NCBI GenBank assembly: GCA_963704165.1
Contig: CAVPHD010000001.1
Span: forward strand, 512,001 to 576,000
Source of the DNA: an uncultured delta proteobacterium
GTDB lineage: Bacteria > Myxococcota_A > UBA9160 > SZUA-336
Direction of reading: 5' to 3'
Length of the DNA stretch: 64,000 bases
Shown here: positions 1-64,000 of the stretch, in pieces
Layout of the letters: each line of letters begins with the position of its first letter
Numbering within the stretch: the stretch's first letter is position 1
Made by a program: the position numbers and the translations under genes
Notes under the pieces: model-generated
What the model saw: the letters and a program-made list of their open reading frames with translations, nothing else
Told to the model about the DNA's origin: nothing
Database searches by the model: none

Positions 1-495
1 CGCGGTGCCGTGCTGATCGTCGTGGAACACCGGGATGTTCATCTCCGCGATCAGACGCTCTTCGATCTCGAAGCACTCGGGCGCGCGGATGTCCTCGAGG
101 TTGATCCCGCCGAACGTCGGCTCGAGCAGCTTGACGGTCTGGATGATCTTCTCCGGATCCTCCGTGTCGATCTCGAGGTCGAAGACATCGACGCCGGCAA
201 AGCGCTTGAAGAGGACGCCCTTGCCCTCCATCACGGGCTTTCCGGCCAGCGCCCCGAGATTTCCGAGGCCGAGCACCGCGGTGCCGTTGGAGATCACCGC
301 GACGAGGTTCCCGCGCGAGGTGTACTTGAAGGCGTCGTCCGGGTGCTTCTGGATCTCGAGGCAGGGCTCGGCCACGCCCGGCGTGTACGCGAGGGCGAGG
401 TCGCGGGCGGTCAGGACGCTCTTGGTGGCGACGACCTCGATCTTTCCGGGCTTCCCCTTGCGGTGGTATTCGAGGGCCTGCTCCTTCGTGGTCAT
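1..495 (-). CDS. maeB: NADP-dependent malic enzyme, N-terminal part (runs off the window edge)
   Basis: Manual translation of the minus strand from ATG at 495: [21 protein letters not shown]...[13 protein letters not shown]...[11 protein letters not shown]...KPVMEGK...GGINLEDI...[19 protein letters not shown] upstream. Not in the ORF track because the ORF has no stop inside the window. Confidence 0.93.
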
Positions 496-574
496 CGAGA
501 TCGTCCTTACGGAATGGGCTGCAACCCGGGGGGTGAAGATCGTAGCGCGAAGTGCCTCGGAACGCGGCGCGCGG

Positions 575-3322
575 TCAGCCGAGCAACGCGAGCGTGGTCT
601 CGCGGCGGCGTCCCGTCCGTTCCTCGTCGGATTCGAGTTCACGCCGCTCGTCGGGCTCGATCGCGAAGACCCGCTCGCCCTTTTTCACGATGCTGCCGTC
701 CCGACCCGCCATCAGGTTCCTCGTGACGGTGCCCGGGTACGGCGCTGCGACCTTGTTGAACATCTTCATGACCTCGATCACGAAGAGCGGCTGTCCGGCT
801 TCGAAGTGCTGGCCTTCCTCGATCAACGGAGGCAGGTGCGGAGCCTCGCGCGAGTAGAACGTGCCGCCCATCGGCGTGACGATCTCGTCGAAGGCGGCGG
901 GCGGAGGAGGCGCGAGAGCACGCGCGAGCTCGGATGCCCGCGATTCGTCGAGGAAACGCTCCGGAAACACGATCGTCAGGTCGTCATCGACGTGGATGTC
1001 GAGGAAGCCCGTGCGTGCACCCAGACGCGGGATCACGAGCAGAAGCTCGAGGCCCAGCTGAAAACCCCGGTGCGCCGCCACGCAGCGAGACCAGAGCGCG
1101 TCGTCTCCGCCGCAGAGCGCGGCGAGTGGCTCGCCGGCGAAGAGTTTCTCGAGCGCGCCCGCGTCCTTCGCGCCGGTCGCCGCTTCGACCGCGGCGTAGA
1201 AGGCGCGCGCGGAGTCGAGGACCGCCGCATCGTGCTGCCAGATCTGCTCGGCGGGCGGCTTGTCGGCGCGCGCTTCGAGATCGAGGAAGTGATGGAGGCG
1301 CTCGAGAAAATCGATCGGGTTGGCCTCGAACGACACCTTCGTACCATCGGTCTTCCAGAGCTCACCGTCGTAGCGGCCGAGGAATCCCCCGATCAGGTGC
1401 GCGTTCGCGAACAGCCGCGCGAGCGGACGGAGCAGCAGGGTCTCCTTCGCCTCGAGCGCCGCGCGCGCGGCGGCATCGGACGTGCGCCCGACGAGCTGCG
1501 AAAAGGCGAACTCGAAGTCGATGCTGCTCGCGGTCTGCTCCAGCGCCCCGACCGCGCCGAGATACGACGTCATGAAGCGCGTGTTCGGCTCGGCCATGAC
1601 GCCGTGTCCGAGGAACCATTGGATCAGCCCGTAGTGGACCTCGCGGTTCGTCTGCAGATCGTCGCCCCGCAGCTCCATCCGCCGCAGGATCTCGGCCATG
1701 CGCTCGTAGTTCTCGAGTCGTGATTCCCCGTGTGTGAGAACCAGCGCGATGTTCGAGTCGTAGGCGCCGGCGACGTTGTAGTAGACGAACGAATTCGTGT
1801 CGGGATTGCGGATTCCGATGCCCTGATCGAAGCGCACCTCGTCGGGAAGTGGCCCCGACCAGCTGCGGATCAGTCCGCCGGCGTGGGGCTGGAGCGCGCG
1901 ATTGGTCGCGTTGACCCGCACTTCGACCGCGGAGAGATTCCGCGCCACGCGCTCCGGCTTCGGCACGCGCTTCCCATGCGCGGCGAGCAACGCCATCGCC
2001 TCGATCAGGCGCTCGACGTAGAAGTGCTCGCCTGGCTCGTCGGGGTTCGCGAAGCGCAGGCGATAGGCGAGCTCGGTCACGACGTGCTCGACCTGGATTC
2101 GCGTGTTCATCTCCATGAAGAAGAAGTCGAAGCCGTCGACGATGCACTCGAACGTGGACACGGAGTCGAGTCCGGTCGCCGAACCGAACCGTTCGCTCTC
2201 GGCTTCCATTCGCGCCAGATAGCCGCGGTCGCCGATCAAAACCTCACGCGTCGCTCCGCTCGCACACTCGATCTCGGCGTCGAGCAGCTCCACGGTGAGC
2301 GAGACTTCGATGAGCTTCTGCTCGTGCATCTGCACGGAGCAGTCCCGTCCGCCGAGCGAGATGCACCAGTCACCGTTGCCGATCAGCTGGATCTCGTTGT
2401 GGCGCGTGCGCTCGATGTTCAGCTCGACCAGGAAGTTCCGGTTCGAGCCTGGCTCGACGACCTTGGACTCGGCGCAGACGTCCATGACGGCGGCGGCGAT
2501 CTCCTCGGGTTTCGAGACGACGCGCTGTCCCTTCCCGCCACCACCTCCGATGTACTTGAAGCGGATGCGATGCGTCGGATAGTCGCGCCAGATTCCGGCA
2601 CAGACGCGCTCGGCTTCCCGCTGCAGATCCGCGATCCCGACGAGATCGACGCCCGCCGCGTAGCCCGCCTGCAGCAGCGCCTCCGCATTCAGCTCGAGCG
2701 AATCCTTGCCGCTCCAGGTGAACACGAGACCGGCATCCTTCGCCCGCTTCTCGAGGCCCTTCCGGTCCTTCGCGAGCTCGAGCAGCGCGCGCGTGCTGAC
2801 GTCGTCCACGCCGGGAATCACGGCGTTGCCGAGTCCACGGGCGAGCTTCTTCGCCTCGTCCTTCGCGCCGGCGCGTCGGAGCACGTGCGACGACGGACCC
2901 ATGAAGCCGATCCCGGCGCGCTCGATCGCCTCGACGAGGTCCGCGTCCTCCGCCATGAATCCATAGCCGGCGAAGACGTGCGTGTAGCCGTGCTCGAGCG
3001 CGATCGCGACGATCTCGCGGATCCGCGCCTGTTTCTGCTGCTGACCCGATCCCGTGTAGTCCTGCACGCGATGCACGTTCTGCGGGAAGCGGAACGAGCG
3101 CAGCTCCGGTGCGAGACAACGCGGGTAGACCACGGAGTCCTTCTCCGAGAGCAGCATTCCGTACTCGCGCACGCCGATCTCGTCGAAGACCTGGAAGGCC
3201 TCGAGCCTCACCGGGCCCCGGCAGACCACGAGCACCTTCAGCGCATCGAGAGCGAACGAGCGCAGCCACGGGCTCTCGCATTCGCCGAAGCGCCGCGGCA
3301 CGAGGTCGCGATCGAGCATCAC
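575..3322 (-). CDS. Acyl-CoA carboxylase, biotin carboxylase fused to BCCP (915 aa)
   Basis: [33 protein letters not shown] and YDSNIA biotin carboxylase motifs; C-terminal biotinylation motif EVMKM. Confidence 0.9.
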
Positions 3323-4992
3323 TCGAACTCCCGCTGCGGGCCGGACATCGGCGAGGGCGTGTACGTGCGCATCAGGAACGCGAGGTGCTCGCCGAGCACG
3401 CGCCGGCTCGTGCCCGGCATGACGATGCGCGACACCGAGCCGAGCGAGAGCGCCTCGTTCGGATTCATCAGCTCACGCTCGTAGCGTTCCCGGAGCTGCT
3501 TCAAGCCGGCATCGCGCGCGCGCCGTGCCTCGGCGTCGTCGGACCCGTTCGCGAGCGCGTTCTTGTATTCGGCCTCGATCGCGCGAAGCTCGTCCTTGAA
3601 GACGAACTGCGCGCCACCCCCCGCATCCATCACGGAGATCCGCGCCATCGGCATGGCGAAGACCGCGTCCGCGCCGGTGAAGTGGGAGTTGTAGGCGGCA
3701 TAGGCGCCGCCGAACGCGTTCCGGATGATCAGCGTCATCGAAGGCACGCGGATGTCGATGATCGCGTCGAGCAGGCGTCGGCCTTCGAGGATGATGCCGC
3801 GCGTCTCCTGATCGGTCCCCGGGGTGAATCCGGAGACGTCCTCGAGAAAGATCATCGGCACGTTGTAGAGGTTGCAGAAGCGGATGAATCGCGTTCCCTT
3901 GCGCGCGGCATCGACGTCGATCTGACCGCTCGCGACCGCGGAGTTGTTCGCGATGAAGCCGACCACGTGGCCGCCGATCCGGCCGAACGCGGTGATCAGG
4001 TTTCGCGCGCGTGCGGGCTGCAGCTCGAAATACTCGCCGTGGTCGACGATCTGCTGCAGGAAGAGCGTGATGTCGAGCGGTGCGCTCATTCCCGCGGGCG
4101 AATCGAACGTCTTGCGGAACAGGATGTCCTCTTCGACGGTGAACCGGTCGATCGGATCGCTCGTCGGCCGGAACGGAGCGGAAACGCGGCAATTGTCGGG
4201 GAGATACGAGAGCAGACGGAGCGCGGTGCGCAGCGAGCCGACCTCGTCGGTCGTCGTCAGATCGCAGACTCCGTTCAGCCCGTGCACACCCGGGCCGCCG
4301 AGCGCGTCCGCCGTCACGTCCTCGCCGAGTGCGGCCTTCACGACACCCGGCCCGGTGAGCCCGATGAACGTGTCGGTGCACTGGACCATGAACGAGCCCT
4401 GGCGCGGCAGGTACGCGCCGCCGCCGGCGTTGTAGCCGAACATCAGGCTGATGCTCGGCACGACGCCCGAGATCCGGCGCAGCGCCGTGAACGCCTCGCT
4501 GTAGCCGTCGAGTCCACCGACGCCCGCGGGCACGAAGGCGCCGGCCGAATCGTTCATGCCGATCAGCGGGATGCCGCGCTCCGCCGCCATGTAGATCAGC
4601 CGCGCGAGCTTCGCGCCGTTGGTCGCGTCCATCGAGCCGGCGCGGAGCGTGAAGTCGTGACCGTAGACCGCGACGTCGCGTCCGCCGATCGAGAGCACGC
4701 CCGTGACGATCGACGCGCCGTCGAGCGACTTGCCCCAGTTCTGCCAGAGCAGGTTCGGCTCGCGGTCGGAGAGCACCTTCAGGCGCTCGAAGACGGTCAT
4801 GCGGTTCTTGGCGTGCTGGACGCGAACCCGCGCCGGGCCGCCCCCGCGTTTTGGCCGCTCGAGCAGCTCGAGGCCGCGCTCGATCGATTCCTCGTAGACG
4901 GCGGCCGACGGGTGCAGCGAGGCAACGGCCTTCGCTGGCGCGCTCGCGGCCAGCGGATTCTCTAGCAGGTACTTCGGAGTCTCAGTCGCCAT
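3319..4992 (-). CDS. Acyl-CoA carboxylase carboxyltransferase (beta) subunit
   Basis: [27 protein letters not shown] and RNAFGGAY motifs. Start taken as MATETPKY (ATG at 4992). 4-bp overlap with the next gene. Confidence 0.9.
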
Positions 4993-5101
4993 GCCGGGGG
5001 CCCCTCCAAAGGCCAGAGCTTCGGCCCTCGGCCCGACCGCGTCGCTCGCCGGTGGGGGGCGCAGGATACCAGATCGCCCCATCGACCCGTCCGGGTCGCT
5101 C

Positions 5102-5752
5102 CTAGCGGTTCTTCACCTTCTCCCAGTCGGCCAGGAACTGCTCGATGCCCTTGTCGGTGAGCGGGTGCTTGGCGAGCGCGAAGAGCACGCCCGGGGGCAT
5201 CGTGGCGATGTCGGCGCCGATGCGCGCGGACTCGAGGACGTGCAGCGGGCTTCGGATGCTGGCGACGAGGATCTCCGTCGGGATGTCGTAGTTCTCGAAG
5301 ATCTCCTTGATCTGGGCGATCACGGCCATGCCCGATTCGGGCTGGATGTCGTCGAGTCGACCGACGAACGGCGAGATCATCGAGGCGCCGGCCTTGGCGG
5401 CCATCAACGCCTGGATCGGCGTGAAGATCAGGGTGCAATTCGTCGGGATCTCCTGGCTGGAAAGGATCCGGATCGCCTTCAGTCCCTCGGTCGTCATCGG
5501 GATCTTGACCACGATGTTCGATGCGACTTTGCGCCACTCGAGCCCTTCGCGGACCATGCCCTCGGAGTCGAGCGAGACGACCTCGGCGCTGATCGGGCCG
5601 TCGCAGATCTTCGTGATCTCGCGGACCACGTCGCGCGGATCACCTTTCTCTTTGGCGAGCAGGCTCGGGTTGGTGGTGACGCCGTCGCACAGGCCCAGCG
5701 CCACGCCCTCGCGGATGTCGGGAACGTGCGCCGTATCGAGGAAGAACTTCAT
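5102..5752 (-). CDS. fsa: Transaldolase / fructose-6-phosphate aldolase family
   Basis: [36 protein letters not shown] and HPLTDKG motifs. Confidence 0.93.
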
Positions 5753-5777
5753 CGCGGATCCTCCAGGGGGTCGGATC

Positions 5778-6269
5778 TCACAGTTTCTCGACTCGGAGGG
5801 GATCGTCAAGGTCGGCGAGCAGGGCTGCGACCGTGCGCTTCTGCCCGGGCGCGACGAGACCCGGGGCGAGCTCGGCGAGCGGCGCGAGAACGAAGCGGCG
5901 CGATGCGAGACCGGGATGCGGCACGGTCAGGGCGTCGGTCCGGAGCTCGAGGTCGCCGAAGATCAGCAGGTCGAGGTCGAGCCGGCGCGGGGCCCAGCGC
6001 TCGCGCTGCGCGGGCCGGCCAAATCGGCGTTCGAGCGCGAGCAGGCGGTCGAGACAGGCCGACGCGTCGCCCTCGAGCTCGATCTCGACGACTGCGTTCA
6101 CGAACCAACCCTGTGGCGCGGCCGAGCCGGGCTCCGCCAGCGGCTCCGTGCGCCAGAGCGACGAGGCCCGACACGGCCCCCAGCTCCAGAGCTCTGCGAT
6201 CGCCGCCCGTACCTGCGCTTCCGCGGCGCCGAGGTTCGCGCCGACGCCGACGTAGGCCTTCGGGCTCAG
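5778..6269 (-). CDS. folK: 2-amino-4-hydroxy-6-hydroxymethyldihydropteridine pyrophosphokinase
   Basis: [50 protein letters not shown]. Start uncertain (CTG overlapping the lspA stop). Confidence 0.88.
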
Positions 6270-6788
6270 CCTTCCTTCTCCCCGGGCAGGCTCGAGCGGC
6301 TGACGCCGTCCTCGGTCTCGTGGGTGACGACATCGAGGAGCAGCAGCACGACGCCGATCACGATCGCAGAATCGGCCACGTTGAAATCCGGAAAGACGAA
6401 GAGCCCGAAGATCGAACTGCAGGAAGTCCACGACCTCGCCGCCGCGCAGGATCCGGTCGATGAGATTGCCGACCGCGCCCGAGACGATCAGGCCGAGCGA
6501 CACCGCCGAGAGTCGGTCGCCGGGCTCGATGCGCCGGAAGAACGATCCGATCATCACCAGCGCCACGAGCGCGAGCACGACGAAGACGATCACGGGCAGA
6601 CCCTGCGCGAGACCGAGTGCCCCGCCGGGATTGCGCGCGTGGGTCACGCGGAAGAATCCATCGAGCATCTCGATCGGCACCCAGTAGCTGCCGCGCTCGA
6701 TGTACGCCGAAACCAGGCTCTTGGTGATCTGATCGAGCGGCACGATCACGGCGATGAGCGCCAGCAGGGTGCGAAGCTTCGGGGTCAT
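6266..6788 (-). CDS. lspA: Lipoprotein signal peptidase II (one frameshift near 6405)
   Basis: LDQITK, NPGGA, GAVGNLIDR and VVDFL in one frame; FPDFNVADSAI...EKEG* continues in another frame with TGA at 6266-6268. Confidence 0.88.
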
Positions 6789-6809
6789 GGCTCGCTCTCT
6801 ACCAAATCG

Positions 6810-9193
6810 TCATCGCCCGCGCCCGAACCAGCCAAGGACGCTCTCGAGCGCGCGCCGGACCGGATTCTCGCGCGATCTCGAGGCCGGTGGACGGGTCCCC
6901 GTCGGCTTCTGCGCAGAGTCGGAGCCGAGACCACGGAAGATCCCGCACACGCCTTCGGGCGCCGTTCCGCGCAGAAAGACCTCGCGATCGCCCCCGCACA
7001 TGAATCCGGCGCGAAGTCCCGATTCCACGTCGACGTCGACCGATTCGACACCGGTGGGGACGGTGAACTCCTCGGCGGGCGCCTTGCCCCGCGCGACTTC
7101 GAGCACGTCGGCGAAGATAGGAAGCGCAGCGACCGAACCGGTCACGCGCGCGCTCTCGCCGTCGTCGAAACCGACCCAGACGGCGATCACGATCTCGGGC
7201 GTGTAGCCGATGAACCAGGCGTCGCGGTAGTCGGAGCTCGTGCCCGTCTTGCCGGCGATGTCGCCGCGGAATCCCATCGCTCGCAGCGCCGCCCCGGTGC
7301 CGCGGTCGACGACTCCCTCGCAGCGCGGAGGTGACCAGGTAGACCTCGGCCGGGTCGAATGCCGTCTCGGCCTCGCGAGGACGCTCCTCGAGCACGCGTC
7401 CGTCCGCGCGAACCACACCGGTGTAGGAGCGCAACATCGGCAACGAGCCCTCCGCCGCGAGCACCGAGTAGGCCCGTGCGACCTCCAGAACCGTGACCTC
7501 GAACGATCCGAGCGAGACGCTCGGCACGGGCGCGAGCGGGCTCTTGATGCCGAGTCGCCGCGCCGTCTCGACGATCCGCTCGGGACCGACCGCGATGCCG
7601 AGCTTCGCGATCGGAACGTTCAGCGACTTCTCGATCGCCTCGCGCAACCGTCACGGTGCCGTGGTACTCGCCGTCGTAATTCACCGGCTTCCAGGTGCCG
7701 CTCGGAAGCTTCAGCGTGAACTGCTCGTCCTCGAGCTTCGAGAGCAGCGTGAAGCGAGCCGCTCCGGCGCTGCGTCCGACCGCGGCGAGCAGAACGATCG
7801 GCTTGAAGACGCTTCCCGGCTGGCGCAGCGCCTGCGTCGCGCGATTGAACTGGCTCCGCTTGTAGTCGCGACCACCGACGAGCGCGAGCACCTCGCCGCT
7901 GCGCGGGGAGAGCGCGACGACCGCCGCCTGAAGCGGGGACTCCGGCCGGCGCAGCTTCGGATAGTCCTTCTCGAGCCGCTCGAGGCCGCGTCGTGACCGC
8001 CGCGTTGGCCGCACGCTGCAGCTCGGCTGTCGAGCGTCGAGTAGATCGCCATCCCCTCGCTCTGCAGGATCTCTTCGCCGTATCTCTCCGAAAGCTCCTG
8101 ACGCAGCTCCTCGACGAAGTACGGCGCGACGTGCTCGTCCACGTACACGTCGCGCACGCCGAGATCCGCGATCAGCGGCGCTCTCGTAGGCATCGCGATC
8201 GATCCTGTTCTGCTCGCGCAGCACGGAGAGCACCAGGTCGCGGCGTTTGCGCGCGGCCTCGGGGTGCTTGTACGGCGAGTAGAGATTGGGACCCTTGATC
8301 ATCCCGGCGAGCAGCGCGGCCTCGGGCAGCGTGAGTTCGCCGACCCGCTTGCCGAAGTAGTGCTGCGAGGCCTCGCCGACGCCGTGGATGGCGACCGAGC
8401 CGCGCTGGCCCATGTAGACCTCGTTGAGATACGCCTCGAGGATCTCGCGCTTGGTGTGATTGCGTTCGAGCAGGAGCGCCATCAGCGCTTCCGTCGCCTT
8501 GCGCGTGAGCGTGCGCTCATGGGTCAGGTAGAAGTTCTTCGCGAGCTGCTGCGTGAGTGTGCTGCCGCCCTGCACGACGCGGCGGGCGCGCAGGTTGGCG
8601 AGCATCGCGCCGGCGATGCGCCAGACGTGGATGCCGCTGTGCTCGAAGAAGGACTGGTCCTCGACCGAGATGATCGCATCGACGAGCGCCGGAGGGACGT
8701 CGGCGAGGGCTTCGAGACGCCGATCCGCTCGTTCCACGCCGTGAAACTGCGCGATGATCTCGGGCTCGAGCGTCGCCGACGCGAGCAGGTCGCCGGCCGG
8801 GTCTCGCACCGCGGCGATGCGAGTTCCGGTCAGGCGCAGCGCGAAGAGCCGGGCCGGGTCGTTGCGGTCGGGCAGGCGCACGGCGCGGCGGTAGATCTCG
8901 AGCAGCTCCGCGGACTTCCGGTACTCGCCCGGCCGAAGCGGCCGTTTGGCGCTGACGGCCACCAGATAGCCCATCCGATCGAGCCGTTCGCGCAGGCGAA
9001 TCCGCTCGATATCGGTGCCGGGGCGAAGCTCGAGCGGCCGCGAGTACACGCGAGACGGAACGGCGAAGAGTCGGCCCTGGAAGCGCGCCTCGACCCGGTC
9101 CTCCAGGTCCGAGACGGCGCGGAGACCGAAGACCCCCACGAGCACGAGGAGGATCGCGAACAGGAGCGTCGCTCTCGGGAGATGTCTGCGCAC
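6810..9193 (-). CDS. mrcB: Class A penicillin-binding protein, PBP1B-like (several frameshifts)
   Basis: N-terminal TM segment, UB2H-like region, transglycosylase motifs EDQSFFEH, GGSTLTQQLAKN and RKATE, transpeptidase GSVFK, SLN and KTGT. The motifs are spread over ORFs 7187..9193, 7711..8193, 6799..7647 and 6810..7418. Confidence 0.85.
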
Positions 9194-9269
9194 GAGCAGA
9201 GCTTATTGCGCGCGAGTCGCTTGCGCGCCCCCCTTCGCGCGGGCATCCTCGTCCGGCCCCGAGGGAAGA

Positions 9270-10670
9270 ATGGCCGAATCCAAGAGCTCCAAGACCTGGG
9301 GCGGGCGTTTTGCGAAGCCCACGGATCCGCGCATGGAGCGCTTCTCGGCGTCCGTGCACGTGGACGGGCGGCTTTGGGCGCAGGACGTGCGCGGAAGCGT
9401 CGCGCACGCGCGCATGCTCGCCAGCCAGGGAATCATCAGCAGCGCCGAAGGCGAGCAGCTCGTGAAGGGCCTCGAGCAGATCGCGCTCGAGTTCGAGGCC
9501 GGAACGCTGACGCTCGACCCGGTGCTCGAAGACGTCCACACGAACATCGAGCGGCGGCTCGGCGAGCTCGTCGGACCCCTCGCGGGCAAGCTGCACACGG
9601 GGCGCAGCCGCAATGACCAGATCGCGCTCGACCTCTTGCTCTGGATGCGCGAGCAGATCGGCGTCGTGCTCGGCGCGCTGGCCGGGCTGCGCGGGATTCT
9701 GGTGGAGCGGGCCAGCCGCGAGGTCGACGTCGTTCTGCCCGGCTACACGCATCTGCAACGGGCACAGCCGGTGCGGCTCGCACACCACTGGCTCGCACAC
9801 TACGAGGCTCTGACGCGCGACGCGGGCCGGCTCCGCGACGCGCGCGCGCGCATGTCGCGCTCGCCGCTCGGCGCGGGAGCGCTCGCCGGCAGCACGTTGC
9901 CCATCGACCGCGAGAGCACGGCGCTCGAGCTCGGATTCGACGCGCCGACCCGCAATACGCTCGACTCCGTTTCGGCGCGCGACGCCGCGCTCGAGCTTCT
10001 CGCCGCGCTCGCCATCACGATGGTCCACCTCTCGCGCTTGTGCGAGGAGCTCGTGCTCTGGAGCTCGGCCGAGTTCGGCTTCGTCGAACTCGACGACGCC
10101 TTCTCGACCGGCTCGAGCCTGATGCCGCAGAAGAAGAACCCCGACGCCGCCGAGCTCGTGCGCGGTAAATCCGGTCGGGTGATCGGCGACCTGGTGAGTC
10201 TGCTCGTGACGATGAAGGGCCTGCCGCTCTCGTACAATCGCGACATGCAGGAGGACAAGGAGCCGGTGATCGACGCCGTCGATACCACCCGCACCTGCCT
10301 CGAGGTGCTGACGGCGGTCCTTGGCAGTCTGCGAGTGAACGCCGCGATCATGGAACGCGCCGCGAGCGATCCGATGCTGATCGCGACCGACCTCGCCGAT
10401 CATCTGGTGCTCTCCGGCGTACCGTTTCGCGAGGCGCACGGAATCGTCAGCAGCGTGGTCGCGCACGCCATTGCCTCGGGCGTGCCGCTCTCGGCGCTCT
10501 CGCGCACGACGCTGCACTCGTTCCATCCCGCGCTCGACATCGAACCCGCGGAGTTCTTCCGCGTCGAGCGCTCACTCGAAGCGCGCCACGAGCCTGGCGC
10601 ACCGTCCCGTGCTCGCGTCCTCGAGGCGATCGCCGCGTCGCGCGCAGAGCTGGCGGCGGAAACGACATGA
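9270..10670 (+). CDS. argH: Argininosuccinate lyase
   Basis: WGGRF, HTGRSRNDQ, GYTHLQRAQP, GSSLMPQKKNPD, YNRDMQEDK. Confidence 0.96.
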   Translation: MAESKSSKTWGGRFAKPTDPRMERFSASVHVDGRLWAQDVRGSVAHARMLASQGIISSAEGEQLVKGLEQIALEFEAGTLTLDPVLEDVHTNIERRLGELVGPLAGKLHTGRSRNDQIALDLLLWMREQIGVVLGALAGLRGILVERASREVDVVLPGYTHLQRAQPVRLAHHWLAHYEALTRDAGRLRDARARMSRSPLGAGALAGSTLPIDRESTALELGFDAPTRNTLDSVSARDAALELLAALAITMVHLSRLCEELVLWSSAEFGFVELDDAFSTGSSLMPQKKNPDAAELVRGKSGRVIGDLVSLLVTMKGLPLSYNRDMQEDKEPVIDAVDTTRTCLEVLTAVLGSLRVNAAIMERAASDPMLIATDLADHLVLSGVPFREAHGIVSSVVAHAIASGVPLSALSRTTLHSFHPALDIEPAEFFRVERSLEARHEPGAPSRARVLEAIAASRAELAAETT

Positions 10671-10858
10671 TCCGCGCCTGCGTCATCACGCTCGCACTCG
10701 TTGCCGTCGCCGCGTGCGGCAGGTACGGCCCGCCGGTGCGCGAGTCCGGCGCGAGCCGGGCGGAGAAGGCCGCCGTGTCCTCGGCTCCCGCGGAAGCCGA
10801 CACCGAGGCGTGTCCAGATCCGAACTCGCCCGCGCCGGGCACCCGGACGACCCCGTGA
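10667..10858 (+). CDS. Small lipoprotein, LptM/YifL/LppL-like
   Basis: Signal peptide with lipobox VAAC followed by GRYGPP (cf. CGxKGPL); lies between argH and dapF with 4-bp overlaps on both sides. Confidence 0.65.
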   Translation: MIRACVITLALVAVAACGRYGPPVRESGASRAEKAAVSSAPAEADTEACPDPNSPAPGTRTTP

Positions 10859-11703
10859 GCGCGTCGGCGACGATCCGATTCGCGAAGATGCACGGAGCCG
10901 GGAACGACCTGATCGTCATCGATTGCCTCGCGGGCGATCCGGTCTCCGACTGGGCGAGCTTCGCGCGCTTCGCACTCGACCGCCGGCTCGGGATCGGTGG
11001 CGACCAGCTTCTGCTCGTCCGGCCGTCCCGTGACGCGGACTTCGCGATGGCGATCCGCAACGCGGACGGAAGCCAGGCCGAGATGTGCGCGAACGGGATC
11101 CGCGCGTTCGCGAAGTACGTGCGCGACCGGGGTCTCACCACGAAGGATGCGATTCGCGTCGAGACGCTCGCGGGGATCGTCACGCCGCGCTGGCTCGGCG
11201 ACGATCAGGTCGAGGTCGAAATGACCCGGCCCGTGCTCGAGCCGACGAAGATCCCGACGCTCCTGCGCGGCGATGCGCCCTTGATCGATGTTCCGCTCGA
11301 GGTCGGTGGCGAAGAGCTGCGGGTCTGCGCCGTGGGAATGGGCAATCCCCACTGCGTGGTCTTCGTCGACGATCCGGAGTCGTTCCCGGTCGAGCGGCTC
11401 GGCAAGCTGATCGAGCACCATCCGGCATTCCCCGAACGCGTGAACGTGGAGTTCGTCGGCGTGCGCTCGCGAACCGAGTTGGTGCAGCGCACCTGGGAGC
11501 GCGGGTCCGGCGAGACGCTTGCGTGTGGCAGCGGGGCGTGCGCGGTCGGTGTCGCGGCGGTGCTCTCGGGCCGTGCGGAGCGCGACGTACGGATCGAATT
11601 GCGCGGCGGGGTCTTGCGCATTCGGTGGCCCGAGGACGACGGTCCGGTGTTCATGACGGGCCCGGCGGCCCACGTCTTCGACGGAGAACTCAGATGGCCT
11701 TGA
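10855..11703 (+). CDS. dapF: Diaminopimelate epimerase
   Basis: KMHGAGND, NADGSQAEMCANG, MGNPH, ERGSGETLACGSG; GTG start at 10855. Confidence 0.95.
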   Translation: MSASATIRFAKMHGAGNDLIVIDCLAGDPVSDWASFARFALDRRLGIGGDQLLLVRPSRDADFAMAIRNADGSQAEMCANGIRAFAKYVRDRGLTTKDAIRVETLAGIVTPRWLGDDQVEVEMTRPVLEPTKIPTLLRGDAPLIDVPLEVGGEELRVCAVGMGNPHCVVFVDDPESFPVERLGKLIEHHPAFPERVNVEFVGVRSRTELVQRTWERGSGETLACGSGACAVGVAAVLSGRAERDVRIELRGGVLRIRWPEDDGPVFMTGPAAHVFDGELRWP

Positions 11704-12581
11704 ATCTGTCCGGAGCGTTCACGGCGCTCGTCACGCCGTTTCACGCCGACGGCTCGCTCGACCTCGACGCGCTCGCGCGTTTCGTCGAGTGGCAGATCGA
11801 GGGCGGCGTCTCGGGTCTGGTTCCCTGCGGCAGCACCGGCGAGTCGGCCACGCTGACGCCCGAGGAGCACATGCGCGTGGTTCGGCACGTCGTCGAGGTC
11901 GCCGCGAAGCGCGTGCCGGTCATCGCGGGCACGGGCTCGAACTCGACGCGCGAGGCGATCGAGCTCACGTCGGCAGCGCGGAGCGCCGGCGCCGACGCGG
12001 CGCTCCTGATCTCGCCCTACTACAACAAGCCCACGCAAGAGGGCATCTACCAGCACTACCGAATGGTGGCCATCGAGAGCGGGCTTCCGATCGTCCTCTA
12101 CAACATCCCCGGGCGAACCGCGTCGCGGATCGATCCCGAGACCACGGCGCGGCTTTCGCGCGTCCCGGGCGTCGTCGGACTGAAGGAGTGCGGTGGCGAC
12201 TTCGCCGCGACGGCCGAGACGATCCAAGCGGTCGCGCCGGGCTTCTCCGTGGTCTCCGGCGACGACCCGCTGACGCTGCCGCTGCTCGCGATCGGTGCGC
12301 GCGGAGTGATCTCGACGGTCGCGAACGTCGCGCCGCGAGAGGTCTGTGAACTCGTGCGCTCGTTCGACTCCGGTGACATCGCGAGCGCGCGAAGGCTGCA
12401 CTACGAGCTGCTCTCGCTCACGCTCGCGCTCTTCGTCGAGACGAATCCGATCCCGGTGAAGACGGCACTCGCGATTCTGGGACGGATTCCTACCGCGACG
12501 CTGCGTCTGCCGCTGACGGCGATGGCCAAGAAGAACCGTGATCGCCTCGAAGCCGCGCTCGCCGAGCTGCCTCGCGCATGA
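11694..12581 (+). CDS. dapA: 4-hydroxy-tetrahydrodipicolinate synthase
   Basis: TALVTPF, GSTGES, PYYNKP, YNIPGRT, GLKEC, ETNPIPVK. Confidence 0.95.
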   Translation: MALNLSGAFTALVTPFHADGSLDLDALARFVEWQIEGGVSGLVPCGSTGESATLTPEEHMRVVRHVVEVAAKRVPVIAGTGSNSTREAIELTSAARSAGADAALLISPYYNKPTQEGIYQHYRMVAIESGLPIVLYNIPGRTASRIDPETTARLSRVPGVVGLKECGGDFAATAETIQAVAPGFSVVSGDDPLTLPLLAIGARGVISTVANVAPREVCELVRSFDSGDIASARRLHYELLSLTLALFVETNPIPVKTALAILGRIPTATLRLPLTAMAKKNRDRLEAALAELPRA

Positions 12582-13357
12582 TTCGGGTACTCGTCGTCGG
12601 TGCGGGCGGGCGCATGGGCGCAGCTCTTCAGCGCTTGATCGGCGCGTCGGATGATCTCGTGATCGGCGCAGCGCTCGAACACGCGTCGAGCCCGTCGCTC
12701 GGCCGAGAGGTCTCGCACGGCGTGAAGATCGGCGCCGACGTCCGGGCCGCCTGTGCGGTCGCGGACGTCGCGGTCGATTTCTCCTCGCCCGAATCGACCC
12801 TCGCGCTCGTCGAGGCCGCGGAAGCGCGTGGTCTGCCCCTCGTGATCGGAACGACGGGACTCGACGCCGCGGGAGAGAGGCGCATCGCGCAGGCCTCTTC
12901 GCGTTCGGGAATCGTGCGGGCGGCGAACTTCTCGATCGGCGTCACGGTTCTGCTCGATCTCGTCGCCGAGGCCGCGCGCCAGCTCGAAGGCTACGAGATC
13001 GACCTGCTCGAGATGCACCACGACCAGAAGCAGGATGCGCCGAGCGGAACGGCTCTCGCTCTTGCGCGCGAGGTGGCGGCTGCGCGCGGCCAGACGCTGG
13101 AACACTCGGTCGTGTACGCCCGTCAGGGGCGGACCGGCGTACGCGATCCGAAGAGCATCGGGATGCAGACGCTTCGGCTCGGCGACAGCGTCGGCGAGCA
13201 CACGGTGTACTTCGCCGGACCCGGCGAACGGATCGAGCTGTCCCACCGCGCGCTCTCGCGCGAGAACTTCGCTGCCGGCGCTCTGCGCGCCGCGCGCTGG
13301 CTGATCGGCCGGGCGCCCGGTCTGTACACGATGCGCGACGTGCTCCGACCCTCGTGA
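12578..13357 (+). CDS. dapB: 4-hydroxy-tetrahydrodipicolinate reductase
   Basis: GAGGRMG, IGTTG, ANFSIG, EMHHDQKQDAPSGTA. Confidence 0.95.
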   Translation: MIRVLVVGAGGRMGAALQRLIGASDDLVIGAALEHASSPSLGREVSHGVKIGADVRAACAVADVAVDFSSPESTLALVEAAEARGLPLVIGTTGLDAAGERRIAQASSRSGIVRAANFSIGVTVLLDLVAEAARQLEGYEIDLLEMHHDQKQDAPSGTALALAREVAAARGQTLEHSVVYARQGRTGVRDPKSIGMQTLRLGDSVGEHTVYFAGPGERIELSHRALSRENFAAGALRAARWLIGRAPGLYTMRDVLRPS

Positions 13358-14985
13358 TCCGGATCGATTCGGTCTCGAAGCGGCACGGCGCCCAGATCCT
13401 CTTCCTCGAGGCCTCGGCGGCCGTCAACCGCGGCGAGAAGATCGGGCTGGTCGGTCCGAACGGCGCCGGCAAGACGACGATCTTCCGGCTGATCACCCGC
13501 GAGGAGCTTCCGGACGACGGACAGGTCGCGATCGATCGCGGCCTCACGATCGGGTACTTCAGCCAGGACGTCGGCGAGATGAAGGGCATGAGCGTGCTCG
13601 AGGCCACGCTCGACGGCGCGGGTCCGGTTTCCGCGGCCGCCCACGCGCTGCACGAGCTCGAGCACGCGCTCGCCGACCCCGAGCGTTCAGACGAGATGGA
13701 ATCGCTGATCGAGCGCTTCGGCGAGGCGCAATCCCGCTTCGAATCCCTGGGCGGCTACGGCCTCGAGGCGCGCGCGCGAACCGTGCTCGCTGGGCTCGGC
13801 TTCGGTTCGCAACAGGTGGATGGCGACGTCGGTGCGCTCTCGGGAGGCTGGAAGATGCGCGTCGGGCTGGCGCGCATTCTCGTGATGGAACCGGACGCGC
13901 TGCTCCTCGACGAGCCGACGAACCATCTCGATCTCGAATCGATCCTCTGGCTCGAGGGCTGGCTCGAGGCGTTCGAAGGCGCGGTCGTGATGACCTCGCA
14001 CGATCGCGAGTTCCTGAACCGCATGGTCGCAAAGATCATCGAGATCGACGGCGGCGAGCTGATCACGCATTCGGGGAACTACGACTTCTACGAGCGCCAG
14101 CGCGCGCTCGCCGAACGCGGGCAAGCAGCCCAGTACGCGCGCCAGCAAGCGATGCTCGCCAAGGAAGAGGCCTTCATCGCGCGCTTCAAGGCGCGCGCCA
14201 GTCACGCGTCGCAGGTGCAGTCTCGCGTGAAGAAGCTCGAGAAGATCGAGAAGGTATCGGCGCCCAAACGCCGCGAGACACTCGAATTCTCGTTCTCGCC
14301 GTCGCCGCGGTCGGGCGACGACGTCGCGAGGCTCTCGGGTATCCGCAAGGCGTATGGGGAGCGCGTCGTCTTCGACGGCTTCGACCTCTTGATCCGCCGC
14401 GGTGAACGTTGGTGCGTGATGGGCGCGAATGGCGCGGGCAAATCGACGCTGCTCGAGATCGTCGCGGGCGCTCGCGCTCCCGACCTCGGTTCCGCGGTTC
14501 TCGGCGCGAGCGTGAAGCTCGGCTTCTTCGCGCAGCACTCGATGGAGCTGCTCGAGGCCGACGAGAGCGTCTGGCAGACGCTCGAGCACGCCTTTCCCAA
14601 GGCATCGATCGGTTCGCTGCGCGCGCTCGCCGCGGGCTTCGGGTTCCCGGGAGACGACGTCGAGAAGCGCTGTCGCCTGCTCTCCGGCGGCGAGAAAGTC
14701 CGTCTCGTGATGGCGCGGATGCTCTACGATCCGCCGAACTTCCTCGTCCTCGACGAACCGACCAATCACCTCGACCTGCCGACGAAGGAGATGCTGATCA
14801 AGGCTCTCGGTGATTTCGAGGGCACGCTGCTCATGGTGTCGCACGACCGGCACTTCCTGTCGGCGCTCACGAATCGGGTCCTCGAGCTCGGCAGCGACGG
14901 TCCACGGCCGTACGGGTCGGGCTATGCCGACTACGTCGTCGCGAGCGGTCACGAGGCGCCGGGAATGCGGGCCCCTCTACCCTGA
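13354..14985 (+). CDS. ABC-F family ATPase (ribosome-associated)
   Basis: Two ABC cassettes ([24 protein letters not shown] and GANGAGKS/LSGGEK/LDEPTNHLD); no TM segments. Confidence 0.92.
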   Translation: MIRIDSVSKRHGAQILFLEASAAVNRGEKIGLVGPNGAGKTTIFRLITREELPDDGQVAIDRGLTIGYFSQDVGEMKGMSVLEATLDGAGPVSAAAHALHELEHALADPERSDEMESLIERFGEAQSRFESLGGYGLEARARTVLAGLGFGSQQVDGDVGALSGGWKMRVGLARILVMEPDALLLDEPTNHLDLESILWLEGWLEAFEGAVVMTSHDREFLNRMVAKIIEIDGGELITHSGNYDFYERQRALAERGQAAQYARQQAMLAKEEAFIARFKARASHASQVQSRVKKLEKIEKVSAPKRRETLEFSFSPSPRSGDDVARLSGIRKAYGERVVFDGFDLLIRRGERWCVMGANGAGKSTLLEIVAGARAPDLGSAVLGASVKLGFFAQHSMELLEADESVWQTLEHAFPKASIGSLRALAAGFGFPGDDVEKRCRLLSGGEKVRLVMARMLYDPPNFLVLDEPTNHLDLPTKEMLIKALGDFEGTLLMVSHDRHFLSALTNRVLELGSDGPRPYGSGYADYVVASGHEAPGMRAPLP

Positions 14986-15006
14986 CTCACACCGTCAGCG
15001 ATCGCA

Positions 15007-17084
15007 GTGCACTCGAAGCCGCTCTTGCTTCGATCTCCAGTTTCGCGACGAAACGCCGACGCGAGATCGATGCCGACCGGTCGATCGACAGAGCCGAAGT
15101 GGCGAACGAGCCTCGCCACGCTCACGGCCTACAGCCGGGCGCTCGACTACCACGCTTTGATCACGGTCACGGATCTGCGGGGACGGATCACACATGCAAA
15201 CGATCTGGCGTGCCGGATCAGCGGGTACGAGCGGGCGGAGCTGATCGGGAACGACCATCGCATCTTGAACTCCGGCCGGCACCCGAAGCTCTTCTGGTCG
15301 GAGATGTGGGCGACGATCGTCCGAGGCGAGACGTGGCGGGGTGAGGTCTGCAACAAGGCGAAGGACGGCTCGCTCTACTGGGTGGACACGACGATCGGTC
15401 CCGTGCGCGGTGCCGACGAGAGCATCGCCGGATACATCTCCGTCCGAATCCTGGTCACCGACCGCAAGCGCGCCGAGAAGGCTCTGGCCGAGAGCGAGGC
15501 CAAGTTCCGAGCCCTCGCCGAGGGCACCGGCGTGATCCTCTGGGAGTACGACCTGTCCGCACACGCGCTCAGCTACGTCTCCCCCCAGGCCGCTTCGCTG
15601 GGGTATCCGCTCGATCGCCACTTCGAGCCGGGCTTCTGGGAGTCGGTCGTCCACCCGGACGACCGCGAGCAGATGATGGCGTCCCGTCGAGCGCTGATTC
15701 AGGAGCAGACCGATCTTCGAATGCAGTACCGGATCGTCTGGGCCGACGGCTCCGTCCACTGGTTGGACGACGCCGTGTCGGTGACCGTCGTGGGGGGCAA
15801 GGTGACTACACTTCGGGGTGTCATCATGGACATCACCGAATCGCGACAGCAGAGAGAGGAGCTCGCGCGAGCGCGCGACGCGGCAGAGGCGGCCAGCCGC
15901 TCCAAGACCGAGTTCCTCGCGAACATGAGCCACGAGATCCGCACGCCGATGACGGCGATCCTCGGCTATGCGGATCTGCTCCGTGACGAAGGTGAAGTGG
16001 GCCGGTCGTCGGCACTGCGGCTCGAGATCATCGAAACGATCAGCCGCGCCGGCCAGCACCTGATGAGCATCCTCGACGACATCCTCGATCTGTCCAAGAT
16101 CGAGGCGAACAAGGTCGCGACTGAGAATATCGAGACGCCGCTCGCGCAACTCCTCGTGGACGTGAAGAGCCTCGTGCAGCAACGGGCGGTCGAGAAGGGC
16201 GTGACGGTGAACCTCCGCCTCGAGCCCGCACTTCCGGAGCGAGTTCTCTCCGACCCGACCCGACTGCGGCAGATCTTGATCAATCTCTCTGGCAACGCGG
16301 TGAAATTCACCGAGAGCGGGTCCGTGACGATCGCCGCCCGCGCCGAAGACCGCGACGGCCAATCCCGCCTGATCATCGACGTCGAGGACACGGGTCGCGG
16401 TCTGACACCTCCCGAAGCGGAGCGGCTCTTCAACGCATTCGCGCAGGCCGACGGGACGATGACGCGAAAGTTCGGAGGCACGGGTCTGGGTCTGACGATC
16501 AGCCGCCGACTTGCGCGGCTGATGGGCGGCGATCTCTCGCTCGCCTGGAGCGAGCCGGGGCGAGGTTCGTGTTTCCGCCTCGATCTACCGCTGGAGCCCG
16601 TCCCCGGTGCGGGAGATCCGAGACGTCTCGAAGGCGAGCGCAGGCCACCGACGTCCGCAGCCAACCCGACGCCGATCTCGCTCTCGGGCCGAATCCTGGT
16701 CGCCGAGGACGGCGCGGACAACCGACGTCTGCTCGCGTTCCACCTCGAGAAAGCCGGAGCGCGCGTGGACCTCGCCGAGGATGGCGTGCAAGCGCTCGAG
16801 ATGCTGATCGAAGCCGAAATCGCCGGCGCGCCGTACGACCTGCTGCTCAGTGACATGCAGATGCCCGAGATGGACGGATTCACTTTGGTCCGCACGCTGC
16901 GCGGCCGGGGATCGACGCTGGCCGTCGTCGCCGTGACGGCCCACGCACTCTCCGAAGACCGGGAAGAGTGCATGTCCGCCGGCTGCGACGACTACACCGC
17001 CAAGCCCATCGACCGAGCGGCTCTGCTCGAGAAATGCGCCAGGTGGATCGGCAGGAAGAGCGCGAAAGCGCTCGTTCCGCCGTC

Positions 17085-17100
<16 letters not shown>
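15007..17100 (+). CDS. Cytoplasmic hybrid sensor kinase (PAS-PAS-HisKA-HATPase-REC); start uncertain
   Basis: Two PAS/PAC domains, [30 protein letters not shown], receiver motifs DMQMPEMDG and KP. Convergent overlap with the glnA end. Confidence 0.9.
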
Positions 17101-18514
<1,414 letters not shown>

Positions 18515-18540
18515 CTCTTCCTCTCTGACGATCCAGTTGC

Positions 18541-18904
<364 letters not shown>

Positions 18905-18910
18905 TCAATT

Positions 18911-18926
18911 AGCAAGCCTTATACCA
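18911..18926 (-). promoter_or_regulatory. Sigma54 (-24/-12) promoter of glnB-glnA
   Basis: Minus strand TGGTATAAGGCTTGCT = GG-N10-GC with TTGC, 30 nt upstream of the glnB ATG. Confidence 0.7.
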
Positions 18927-19033
18927 TACGATCCGGCGCGCTTCGCACGCCCCCGATCGATCCGCGCCGAAGGGCTGCGCAGGACCCGGGCAGCCTTGCC
19001 CGATTCCCACGCAGCCGACGTTTGGAGCCTTCC

Positions 19034-20362
19034 CTAGTCGAAGATGTACGCGACGTTGATGATCCCGTAGAGGTCGCCGTCGGCGGAGCCACCTCCCTGC
19101 GGGAACACGTCATCGGTCCAATCGTCCGTGTTGTAGGTGTCGTACCGGACCTCGAAACGCGTGAGCAGGTTCGGGGTCAGCTTGTAGCCGAGCGTGCCGG
19201 TGAGCGAGTAGGCCATCGTGTCCTGACCCGGGAACATCCGGTAGCCGTCGCTGTCGCGGAAGACCTCGCCACGCACCGCGAGGCTCGTCTTCTCGTCGAA
19301 GGTGTACTGGCTGCCGACCGAGGCGCCGTACCACTGGGCGTTTCGGGTGCTGCCAACTCCCTGTGGCCCGTCGGTGAAGGACACATCCTTCTGCATGCCC
19401 CAATCCAGGTTCCACCAGAGCGTGAGCTCCTCGCACGCGGCATAGGTGGCCGTCCAGTCGATGACGGTGGCGCGGTCGGTGTTGAAGTTCACCACGTCCT
19501 GGCCGGCAAAGCCCGTGTTCCCGTCCGAGCCATAGTAGGTGGTCAGGGCGGTGCTGAACGGGCCGCTCGCGTAGTTGAGCTGCCCGAGCACGCCCTTGTT
19601 GTCGTTCGTATCGGTGGCGTTGTTCCAGCCGTTCGCGACCGCGAGCGCCCAGCCCCATTCCTCGTTGAAGCTGCTGCTCGCGACCAGACCCGTGTGCACG
19701 AGCGGGATCGCGTAGGTGAAGAGCAGGCCCTGCGTGACGTTTCGGTTCGAGACCGTGTCGATCACCTCGGAACCGAGGAGTGTCTCCCACTTGCCGAACT
19801 TCATGACCACGTCGTTCCAGTTGTACGAGGCGTACATTTCCTGGACGTAGACGAAGTTGTCGGAAGCCCATCCATCGGTGTTGAAGCGGTAGCCGCCGAG
19901 GATGCCGCCGTCGTCGCCGAACATCAGATCGATCTGGAAGCCGGCCTCGCCCGGGGACGCGGCCTCCCGCCCGATCTCGATCTTCGCCGCGTCGAGCGCG
20001 AACGTGTTGTGATCGAGGTTGAACTGGTTGACCGACTGCGAATAGCTCGGATCGTCGGGGTTGTTGTTGTTGTAGACGTACGACGCCGAGACGAACCCAC
20101 CCATGTCGACCGTGTCGAAGAACGCATCGAGCGCGCTCGGCTCGCTGCCTGCGGACACGGCAGGGGTTGCTCGACTGTTGAGCACCTCCTGCTGCGCGGC
20201 CACGGTCTGTTCGCTCGCCGCGAGCTTGTCTTCGAGCTGCGTCATGCGCTGTTCCATCGCCGCAAAGCGTGCATCCGAGGCGGCGTCCGCGAGCGCCGGA
20301 CTCGGCGAAAAGCACAACAATGCCGCGACGATCGCGGACTGGGTTCCGGTTCTTCGAGTCAT
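19034..20362 (-). CDS. Outer-membrane beta-barrel porin (OmpL/DUF3138-like)
   Basis: Signal peptide, short coiled coil, alternating amphipathic strands rich in Y/F/W/N/D, terminal YIFD. Confidence 0.75.
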   Translation of the reverse strand: MTRRTGTQSAIVAALLCFSPSPALADAASDARFAAMEQRMTQLEDKLAASEQTVAAQQEVLNSRATPAVSAGSEPSALDAFFDTVDMGGFVSASYVYNNNNPDDPSYSQSVNQFNLDHNTFALDAAKIEIGREAASPGEAGFQIDLMFGDDGGILGGYRFNTDGWASDNFVYVQEMYASYNWNDVVMKFGKWETLLGSEVIDTVSNRNVTQGLLFTYAIPLVHTGLVASSSFNEEWGWALAVANGWNNATDTNDNKGVLGQLNYASGPFSTALTTYYGSDGNTGFAGQDVVNFNTDRATVIDWTATYAACEELTLWWNLDWGMQKDVSFTDGPQGVGSTRNAQWYGASVGSQYTFDEKTSLAVRGEVFRDSDGYRMFPGQDTMAYSLTGTLGYKLTPNLLTRFEVRYDTYNTDDWTDDVFPQGGGSADGDLYGIINVAYIFD

Positions 20363-20425
20363 CACGCTCCCTCCGATCAGCGAACCGCCGCATTGCGGCC
20401 GCGAGTGTGTCGGCGAGGGCACTTG

Positions 20426-20441
20426 TGCAACGGGCGTGCCG
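20426..20441 (-). promoter_or_regulatory. Sigma54 (-24/-12) promoter of the porin
   Basis: Minus strand CGGCACGCCCGTTGCA, a near-perfect match to TGGCACG-N4-TTGCW, about 63 nt upstream of the ATG. Confidence 0.75.
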
Positions 20442-21098
20442 TCAGCGCGGAAGGATTTCGCGGAGCCGCTCGAGCGTGTGCGGAGTCCGAAGCGGCTCGA
20501 GATCGGGCACGAGCCGAAGCAGGTCTTCGAACGTGTCCACGTCGTAGTGCGCGGGCAAGAGCTCGACCCTCAGGCCGAGCGCGCGCGCCCGTGCGAGCGT
20601 CTGGCCGAGCACGTCTGAACGCGAGAGCTCGAGATCGAAGAGCGGATCGCATCCGCCGCGAAGCCCGATCAGGTTGTATCCACCGTCGCGATCGGGGCAG
20701 AGCACGATCTCGGAGTGGTCGAGCGCAGCGAACGCTTCGGACACGCGCTCGGCCGGCAGCGTCGGGCTATCGGTTCCTCTCAACACGATCCGGTCGAATC
20801 CCTCGGCTTGGTGACGGCGGAAGAGCTCTCCCATTCGCGCCGCGAGGTCGGGACCCGTCTGCGGCAGCAGCCGCCAGCCCGCGCGCGTGAAGCGCTCGAA
20901 CCATTCGCGTGCGCCGACGGGCGAGAACCAGATCGCGCGTTCGCAGTCGCGCTCGGTCGCGTGCTGTTCGACAATGTCGAGCAGCATGGCCTCGTACAGT
21001 CGCGCCGCGTTCTCGAGCGAGATCGCGGGTGCGAGGCGGGTCTTCACCTGGCCCGCAACGGGCGCCTTGGCGAAGAGCGTGAGAATCCGCCGCGACAT
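20442..21098 (-). CDS. DUF2064/TIGR04282-type glycosyltransferase-like (CofC-like fold) protein
   Basis: FAKAPVAGQVKTRL, GTDSPTL, PDRDGGYNLIG, YDVDTFEDL. Confidence 0.8.
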   Translation of the reverse strand: MSRRILTLFAKAPVAGQVKTRLAPAISLENAARLYEAMLLDIVEQHATERDCERAIWFSPVGAREWFERFTRAGWRLLPQTGPDLAARMGELFRRHQAEGFDRIVLRGTDSPTLPAERVSEAFAALDHSEIVLCPDRDGGYNLIGLRGGCDPLFDLELSRSDVLGQTLARARALGLRVELLPAHYDVDTFEDLLRLVPDLEPLRTPHTLERLREILPR

Positions 21099-21120
21099 GG
21101 GCGGATGATACGGAGGGGAT

Positions 21121-21594
21121 TTGAGAGCGTCGCTGGCTTCGATCGCTGCACTCGCGATTTCGATCGCGGTCTCCGGATGCGGACCGTCGGACGAAGAGAA
21201 GTCCTCGGCGGCCCAAGCGACCGAGGAGCGGCTCGATCAAGTGCTTCGCGATGTCGTCGATGCGATCCAGGCGAAGCAGCCGGCCTTCATCATGGACCAC
21301 GTCGCGGAGGAGTTCGTGGACGAGGGGGGTCTCGACTACTTCGGCGTCCGCTCGCTGGTCGAGGCGTACGCATTCCGCGACGAGGAGATCGGCGCACGGC
21401 TCGAGAGCGTCGAGATCACGCCGTCCGGAGAAGGCGAGCAGCACGTCGAGGCGCGCGTCGCCTTCACGGTCGGTCAGCGGATCCCGGAAGGTGCCGAGCT
21501 CCCGGCGGACGCGACGATCTATTCGTTCGAGGTCGTGTTCGAACTTCGCGCCACGCGTTGGCTGGCGGTTCGCGGCCGCTATCGGCGCGAGTAG
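21121..21594 (+). CDS. Hypothetical lipoprotein (possible NTF2-like fold)
   Basis: TTG start after GGAGG; lipobox VSGC; acidic alpha/beta body. Confidence 0.6.
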   Translation: MRASLASIAALAISIAVSGCGPSDEEKSSAAQATEERLDQVLRDVVDAIQAKQPAFIMDHVAEEFVDEGGLDYFGVRSLVEAYAFRDEEIGARLESVEITPSGEGEQHVEARVAFTVGQRIPEGAELPADATIYSFEVVFELRATRWLAVRGRYRRE

Positions 21595-22517
21595 TCCTCG
21601 ACGATCTCGCCGCGGGTCGCTCCGACTCCGAGCTCCGCGCCCGCGCGCGCGTCGGCGACCCTCACGTAGCCGAGCGCAATCGGGCCGCTCGCGCTCGAAT
21701 GCGCGCTCGACGTGACCTGACCCACGACGGTGTCGCCCAGTCGGATCTCTGAACCGGGCGCGACGAGCTCGCGTGTTCGGAGCTTCACCAGAAGTCGATT
21801 CACCGCGCCGCGCGACGCGATGCGCGCGACGATCTCCTGCCCGACGTAACAGCCCTTCGACAGCGAGAACGAATGCTCGAGCCGAGCTTCCTGCGGGAAG
21901 GTCCGCGAAGTCACGTCGCTGCCGAGCTTCGGAATCGCCGCCTCGATGCGGAGCGCCTCGATCTGCTCGGGCGAGAGCTCGGACAACGCGAGATCGGCGC
22001 GCAAGCGCGGCAGCAGAGCGCGCGGCGCGAGGACGCGCAGGCCGGCGTCGCCGAGACTCCCCCCGGCGATCCAGATCAGGGACTCGCCGGCGAAGTCGGC
22101 GCGCTCGAAGCGGCCGGCCGCGGGATCCGCCGCACCGACGGATCGCGAGGCTTCGAGCGCGCCGGGTCCTTCGATCGCGATCTGCCCGATCGCGATCGAC
22201 TCGCTCGCGAGCGCGACGTCGTCGGCGATGATGTGCTTCTCGAGCACGGCGCAGAGCTCCGATTCGAGCCCTGCCGCGACGTCGAGCAGAAGGGCGTCGG
22301 GCTCGGCCAGCACCCAGAGCTCCGCGAGCACGTGGCCCTTCCGGTCGAGCTGGAGCATCGGACGCGCGTCGCCGGGCGCGAGCTTCGCGACGTCGTTTGC
22401 GAGCATGCCGTTGAGGAAGCGGACGCGATCGGCTCCGGTCACGCGCACGAGACCGCGATCGGAAAGGTCGCGCACGGCGGCGCTCTGACCGGTCACGGTC
22501 TCGAACAAGGTCGGCAC
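21579..22517 (-). CDS. ygfZ: Folate-binding YgfZ/GcvT-family protein
   Basis: KGCYVGQEIVARI signature; N-terminal VTGADRVRFLNG. Confidence 0.88.
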   Translation of the reverse strand: MPTLFETVTGQSAAVRDLSDRGLVRVTGADRVRFLNGMLANDVAKLAPGDARPMLQLDRKGHVLAELWVLAEPDALLLDVAAGLESELCAVLEKHIIADDVALASESIAIGQIAIEGPGALEASRSVGAADPAAGRFERADFAGESLIWIAGGSLGDAGLRVLAPRALLPRLRADLALSELSPEQIEALRIEAAIPKLGSDVTSRTFPQEARLEHSFSLSKGCYVGQEIVARIASRGAVNRLLVKLRTRELVAPGSEIRLGDTVVGQVTSSAHSSASGPIALGYVRVADARAGAELGVGATRGEIVEDYSRR

Positions 22518-22545
22518 GTGCGCCAGGATAGCGCCTGGAACCCGA

Positions 22546-23488
22546 TCAGGCCGCGCGCGCGAGTCTCGCCTGCAGCGCCTTCCAGCACTCGATCATCTTC
22601 TCGACGACCTGGAGGTCGTCCTCGTTGTCGACGTCGATCGCGGCGCCACCGAGCTCCGTCGTGATCGTGATGAAGCGCGTACGCAGGAGCGCGCTCGCCG
22701 CGCGTTCGATCGCCCTGATCGAGACCCATGCGCGCACCCTGTCCGACGCGCGCGTGTAGCCGCGCCGATGCAGAAGTCCCGCGACGTGGACCGCGAAGTA
22801 GCAGCCGAGCACCCAGAGATTCCGCCACTCCTTGCGCAGCACGCGCCAGGCGAGCGCGACCTGACTCGCGATCTCCTTCTGGTAGCGGTTTTCGTACATG
22901 TCCTCGACGTAGCTGCGATTCCCCATGCGCAGCGCGCGGACGAAGTGCAGGTTGTTCTGCCGGAAGCGTCCCTCGCGCAGGTTGAAGTACGCCATCTCGA
23001 CGCCGGGCGAGCCGTCGCGCGGCGAGAAGGGAACGAGCGAGGACTCGGGTGTGAGACCGACGACGTAGTCGCCGCCGCACGCCTCCGCCCGCAGAGCGAA
23101 GGTCGAGAGCTCTTCCGGCATCACCAACGGGATGTCGGCCGGCACGACGAGCACGGCGTGAGCGTCGTCCGGCTTCGCACCCGGCCGGAGCGTACGCAGA
23201 AAAGTGTGCCAGACGTTCGCGTACAGCGTCTCGCGCTGGGGCACGACGTGGACCGGACACCCGCGCGATGCCGCGAGCGCGAGGCAGCCGAACTCCGAGA
23301 TCACCTGCTCGAGCCGCAACGGGTTTCCGACCACGAAGACCTCGGAGACCTCGGGCGTGTGCAGCAGCGATTCGAGCACGTGCACGATCATGGGTTTGCC
23401 GCGCGATCTCGACGAACGCCTTGCTCTGGCCCCGGATCGCGCGGCTCGCACCGCGGTCGCCGGCCATGAGAATCGCCTGGATGCGCAT
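22546..23488 (-). CDS. MobA-like nucleotidyltransferase family protein (frameshift near 23400)
   Basis: AILMAGDRG...SKAFVEI, then GKPMIVHVLESL...PADIPL...IDVDNEDD in the adjacent frame. Confidence 0.7.
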
Positions 23489-23643
23489 GTCCCATGGTGA
23501 CCCGGCGCGAGGAAAAGTGATACCCCGCCCGGGCTTGGCGGACCTCACGCGGCGGAAGCAAGCGCGCGATCGGAGCTCGAATTGCCCGCCGTGAGAGGCT
23601 TCGTGCAGACTACCGGCAAGCAATCTCGAATGGAGGAGCGGCG

Positions 23644-23925
23644 ATGCCCAGCGTAGTGGCCACACTGAAGGTGAAGCAGGACAAGATCGACGAAGCGAAG
23701 AGCTTCTTGCGCACGCTGGGTGCCAACGTGCGCGCGAATGAACCCGGAACGACGGCCTACGTCTTCCACCAGCGCAAGGACGATCCCTGCGTCTTCGTCG
23801 CCTACGAGAAGTACGCGAGCGACGAGGCCTTCAAGCAGCACGGCCAGAACCTGCGCGCGCACGGGGCGGGCTTCGCCGCCATCCTCGACGGTCGTCCGGA
23901 GATCGTCCTCCTCGACGAAATCTAG
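23644..23925 (+). CDS. Antibiotic biosynthesis monooxygenase (putative quinol monooxygenase) family
   Basis: 93 aa with NEPGT-x-Y and FVAYEKYASDEAFKQH; GGAGG RBS. Confidence 0.85.
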   Translation: MPSVVATLKVKQDKIDEAKSFLRTLGANVRANEPGTTAYVFHQRKDDPCVFVAYEKYASDEAFKQHGQNLRAHGAGFAAILDGRPEIVLLDEI

Positions 23926-23934
23926 GCGCTGCCG

Positions 23935-25050
23935 ATGATCCGGAACCTGGGGCTGGCGCTGCTGTCGGTCATCGTCGCCCTCGCGTTCTGTGAGGCGATG
24001 CTGCGCCTGTTCGGCGCCGACGTTCTGCCCAAGCCGGACCTGTACGTCCTGGACCCGGACGTCGGCAAGCGGATGCGGCCCGGATGGGAAGGCGACGAGT
24101 TCAAGGCGCCGGTCAAGATCAACTCCAAGGGCCTGCGAAATCCGGAAACGCCCTACGAGAAACCCGAAGGCGTGTACCGCGTCCTCGCGCTCGGCGATTC
24201 CTGGACGTTCGGATTTCGTCTCGACGAGCCCGATTGCTACCCGCGACAGCTCGAGCGCATCCTCGCCGAGCGCGCGTCGCTGCGCGGCGATCCGAGACGC
24301 TTCGAGGTGATCAACGCCGGCGTGATCGGTTACTCGACCGACCAGGAGGCCGCCTGGTTGCGGGTCGAAGGCTGGAAGTACCAGCCGGATCTGGTGCTGG
24401 TGAACTACTACCCGGTCAACGACACGCACAACAAGCTCGCCTCCTACCGGCGTCGCGCGCAGCTTCGCGACATCCATCCCTGGCTTCTCGAGCTCGTCGA
24501 AGCGCCGAAGCGGCTGTACCTGCGCCAGTTCTGGAAAGGCGCGAAGCGGACGCTGCAGTACAAGCTCCGCGTCGCCCGAGCGGACGGTGACCCGAAGGCC
24601 GGAGCCGAGGATTGGACGACCGCCTATCGGGAGGGCCGGAAGGGCTGGGAGGCGGTGCGAACGGCGCTCGCCGAGATCGGTGGCGAGGCGCGCCCGCGTC
24701 AGGTGCCGGTCCTGGCCGTCCTGCTTCCCGACGCCCAGAACCTCGAGCGCTACTCCGCCAGCTACCACCCGAAGGTCGCGCCGATGATCGAGGGCGCCGT
24801 GGCCGATGCCGGTCTGGACTTCTTCGACCTCGAGCCGACGTTCGCGCCGTGGGCCGCCAGGGAGGACGAGGTGCGCTTCGGCGTGCTCCGCCACCCGAAC
24901 GCGAAGGGCTACGGAATCATCGCGGAAGCGGTCGCGGACGAGCTCGGGCGGCGCTATCTGGGCTGGGCGCAGCCGCCGAGGGCGTTGGTGGAGATGAGCG
25001 GGATCGAACCGCCGACCTCTGCGTTGCGAACGCAGCGCTCTCCCAGCTGA
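23935..25050 (+). CDS. SGNH/GDSL hydrolase with N-terminal membrane anchor
   Basis: LGDSWTFG, NAGVIGY, ND and HPNAKG blocks. The 3' end overlaps the tRNA-Ala gene antisense. Confidence 0.8.
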   Translation: MIRNLGLALLSVIVALAFCEAMLRLFGADVLPKPDLYVLDPDVGKRMRPGWEGDEFKAPVKINSKGLRNPETPYEKPEGVYRVLALGDSWTFGFRLDEPDCYPRQLERILAERASLRGDPRRFEVINAGVIGYSTDQEAAWLRVEGWKYQPDLVLVNYYPVNDTHNKLASYRRRAQLRDIHPWLLELVEAPKRLYLRQFWKGAKRTLQYKLRVARADGDPKAGAEDWTTAYREGRKGWEAVRTALAEIGGEARPRQVPVLAVLLPDAQNLERYSASYHPKVAPMIEGAVADAGLDFFDLEPTFAPWAAREDEVRFGVLRHPNAKGYGIIAEAVADELGRRYLGWAQPPRALVEMSGIEPPTSALRTQRSPS

Positions 25051-25061
25051 GCTACATCCCC
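24986..25061 (-). tRNA. tRNA-Ala(CGC)
   Basis: GGGGATGTAGCTCAGCTGGGAGAGCGCTGCGTTCGCAACGCAGAGGTCGGCGGTTCGATCCCGCTCATCTCCACCA; 76-nt cloverleaf, G3:U70, anticodon CGC, encoded CCA. Confidence 0.97.
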
Positions 25062-25151
25062 GACCGGTTGGGCGGTACCTTAGACCCCCGCTCTCTCGCT
25101 TGCCAGCGCAGCTTCGCCTCAACAGCTGCACATCGCTGCCGATAGGGAGGC

Positions 25152-27266
25152 GTGGCGGGGCCGGTAGTCGGTATCGATCTCGGAACCCTGAACAGCTGCG
25201 TCGCCGTCGTGAAGGACGGCAAGGCGGTCGTTCTGGCCGATGAGGCGCGCACGACGACGCCCTCCTGTGTGGCGATCCAGCAGGGGCGGGAGCTCGTCGG
25301 GGCGGCCGCGAAGCGCCATGCCGTGACCTCCCCGCAGAGCACCGTGATCGCGGTCAAACGCCTGATCGGTCACGCGTTCGACTCCGACGAGGTGCGCGCC
25401 GCGGCCGCGCGCGTTCCGTACACGCTGTCGGCGAGCCCGCTCGGCGGCGTGCTGCTCGAGGTCGAAGGCGCCAAGCTCACGCCCGTCGAGGTCTCGACGA
25501 AGATCCTCAAGCGCGTTCGCGAGGTCGCGGAGAAGGCGCTCGGCGTGCCGGTGACACGGGCGGTGATCTCCGTTCCCGCTCACTTCAACGACGTGCAGCG
25601 CAAGGCGACCAAGCTCGCTGCCGAGTACGCCGGCCTCGAGGTGCTGCGGCTGATCAACGAGCCGACGGCCGCGGCGTTCGCCTACGGGTACAAGAAGCAC
25701 AAGGACTTCACGCTCGCCGTCTACGATCTCGGCGGCGGCACGTTCGACGTCACCGTCATGTGTGCCCGCGGCGATACCTTCGAGGTGGTCGCGACCGACG
25801 GCGATTCGTACCTCGGCGGTGAGGACTTCGACTACGCGATCGCGGAGTGGCTCGAGAGCGAGTTCGCCGCGGAGCACGGTTTCGATCTTTCGACCCAGCA
25901 AGCCGCACGGCTTCGCCTGAAGGAGGCCGCCGAGAAGGCCAAGATCGAGCTCGCCTCGGCCGAAGTCGCGCAGATCGACCTGCCGTTCCTCGCGGTGCTT
26001 CCCGACGGAACCCAGGCGAACTTCTCGAGGAGCTTCTCGCGCCAGAAGCTCGTCGAGGTATGCCAGCCGTTGGTCGCGCGGACGCTCGAACTCTGCGAGC
26101 GCTGTCTGTCGACCGCGCGCATCTCTCGTGGCGAGGTCGGCGAGGTCCTGCTCGTCGGTGGACAGAGCCGCATGCTCGCGGTTCGCGACGCGGTCAAGGA
26201 CTTCTTCGGCAAAGAGCCGCGGCGCGACATCAATCCCGACGAGGTCGTCGCGATCGGCGCCGCTCTCTACGCCTACTCCCTGTCCGCCGATCAGCTGCAG
26301 AAAGAGGCGGTCGATGCCGCCGAAGACGCCTACGGTGTCGCGGTACGTCGAACCGAAGTCGCGCGCAAGATCGTGAAGGAAGTCGAGAGCCTGCGTGCCA
26401 GGCCTCTCGACGACGCGGGTCTGGCCTCGCGCCTGCAATCGCTGCTTCAGGCGACCCAGGCGGACGGCACCATCCCGCCCGACTTCCGCGATACCACCGA
26501 CCCCGGCTCGATCGGCCCGATCACCTTCGGTACGAGCGAGCCAGCCGAAGACGACTCACCACGGATGCTCGACGTCGCGCACGAGCCTCTTCAGCTCGAA
26601 GGTCTGTTGGGGAACTCGGCGAGTGACGATGATCTGCCGACGGCGATCCGGGGTCTGAAGAGCGAGCTGATGCAGCTCGACTACAAGGCCGCCGAGCTGA
26701 TCGAGCAGCTCGCCAACGACGTGTGCGACGCCGAGGCGTCGGAGCTGCTCGAAATCGCGAAGGATCGGCTGAACGAGAGCCTGACCGATGCCAGGGGCGC
26801 ATCGGACGAGGTCGTCGAGCAGATCAAGACCGCCGTCGAACACAAGCAGGCGCGGCGCGTGAATCTGCGCGACGTCACGTCGTTGCCACTCGGCATCGCG
26901 AGCGCGGGTGGGGTCTTCACCGTGCTGATCGATCAGAACGTCGTCGTTCCCACCGAGCTCGCGCGCGTGTTCACGACCAACCAGGACGGTCAGGCCGAGG
27001 TCGAGATCCGCGTCTTCCAGGGCCGTGCGCGAAACGTCGCCGACAACCAGTTGCTCGGCTCCTTCATCCTCGAGGGCATCGCCCCCGCGCGGCGCATGGA
27101 GCCGAAGATCGACGTCGCATTCCGAATCGACGAGAACGGAATCCTGGCGGTGCGCGCGTGCAACGCGGAGTCGGGCGCAGAGCAGAGCATCCGGATCGAG
27201 GACCCGCTCGGCCTGCAGCAGGTCGAGCCGGCCACACCCGCGCAGGAACCCGAAATCGAAACCTAG
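25152..27266 (+). CDS. Atypical Hsp70/DnaK-family protein
   Basis: [42 protein letters not shown] and [11 protein letters not shown] in the NBD; beta-SBD after a long insertion. Confidence 0.88.
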
Positions 27267-27293
27267 CTTGCGCGCCCCCGCGCGTATGGCACG

Positions 27294-27740
27294 ATGGCGA
27301 CGATGACGCGTGGGCTTGCCATCGCTCTGATGCTCGCGTGCGCCGGCGCTCAGCCAGCGCTCAGCTCCTCGCTCATCACCAGCGCACTGGCCTTTGGAAT
27401 CCATTCGCACGGCCACGAACACTCGATCGCGCTGCACTCCGACGGCACCCACATCGACATCGTGCTCTCGCACGGCGATGGCGGGAGTCACGATCACGCG
27501 AAGATGCCCGCGGATCACGATCATCCGGCATCCCTGCTCGAGGGTGCCCACGTCGTTCACGTCACGGCTGTCGAAGCCGCGAACTCGACCTCGCGCCGCG
27601 TGGTGATTCACCAGCCGCTGTCGCTTCCGATCGCGCTCGTGCGTCCGCCCGACGTCGCACGCGCATCGCCGCCGTGCGCGTCGTTCGCGTCGCATGCACG
27701 CGGACTGGATCAGCTGAGAACCATCGTCCTCCGTCTCTGA
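27294..27740 (+). CDS. His-rich exported protein upstream of czcCBA (CzcI-like position)
   Basis: Signal-like N-terminus, HSHGHEH and HDH repeats, C-terminal LRTIVLRL. Confidence 0.6.
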   Translation: MATMTRGLAIALMLACAGAQPALSSSLITSALAFGIHSHGHEHSIALHSDGTHIDIVLSHGDGGSHDHAKMPADHDHPASLLEGAHVVHVTAVEAANSTSRRVVIHQPLSLPIALVRPPDVARASPPCASFASHARGLDQLRTIVLRL

Positions 27741-27816
27741 GAGGTCGCGTCGCACCCGAGTCACCGCTCCGCGGTGAGATCTCGATCGATGCCTTCCACT
27801 GGAGGACGAATGTCTC

Positions 27817-29169
27817 ATGACCTGCACTGCATGCTTGCGGTGCGCGGTGCTGTTCGCGGCTGGGCTCTGCCTTCCGCTCAGCGGCCACGCACAATCGCCT
27901 GCACCGTATCCCGTCGGACGCGAGCTTGCCGTCTTCGAGGCGCCCGCGTCCGCGCAGACCTCTTCTCCCGCCGAGCCGCCTGAGCCCTCCGGCGCGCTCC
28001 GGCTCGAGGACGCGCTCGCGGCGGCGCTGCTGCGCAATCCGCTGCTCGCAGCCGACGCGTACGAGGTCCGCGCGCGCGAAGCGGCTCTGCTCCAGGCCGG
28101 TGCGCGCCCCAACCCGACGCTCTCGCTCGAGGTCGAGGACTTCGCCGGCTCCGGCGAGTTCAGCGCCCTCGACGGCGCGCAGACCACGCTCCTGCTCGGA
28201 CAGCTGATCGAGCTCGGTGGGAAGCGAGCCGCGCGGATCGGTCTCGCCTCGGCGGACCGGGACCTGGCGGCGTGGGACTACGAGGTCCGGCGAATCGGTG
28301 TGCTGGTGGACTGCGCCAACGCGTTCGTCGACGTGCTGGCCGCACAGGAGCGCGTCCACCTGGCCAACGACGAGGTCGAACTCGCGACCGCGATGCAACG
28401 CGTGGCGTCTTCGCGCCTGCGGGCCGGGATCGCCTCACCCGCGGAGCAGATCCGAGCCGACATCGAGGCCGATGTTGCCGAGGTCGAGCGCGAGCACACC
28501 GAGCACGGGCTCGCGACCGCTCGACAGATCCTCGCCGCGGTCTGGGCCGGTGAGGAGCCCCGCTTCGAGCGCGCGCTCGGCGATCTCGAGCGGCTCCCCG
28601 GAGTTCCGTCTGGCGAGGAGCTGGCCCGGCGGCTCGATGCAAGTCCGAGCGTTGCGCGTTGGCGTGCCGAGCTCGCGCGGCGAGATGCGCTGCGCGCGCG
28701 TGCGCAGAGCGAGCGAACTCCGAACGTGACGCTACAGGCCGGTCCGCGCCGCCTCTCGGGCCCCGGAGACACCGCGCTCGTCGTCGGCATCGCATTGCCC
28801 CTGCCACTCTGGGATCGCAATCGCTTTGGGATCGCGGAGGCCGAGCACCGCGTCGCGAAGCTCGGAGCCGAAGCGCGCGCCGCGCGAATCCGCGCCGTCA
28901 CCGATCTCGCGACCGCGCGCGTCGGCCTCGAAGCGTCGACCGAGGAAGCCCACCTGCTGCGCACGCGCGTGCTGCCCGGCGCCGCGCGCGCCGTCGACGT
29001 GCTGCGGCGCGGCTACGAGCGCGGCCGTTTCGCCCAGTTCGAAGTCCTCGAAGCCCAGCGTGCGCGCCTCGCGGTGCGGGAGCAGTACCTGCGCGCGCTC
29101 GTCGAGGCACATCACGACGCGCAACTGATCGAACGCCTGACCGGCGTGCCGTTGGAGGTACGACCTTGA
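27817..29169 (+). CDS. czcC: TolC-family outer-membrane factor of a heavy-metal RND pump
   Basis: ARPNPTL, QLIELGGKRAAR, LPLWDRN. Confidence 0.85.
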   Translation: MTCTACLRCAVLFAAGLCLPLSGHAQSPAPYPVGRELAVFEAPASAQTSSPAEPPEPSGALRLEDALAAALLRNPLLAADAYEVRAREAALLQAGARPNPTLSLEVEDFAGSGEFSALDGAQTTLLLGQLIELGGKRAARIGLASADRDLAAWDYEVRRIGVLVDCANAFVDVLAAQERVHLANDEVELATAMQRVASSRLRAGIASPAEQIRADIEADVAEVEREHTEHGLATARQILAAVWAGEEPRFERALGDLERLPGVPSGEELARRLDASPSVARWRAELARRDALRARAQSERTPNVTLQAGPRRLSGPGDTALVVGIALPLPLWDRNRFGIAEAEHRVAKLGAEARAARIRAVTDLATARVGLEASTEEAHLLRTRVLPGAARAVDVLRRGYERGRFAQFEVLEAQRARLAVREQYLRALVEAHHDAQLIERLTGVPLEVRP

Positions 29170-30392
29170 CCCACCGATTCCTGAGCGTTGCCCTGTGCCT
29201 GTCGCTCTTCGGCACGATCGCATGCTCGCCCGACGAGCACGTGGACGACGGAGCGGCGTCGTACGAGCGCGGACCGCATGGCGGACGCTGGTTCCCGGAC
29301 GGCGAGTTCGCACTCGAGCTCACGATCTTCGAACGCGGCGTTCCACCCGAGTTCCGCGCGTACGTGTACCGGAACGGGGAACCGATCGACCCGGCGAGCG
29401 TCGAGCTCGACGTGACGCTTCGCAGGCTCGGTGAACGCGTCGATCGGATCGGTTTCGCCGCGCAGGGTGAATACCTGCTCGGCGACCGGACCGTCTACGA
29501 GCCCCATTCCTTCGACGCCGAGATCGTGGCGCGGACGAACGGTCGCGAGCACCGGTTCGCGTTCTCGTCGTACGAGAACCGCGTCTCGCTCGCGCCCGAT
29601 CAGCTCGAGGCCTCCGGGATCTCGATCGAGGTCGCTTCGCCCGCCACGATTCACGAACACGTCCGCCTGAACGGACGGATCGCGCCGAACGCGGACGCAC
29701 TCGCACACGTGATGCCGCGCTTTCCGGGAATCGTGCGAGCGGTGCACAAGCGGCTCGGAGATCCGATCGCGCGGGGCGATCTGCTCGCGGTGATCGAGAG
29801 CAACGAGAGCCTGCACCCGTTCGAGGTGCGCGCGCAGCTCGCGGGCACCGTGATCGCAAAGGACGTCTCGCCCGGCGAGTTCGTATCGAACGATCGGGAG
29901 CTCTTCGAGATCGCGGATCTCAGCAGCGTCTGGGTCGATCTCGACGTGTACCGGCGCGACTTCGGGCGGTTGCGTGTCGGCCAATCGGTTCGGATCGACG
30001 CGGGAGACGGCTCGGAGCCGGTCGAGAGCGCGCTCAGCTACCTGTCGCCGATCGGCTCGATCAACACGCAGACCCTGCTCGCCCGCGCCGTGCTCCCGAA
30101 CCCCGATCTCTCCTGGCGGCCTGGGTTGTTCGTGACCGCCGAGGTCGAAGTCGGAGCGAACTCCGTACCGGTCGCCGTGTCCGTCGATGCGCTCCAGCGC
30201 CTGCGCGACTGGGACGTCGTGTTCATCACGGTGGATGGCGTCTTCGAGGCGCAGCCGGTCGAGCTCGGCCGCCGCGACGCGACCCACGTCGAGATCGTGT
30301 CGGGCCTCGAAGCCGGACAGAGCTATGTCGCCGCGGGCAGCTTCGTCCTCAAGTCCGACGTCGGAAAATCCGGCGCGACGCACGACCACTAG
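29166..30392 (+). CDS. czcB: RND periplasmic adaptor (lipoprotein)
   Basis: TTG start overlapping the czcC stop; ERGPHGGR, EPHSF, ADLSSVWV, WRPGLFV; C-terminal HDH. Confidence 0.87.
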   Translation: MTHRFLSVALCLSLFGTIACSPDEHVDDGAASYERGPHGGRWFPDGEFALELTIFERGVPPEFRAYVYRNGEPIDPASVELDVTLRRLGERVDRIGFAAQGEYLLGDRTVYEPHSFDAEIVARTNGREHRFAFSSYENRVSLAPDQLEASGISIEVASPATIHEHVRLNGRIAPNADALAHVMPRFPGIVRAVHKRLGDPIARGDLLAVIESNESLHPFEVRAQLAGTVIAKDVSPGEFVSNDRELFEIADLSSVWVDLDVYRRDFGRLRVGQSVRIDAGDGSEPVESALSYLSPIGSINTQTLLARAVLPNPDLSWRPGLFVTAEVEVGANSVPVAVSVDALQRLRDWDVVFITVDGVFEAQPVELGRRDATHVEIVSGLEAGQSYVAAGSFVLKSDVGKSGATHDH

Positions 30393-35155
<4,763 letters not shown>

Positions 35156-35159
<4 letters not shown>

Positions 35160-36256
35160 GGCTCTTCCGCGCATTCGGGGTCCGAACACCAGCGCGCCGG
35201 CAGCGCCGACCTGAACCCCGCCGACAGATTCTCGAAGGCTTCGTCGAAACGCGCCGCCTCGTCGGTGGCGAACGCGGACGTGCCGCGTGCGACCGCATCG
35301 CTCGACAGCACGCCTCGAAGCAAGAGGCCGCGCTTCAGAGCGGCCAGACTCCGCTTGCCCGACGGAAACCGGTAGCTCTCGGAGAACGCACGGAAGAGCG
35401 CGGCGAGCTCGTCCATGCGCTCGACGTCACCCGCGCCCGCGACCTGCCAGGCACGCTGCCACTCGCGCGGCCAGAGATTCGCGGGACCCGACACGACCCC
35501 CGCCGGAAGCTGGTCGTGAAGCAGGAAGCGATTCCAGTGCTCGCGCAGGGCGCCGAGAAGGCCCGAGCGCGGGCGCATCATCTCGAGAATGTGCAAGGCC
35601 TCACCGACGTAGATCCCGAACGCGCCGCGATCTCGAAACTGACGCGCGGCCTTGGTGTAGTGACCGAGCTTGCGCGGCGGCGCCGATACCTTGATCCCGC
35701 GCACGAAGTCGAGCCGCGAGAGCTGCTTCACCCACTTCGTGCGCAGATGGGCGATGTCTCCCGCCGAGATGTCGGCGTTGTCGTACAGGAAGATCGGCAG
35801 CCTGCGCTCGCGTGCGTCGAGCAGATCCGCGACGTCGCGGGCGATGAAGCGAACGGGGTCGTCGATGTCGCGGATCGCCAGCGGCGCGATCACCCCGGCA
35901 TGCGCACCGACGTCGAGCGCGAGCTCGAGCGTTTCGAGCGTCTCCTCGCGGGTCGGCGCGGTCAGCCCGACCCACGCCTCCACCGTTCGGTGTCCGGCCT
36001 GCGCGAGCCGCGCCTCGTGCTTGCGGGTCTCCTCGACCACGACGCGAATCACCCGATGGCGGCGCGTCTGGTCGAGCCGGTTCCACTCGCCGGTCGTCCC
36101 CATCACGAAGATCACGTCCGCGCCGCGTCCGGCCTGGATCAGGTAGCGCACCAGGCGACGCTGATCGGCGTCGATCGGCTCGCCGCCCGCGTCGACGCAG
36201 GTGATGCAGGGAATCGAGAGGCCGCCGCGCGGCGTGTAGTTTTCGAGCGTGCGCAC
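35156..36256 (-). CDS. DapA/N-acetylneuraminate lyase family class I aldolase
   Basis: GTTGE, LYDN and the Schiff-base lysine in GIKVS; divergent from the true dapA at 11694. Confidence 0.8.
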
Positions 36257-36265
36257 GTCCCGAAC

Positions 36266-37294
36266 TTACGTCCCCTGTTGGCGCGGGTCGAGGGCATCGC
36301 GCAGCCCGTCCCCGAGCAGGTTGTACGCGGTCACCGTGACGAAGATCGCGGCGCCGGGGAAGACGGCGAGCCACCACGCGGTGGTGTTGGACTGCGCGAC
36401 CGCGAGGATCGATCCCCAGGTGACGACGTGCGCGGGCACGCCGATGCCCAGGAACGACAGGCCCGACTCGGTCAGGATCGCGCTCGCGACGCCGAACGAC
36501 ATCGAGACCAGCACGGGCGCGATCGCGTTGGGCAGGATGTGGCGGAGCATGATGCGCGTGTCTCTCGCGCCGAGGCTCTGCGCCGCCGCGACGTAGTCCA
36601 TCGCGCGGACGCGCAGGAACTCGCTGCGAATCAGACGCGCGATCCCGACCCAGCCGGTCAACCCGAGGATCACCATGATCAGATAGACCGACGGTTTGAA
36701 GACGGCGGCGACCGTGATGATCAGGAAGAACGTCGGGATGCCGAGCATCACCTCGAAGATCCGCGAGAGCACCAGGTCCGCCGGTCCGCCGTAATAGCCG
36801 GCGATCCCGCCGAGCAGAACTCCGATCGAGGCCTGGATCGCGACGACCACGAGTCCGATCGTGAGGGAGACGCGGATGCCGTGAATCAGACCGGCGGCGA
36901 CGTCCCGCCCCAGACCGTCGGTGCCGAGCCAGTGCTCGCGCGACGGGGCCTCGAAGACGTCGCCGGTGATGTCCGGCACCGTCGCGCTGTAGGGAATCGG
37001 CGGCCAGTACACGCGGTCGGCCGTCGCTGCGAGGCGCGAGAAGCGCTGGTTCGCGAGCGGTGCCGGCCACTGACGGGCGCCGAGCCAGACCTGGTAGTCG
37101 ATCAACACCGGGTAGTAGCTCTCGCCCTCGATCTCGATGTAGTACGGCTTGTCGTTCGCCACGAAATCCGCGAGCAACGCCAGCAGCGCGAGCAGTCCGA
37201 TCACGCCGATTCCGAAGACCGCCCGCCGCTCGCGCCGGAGCGCGCGCCAGACGCGGGCGCGGGCACCCTCCACCGGCTCGTTCGACGCGCTCAC
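36266..37294 (-). CDS. Opp/Dpp-type ABC permease (OppC-like)
   Basis: HWLGTDGLGRD, EAA loop, HILPN, NLLGDGLRDALDP. Confidence 0.9.
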   Translation of the reverse strand: MSASNEPVEGARARVWRALRRERRAVFGIGVIGLLALLALLADFVANDKPYYIEIEGESYYPVLIDYQVWLGARQWPAPLANQRFSRLAATADRVYWPPIPYSATVPDITGDVFEAPSREHWLGTDGLGRDVAAGLIHGIRVSLTIGLVVVAIQASIGVLLGGIAGYYGGPADLVLSRIFEVMLGIPTFFLIITVAAVFKPSVYLIMVILGLTGWVGIARLIRSEFLRVRAMDYVAAAQSLGARDTRIMLRHILPNAIAPVLVSMSFGVASAILTESGLSFLGIGVPAHVVTWGSILAVAQSNTTAWWLAVFPGAAIFVTVTAYNLLGDGLRDALDPRQQGT

Positions 37295-38319
37295 GCCCGC
37301 GATTTCCCGAAGCTGATGCGCGGATCGACGAGCGCGAGCGCGATGTCGGCGAGCAGAAAGCCGACCAGCGTCAGAAACGAGCTCGCGGTGAAGAGCGCGA
37401 GAACGACCGGATAGTCGCGCGCGAGCACCGCCTGATAGCCGAGCTGCCCGATCCCGGGGATCGAGAAGATCCGCTCGATGATCACCGAGCCGCCGATCAG
37501 ACCGGGAAGGATGCCCGCGAGAATCGTCACCATCGAGATCAGCGAGTTCCGGAGCATGTGTTTGCCGATGACGGTGCGCTCGGGAAGTCCCTTGGCGCGC
37601 GCGGTGCGGATGAAATCCTGGCGCGCGTTCTCGAGCATCGCCGAACGCATGTAGCGCGAGAGCTCCGCGTAGCTGCCGAGCGTGGTCAGGAAGAGCGGCA
37701 GCGCGAGGTGATAGGCGATGTCGGCCGCGCGCTGGCCGAGCGGCCAGTCCGCGCTGTAGTCGAGCGATCGCAGGCCGCCGGGGGGGAACCACGCGAAGTA
37801 GTCCCCGCCGCAGAAAAACACGATCAGAAGCACGCCGATCCAGAAGCTCGGCAGCGAGTACAGCATGAAGATCGAGATCGTCGAGATCTGATCGAAGCGG
37901 CTGCCCGGGCGCACGGCCGAGTAGATGCCCAGCGGTATCGCGATCAGGTACATGACGAAGATCGAGACCGCGGCGATCGTGATCGTGACCGGAAGCCGCG
38001 GACGGATCTTCTCCCAGACCGGCTGGCGGTCCTTCATGCTCGTGCCGAGGTCGGAACGCAGCAGCCCCGCGAACCACCGCGCGTACTGCACGGGAATCGG
38101 CTGGTCGAGACCGAGCTCCTTTCGCAGCCGCGCCTTCGACTCCTCGAGATCGGCGAGCTTCTGCGTGCTGATGCCGCTCTGACCCGCGCCGAGCCCGCCC
38201 GAGAGGTACAGCTCGACGGGATCGCCCGGCGCGAGATGGATGATCGCGAAGCCGATGAAGGTGATCGCGATGAACGTCGGAACGAGCAGCGCGATTCGCC
38301 GGAGCAGGTAGAAGAACAC
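37291..38319 (-). CDS. Opp/Dpp-type ABC permease (OppB-like)
   Basis: APGDP, GLDQP, DFIRTARAKGL, ADIALALVDPRI. Confidence 0.9.
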   Translation of the reverse strand: MFFYLLRRIALLVPTFIAITFIGFAIIHLAPGDPVELYLSGGLGAGQSGISTQKLADLEESKARLRKELGLDQPIPVQYARWFAGLLRSDLGTSMKDRQPVWEKIRPRLPVTITIAAVSIFVMYLIAIPLGIYSAVRPGSRFDQISTISIFMLYSLPSFWIGVLLIVFFCGGDYFAWFPPGGLRSLDYSADWPLGQRAADIAYHLALPLFLTTLGSYAELSRYMRSAMLENARQDFIRTARAKGLPERTVIGKHMLRNSLISMVTILAGILPGLIGGSVIIERIFSIPGIGQLGYQAVLARDYPVVLALFTASSFLTLVGFLLADIALALVDPRISFGKSRA

Positions 38320-38330
38320 CGCGCTCGCCC

Positions 38331-40142
38331 TCAGCGATACTTCTGGCTCGCGACCGGAACCCACCACTCGGGCTCGAGCGTCGATCCGGTCGGGTACCAC
38401 GTCACGCCTTGAAACCGGCGCGCGTAGGCCGCGAGCGACTTCGGCGCGTACACCCAGGTGTAGGGTTGCTCGTCGTGCAGGATCTCCTGCACGCGGTCGT
38501 AGAGCCGCTTGCGCTCGGCCGCGTCGAACTCGACGCGATACGTCTCGAGCAGGCGATCGACCTCTGCGTGCTTGAACGAGATGTGATTCGAGCCGCCCGC
38601 GACGGCCTGCGACGAGTGCCAGATCTGGAAGAGGTCGGGCGGGATCGTCCCGCTGTTCGTCCAGCCCAGGATCACCGCGTCGTAGTCGAAGCTCTTGACC
38701 TTCTCGAGCAGGATCGACCAGTCGATCGCGCGGAAGCTCGCGTCGATTCCCGCGCGCTTGAACTCGTCGACGACGACGAGCCCGAGGTTCTTGCGGTCGT
38801 CGTTGCCGGAGTTCGAGACGATCTCGAAGCGCAGCGGCACGCGCTCACCGTCGAAGTCCTTGTCGAGAATCCCGTCGCCGTTCGTGTCGGTCCAGCCGGC
38901 CTCCGCGAGCAGCGCCTTGGCCTTCGCGGGATCGAAGCTCCAGCGCGGGAGCGCGGAGTTGAACTCGGGACGCCCGGGGTAGATCGGGGACTCGACCGGA
39001 TCGGCCAGGCCGAGCAGGAGCTTGTCGCAGACGTTCTGCTTGTCGACGAGGTGCGAGAGCGCCTGCCGCAGCCGCTTGTCCGAGAAGATCGCGCGCTTCT
39101 GGTTCCAGCCGATGTACGTGTAGCTGCCCGCGCGATCGACGTGCTTCAAGACGCGCTCGTCGAAGCGCGCGTCGCTGGTCTGCTTCAGGTACTGCACCGG
39201 GCGCAGGCCCATGAAGTCGACCGCGCCCGCCTTCAGCGCCGCGAGCGCCGCGTCGAAGTCGTTGATCACGCGGTAGACGACGCGGTCCACCCACGGATCG
39301 CCGAGCAGCGGCTGGCCGGGCGCGAAGTACCCCTCGCGATGGCGGAGCTCGATCTTCTCGCCGGTCACGTAGTCGCGCGCGGGGTCGTCGAGCACGAGCG
39401 CACCGGGGCCACGCGGCCGCCGGTTGAATCCCTCGTTGAAGGCCTTGGCGAAGCGCTGGGCGCGGTCCTTCTTCGAGGGCTCGAGCTCGTCCCAGTGATT
39501 CAGCTCGGCGACGCTGATCCCGTCGAGCAGATTCTCGGGGTCGTAGTAGCTGCGCGGGATCGGGCTGATGCCGCCGAGCATCCAGTCGTTCAGGAAGTAC
39601 ACCTCGCCGAGCTCGATGCGGACCGTGTGCGGATCGACGACCTCGGCGTCGGCCACCGAGTTGTAGTAGTTGCGCTGGGGCGCGGCGTTGACCAGCGGAT
39701 GGCGGATCGCCTTCAGCGTGAACACCACGTCCTCGGCCGTGAGCGGAGCTCCGTCGCTGAACGTGACGTCGTCGCGCAGCCGGTAGGTGTAGGTGAGATG
39801 GTCCGCCGACACCTCGGGAAGCTCGCGCGCGAGCAGCGGCTCGAGCGCGAGCGTGTTCTGATCGATGCGGACGAGCGCCGGAAAGATCCAGCCGAGCACC
39901 GCGCTCGCGCCCGCGTCGTTCGAGGTGAGCGGATTCAGGTTCTCGGGATCCGAGAGCGAGTGGATCACGAGCCAGTCGCCGCGCACCGCAGGCCCGACGT
40001 CCGCCGGCTCGGCGGTGGGTGCGGGCGCGGCCTCGGCCGCCGACTCATCCGTCGCGGCACCCGTCTTCTCGCTCTCGCCCGGTCCGCCGCACGCGACGAG
40101 CGCGAGCGCGCAGACGAGTGTGCAGAGCTTGAATCGAATCAT
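38331..40142 (-). CDS. Family-5 ABC substrate-binding lipoprotein (OppA-like)
   Basis: Lipobox LVAC, DPENLNPL, FSDGAPLTAEDVVFT, AGWTDTNGDGIL. Confidence 0.9.
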   Translation of the reverse strand: MIRFKLCTLVCALALVACGGPGESEKTGAATDESAAEAAPAPTAEPADVGPAVRGDWLVIHSLSDPENLNPLTSNDAGASAVLGWIFPALVRIDQNTLALEPLLARELPEVSADHLTYTYRLRDDVTFSDGAPLTAEDVVFTLKAIRHPLVNAAPQRNYYNSVADAEVVDPHTVRIELGEVYFLNDWMLGGISPIPRSYYDPENLLDGISVAELNHWDELEPSKKDRAQRFAKAFNEGFNRRPRGPGALVLDDPARDYVTGEKIELRHREGYFAPGQPLLGDPWVDRVVYRVINDFDAALAALKAGAVDFMGLRPVQYLKQTSDARFDERVLKHVDRAGSYTYIGWNQKRAIFSDKRLRQALSHLVDKQNVCDKLLLGLADPVESPIYPGRPEFNSALPRWSFDPAKAKALLAEAGWTDTNGDGILDKDFDGERVPLRFEIVSNSGNDDRKNLGLVVVDEFKRAGIDASFRAIDWSILLEKVKSFDYDAVILGWTNSGTIPPDLFQIWHSSQAVAGGSNHISFKHAEVDRLLETYRVEFDAAERKRLYDRVQEILHDEQPYTWVYAPKSLAAYARRFQGVTWYPTGSTLEPEWWVPVASQKYR

Positions 40143-40275
40143 TGAATCCCCCCGATGGACGCGTCCGAGATCTTGCCCTTGCAAGAAAGCCCTCGCACGG
40201 ACCATAGCTCGCGCTATGATCCGATTCGCTCCTGATCGTCCTCCCCGATTCACAACTTCCCCCCTCGAGGGATGC

Positions 40276-40509
40276 ATGAACGGCAGCACAGACTGCAGGG
40301 GTGGCGACCGCCGGGCGAACGAGCGCGGCGTACCACTCGAGCTCGTGATCGGGCGCGAGACGATTCGCGTCTGGCTCGACGACGCGGGTATCCATTTCCG
40401 ACACGCGGACGGATCGCCCACCGAGGGGCACTTGCCCTGGTCGGTCGCCATCGCGATGTCGCTCATTCCCGCCGATTCACCTCGCATCGGAACGATCGAG
40501 GCCGCATAG
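40276..40509 (+). CDS. Small hypothetical protein (77 aa)
   Basis: ATG after GAGGG; protein-like composition; ends 5 bp before the next gene. Confidence 0.45.
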   Translation: MNGSTDCRGGDRRANERGVPLELVIGRETIRVWLDDAGIHFRHADGSPTEGHLPWSVAIAMSLIPADSPRIGTIEAA

Positions 40510-40514
40510 CCGGA

Positions 40515-41254
40515 ATGGGTCTTCTCTTCGGACTTCTCGGCTTCGTCGCAGGGAGCGGATTCGCGTGGTTGATTCTGCGCCGGAGACGACCGCCAACGCC
40601 GGTGGTGTCGCTCGCCGATCGCGACGTCGTTCCGGAGCGCAAACCCCTCACCCCGGTGCGCGAGCTCGGCGTGGAGCGGGAGAACGATCGTGCGGCGCCT
40701 CCCCACCTGATCTCGCTGATCGGCGACGCGATCCGCGAGCCGCTGCGCCAGCTTCGCCGCTCGGGAGAGGTGCCGGGCGAGGCGCTCGCGAGGCTCGAGC
40801 GGATCGCCTGGCAGGTGCGGATGCTCGTCGCGAGACCGCGTCCGATGCGCGCGGCGCCCACGGCTCCGATCGCGCTGCTCCAGGAAGCGGCTGAGCAGAT
40901 TCCGCTCCTGCGCGACGGCTCGGTCGGCACCTCGTGGTCGGTGCTGAACCGTCAGCCCGTTCACGTCGATCCCGAGCGAATGCGCGCCGCATTCCGGGCG
41001 CTGCTCGAGTCCGGCGCGGAGCTCGCCGGCGTGGGCGGCCGGATCGGAATCAAGATCCTGCGCGGTGACGCGGAGGGCTTCCCGGTCCAGATCGAGATCG
41101 AGATCGGCCGCCGCGGCACCGAGCTCGACGCGCTCTCGATGCTCGTGACGCGTCACCTGATCGAGAGCCAGGGCGGCCGGCTCGAGATCGACGGCAACAT
41201 GACGCGCGTCTCGCTGCGAAATGCCGGACCCGAGGAGCAGATCGCCTCGGTCGC

Positions 41255-41258
<4 letters not shown>
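40515..41258 (+). CDS. Membrane-anchored degenerate histidine-kinase-like protein
   Basis: N-terminal TM; remnants of the H box (GDAIREPL), N box ([15 protein letters not shown]) and C-terminal [11 protein letters not shown]. Confidence 0.6.
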
Positions 41259-44037
<2,779 letters not shown>

Positions 44038-44041
<4 letters not shown>

Positions 44042-44994
44042 GACGGCAGCCTCGAGAGCTCGCGGCGCAGCAGCACGAGGAAGAGCGGCCCGCCGACGAG
44101 CGCGGTGAGGGCGCCGACCGGAAGCTCGATCGGCGCGAGCACGACGCGCGCGAGCGTGTCCGCGATCACCAGGAAGGCCGCGCCGGCGAGCGCCGAGGCG
44201 GGAAGCAGCGTGCGGTGGTCGGAGCCGATCGCCAGACGGAGCAGGTGCGGCACGATCAGGCCGACGAATCCGATCAGACCCGACACCGCGACCGACGCGC
44301 CGATCATCAGCGCGCTCGCGGCGAGGACGTGCCGGCGCGTGCGCGGCACGTCGACACCGAGGTGGGCCGCCGTCTCGTCGCCCTGCGCGAGCAGGTTCAG
44401 CGCGTAGGCGTGGCGCAGCGCGATTCCGAGTCCGATCGCGAAGAGCGCCGCCACGCCCGCGAGAAGCGCCGGCTCGACCAGGCGGATCGAGCCGATCAGC
44501 CAGAGGAAGACGCTCGCGACCCGCGACAGATCCGCGGCGCTGGTCACGAACACGATCAGCGACGATGCGAACGCGTTGAACACGACGCCGGTGAGCAGCA
44601 GGCTGTGCGCGGGAGCGCGACCGCCCGAAGCCGGCGATCGCGTAGAGCAAGAGGCTCGCGCCGAGCGCCCCGGCGAACGCGACCAGCGGCACGGCCGAAC
44701 CGCCGAGCCAGAACCCGGCGCCGAGCGCCAGCGCCGCGACGCCGCCGAGCGCCGCGCCACCCGAGATTCCGAGCACGTACGGATCGGCGAGCGGATTCTG
44801 CAGGAGCGCCTGGAGCAGCGCTCCCGCCGTCGCCAGCCCCGCGCCGACGATCGCGGCGAGCAGCGCGCGCGGCAGGCGGATCTCGAAGCACGATCGCGGC
44901 GGTCGGATTCTGCGCCGACCCGATCCACAGGCTTGCGCCGACGCAGGCGAGCACGAGCAGCCCGAGCCATCCGAGCACCGGACGCGAAGCTCAC
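44038..44994 (-). CDS. BtuC/FecCD-type permease (frameshifted; start uncertain)
   Basis: [50 protein letters not shown]. Confidence 0.85.
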
Positions 44995-45860
44995 GGCGCG
45001 CGGCTCGCTTCGAAGTCGGGGTGGACGCGCGCGCGCAGGATCCGCGCGCCCTCGGCGAGCCGCGCGCCGGGCAACGTCGCGACGCGCGACGACACGATCT
45101 CGACGCGGCGCACGAAGCTGAAGCGCGACCAATAGGCACGGGCTTCGCGCTCCGTCTCCGGTCCGGTCGCCGCGACCTGCGTCGAGTCGATCAGCACGTC
45201 GGGAGCGCGCTCGGCGAGAAGCTCGAGCGAAACCTGTGGATAGGCGCTCGGAAGGTCGGCGAAGACATTTCGCCCGCCGGCGACCTCGATCAACGCGCTC
45301 GCGAAGCTGCCGCCCGCGGCGACGTAGAGCGGCTCGCGTTCGACGACCAGCGCGACGCTCGGTCGCGCGAACACTTCGACCGAACGCGAGACGTCGGCGA
45401 GTTGCTCGCGCACGCGAGCGACGAGCGCCCGCGCTTCGGGCTCGCGCCCGATCTCTCGCCCGATCTCCTCGTAGGTGCCGAGGACCCGTTCGAGCGAGCC
45501 GCTCGAATCGATCTCGTGGACGCGGATGCCGCGCGAACGGAGCTGCGCGAAGAACGCCCCCTGCGACTCGCTCCGAACGCCGAGCACCAGCGTCGGCCGG
45601 AGTTCGAGCGCGCGCTCGAGGTCGGGCGCGAAGAGACCGCCGAGCGAGGGCAGCTCGCCAATTCCCGGAAGCGCGCGCGAGTACTGGTCGACGCCGACCA
45701 GCATGTCTCGCTCACCGAGCGCCATGACGATGTCGGTCGTCGAGGGCGAGAGTGAGATGACGCGCGGCACGCCGATCTCGGCCGCGGGCTCGCTCGCGCT
45801 GCACGCGCAGGAGACCGCGATGGCGAATGCGATCCAGCGGGCGCTTCGGGGGATGCGCAC
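44991..45860 (-). CDS. BtuF-like helical-backbone periplasmic binding lipoprotein
   Basis: [28 protein letters not shown]. Confidence 0.85.
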
Positions 45861-45896
45861 GACGCTGTTCTAGCACTTCACTCGCGCGCGCGTCCC

Positions 45897-45938
45897 GAAA
45901 GCGGGGGCGCGGACGACCCTGCGGCCGCCGCGCCCCCG
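45897..45938 (-). terminator. Hairpin downstream of comEA (probable intrinsic terminator)
   Basis: CGGGGGCGCGG (45902-45912) pairs with CCGCGCCCCCG (45928-45938); short CTTTC tail on the minus strand. Confidence 0.5.
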
Positions 45939-45944
45939 GACCGT

Positions 45945-46289
45945 TCAGTTGCCCGACTGCGCGGTCGTCTTGCCGTCGAGCGTCACGTGCGGCCGCATGC
46001 GCTCGAGCGCCTTGTCACCGATGCCCTTCACTTCCGAAAGGTCGTCGACGCGCTTGAACGCACCGTGCTGCTTGCGGTACTCGAGGATGGCCTGCGCCTT
46101 CGCAGGGCCGACACCGGGCAGGAGCGAGAGCTCCTCCGCGGTGGCCGAGTTCACGTTGACGACACCGGCAATTGCGGCGCCTCCCGCGTGCCCGGCCGGC
46201 TCGTTCCCGGCGGCGATGGCCACGTTGCACAGAAATGCCACCAGCGCGATCGCGCTCGCGGCCCGGACGATCCTTGCTCGGATCTTCAT
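45945..46289 (-). CDS. comEA: ComEA-family helix-hairpin-helix DNA-binding protein
   Basis: Signal peptide, VNVNSATAEELSLLPGVGPAKA, EVKGIG. Confidence 0.9.
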   Translation of the reverse strand: MKIRARIVRAASAIALVAFLCNVAIAAGNEPAGHAGGAAIAGVVNVNSATAEELSLLPGVGPAKAQAILEYRKQHGAFKRVDDLSEVKGIGDKALERMRPHVTLDGKTTAQSGN

Positions 46290-46347
46290 ACCCTGCCTTT
46301 CCTTCGTTGGGGTGAGGAAAGCGGGTGAGGCGGGGAAACCTGTTGGA

Positions 46348-47359
46348 CTAGCTCTGGCGGCCGACGACGAAGTCCGCGAGCGCGAGCATCGCGTGCTTCG
46401 CCTCGCAATCCACGAACGGTTCGATCTGCGAGCGCGCCTGGCTGCCGAGCTGCTCCGCACGGGCGAGCGCGCTCTCGACGCCACGGTGCCGGGCCACGCA
46501 CTCGGCCACGCGTTGCACGCTCTCGCGGTCCGGGCTGCGCCCGGCGGCGCTCTGCAGCGCGAACTCCTTCAAGAGGGCCGAGATCGCATCGCGCTCCCCT
46601 GTGCTGCAGCGCTTCAGGGTCGCGATCAACGGCAGCGTGAGCTTTCCCTCCGCCACGTCGGTGAGTGGCGCCTTGCCGAGGTCCCGCTCCGTGCCGGCGT
46701 AGTCGAGCGCGTCATCGACGAGCTGGAAGGCGAGGCCGAGGAGCCAGCCGTACTCGCGAACGGCGCGCCGCTCGGAACGAGTCACGCCACCGAGGATCGC
46801 ACCCGCCTCGGCCGCGGCGGCGAGCAGGCTCGACGTCTTTCCGCCGATCACTTCTAGGTAGGTCGGTCTCGTTCATCTCGGGATCGAAGCTGCGCGTCAG
46901 CTGAAGGACCTCGCCCTCGGCCATCGCGCGGATGCTCTCGGCGAAGGCCGCGAGAATGTCGGGGTCCCCGTCCTCGACGAGCGTCTGACAGGTTCGCGCG
47001 TAGAGGAAGTCGCCGACGAGGATCGCGAGCTTGCTGCCGAAGTGCGCGTTCACGCTCGGACGCCCGCGCCGGGTCTCCGCGCCGTCGACGACGTCGTCGT
47101 GCAGGAGCGACGCGCTGTGCAGGTACTCGGCCGCGGCCGCGATCTGGATCGCGCGCGGACCGCGATAGCCGCAGAGTCGAGCGGCGAGCAGAACCATGAC
47201 GGGCCGGACGCGTTTGCCGCCGCTTCCGAACGTGTGCTCGCCGATCGTCGGAATCACCGGCGCGACGGAGCGCATGCCGGCACGCATGACGCGCTCGACC
47301 TGATCGAGGTCGTCGCGCAGGAAGCTGATGATGCGGTCGAGATCGGGGGCGGCTGTCAA
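46348..47359 (-). CDS. ispB: Polyprenyl diphosphate synthase (frameshift near 46855)
   Basis: GGKRVRP, LLHDDVVD...RRG, FQLVDDALD, EGKLTLP. Confidence 0.88.
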
Positions 47360-47460
47360 CTCGCTTGCATCCGGTAGGAGGTTCGGCGAGTCTAGCCCGC
47401 GGCGGGGGGCGATGTCAAAGATTCCGATGCCAAATCCGCTTCCATTCCAAGTAGTTAACG

Positions 47461-47468
47461 GAAGTTCT
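47461..47468. repeat. Left target-site duplication GAAGTTCT (partner at 51033-51040)
   Basis: Identical 8-mer directly outside both TIRs. Confidence 0.85.
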
Positions 47469-47522
47469 CGGAATTAGGTACTTGACGCAACAGTCTCCGC
47501 CTGACCCTAGACTAGGCGCAGT

Positions 47523-47828
47523 TCATTGAGACGGTGTGACCTTGGACCTCCGCAGCGTCGGCCAGTCGGAGAACCCAAGTGCCCAGCGAGCCGCGAAGAT
47601 GCAGCCGGCGATTGGAGCCCACTTCCCGGCGTGGAAAACGATCACCAGCCTGAGCATTCGGAGTGCGGGGCTCGCGGCCTCGACCCCGACGGGAGCGAAC
47701 AGGGAGTCGCCCCCGCTCAACACTCGAACGACCGAATCGAGCGACTTGAACATCTGCCAGGACCAATACGCCGACCAAACAGCGATCGCGAGCCGACACG
47801 CAAAGCCGAACCAGTTCTCCCGTTTCAC
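47523..47828 (-). CDS. Hypothetical small membrane protein (IS cargo)
   Basis: 101-aa ORF with Trp-rich hydrophobic segments, co-oriented with the other cargo genes. Confidence 0.4.
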   Translation of the reverse strand: MKRENWFGFACRLAIAVWSAYWSWQMFKSLDSVVRVLSGGDSLFAPVGVEAASPALRMLRLVIVFHAGKWAPIAGCIFAARWALGFSDWPTLRRSKVTPSQ

Positions 47829-47844
47829 GCCGCGGGTCTCCGGC

Positions 47845-48012
47845 TCAGCGCCGAACCGCTTTGCGCCGTGTTCTCTTCTTCTTCGGCCGCTCCGGCCATC
47901 CGCCCTCGGGCTTTCGCTTGGAGACCGCTCCTTTCAGCGCATCCTCCCAGGTTCCTGGCAGATGTAGCGCTCTAGCGTCTGGCCCGGTGTTCTTGGTCTT
48001 CCGATTTGCCAC
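47845..48012 (-). CDS. Small basic protein (55 aa, IS cargo)
   Basis: GTG start 10 bp after the NYN stop: MANRKTKNTGPDARALHLPGTWEDALKGAVSKRKPEGGWPERPKKKR... Confidence 0.5.
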   Translation of the reverse strand: MANRKTKNTGPDARALHLPGTWEDALKGAVSKRKPEGGWPERPKKKRTRRKAVRR

Positions 48013-48022
48013 GGGTGAAACT

Positions 48023-48673
48023 CTAAGAGCCTGCCGGCGGCAAGTATTTCTGGGGGCAGCGGGCAACCACGATTCCCGTCGAGTCCTTGACCTCTAGGGG
48101 AAAGAGGCTCTTGCGCAGGTGTTTCGGCTCGATACTGCGAAGGCTCGGATATCCACCGAATGCGTGCACGATCTCCTTGCTGTGCCGCCGCTTCGGTGGC
48201 GCAACGAGCCGAAGGGGCTTCGTGGGGAACTGCGTTCTGAGCATTCGCACAACAGGCGCCAGATCGGAGTCTGCCGAGAGAAGAAGTCCCATATCGTACG
48301 AGTTCTTGTACGCCTCGTTCAGCATGAAGAGGCCGATGTTCACGTCCGTCTCCTTTTCCTCGTGCGCGATCCACTTCCCGCCGCACTTCTTGCAACTGCG
48401 GTCCTTCGGCTTAAAGAACCCCATGACCGGCGTCACCCCCACGCCTTCCAGTGCAGCAACGTATTCGCGGTGGCGTGCATATGCATCTGGAAGCCATGTG
48501 GCGTACGCAGAGAAGTAGTAGATCTCGCGCAACTCTTGGTATGGCTTGGGAACAAAGAGCTGCAGGAGCGCCCTTAGGTTCAACCACTTGAAGTGGTTCT
48601 GTCCAATGTCATCAAGCGCATGGTAGATGTTGAACCCATCGACAAAGGCCGCGACTCGTTGTGTCCGTACCAT
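48023..48673 (-). CDS. NYN (LabA/DUF88, PIN-like) ribonuclease with a CxxC insert
   Basis: FVDGFN, EKETDVNI and LSADSDLAP acidic catalytic motifs; CKKC; GAGGG RBS before ATG 48673. Confidence 0.88.
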   Translation of the reverse strand: MVRTQRVAAFVDGFNIYHALDDIGQNHFKWLNLRALLQLFVPKPYQELREIYYFSAYATWLPDAYARHREYVAALEGVGVTPVMGFFKPKDRSCKKCGGKWIAHEEKETDVNIGLFMLNEAYKNSYDMGLLLSADSDLAPVVRMLRTQFPTKPLRLVAPPKRRHSKEIVHAFGGYPSLRSIEPKHLRKSLFPLEVKDSTGIVVARCPQKYLPPAGS

Positions 48674-48758
48674 GTTGGCCCTCAAGTCCGGCTGGACGAC
48701 AGCCGAATCCGCGTCTAAGATTCGCCTTGAGTCATCCCGCAAGGTTCGCCCTTGCGCC

Positions 48759-48786
48759 GCCCATGGGCTTCGGCCCATGGGCTTTT
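48759..48786 (+). terminator. 10-bp hairpin with cUUCGg loop and U tract
   Basis: GCCCATGGGC-TTCG-GCCCATGGGC-TTTT. Confidence 0.55.
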
Positions 48787-48806
48787 CTACATCAGATACG
48801 CGAAAA

Positions 48807-48876
48807 TGCTGGAGCCGGAGGGGATCAAACCCTCGCGCCCAAGTTCCAAGCCCGGACGCAGTACCAACTCGGCCCC
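48807..48876 (-). ncRNA. tRNA-like RNA (Ala-type acceptor, UGG anticodon loop, no D stem)
   Basis: GGGGCCG-AGTTGGTACT-GCGTCCGGG-CTTGGAA-CTTGGGCGC-GAGGG-TTTGATC-CCCTC-CGGCTCC-A-GCA; acceptor, anticodon and T stems all pair. Confidence 0.65.
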
Positions 48877-48988
48877 GAAGGGATCGCTCACCATGGCCCG
48901 CCCCAAGCCGTCCCAACGCGCTTGGAGGCGGGCCTTCTGGTTACGGCCACCAACTCCGGTGAACAGGAGAGCGGTGGCTAAACGGTCC

Positions 48989-49720
48989 TCATGATTCCTC
49001 CAGCGGCAGGGTCGCTAGAAACTTCGCCAACCGGTCTACGTCGGCGGCTGTCAGATCCATAGGCAGCGCGAGCTTGATAGGCATGTCCCGACGAAGTTGG
49101 AACGGATGGACCATGAACCCAGAAGGGGTGTCAATTACTGGTGTGCGGTGAACGTCATCGTTCGGCGTACCCTGATCGCGCTGTCCGGATCCGCGTTTCT
49201 TGCTTGGCTTCCGCGAGCTCCGGGACTGAGCCGATTGCTGTCTACTAGCTCCACCTGCACCACGGCGGGGCTCGAAGTGGGGCGATATAGTCAGCTTCGC
49301 TTCCTGCATCGCGGAAAGGTAGAATCGCACTGCTTTATCGAGGACTTGGTTCTCTGCCTTGCCTCGTGTTCGGAATGCTTCCTTGAGCTGCGCGATGGTG
49401 CCAGAGTCGAGATCCACTCCTGCGAGAATCTCGCCGTACGCCTCTGAGATTGCGTTTCCTAGCGCCTCCGGCCACGTCGATGTACCATGGGCCTTCACGA
49501 CGGCCCGAAGCCGATCGGTAACAATTCCGGGGCCTTGGATCATCCCGAGAAAACGGAGAGCAACGCGCAGATGGCTTTGGGTTGCGCCGGACATGCTGGT
49601 CATCAGGCTCGCGTCGATCGCCGGGGGAAGGGCGGTTTTGCTCAGCTTTCCGATGAAGCCCAGGAAGGTCTGGAAGGGTACGTAGGGCGGTCGAGCCGTT
49701 TCTTCTTTGCTCATCATCAA
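48989..49720 (-). CDS. DUF5343-like protein (IS cargo)
   Basis: PPYVPFQTF...PPAIDASL...ALRFLGMI N-terminal pattern, basic low-complexity linker, short C-terminal domain (LPMDLTAADVDRL). Confidence 0.7.
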   Translation of the reverse strand: MMMSKEETARPPYVPFQTFLGFIGKLSKTALPPAIDASLMTSMSGATQSHLRVALRFLGMIQGPGIVTDRLRAVVKAHGTSTWPEALGNAISEAYGEILAGVDLDSGTIAQLKEAFRTRGKAENQVLDKAVRFYLSAMQEAKLTISPHFEPRRGAGGASRQQSAQSRSSRKPSKKRGSGQRDQGTPNDDVHRTPVIDTPSGFMVHPFQLRRDMPIKLALPMDLTAADVDRLAKFLATLPLEES

Positions 49721-49746
49721 CTCCGTGAATTACGTGGAGAGCGACA

Positions 49747-50028
49747 ATGGAACAGACAAGTCGAGTCGTGTCAACCCCAGCGGAGTACGTCACGGATGCA
49801 GTGACGGCGCTCGTGCGGGCGTATGGCGATGAGGCGGTAGAGCTGCGGGCCTTCCGTACCGCTGCGGACCGCGTAGCAGTTGTCGGTCCTGATGGAACTA
49901 CGACCGGATATCCGATCTGCTTCGTGTACGAGTGGGATGCCCAGCTGTTCGAGCGCCTGAGTGCTGCATACGGCGCAGCCGATTGCGCGCAGCTCGAACG
50001 GCTGTGGACCCTCGCGAAGCCCTTCTAG
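49747..50028 (+). CDS. Hypothetical protein (93 aa, IS cargo, convergent with the transposase)
   Basis: GGAG RBS, protein-like composition; stop overlaps the transposase stop. Confidence 0.5.
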   Translation: MEQTSRVVSTPAEYVTDAVTALVRAYGDEAVELRAFRTAADRVAVVGPDGTTTGYPICFVYEWDAQLFERLSAAYGAADCAQLERLWTLAKPF

Positions 50029-50984
50029 TACGAATCGCGCATCAAGCGCTTGCCATCGCCATTCCGAATCGCCAGCACCGTTCGATCGCCGTCGTCCATC
50101 TTGCGAGCGTTGTAGCGGAACTCGAACTCTGCCACGTAGCGATGCAGGTGCTTCGGCGAGACGTGGTGGAACGTTCCGTAGATCCCTCGCTTCAGCAGCG
50201 AGAAGAAGCCCTCGACGGTGTTGGTCGTTACGTCGCCGCGGGCGTACTCGTAGAGGCTGTGCTTCACCGCGTGATGGCCTCCCGCGAAGTGCTTGTTGAG
50301 CCCGCGATATGGATGCGCCTCGTCGGTCATGATGCGCGCGCTAGGGTCAACGTGCTGGCGGACCTTGGCCTTCAGGTTCTGACCCGGACCCTTCGGGACG
50401 TGTGAAGCGCGTGCATTGCCACCGCGCTCGACCATCGCGAACACGGTCTCCTTGGGCGTGCGCTTGTTCTTGCCGTGGAGGCGCTGGTTGCGCATTCGAG
50501 TCCGGCCACCGACGTAGGTCTCATCAACCTCGACGGTGCCCTGGAGCTGCGGTGGCGTGGAGTGGTCTTCGGCCATCGCGAACCGGATGCGGTGCATCAT
50601 GAAGAGCGCGCTCTTGTATGTGAGCCCGGTCTCCCGCTTGATCTGGAGCGCCGAGACGCCTTTCTTCGACGAGCACGCGCGCCAGAAGGCATGGCACCAG
50701 ATGCGCATCGGGATCGGGCTGTCCTCGAAGATCGTACCGACCCGGACGGTGAACTGGCGCTTGCAGCCCTTGCAGCGCCACAGGAAACGCTTGCTGCGCT
50801 CGCCGGTGGTGCGATCCTTCATCGCGTACACGTTCACGTCACCACAGCGCGGGCAGGCGGGCTCGCCGCCCCACCGCTGGGCTTCTATGAACTCGACCGC
50901 AACGCTTTCGTCGCGACACGCCTCTGGGAGTTGGGCGATGATCGAGTCCTTGTCCTGCCCGACCTTGCGTTGTCGTTGTGCCAT
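50025..50984 (-). CDS. IS1595-family transposase
   Basis: N-terminal zinc ribbon (CPRC...CKGC), HTH (GVSALQIKRE), VEVDETYVGG, IMTDE, NTVEGFFSLLKR, HLHRYVAEFEFRYN. Confidence 0.95.
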   Translation of the reverse strand: MAQRQRKVGQDKDSIIAQLPEACRDESVAVEFIEAQRWGGEPACPRCGDVNVYAMKDRTTGERSKRFLWRCKGCKRQFTVRVGTIFEDSPIPMRIWCHAFWRACSSKKGVSALQIKRETGLTYKSALFMMHRIRFAMAEDHSTPPQLQGTVEVDETYVGGRTRMRNQRLHGKNKRTPKETVFAMVERGGNARASHVPKGPGQNLKAKVRQHVDPSARIMTDEAHPYRGLNKHFAGGHHAVKHSLYEYARGDVTTNTVEGFFSLLKRGIYGTFHHVSPKHLHRYVAEFEFRYNARKMDDGDRTVLAIRNGDGKRLMRDSY

Positions 50985-50990
50985 GCCCGT

Positions 50991-51019
50991 AGACTAGAGG
51001 AATCAACGGTTTGCGTCAA
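50991..51019 (-). promoter_or_regulatory. Sigma70-type transposase promoter overlapping the right TIR
   Basis: Minus strand TTGACG-N17-TAGTCT, then 6 nt to the ATG. Confidence 0.7.
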
Positions 51020-52195
51020 GTATCTAATTGCCGAAGTTCTCGGCTCGACGCCGAGCTCGCGATCGAGCTCGGCACCCTGCGCGAGAGGAGCCTGTACAGG
51101 CGTCTCCGGCGCATCGAGGGACGACAGGCGCCGCGCATGCGCGTCGACGGCCGCGAGTGCACGATGCTCGCCGGATCGAACTACCTCGACCTCGCGGGTG
51201 ACGCGCGCGTGATTGCCGCCGCGCAGAGCGCAGCGGACGAGTACGGCACCGCCGCGGCGGGATCGCGGCTGATCAACGGAAACCTCGCGCTCCACGAGGA
51301 GCTCGAGGCCGATCTCGCGCGCTTCACCGGCCACGAGGCCGCGCTCGTCTTCAGCAGCGGGTACATGGCGAATCTCGGGGTGCTCGGCGCGCTCTGTGGA
51401 CCCGACGACGTGATCGTCTCGGACTCGTTGAACCACGCGAGCATCATCGACGCCTGCAGACTCTCGCGCGCACAGACGCGCGTGTTCCGCCACAACGACC
51501 CCGCGGATCTCGCGCGTGTCGCCGCGGAGCTCGCCGGCTACCGGCGTCGGGTGCTGGTCGTCGATGGCGTCTACAGCATGGATGGCGACAGGTCGCGGCT
51601 CTCCGAGCTCGTGCCGATCGCGCGAGCTCACGAGATGATCGTCGTGCTCGACGACGCGCACGGTCTCGGCGTGCTCGGCGCGACGGGCCGCGGCGTATCC
51701 GAGGCCGAAGGCGTCGCGGTCGACCTCTCGATCGGGAATCTCGGCAAGGCACTCGGCAGCTTCGGCGCGTTCGTCGCCTGCTCGGCGCGCGTGCGCGAGT
51801 ACCTGGTGAACACCTCGCGCAGCTTCATCTTCACCTGTGCGGTCGCGCCGCCCGCGCTCGGCGCGGCACGCGAGGCGCTGCGGATCGCGCAAGGGGAACC
51901 GGAACGCCGAAAGCTCCTGCTCGAGCGCGCGGAGCAGCTCCGCGTCGGCCTGCGTACGGCCGGCTACGACACGGGCGCGAGCACGACGCAGATCGTTCCG
52001 GCGATCGTCGGCGAGAACGACGCGGTAATGCGACTGACCGAAGCCGCGCTCGAGCGCGGCGTCTACGCGCAGGGCATCCGCCACCCGTCCGTGCCGCACG
52101 GCACGGCCCGGATCCGCTTCACGCCCACCTGCGCGCACACGGCCTCGGACATTGTCCGGGTGGTCGAGATCTTCGCGGAGCTTCGCGACTCGTGA
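51011..52195 (+). CDS. bioF: 8-amino-7-oxononanoate synthase (5' end interrupted by the IS)
   Basis: GSNYL, GSRLING, SGYMAN, NHASIID, YSMDGD, DDAHG, LGKALG. Confidence 0.92.
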   Translation: MRQVSNCRSSRLDAELAIELGTLRERSLYRRLRRIEGRQAPRMRVDGRECTMLAGSNYLDLAGDARVIAAAQSAADEYGTAAAGSRLINGNLALHEELEADLARFTGHEAALVFSSGYMANLGVLGALCGPDDVIVSDSLNHASIIDACRLSRAQTRVFRHNDPADLARVAAELAGYRRRVLVVDGVYSMDGDRSRLSELVPIARAHEMIVVLDDAHGLGVLGATGRGVSEAEGVAVDLSIGNLGKALGSFGAFVACSARVREYLVNTSRSFIFTCAVAPPALGAAREALRIAQGEPERRKLLLERAEQLRVGLRTAGYDTGASTTQIVPAIVGENDAVMRLTEAALERGVYAQGIRHPSVPHGTARIRFTPTCAHTASDIVRVVEIFAELRDS

Positions 52196-52211
52196 GCGAG
52201 CGGCGGAGGCG

Positions 52212-53570
52212 ATGAGCCGAACGCGCGAGCTTCGCGAGCGCGACCAGCGCGCGCTCTGGCACCCGTTCACCCAGATGAGTGACTGGATGGATGGGCACCC
52301 CATCGTGATCGATCGCGGCGAAGGCAACTACCTGATCGACACCGAAGGAAACCGGTACCTCGACGGCGTCTCCTCGCTCTGGGTGAACCTGCACGGTCAC
52401 GATCACCCGACCCTGCGCGCTCGGATTCACGAACAGCTCGACAAGCTCGCTCACTCGACGCTGCTCGGATTGGCGGGAACGCCCTCGATCGAGCTGGCCG
52501 AGAAGCTCGTCGCCGTGGCGCCGCCTGGGCTCACGCGCGTCTTCTACAGCGACAACGGCTCGACCGCCGTCGAGGTCGCGCTGAAGATCGCCTTCCAGTA
52601 CTGGCAGCAGAAGAGCGAAGCGACGCGAGTCCGCACGCGCTTCGTCGCGCTGCGCGACGCGTACCACGGCGACACGCTCGGAGCCGTCGCGGTGGGGGGA
52701 ATCGAGCGCTTCCACGAGGCGTTCCGTCCGCTCGTCTTCGACGTGCTCCGCGCGCAGAACGCGTACTGCTACCGCTGCCCGTACGGTCTCGAGCAGAAGA
52801 CGTGCGGGATCCACTGCCTGGAATCGCTCGAGAGCGTTCTGGAGGAGCACGGCCACGAGGTTGCGGGCGTCGTCGTCGAGCCGCTGCTTCAGGCCGCAGC
52901 GGGAATGCTGCTGCTGCCCGACGGCTGGCTTCGGCGCGTGCGGGAACTCTGCGATCGACATGGGACGCTCTTGATCGTGGACGAGGTCGCGACGGGCTTC
53001 GGCCGCACCGGGACGATGTTCGCGTGCGAACACGAGAATGTGTCACCGGACCTGATGGCGATCGCGAAGGGCATGACCGGGGGCTATCTGCCGCTCGCCG
53101 CGACGCTCGCGACCGAGGAGATCTTCGCGGCGTTCCTCGCACCGACGCACGCCTCGCGCCAGTTCTTCCACGGCCACTCGTACTCGGGGAATGCGCTCGG
53201 TTGCGCCGCGGCGCTCGCCAATCTCGAGATCTTCGAGAAAGAGGACGTGCTCGGCCGCGTCGCGCGAACCAGCGAGCGTCTGGGCTCGAAGCTCGAGGAG
53301 CTGCGTGCGAGCGCCTGCGTGGGCGACATCCGCCGTCGCGGGTTGATCGCCGGCATCGAGCTGGTTCGCGATCGCGAGACGCGCGAGCCGTTCGATCCGC
53401 GCGACCGCGTCGGGCATCTGGTCTGCACCGCGATGCGCAAGCACGGCATCATCCTCCGGCCGCTCGGTGACACGGTGGTGGTGATGCCACCGCTTTCGAT
53501 CCGCGACACCGAGATCGATGCGATCGTCGATGCGCTCGCGCTCTGCATCCGCGAGGTGACCGGCGCGTGA
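52212..53570 (+). CDS. bioA: Adenosylmethionine-8-amino-7-oxononanoate aminotransferase
   Basis: LWHPFTQM, SSLWVNLHGH, NGSTAVEVALK, YHGDTLG, DEVATGFGRTG, KGMTGGYLP. Confidence 0.95.
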   Translation: MSRTRELRERDQRALWHPFTQMSDWMDGHPIVIDRGEGNYLIDTEGNRYLDGVSSLWVNLHGHDHPTLRARIHEQLDKLAHSTLLGLAGTPSIELAEKLVAVAPPGLTRVFYSDNGSTAVEVALKIAFQYWQQKSEATRVRTRFVALRDAYHGDTLGAVAVGGIERFHEAFRPLVFDVLRAQNAYCYRCPYGLEQKTCGIHCLESLESVLEEHGHEVAGVVVEPLLQAAAGMLLLPDGWLRRVRELCDRHGTLLIVDEVATGFGRTGTMFACEHENVSPDLMAIAKGMTGGYLPLAATLATEEIFAAFLAPTHASRQFFHGHSYSGNALGCAAALANLEIFEKEDVLGRVARTSERLGSKLEELRASACVGDIRRRGLIAGIELVRDRETREPFDPRDRVGHLVCTAMRKHGIILRPLGDTVVVMPPLSIRDTEIDAIVDALALCIREVTGA

Positions 53571-54238
53571 GCGCCGTCTTCGTCACCGGCACCGACACGG
53601 GATGCGGAAAGACGACCTTCGCGTGCGCGCTCGCGCGCAGCGTTCGCCGCCAGGGAAGACGCGTTCGCGTGCTGAAGCCGATCGAGACGGGCTGTCTGAA
53701 CGGCGTGCCCGCCGACGCGCTCGCGCTGGCCGAGGCGGCGGGCGACGACCGGCCCGTCGAGCAGCTCTGTCCACATCGCTTCGCGCTTCCGGCCGCGCCC
53801 GAGATCGCCGCGAGGACCGAGGGCGTGACGATCGACCTGGAAGCCATCGAGGCTGCGCTCGCGCGTGCGCGTGCCGACGCCGACCTCGTGATCGTCGAGG
53901 GCGCGGGCGGACTGCTCGTTCCGATCACGGACAGGCTCGACATGGCCGGGCTCGCCGGCCAGCTGCGGCTTCCGCTGCTGATCGTCGCGCGCGCGGCGCT
54001 CGGCACGATCAACCACACACGGCTCTCGATCGAGGCCGCACGTGCGCGCGACTTGCCGGTTCTCGGGGTCATGATCAATCACACCACCGCGGATCTGTCC
54101 GCGGCCGATCGCCGGAACCTCGACCTCTTGATCGAGCGTCTTTCGGTTCCGCTCCTCGGCGAGCTGGCCTTCGGCGCGCGTGAGCTGCCCGCGGGCTTCG
54201 ACGTGGCGGCGTTCCTGGCTTCCGCCGGCAACTCCTGA
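53567..54238 (+). CDS. bioD: Dethiobiotin synthetase
   Basis: VTGTDTGCGKT, KPIETG, VEGAGG, LGTINHT. Confidence 0.95.
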   Translation: MSAVFVTGTDTGCGKTTFACALARSVRRQGRRVRVLKPIETGCLNGVPADALALAEAAGDDRPVEQLCPHRFALPAAPEIAARTEGVTIDLEAIEAALARARADADLVIVEGAGGLLVPITDRLDMAGLAGQLRLPLLIVARAALGTINHTRLSIEAARARDLPVLGVMINHTTADLSAADRRNLDLLIERLSVPLLGELAFGARELPAGFDVAAFLASAGNS

Positions 54239-54274
54239 CTCAAGTCGCATCCGTCTCTGGCCGAAATCTGCTCG

Positions 54275-54871
54275 ATGGCGCGCGGCCAGCAAGATCCCGT
54301 CGACGAAGAGCTCGACGAGCTCGACCAGGGCCTGAAGCGCCTGCGGGTGGAGTACGACCAGTACTTCCTCGGGATCCTGCGGCGCCCACCCGAAGTTCTT
54401 CAGGGGCGGATGCAGAAGATCATCGTCAAGTACGCAAATCAGATCCTTCGCAAGACGCACCAGAAGTTCCGCTTCAACCAGCTGAACTCGAAGTTCCAGA
54501 TCTACCGCCAGCAGTGGGGCCGCACGATCCGACAGATCGAGTCGGGGACGTATCGCGGCCACCGCTTCAAGGCGAAACTCCACGAACGCGAGCGGGGACT
54601 GGTCAAGACGGTGAGCGACGCTCCGACGCCCGAGGCCGAGACCCCGAAGCCCGCCAAGGCGGCGCCGATGGACCAGCTCTACGATGCGCTGATCGCGGCG
54701 CGAAAGCGCGCGGGCGAGTCCGGTCCCGATCCCGATCGCTCGAAGGTATCCGAGCTCGTGCGGAAGCAGACCGCCGCCCTGCGCGAGAAGCACCCGGGCG
54801 CGAAGGTGCGCTTCCGCGTCGCCGTGGACGGAGCGCGCGCCAAGCTCGTCGCGTCGATCGTCAAGGACTGA
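54275..54871 (+). CDS. MXAN_5187 C-terminal-domain-like protein
   Basis: LRVEYDQYFLG...KFRFNQL...W..RQIESG N-terminal helical domain and C-terminal VRFRVAVDG..KL, recognised from myxobacterial proteins. Confidence 0.65.
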   Translation: MARGQQDPVDEELDELDQGLKRLRVEYDQYFLGILRRPPEVLQGRMQKIIVKYANQILRKTHQKFRFNQLNSKFQIYRQQWGRTIRQIESGTYRGHRFKAKLHERERGLVKTVSDAPTPEAETPKPAKAAPMDQLYDALIAARKRAGESGPDPDRSKVSELVRKQTAALREKHPGAKVRFRVAVDGARAKLVASIVKD

Positions 54872-54899
54872 GCCGAGCCTTGCGCTAATCTGAGCCGCC

Positions 54900-56000
54900 G
54901 TGGCGAAGATTCCGATGGTCGATCTCAGCGCGCAGACGGAGGCGCTCTTCCCCGAGCTCGAGCGGGCGGTGCTCGGCGTGCTGCGCTCCGGGCGTTTCAT
55001 ACTCGGACCGAACGTCGAGGCCTTCGAGCGCGAGGCGGCTGCGTTCCTGCGCGTCCGCTTCGCGATCGGTGTCGGCTCGGGAACCGACGCGCTGGTCGTG
55101 GGATTGCGCGCGCTCGGGATCGGGCCAGGTGACGAGGTGATCGTTCCCTCGTTCACGTTCTTCGCGACCGCCGAAGCCGTGAGCCTGGTCGGCGCGACGC
55201 CGATCTTCGCCGAGATCGATCCGACGAGCTTCTGTCTCGACCCGATCGCCGTGCGTGCCGCGCTCGCTCCCCGCACGCGCGCGGTCATCCCGGTGCACCT
55301 GTTCGGGCACGCCGCGGACGTGCCCGCGCTGCGCGAGATCGTGAAGGGCAGGAAGATCGCAATTCTCGAAGACGCCGCGCAGGCCTTCGGCGCCGATCTC
55401 GGCGGCCAACGGATCGGCGGGCTCGGGGACGCCGCCGCGTTCTCCTTCTTTCCGTCGAAGAACCTCGGGGCGTTTGGCGAGGCCGGTCTAATCGCGACCA
55501 ACGACGAGCGTGTCGCCGACTCGGTGCGCAGTCTGCGCGCGCACGGATCCCGCCAGCGCTACGTGAATACGGAGATCGGGTACAACGCCCGCCTCGACGA
55601 GATCCAGGCCGCGCTCCTGCGCGTGAAGCTGCCCCACGTCGAGAGCTGGAACGTCGAGCGCCGACGCGTGGCGGCCGAGTACACCGCGAACCTCGATGGC
55701 CTGGAAGGTGTGACACCCCCGAGTGTCGCCAGCGGCAGCACCCACGTCTTCCACCAGTACACGCTGCGCATCTCGGGCGGCCGCCGCGACGCGGTCGCGC
55801 GCGCGCTCGAGGCCGCCGGGATCGCGACTCAGGTCTACTACCCGATTCCGATCCACCAGCTTCCGGTGTATGCGGATCGCAAGGTCTCGCTGCCGATCAC
55901 CGAAACCGCGGCGAGCGAGGTCCTGTCGCTGCCGATCTTTCCCGAGCTCTCCAGTGCGGACGCGCGGGAGATCGCCCGAAGGGTGCGCGAAGCGCTCTAG
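54900..56000 (+). CDS. DegT/DnrJ/EryC1/StrS PLP-dependent sugar aminotransferase
   Basis: SGTDAL, VHLFG, EDAAQA, SFFPSKNLG, GYNARLDEIQA. Confidence 0.92.
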   Translation: MAKIPMVDLSAQTEALFPELERAVLGVLRSGRFILGPNVEAFEREAAAFLRVRFAIGVGSGTDALVVGLRALGIGPGDEVIVPSFTFFATAEAVSLVGATPIFAEIDPTSFCLDPIAVRAALAPRTRAVIPVHLFGHAADVPALREIVKGRKIAILEDAAQAFGADLGGQRIGGLGDAAAFSFFPSKNLGAFGEAGLIATNDERVADSVRSLRAHGSRQRYVNTEIGYNARLDEIQAALLRVKLPHVESWNVERRRVAAEYTANLDGLEGVTPPSVASGSTHVFHQYTLRISGGRRDAVARALEAAGIATQVYYPIPIHQLPVYADRKVSLPITETAASEVLSLPIFPELSSADAREIARRVREAL

Positions 56001-56134
56001 ACGCGCACCGCCACCGCAGCAGCCGAAGTCACCCCGGCCGACAGCGTCGATCCGCACGATCGGGATGGGAGAAGCGCGGTTCGCGGCTCTTTCCGATCGA
56101 CGCCGTATCGGTCGTGATCGAATGGAAGGCCGCG

Positions 56135-56539
56135 CTAGCCCTTCAACGCGTCCACGCGCGCCTGCGCGCAGTCCACCGCGTCGCGCAGCTTCTCGACCTG
56201 CTCGGGCGGAGCGGAGGAGCCGACCGCGTCGAGCGCCTCGACGGCCTCGGCGCGTCTGCGGTCGGCCTCGGCCGCGTCGATCTGCTCGGAGAGCTCGGCG
56301 ATGGGCGCGAGCACGGTTACACGCTCCTGCGTCACCTCGGCGAAGCCACCGGCGATCGCCGCTCGGCGCCCGCGACCCGACTCGACCCAGCGCACGACGC
56401 CCGCCTTCAGCTCGACGAGCACCGCCGCGTGGCCCGGAAGCACTCCGAACTCCCCGTCGCTTCCGGGCGCGACCACCTGCTCGACGTCCGCGTCGACGAG
56501 CGGACGAGCCGGGGTGACGATCGAGAACCGAAGCGGCAC
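56135..56539 (-). CDS. atpC: ATP synthase epsilon subunit
   Basis: IVTP, GEFGVLPGHA, GGFAEV. Confidence 0.93.
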   Translation of the reverse strand: MPLRFSIVTPARPLVDADVEQVVAPGSDGEFGVLPGHAAVLVELKAGVVRWVESGRGRRAAIAGGFAEVTQERVTVLAPIAELSEQIDAAEADRRRAEAVEALDAVGSSAPPEQVEKLRDAVDCAQARVDALKG

Positions 56540-56542
56540 GGA

Positions 56543-58830
<2,288 letters not shown>

Positions 58831-58836
58831 GGTCGA

Positions 58837-60378
58837 TTACGCTTGCGCGCTGCTCGGCTGGAAGGTCTTGCCGAACGCGGCGAGTGCCTCGTCGAGCTTC
58901 GGGCGGGTCTGATCCGACAGAGCGCCACTCGACTTGATCTCGGCCAGGATCTCCGGATGGCGCTGTTGCAGGAACGCCGTCATCTCGTCCGCGTAGCGCG
59001 GGATGTCCTCGGTCGGGTAGTTGCGCACGAAGGACGCGCCACCGTCGGCGCGCGGGGTCGCGGAGTAGATCTGAACGACCTGCTCCTCGACCGGAAGCGG
59101 CACGTACTGTCCCTGGCGGAGCATCATCGTCAGACGCTGACCGTTCGCGAGCTGCTCCTGTGTCGCGCGATCGAGGTCGCTGCCGAACTGCGCGAAGGCC
59201 TCGACCTCACGGTACTGCGCGAGCGTCGTGCGCAGGGTGCCGGCGACCGCCTTCATCGCCTTCACCTGCGCGCTCGAGCCGACGCGCGAGACGGAGATGC
59301 CGGCGTTCATCGCCGGCCGCTGGCCGGAGTTGAACAGGCCGGTCTCGAGGAAGATCTGGCCATCGGTGATCGAGATGACGTTGGTCGGGATGTAGTCGGA
59401 GACGTCGTTCGCCTGCGTCTCGATGATCGGCAGCGCGGTGAGGCTGCCGCTTCCCTGATCGGCGCTCATCTTCGCCGCTCGCTCGAGCAGGCGCGAATGC
59501 AGGTAGAAGACGTCACCGGGATAGGCCTGCCGTCCCGGTGGACGGCGGAGGAGGAGCGAGAGCTGCCGGTACGCGGTCGCGTGCTTCGAGAGATCGTCGT
59601 AGATGATCACCGCGTGCTTGCCGTTGTCGCGGAACCACTCGCCCATCGTGCAGCCCGTGTAGGGCGCGATGTACTGGAGCGGCGCTGGATCCGCGGCTCC
59701 GGCGGCGACGACGATCGTGTAGTCCATCGCTCCCTGCTCGGTCAGCTTCTGGACGACCTGCGCGACGGTGGACTGCTTCTGACCGATCGCGACGTAGATG
59801 CAGAAGACGTCGGTGTTCTTCTGATTGATGATCGTGTCGAGAGCGATCGCCGTCTTGCCCGTCTGCCGGTCGCCGATGATCAGCTCGCGCTGCCCGCGTC
59901 CGATCGGCGTCATGGCGTCGATGCACTTCAAACCGGTCTGAAGCGGCTCCTTCACGGGCTGCCGCTTGACGATGCCGGGCGCCTTGATCTCGACGAGCCG
60001 CGACTCGGTCGACTTGATCTCGCCCTTGCCGTCGATGGGCTCGCCGAGCGCGTTCACTACCCGGCCGCACAACATCTCGCCGACGGGAACCTGCATGATC
60101 TCGCCGAGGCGCTTGACGAGATGGCCTTCGCGGATGTGGCTACCCGTGCCCATCAGCGCGATGCCGACGTTGTCGTCCTCGAGATTCAGCACCAGTCCAC
60201 GCACTCCGCCAGCGAACTCGACGAGCTCACCGGCCATGGCATTGGCGAGTCCGTAGACCCGCGCGATTCCGTCGCCGACCGAGAGAACGGTGCCGGTTTC
60301 GGCGATGTCGACCTCGCGGTCGTAGTCGCGGATCTGCCGCCGGATGATCTCGCTGATCTCCGCTGCCTTGATCTTCAT
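58837..60378 (-). CDS. atpA: ATP synthase alpha subunit
   Basis: [31 protein letters not shown]. Confidence 0.97.
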
Positions 60379-60929
60379 GTCGCGGGCCCCTTCCTGAGAT
60401 TTGCGCCGAGGTTCTCGAGCTGAGTGCGGATGCTTCCGTCGAGCAGCAGGTCGCCGATGCGCGCGACGATGCCACCGATCAGTGTCGGATCGATCGCGAC
60501 CGCGAGCGTCACGTTCGCGTTCACTCGCCGGGAGATCGCCTGTTGAATCTGCTGCTGGACGTCGGGTGCGAGCGGACGGGCGCTGACGATGTGCGCCTCC
60601 ATCCGACCGGCTTCCGCGTCGACGAGAGCGCGGAGCTCGTCGCGAATGTCGATGAGCAGCGCAGTCCGGTTCTGATCGACGAGGAGCGCGCTGAACGTGC
60701 GCACCTCGGGGGAAATCGCGAGACGCTCCGAGAGTTCGCGGATCAGCGCCTTCCGCTCGGTTCGCGGATAGATCGGTGTGAAGAGCGCCCGCTCGAGCTC
60801 GGAGTTCGCCGAGATCTCCTCGGCGAGCGTGTCGAGTTCCGCGAAGAGGCGGGCACGCGCGGGCGCATCCTCGCCGAGCGCGAAGAGGGCGCGCGCATAG
60901 CGGCGCGCGATCTCACTTCCGCCGATCAA
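60375..60929 (-). CDS. atpH: ATP synthase delta subunit
   Basis: [28 protein letters not shown] start overlapping the atpF stop. Confidence 0.92.
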
Positions 60930-61501
60930 GTTCGCCTCCCGATCTGCTCGACGAATTCGCTGACCAGGCGGCGATCGTCGTCCGGAGTCACGCTCTGACG
61001 GATGATCTCCGCCGCGAGATTCGTGGCGAGCTGCGCGGCTTCTTCCTGGAGCTCGCGCCGCGCACGCAGGATCTCCTGATCCGCCGCGCGCCGGGCCTCC
61101 TGGCGGATTCGCTCGGCGGCCTGATTCGCCCGCTCCAAGGCGAGCACTCGCTCCGCCTCGGCCTGCTCGCAAGCCGCGCGGACGAACTCGGCGTTCTCCT
61201 CGTTGGCGCGCGCGAGGCGCGCATTGAGCTCCGCGGTCTCGGCACGGGCGGCAGCCAGGGCCTGCTCGGCGCCTTCGATCCGCCGGCGAATTCCGTCGCT
61301 TCGATCGAGCAGGAAGTTCTTGAGCGGCTCGCGCGCGAAGTAGACGATCACGCCGATCAGGATTCCGAGGCCGAGCGCGTGAAAGAAGAAGTAGCCCCAG
61401 TCGAGCCCGGTTTCACCGTGTTCTGCCGAGGCCGCTGCGGCGATCTCGGGTAGCGTCGCGAGCGCGACGAGTGCGATTCCGAGGACCGACGCACGCCGCA
61501 T
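60926..61501 (-). CDS. atpF: ATP synthase b subunit
   Basis: TM helix followed by a long charged coiled coil; operon position. Confidence 0.88.
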   Translation of the reverse strand: MRRASVLGIALVALATLPEIAAAASAEHGETGLDWGYFFFHALGLGILIGVIVYFAREPLKNFLLDRSDGIRRRIEGAEQALAAARAETAELNARLARANEENAEFVRAACEQAEAERVLALERANQAAERIRQEARRAADQEILRARRELQEEAAQLATNLAAEIIRQSVTPDDDRRLVSEFVEQIGRRT

Positions 61502-62017
61502 CAGAGCGCCCTTCCCAGGATTCGCGTGGCGACCTCGCGCGCGAGCGTCCGTGCATCCGTCGCCAGGCCCGTCCGGGCTTCAGCAAGTTCCGAGACGGAC
61601 GGACTGGCGCACGCCCTCGATGATTCCGGTGGCTTCGGCGCGCACGGCGTCGAGCACGGCGCGCTCCTGGATTTCGCCGTCGGCGAGGATCGCGGTGCGG
61701 CGCATCTGCGAGGTCGCGCGCGCTTCCGCGAGTTGCTCCTCGAGTGCCGAACGCGCTGCGCGCGCCTCGTCGCCGAGCTGCTGCGATTGCGCGAGAGCCC
61801 CCGAGGTTCGCGACTCGCGCTCGTCGAGGATTCGCATCAACGGCCGAACGAGGAGGCGGTTCACCGGATAGATCAGCAGGAGGAACAGGGCGATGTTCGT
61901 CGCGACGATGGTCGCGTCGGGGATCAGGTTGAGTCCGGCCGCCGCCGCGGAGGCGGGCATGGCCATCCCGGCCAGAATCGCGATCGGCCGGAGCCAGGAG
62001 GTCGCCTCGGAACGCAC
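61501..62017 (-). CDS. ATP synthase b' subunit (frameshift near 61590)
   Basis: PDAT...LLVRPLMRILDERE; C-terminus EVATRILGRAL* in another frame, stop overlapping the atpF start. Confidence 0.8.
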
Positions 62018-62245
62018 GGTGATCCCCTCTCTCTATCGCAGGTCCCTCACCGCGGACCGTAGACGCTGACGACAGTCCCGAGGCCACGATGACTCGCGCC
62101 GCCGCACGTGGGTTGCGCGCGAGGGCAGAGCCCCGGCGGGACACGAGCCCGCCTCGGCGGCCGGCAGTATGGCAAAGGACGCTTCCAAGTCAATCAGCGC
62201 CACTGCCACATTTCGCTGCCCCGAGGCGGGCTCGCGGCCCGTCGC

Positions 62246-62605
62246 TCAGCGTCGAGGCGCTTGGGTCGGCTCGGAGTGCGCGGACTCGCCCATTTCGATG
62301 CGCGCCGTCACCCGCGCGCCGTCGTCGATTCGGATTCGCGGCGTTCGGACCGTGCCGTCCAATCGGCCCTGGGGCCCGATCTCGACACGCTCTTTCGCGG
62401 TCACCTCGCCGACGACGGAGCCGCGAACCACCAAGCTGCGCACCTCGAGCTTGGCGTCGATCGTCCCGGTCTCGCCAACGATGAGTGTTCCGTCCGCGCT
62501 CGCCGTTCCCTTGAAGTGTCCGTCAATCCGAACGGAGCCCGTGAACGAGATCTTGCCCTCGAAGGACGTACCGCTGTCGAGAAATGTCTGGAGCCCGTCT
62601 TTCAT
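62246..62605 (-). CDS. Bactofilin (polymer-forming cytoskeletal protein)
   Basis: FEGKISFTGSVRIDGHFKG...GSVVGEV...GRLDGTV beta-helix repeats. Confidence 0.9.
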   Translation of the reverse strand: MKDGLQTFLDSGTSFEGKISFTGSVRIDGHFKGTASADGTLIVGETGTIDAKLEVRSLVVRGSVVGEVTAKERVEIGPQGRLDGTVRTPRIRIDDGARVTARIEMGESAHSEPTQAPRR

Positions 62606-63492
62606 GATTCACCTCCGAGGAGCCGCTCGCTCAGGCGGTCGAGCTCGCTCTCGCCGTGGAACTCGATTTCGATGCGGCCGCGCGCACGACGTCCGACGAT
62701 CCGCACTTTTGTCTTCAGCGCCTTTCTGAGCTGCTCTTCGAGATCGATCACGTGAACGTCTCTCGAGGGGCCCGGTCGCGGCTTCTGACGCGAGGTTGAC
62801 GCAGCGCGTCGTCCAAGCTCTTCCGCCGCTCGAACCGACAAACCCTGCCGAACGATCTGATCTCGGACCAGCGCGCGCTGCGGGGCCGGGACTTGCAGTA
62901 TGGCCTTCGCGTGCCCCATCGAGATGCGCTGATCGATCAGATCCTGCTGAATCGGAGTCGGTAGCTCGAGTAGGCGTAGGTGATTCGACACACTCGATCG
63001 ATCGAGCCCGACTCGGCGGCCGACCTCGTCCTGCGTCATTTCCTCGTCATCGACGAGCACCTTGAACGCCTCGGCGAGCTCCATCGGATTCAGGTCCGCT
63101 CGTTGGACGTTCTCGACCAGGGCCATTTCGACGACCTGCCGATCGCTCGCGTCGAGCACGACGACGGGCACCTCGTCGAGCCCGGCGATCTGCGACGCTC
63201 GCCAGCGGCGCTCGCCGATGATCAGCTCGTAGCCGTCACCGCGCTTTCGGACGACCAACGGCTGCAGGACTCCCTGCTCGCGAATCGAGGCCGCGAGGGT
63301 GGACAGCTCGCTCTCGCGGAATGCCTTGCGCGGCTGGTTGGGGTTCGGCGCGATGCGCGCGACCGAGACGAAGAGCGGCGCGGCCGTCGTGTCCTCGGAG
63401 TCCGGTCCGCTCCGCCCGCTCGACGGGACGGATGGCGACGGAGTGGGAATCAGGGCCGAAAGACCGCGTCCGAGCGCCTTACGTGTGGCCAT
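62602..63492 (-). CDS. parB: Chromosome partitioning protein ParB
   Basis: ALGRGLSALI, PNQPRK, GERRWRA, ENVQRADL, HTH. Confidence 0.96.
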   Translation of the reverse strand: MATRKALGRGLSALIPTPSPSVPSSGRSGPDSEDTTAAPLFVSVARIAPNPNQPRKAFRESELSTLAASIREQGVLQPLVVRKRGDGYELIIGERRWRASQIAGLDEVPVVVLDASDRQVVEMALVENVQRADLNPMELAEAFKVLVDDEEMTQDEVGRRVGLDRSSVSNHLRLLELPTPIQQDLIDQRISMGHAKAILQVPAPQRALVRDQIVRQGLSVRAAEELGRRAASTSRQKPRPGPSRDVHVIDLEEQLRKALKTKVRIVGRRARGRIEIEFHGESELDRLSERLLGGES

Positions 63493-64000
63493 GGTTGATC
63501 CTTTCCAGAACCTCCTCGGCGAGCTGCAGATAGCTCAGCGCTCCCTTGGAGTTGATGTCGTAGAGAAGCGCCGGCTTCCCATAGCTCGGCGCCTCCGAGA
63601 GGCGGACGTTTCGGGGAATCACCGTTCGGAAGACCTGGCCGGCGAAGTGCTCGCGCGTCTCGCGCGCGACCTGCATCGCCAGGTTGTTGCGAACGTCGTA
63701 CATGGTCAGCAGCAAGCCCTCGATCTCGAGCTTCGGATTCAGCGACGAGCGCACGAGCTCGATCGTCTGGGTCAGCTTCGCGAGACCCTCGAGCGCCAGG
63801 TACTCGCACTGCAGCGGAACCAGAACCGAATCGGCCGCGACCAGGGCATTCAACGTCAAGAGGCCGAGCGAGGGCGGCGTATCGATCAGAACTACCCGAA
63901 ATTGCTCGCGAATTGGATCTATCGCGCGACTCAGACGCCGCTCGCGATCGGGAGCCGAGGCGAGCTCGACCTCGGCCCCGACGAGCTCGGTGGACGAGGG
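63479..64000 (-). CDS. parA: Chromosome partitioning ATPase ParA, C-terminal part (5' end outside the window)
   Basis: IDTPPSLGLLTLNAL, PLQCEYLALEGL, IPRNVRLSEAPS. Confidence 0.93.
   Translation of the reverse strand, partial: PSSTELVGAEVELASAPDRERRLSRAIDPIREQFRVVLIDTPPSLGLLTLNALVAADSVLVPLQCEYLALEGLAKLTQTIELVRSSLNPKLEIEGLLLTMYDVRNNLAMQVARETREHFAGQVFRTVIPRNVRLSEAPSYGKPALLYDINSKGALSYLQLAEEVLERINHGHT

Follow-up and report, generated by a model that had tools for sequence, protein, structure and literature searches.

A tRNA-like fold is present on the minus strand at positions 48810-48876 of the window, the term used here for the whole 64,000-nucleotide stretch of DNA that was analysed. The explanation preferred here, and held tentatively, is that this element belongs to a conserved family of tRNA-alanine-like structured elements, which travel as cargo of IS1595-family transposons, of other mobile islands and of a phage. 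Its architecture and surroundings suggest that it is most likely an intercistronic, processed mimic of tRNA-alanine: likely transcribed within the cargo operon, and predicted to be recognized by the tRNA enzymes of the cell. The element is classed among the irregular tRNA-shaped genes on mobile DNA, of which there are few reports and none with an established function.

The element and its carrier transposon

The fold comprises the following parts, all on the minus strand:

48810-48876, minus strand: tRNA-alanine-like element, 67 nt up to discriminator A73 (Rfam tRNA 24.5 bits; family model R2 81.5 bits; fold; covariation)
48870-48876 with 48811-48817, minus strand: acceptor stem, 7 bp including G3:U70
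48860-48869, minus strand: mini D stem-loop, a 10-nt segment with 3 bp and loop UGGU
48851-48859 with 48835-48843, minus strand: anticodon stem, 9 bp
48844-48850, minus strand: anticodon loop, CUUGGAA
48830-48834 with 48818-48822, minus strand: T stem, 5 bp
48823-48829, minus strand: T loop, UUUGAUC

This cloverleaf is the minimum free-energy fold of the element (-34.7 kcal/mol, z = -2.1), with 4 of 200 shuffles equally stable. CCA is not encoded; instead, A73 is followed on the minus strand by GCA at 48807-48809. An initial annotation had read positions 48807-48876 of this strand as a tRNA-like molecule with G3:U70 in the acceptor, A73, a terminal GCA, an anticodon stem extendable to 9 bp and a T stem of 5 bp, and both sequence and fold bear this out. 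The D loop without a stem in that description is corrected here: positions 8-10 pair with positions 15-17, and the resulting 3-bp mini stem is kept by paired changes in relatives.

The acceptor end is of the alanine type. G3:U70, A73, G1:C72, G2:C71 and G4:C69 are the alanine identity elements for AlaRS, and the first five acceptor pairs and A73 of the element are those of the host tRNA-Ala genes. More broadly, the acceptor and T arm make up the top half of a tRNA, which is the part recognized by RNase P, the 3' processing enzymes, the CCA-adding enzyme, AlaRS and EF-Tu. The initial annotation had regarded the molecule as a chimera of alanine acceptor and proline anticodon. Of this, the alanine-type acceptor and the UGG loop stand. 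Other features of tRNA-Pro are lacking: the element has G1:C72 as its first pair and A at position 37, while host tRNA-Pro genes have C first and G before A73, and tRNA-Pro carries G37.

A canonical D arm has a stem of 3-4 bp and a loop of 8-11 nt with G18 and G19. The D arm of the element falls below this, with its 3-bp stem and a loop that measures 4-6 nt across the family and keeps UGG. A canonical anticodon arm combines a stem of 5 bp with a 7-nt loop that has U33 and a purine at position 37; CUUGGAA agrees with such a loop, and the stem of the element is longer, at 9 bp. The T loops of real tRNAs keep U55 and C56; the window element has U56. An elbow would probably still form between the T loop and the UGG in the mini D loop.

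Of the programs that the initial annotation had proposed as a check, ARAGORN and Rfam do not call the element. ARAGORN reports neither a tRNA nor a tmRNA at this position, and in the window finds only a genuine tRNA-Ala(CGC) at 24986-25061. Rfam does not list the element at gathering score in a scan of the whole window; its match to the tRNA model (RF00005; E = 0.008 in a 501-base search) is below the gathering cut-off of 29 bits, and the permuted tmRNA model gives 16.1 bits against a cut-off of 47. Being below cut-off and unaccompanied by an ARAGORN call, the lone Rfam match is suggestive at most. What lifts the element above chance is that relatives share its covarying stems.

The carrier is a 3.56-kb IS1595-family cargo transposon with all the parts that define one: a transposase with a zinc ribbon, inverted repeats, and a target duplication in the form of an 8-9 bp direct repeat beside both ends. 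The transposon-borne setting named in the initial annotation is thus supported. The GC content of the transposon is low, at 59-63% compared with 65-74% in the rest of the window. Its features are:

51011-51029: left inverted repeat, 19 bp, 95% complementary to the right one; target duplication at ~51033-51041
50025-50984, minus strand: IS1595-family transposase, 319 aa (Pfam DDE_Tnp_IS1595, 5e-43; Zn_ribbon_IS1595, 2e-11)
48989-49720, minus strand: 243-aa gene directly upstream of the element, with a weak DUF5343 match (Pfam E = 0.014) and a weak PADLOC PDC-M34A match (2e-4)
48804-48942, minus strand: 139-bp block of upstream hairpin and element (BLASTN, alignments)
48895-48934, minus strand: upstream hairpin, 8 + 6 bp with one bulged base, then spacer AUGGUGA
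48759-48782: perfect 10-bp palindromic hairpin at the start of the NYN insert, terminator-like on the plus strand only, where a T run follows
48023-48673, minus strand: NYN-domain gene, 216 aa (Pfam 1.1e-9; PADLOC single-gene defence candidate HEC-09, 8e-51)
47845-48012, minus strand: gene of a small basic protein, 55 aa, GTG start (profile match 4.9e-15, alignments)
47523-47828, minus strand: last cargo reading frame, 101 aa, hydrophobic, a candidate gene without family match
47472-47490: right inverted repeat, 19 bp; target duplication at ~47461-47469

Read along the minus strand, the order is: transposase; DUF5343-like gene; 14-bp hairpin; element; palindromic hairpin; NYN gene; 55-aa protein gene; and 101-aa frame. 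An integrase was not found among the genes of the transposon. When 28 IS1595 transposase loci of the class were searched with 1.5-kb flanks each, the element occurred in the window and in the genome G010 only (L076, the second piece of the split transposase of G010, was left out of the count). The element is therefore not a general part of IS1595 elements.

G010, which is of the same genus, has a transposon at the same chromosomal site, with the same ends and with flanks of 87% and 84% identity. From the transposase side to the right inverted repeat, the two interiors have only the 139-bp block in common (84.9% identity); a phosphoribosyltransferase gene is found in the G010 cargo instead of NYN. 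The upstream hairpin is 100% identical in the two transposons, and a homologous hairpin with a paired change is found in L033, a metagenome locus. Comparison of the two elements identifies paired changes in three stems, one pair that becomes A-A, and differences at T-loop positions 55 and 56.

Three further interpretations were tried and set aside. A coding frame across the element is ruled out by a 4-base indel relative to G010, which shifts the only frame spanning it. A four-arm fold of the G010 copy was rejected, as the window copy cannot form such a fold. Finally, the element is no stand-in for tRNA-Pro(UGG): although ARAGORN and BLAST did not find a canonical tRNA-Pro(UGG) in the 84%-complete genome of the window, a normal one exists alongside the element in G010.

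Members of the family and constraint on their fold

The family consists of 12 distinct loci and one distant member (L149). Members are found in four genomes of a single Myxococcota class, in metagenome contigs and in one complete phage genome, which has a single divergent member. Among 151 genomes of the class, model R1 identified true members in four (G000, G010, G056 and G100), and those of its other matches that ARAGORN resolved are real tRNA-Ala genes and a single tmRNA. Of 151 genomes sampled across the phylum, the window's genome alone has a member, at 81.5 bits as compared to at most 46 bits for real tRNA-Ala genes; the latter are the next-best matches of the family models, at 36-46 bits.

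Metagenomes and viral contigs were scanned with a pattern that fixed the acceptor stem and part of the T arm (three T-stem pairs), which returned 14 metagenome loci and one viral contig. Two of the metagenome loci, L037 and L041, were left out because their elements are duplicates of known members. Scoring of the other 12 with model R2 gave eight members (64.7-80.6 bits), one real tRNA (45.2 bits) and three chance matches (17-20 bits). The distant member L149, from a viral contig, scores 36.8 bits. Its acceptor retains G3:U70 and A73 and has pair 6 swapped; there is a CCU loop and no D arm. L149 is so far the only case in which another acceptor pair has changed while G3:U70 stays.

A BLASTN search of plasmid and phage records with the element found no match, and an exact 21-base pattern from the upstream hairpin returned nothing in metagenomes. 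The first tRNA-like pattern matched G010 only among the species genomes, exact patterns being insensitive at 85% identity. The silence of the standard tools extends to the relatives: at the Rfam tRNA cut-off, the element is unlisted in all 11 member-holding loci scanned, and ARAGORN calls the G056 copy alone among the members, as tRNA-Stop(UUA).

The fold was evaluated on a MAFFT alignment of 11 distinct family sequences. Pairing is found in 93.2% of cells as compared to 77.2 ± 1.8% in shuffles, and 0 of 500 shuffles reach the observed value, a significance that is overstated because the sequences are related. Both sides have changed in 12 of 24 pairs, a count that overstates the independent events in a set of few and related members. 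Slid controls give 37-58% pairing. RNAalifold independently produces the same three-arm fold, minus one pair that is often mismatched; one pair of the anticodon stem is unpaired in 5 of the 11 members. Covariation, which the initial annotation had proposed to look for upstream of NYN homologues, is present in the stems of the family. G-U pairs account for 38 of the 264 paired cells, so that only the strand that is sense for the neighbouring genes can adopt the fold.

The acceptor stem and A73 are identical in 11 of 11 sequences, including four that were found without fixing them; in the metagenome members this invariance was imposed by the search pattern, a bias that does not affect the four genome members or L149. 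The alanine set (G3:U70, A73, G1:C72, G2:C71 and G4:C69) is likewise present in all 11 and in L149, and the 7/5 design of acceptor and T stems in all members. Elsewhere, U54, R57 and A58 are conserved in the T loop, as is UGG in the mini D loop, while position 55 of the T loop is C in 5 of the 11. In the anticodon arm, the six members with a UGG loop are 51% identical in the stem and 88% identical in the loop. Across the loci, the anticodon loops are:

YUUGGAM: 7 loci
GUUUACA: 1 locus
GUUUGCA: 1 locus
CUUGACA: 1 locus
9-nt loop sharing CGCUAGA: 2 loci

A 7-nt loop with U33 and U34 is found at 10 of the 12 loci, or in 8 of the 11 sequences aligned; the UGG members carry A37. The alanine-type top half is under very strong constraint, and the anticodon loop is constrained too.

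These observations bear on another alternative, namely that the element has no function today and is a decaying tRNA pseudogene or the remnant of an attachment site. An Rfam score under the cut-off, the lack of an encoded CCA and the drift-like variation of T-loop positions 55 and 56 between close relatives are each consistent with decay. Decay does not account for stems that covary while the acceptor stem and loop stay fixed, or for the same truncated design in 12 loci with unrelated flanks. Furthermore, the element is a whole molecule rather than a 3' half, no integrase lies beside it in the ORFs scanned with Pfam, and the longest stretch that it has in common with any of 54 host tRNA and tmRNA calls is 9 bases. 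A functionless remnant is improbable, and the decayed tRNA or ssrA fragment that the initial annotation had named as a competing explanation is not borne out, given the covarying fold and the absence of a longer match to host tRNAs.

Neighbouring genes and possible exchange of cargo

The element is co-oriented with the downstream gene in every locus where one is seen. In some loci the upstream stop codon lies 11-20 bases before it: 11 bases in L036, where the upstream gene is an HTH-peptidase M78 gene matching the RosmerTA antitoxin RmrA (5e-111); ~20 bases in L035, where the upstream gene has the same Pfam domains; and 12 bases in G100, where it is DinD-like and matches PDC-S13 (5e-94). The DUF5343-like proteins upstream of the element in the window and in G056 are homologous (30% identity, BLASTP 1e-13), and L033 has a weak HARE-HTH protein in this place. 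On the other side, the small basic-protein gene starts 23-27 bases past A73 in G010, G100, L033, L036 and L044, and in L035 it is cut by an IS3-type element. The small protein has 66 homologues and no Pfam family, and no relative of it was found in viral contigs. An IS1595 transposase is present in the fetched DNA of 5 of the 12 loci (the window, G010, L033, L036 and L045). As judged from profile matches, the neighbours of the element appear to be mostly candidate anti-phage genes. At several loci there is no space for a promoter of the element's own between it and its neighbours, and it is therefore most likely contained in a polycistronic transcript.

In the window, the gene downstream of the element is that of the NYN protein, which starts 134 bases away on the same strand. 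From this, the initial annotation had proposed a functional pairing in which the RNA would be an antitoxin, decoy or substrate of the adjacent NYN ribonuclease, and had expected comparable structures upstream of homologous NYN genes. Neither is borne out by the wider sample. NYN adjoins the element in 1 of the 12 family loci, the other 11 being without NYN in the DNA examined; G010, with its element at the same site and no NYN, is one such case. NYN homologues themselves are common (1688 matches). Six further NYN-homologue loci were found in 401 genomes of the phylum, none of them with a family member. A viral search with a single query found no relative, and one with an alignment query gave 54 loci, of which one has a member: L149, a distant alanine-type look-alike located 457 bases downstream of the NYN homologue.

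The G012 genome provides a related arrangement. Here, an IS1595 element with a transposase and NYN/HEC-09 alone between its ends lies 100 bases downstream of an irregular 89-nt tRNA-Pro(UGG). This tRNA has a long variable arm and an Rfam tRNA score of 49.7 bits, follows a 177-aa gene, and stands beside a homologue of the small protein. Partial tRNA-Pro copies in G012 were also considered and are not tRNA-like genes. Of 61 NYN loci examined, 58 are without any irregular tRNA. NYN and odd tRNAs co-occur more than once, yet neither requires the other. While the window, L149 and the irregular tRNA-Pro of G012 could each be cited for a partnership between element and NYN, the occurrence of NYN as sole cargo in G012 and the counts above make such a partnership highly improbable.

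The comparison with G010 suggests how the two came to be adjacent. Similarity to the G010 spacer ends ~12 bases past A73 and resumes just before the start codon of the small gene; the NYN gene is therefore read as a later insertion, and it appears to be specific to the lineage, placed between the element and the small basic-protein gene.

Insertions at this position raise the possibility that the element serves at the level of DNA, as a tRNA-shaped site of cargo exchange where cassettes and insertion sequences land, with no functional RNA. Several observations fit such a landmark: homology between the window and G010 ends exactly at both edges of the 139-bp block; the NYN cassette sits ~12 bases past A73; and, in other loci, insertions closely follow the element. 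The latter include the IS3-type element within the small gene of L035, an IS1-like transposase ~200 bases downstream in G056, and an IS1595 end within ~92 bases in L045. The IS1595 end of G012, 100 bases past the irregular tRNA-Pro, is a comparable case. Mobile islands are, however, rich in insertion sequences regardless, and a landing site needs neither the G-U covariation on one strand nor the conserved loop nor the invariant alanine-type acceptor. In addition, the ORFs scanned with Pfam contain no integrase or recombinase beside members, and inspection by eye found no repeat of the 3' part of the element at the far end of the NYN insert. A role confined to DNA is therefore unlikely.

Another possibility, somewhat easier to entertain though still on the unlikely side, is that the RNA is a non-decoding decoy or sensor in the conflict between phage and bacterium. 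It could be a bait or sponge for an anticodon nuclease, for a tRNA-modifying or repair enzyme, or for SmpB, the last as a tmRNA-like inhibitor; or it could be a nuclease-resistant stand-in tRNA. There is a precedent in mycobacteriophage DS6A, whose molecule is described as little more than the tRNA-like domain of tmRNA; a similar molecule inhibits tmRNA, perhaps by titrating SmpB (PMC4131195). The defence neighbours of the family (RmrA, 5e-111; PDC-S13, 5e-94; HEC-09, 8e-51; and weak PDC-M34A matches) are consistent with a role in such conflict, as is the divergent member in the complete phage genome, and the conservation of the loop would suit recognition by a partner. On the other hand, no one protein accompanies the element throughout the family, and the anticodon arm fills the place that SmpB takes on tmRNA.

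Possible processing or decoding, and relation to known tRNA-shaped genes

If the element is an intercistronic, processed tRNA-alanine mimic, as preferred here, the reaction would involve: cleavage of its 5' end by RNase P; cleavage after A73 by a 3' nuclease; and addition of CCA. Excision would split the polycistronic cargo transcript, from which the downstream small gene would gain a defined short leader. It would also free a stable RNA of 67-70 nt, which would probably be a substrate for AlaRS. In the window this coupling would have been broken, with the NYN cassette landing past A73 and placing the element upstream of NYN by accident.

Transcripts in which tRNA genes are joined to protein genes and split by RNase P are familiar from E. 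coli, where such tRNA genes lie ahead of tufB and nusA-infB. The element resembles them as a tRNA-shaped unit between co-oriented genes without space for a promoter; unlike it, they are normal decoding tRNAs of the host chromosome.

Three observations weigh against the processed-mimic explanation. First, the T loop deviates, with C55 in 5 of 11 members and U56 in the window. Second, the small gene is missing beside 5 of the 12 members and is present without the element in G012. Third, a processing signal alone needs no conserved anticodon loop. As the constraint on this loop is unexplained by a processing signal, the decoy described above and a dual-identity tRNA both stay alive.

The dual-identity tRNA would decode: alanine would be attached by virtue of G3:U70, and CCA/CCG would be read by UGG, leading to mistranslation or stop suppression. 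In other members UAA, CAA/CAG or UCA/UCG would be read. The canonical 7-nt loop with U33 and U34 at 10 of 12 loci and the A37 of the UGG members would fit a decoding molecule, and the loop is more conserved than its stem (88% vs 51%). An irregular 89-nt tRNA-Pro(UGG) occupies a similar context in G012. Several structural features point the other way: the D arm is down to 3 bp, and the anticodon stem, at 9 bp, is often internally mismatched (5 of 11 at one pair). With the D arm cut and the stem at 9 bp, the distance from anticodon to acceptor would therefore differ from that of a ribosomal tRNA. There are also deviations at positions 55 and 56 of the T loop, anticodon loops of 9 nt in two members, and, where tRNA-Pro has G37, an A or, in other members, a C; G010 moreover keeps its normal tRNA-Pro(UGG). 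Precedents can be found on both sides. tRNAProX of Streptomyces is a natural case of split identity (PMC10404621) and irregular suppressor-like tRNAs occur near toxin-antitoxin genes (PMC5389517), whereas the six allo-tRNA-UAU variants tested by Mukai et al. did not decode in E. coli (PMC5389517). A decoding role is regarded as distinctly unlikely.

Elements of these proposals can be combined. The molecule may be a purpose-built mini-tRNA of defence-cargo transposons and phages, loaded with alanine and bearing a proline (or stop, Gln or Ser) anticodon. It could then be a switchable mistranslator, or a bait for an anticodon-specific enzyme, acting together with the adjacent small basic protein. 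This combination is speculative and rather unlikely.

Comparison with known molecules helps to place the processed mimic. The element is closest in its top half to bacterial tRNA-Ala and to the alanine minihelix, with which it shares the first five acceptor pairs (including G3:U70), A73, the 7/5 design, U54 and A58. It differs from tRNA-Ala by its 3-bp D stem with a 4-6-nt loop, its 9-bp anticodon stem, the UGG anticodon and the lack of CCA.

Allo-tRNAs have a long variable arm and a normal D arm; in contrast, the element family is without a variable arm and its D arm is truncated. In Mukai et al. 2017 (PMC5389517) and a review (PMC7609411), the allo-tRNAs and irregular tRNA polycistrons known from soil bacteria are described as irregular tRNA-shaped genes, some with G3:U70 and with anticodons at odds with their identity. 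Their surroundings include toxin-antitoxin genes and a transposon-related gene, and several of these tRNAs fail to decode in E. coli (PMC5389517; PMC7609411). The acceptor and T stems of allo-tRNAs are given as 8/4 or 9/3 (PMC5389517), as compared to 7/5 in the element family.

The tRNA-like domain of tmRNA, including the domain-only molecule of mycobacteriophage DS6A (Hudson et al. 2014), shares several features with the element: an acceptor and T arm of the alanine type, the lack of a regular D stem, and its carriage by mobile elements or phages (PMC4131195). Model R1 also matched a tmRNA gene. Unlike tmRNA, the element lacks pseudoknots and a tag reading frame, and its anticodon arm is complete.

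The tRNAProX molecules of Streptomyces and Kitasatospora are full-size proline tRNAs with Asn/Thr anticodons that lie beside a special ProRS and for which decoding is shown. They are alike in the split between acceptor and anticodon identity (PMC10404621). The element instead joins an alanine identity to a proline anticodon, is truncated, and has no synthetase gene nearby.

Neither the family nor its link with IS1595 cargo was found described in the open-licence literature searched, in agreement with the initial annotation, which knew of no described system of this type; no paper on DUF5343 was found there.

Taken together, the data show that IS1595 cargo transposons hold a conserved non-coding module, and that tRNA finders and Rfam overlook a class of tRNA mimics. 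The family is small, cleanly defined and easily tested. Its element has a fixed place in transposon-cargo operons that otherwise appear to consist mostly of candidate anti-phage genes. Processing and charging, if they occur, would make it a natural RNA resembling an alanine minihelix that serves some purpose other than normal decoding; decoding, if it occurs, would make it a mistranslation device borne by a transposon. An alanine-loaded mini-tRNA, if that proposal is true, would represent a new class of RNA component in the conflict systems of mobile elements.

Proline tRNAs in G012 and in the window's genome

In the comparison genome G012, an irregular tRNA-Pro(UGG) of 89 nt lies on contig 2 (locus L049, 713-801, minus strand) and scores 49.7 bits against the Rfam tRNA model. 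It has a long variable arm, the loop UCUGGAA, a C1:G72 pair and A73. This tRNA is preceded by a gene for a 177-aa protein, and the window's small basic protein has a homologue encoded next to it; an IS1595 element, with an NYN/HEC-09 gene as its sole cargo, has its end 100 bases downstream of the tRNA. The same genome carries copies of 45-50 bases of the 3' part of tRNA-Pro(UGG) at six places (L109-L114), none of which was called as a tRNA by ARAGORN or Rfam. They resemble the remains of attachment sites used by integrated elements.

A canonical tRNA-Pro(UGG) was not found in the whole genome to which the window belongs (assembly 84% complete), whereas it is present in genomes of the same genus. 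Most likely, the gene is located in the part missing from the assembly.

The small basic protein and other genes of the window

The small basic protein (window 47845-48012, minus strand; alignments A5 and A9) belongs to a family of ~45-65 aa, rich in lysine and proline, with a conserved core that ends in GWP. A large protein collection holds 66 homologues, named only "hypothetical", and no Pfam family was matched. Elsewhere in the window, an enolase-like gene and a polyprenyl-synthase-like gene (42186-43211 and 46348-47359, minus strand) are each apparently split across two frames, reflecting either frameshifts or assembly errors.

Settings of the tRNA-Ala-like fold in other loci

A distant, D-arm-less alanine-type tRNA look-alike occurs on a viral contig (L149, 2575-2642, plus strand; 36.8 bits with the family model R2). 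It keeps G3:U70 and A73, with acceptor pair 6 swapped and the loop CUCCUAA. An NYN homologue lies 457 bases upstream, and a reading frame without family match begins ~30-90 bases after the look-alike.

On a metagenome contig of 52% GC with host-like neighbours (L040), a family member and, 17 bases beyond it, a regular tRNA-Ile(UAU) (Rfam, 77 bits) form a small cluster, the two occupying 2912-2983 and 3001-3069 on the minus strand. In L036, an inverted copy of the anticodon-arm region (2236-2269 versus 2460-2493; 34 bases, 74% complementary) lies within the small-protein region, 190 bases downstream of the element; this may be chance. The member in genome G056 (L030, 3161-5493) adjoins an IS1-like transposase, a cytosine methyltransferase and a GIY-YIG protein, with a further neighbouring reading frame judged Vsr-like by eye. 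Its surroundings look like a restriction-modification-type island.
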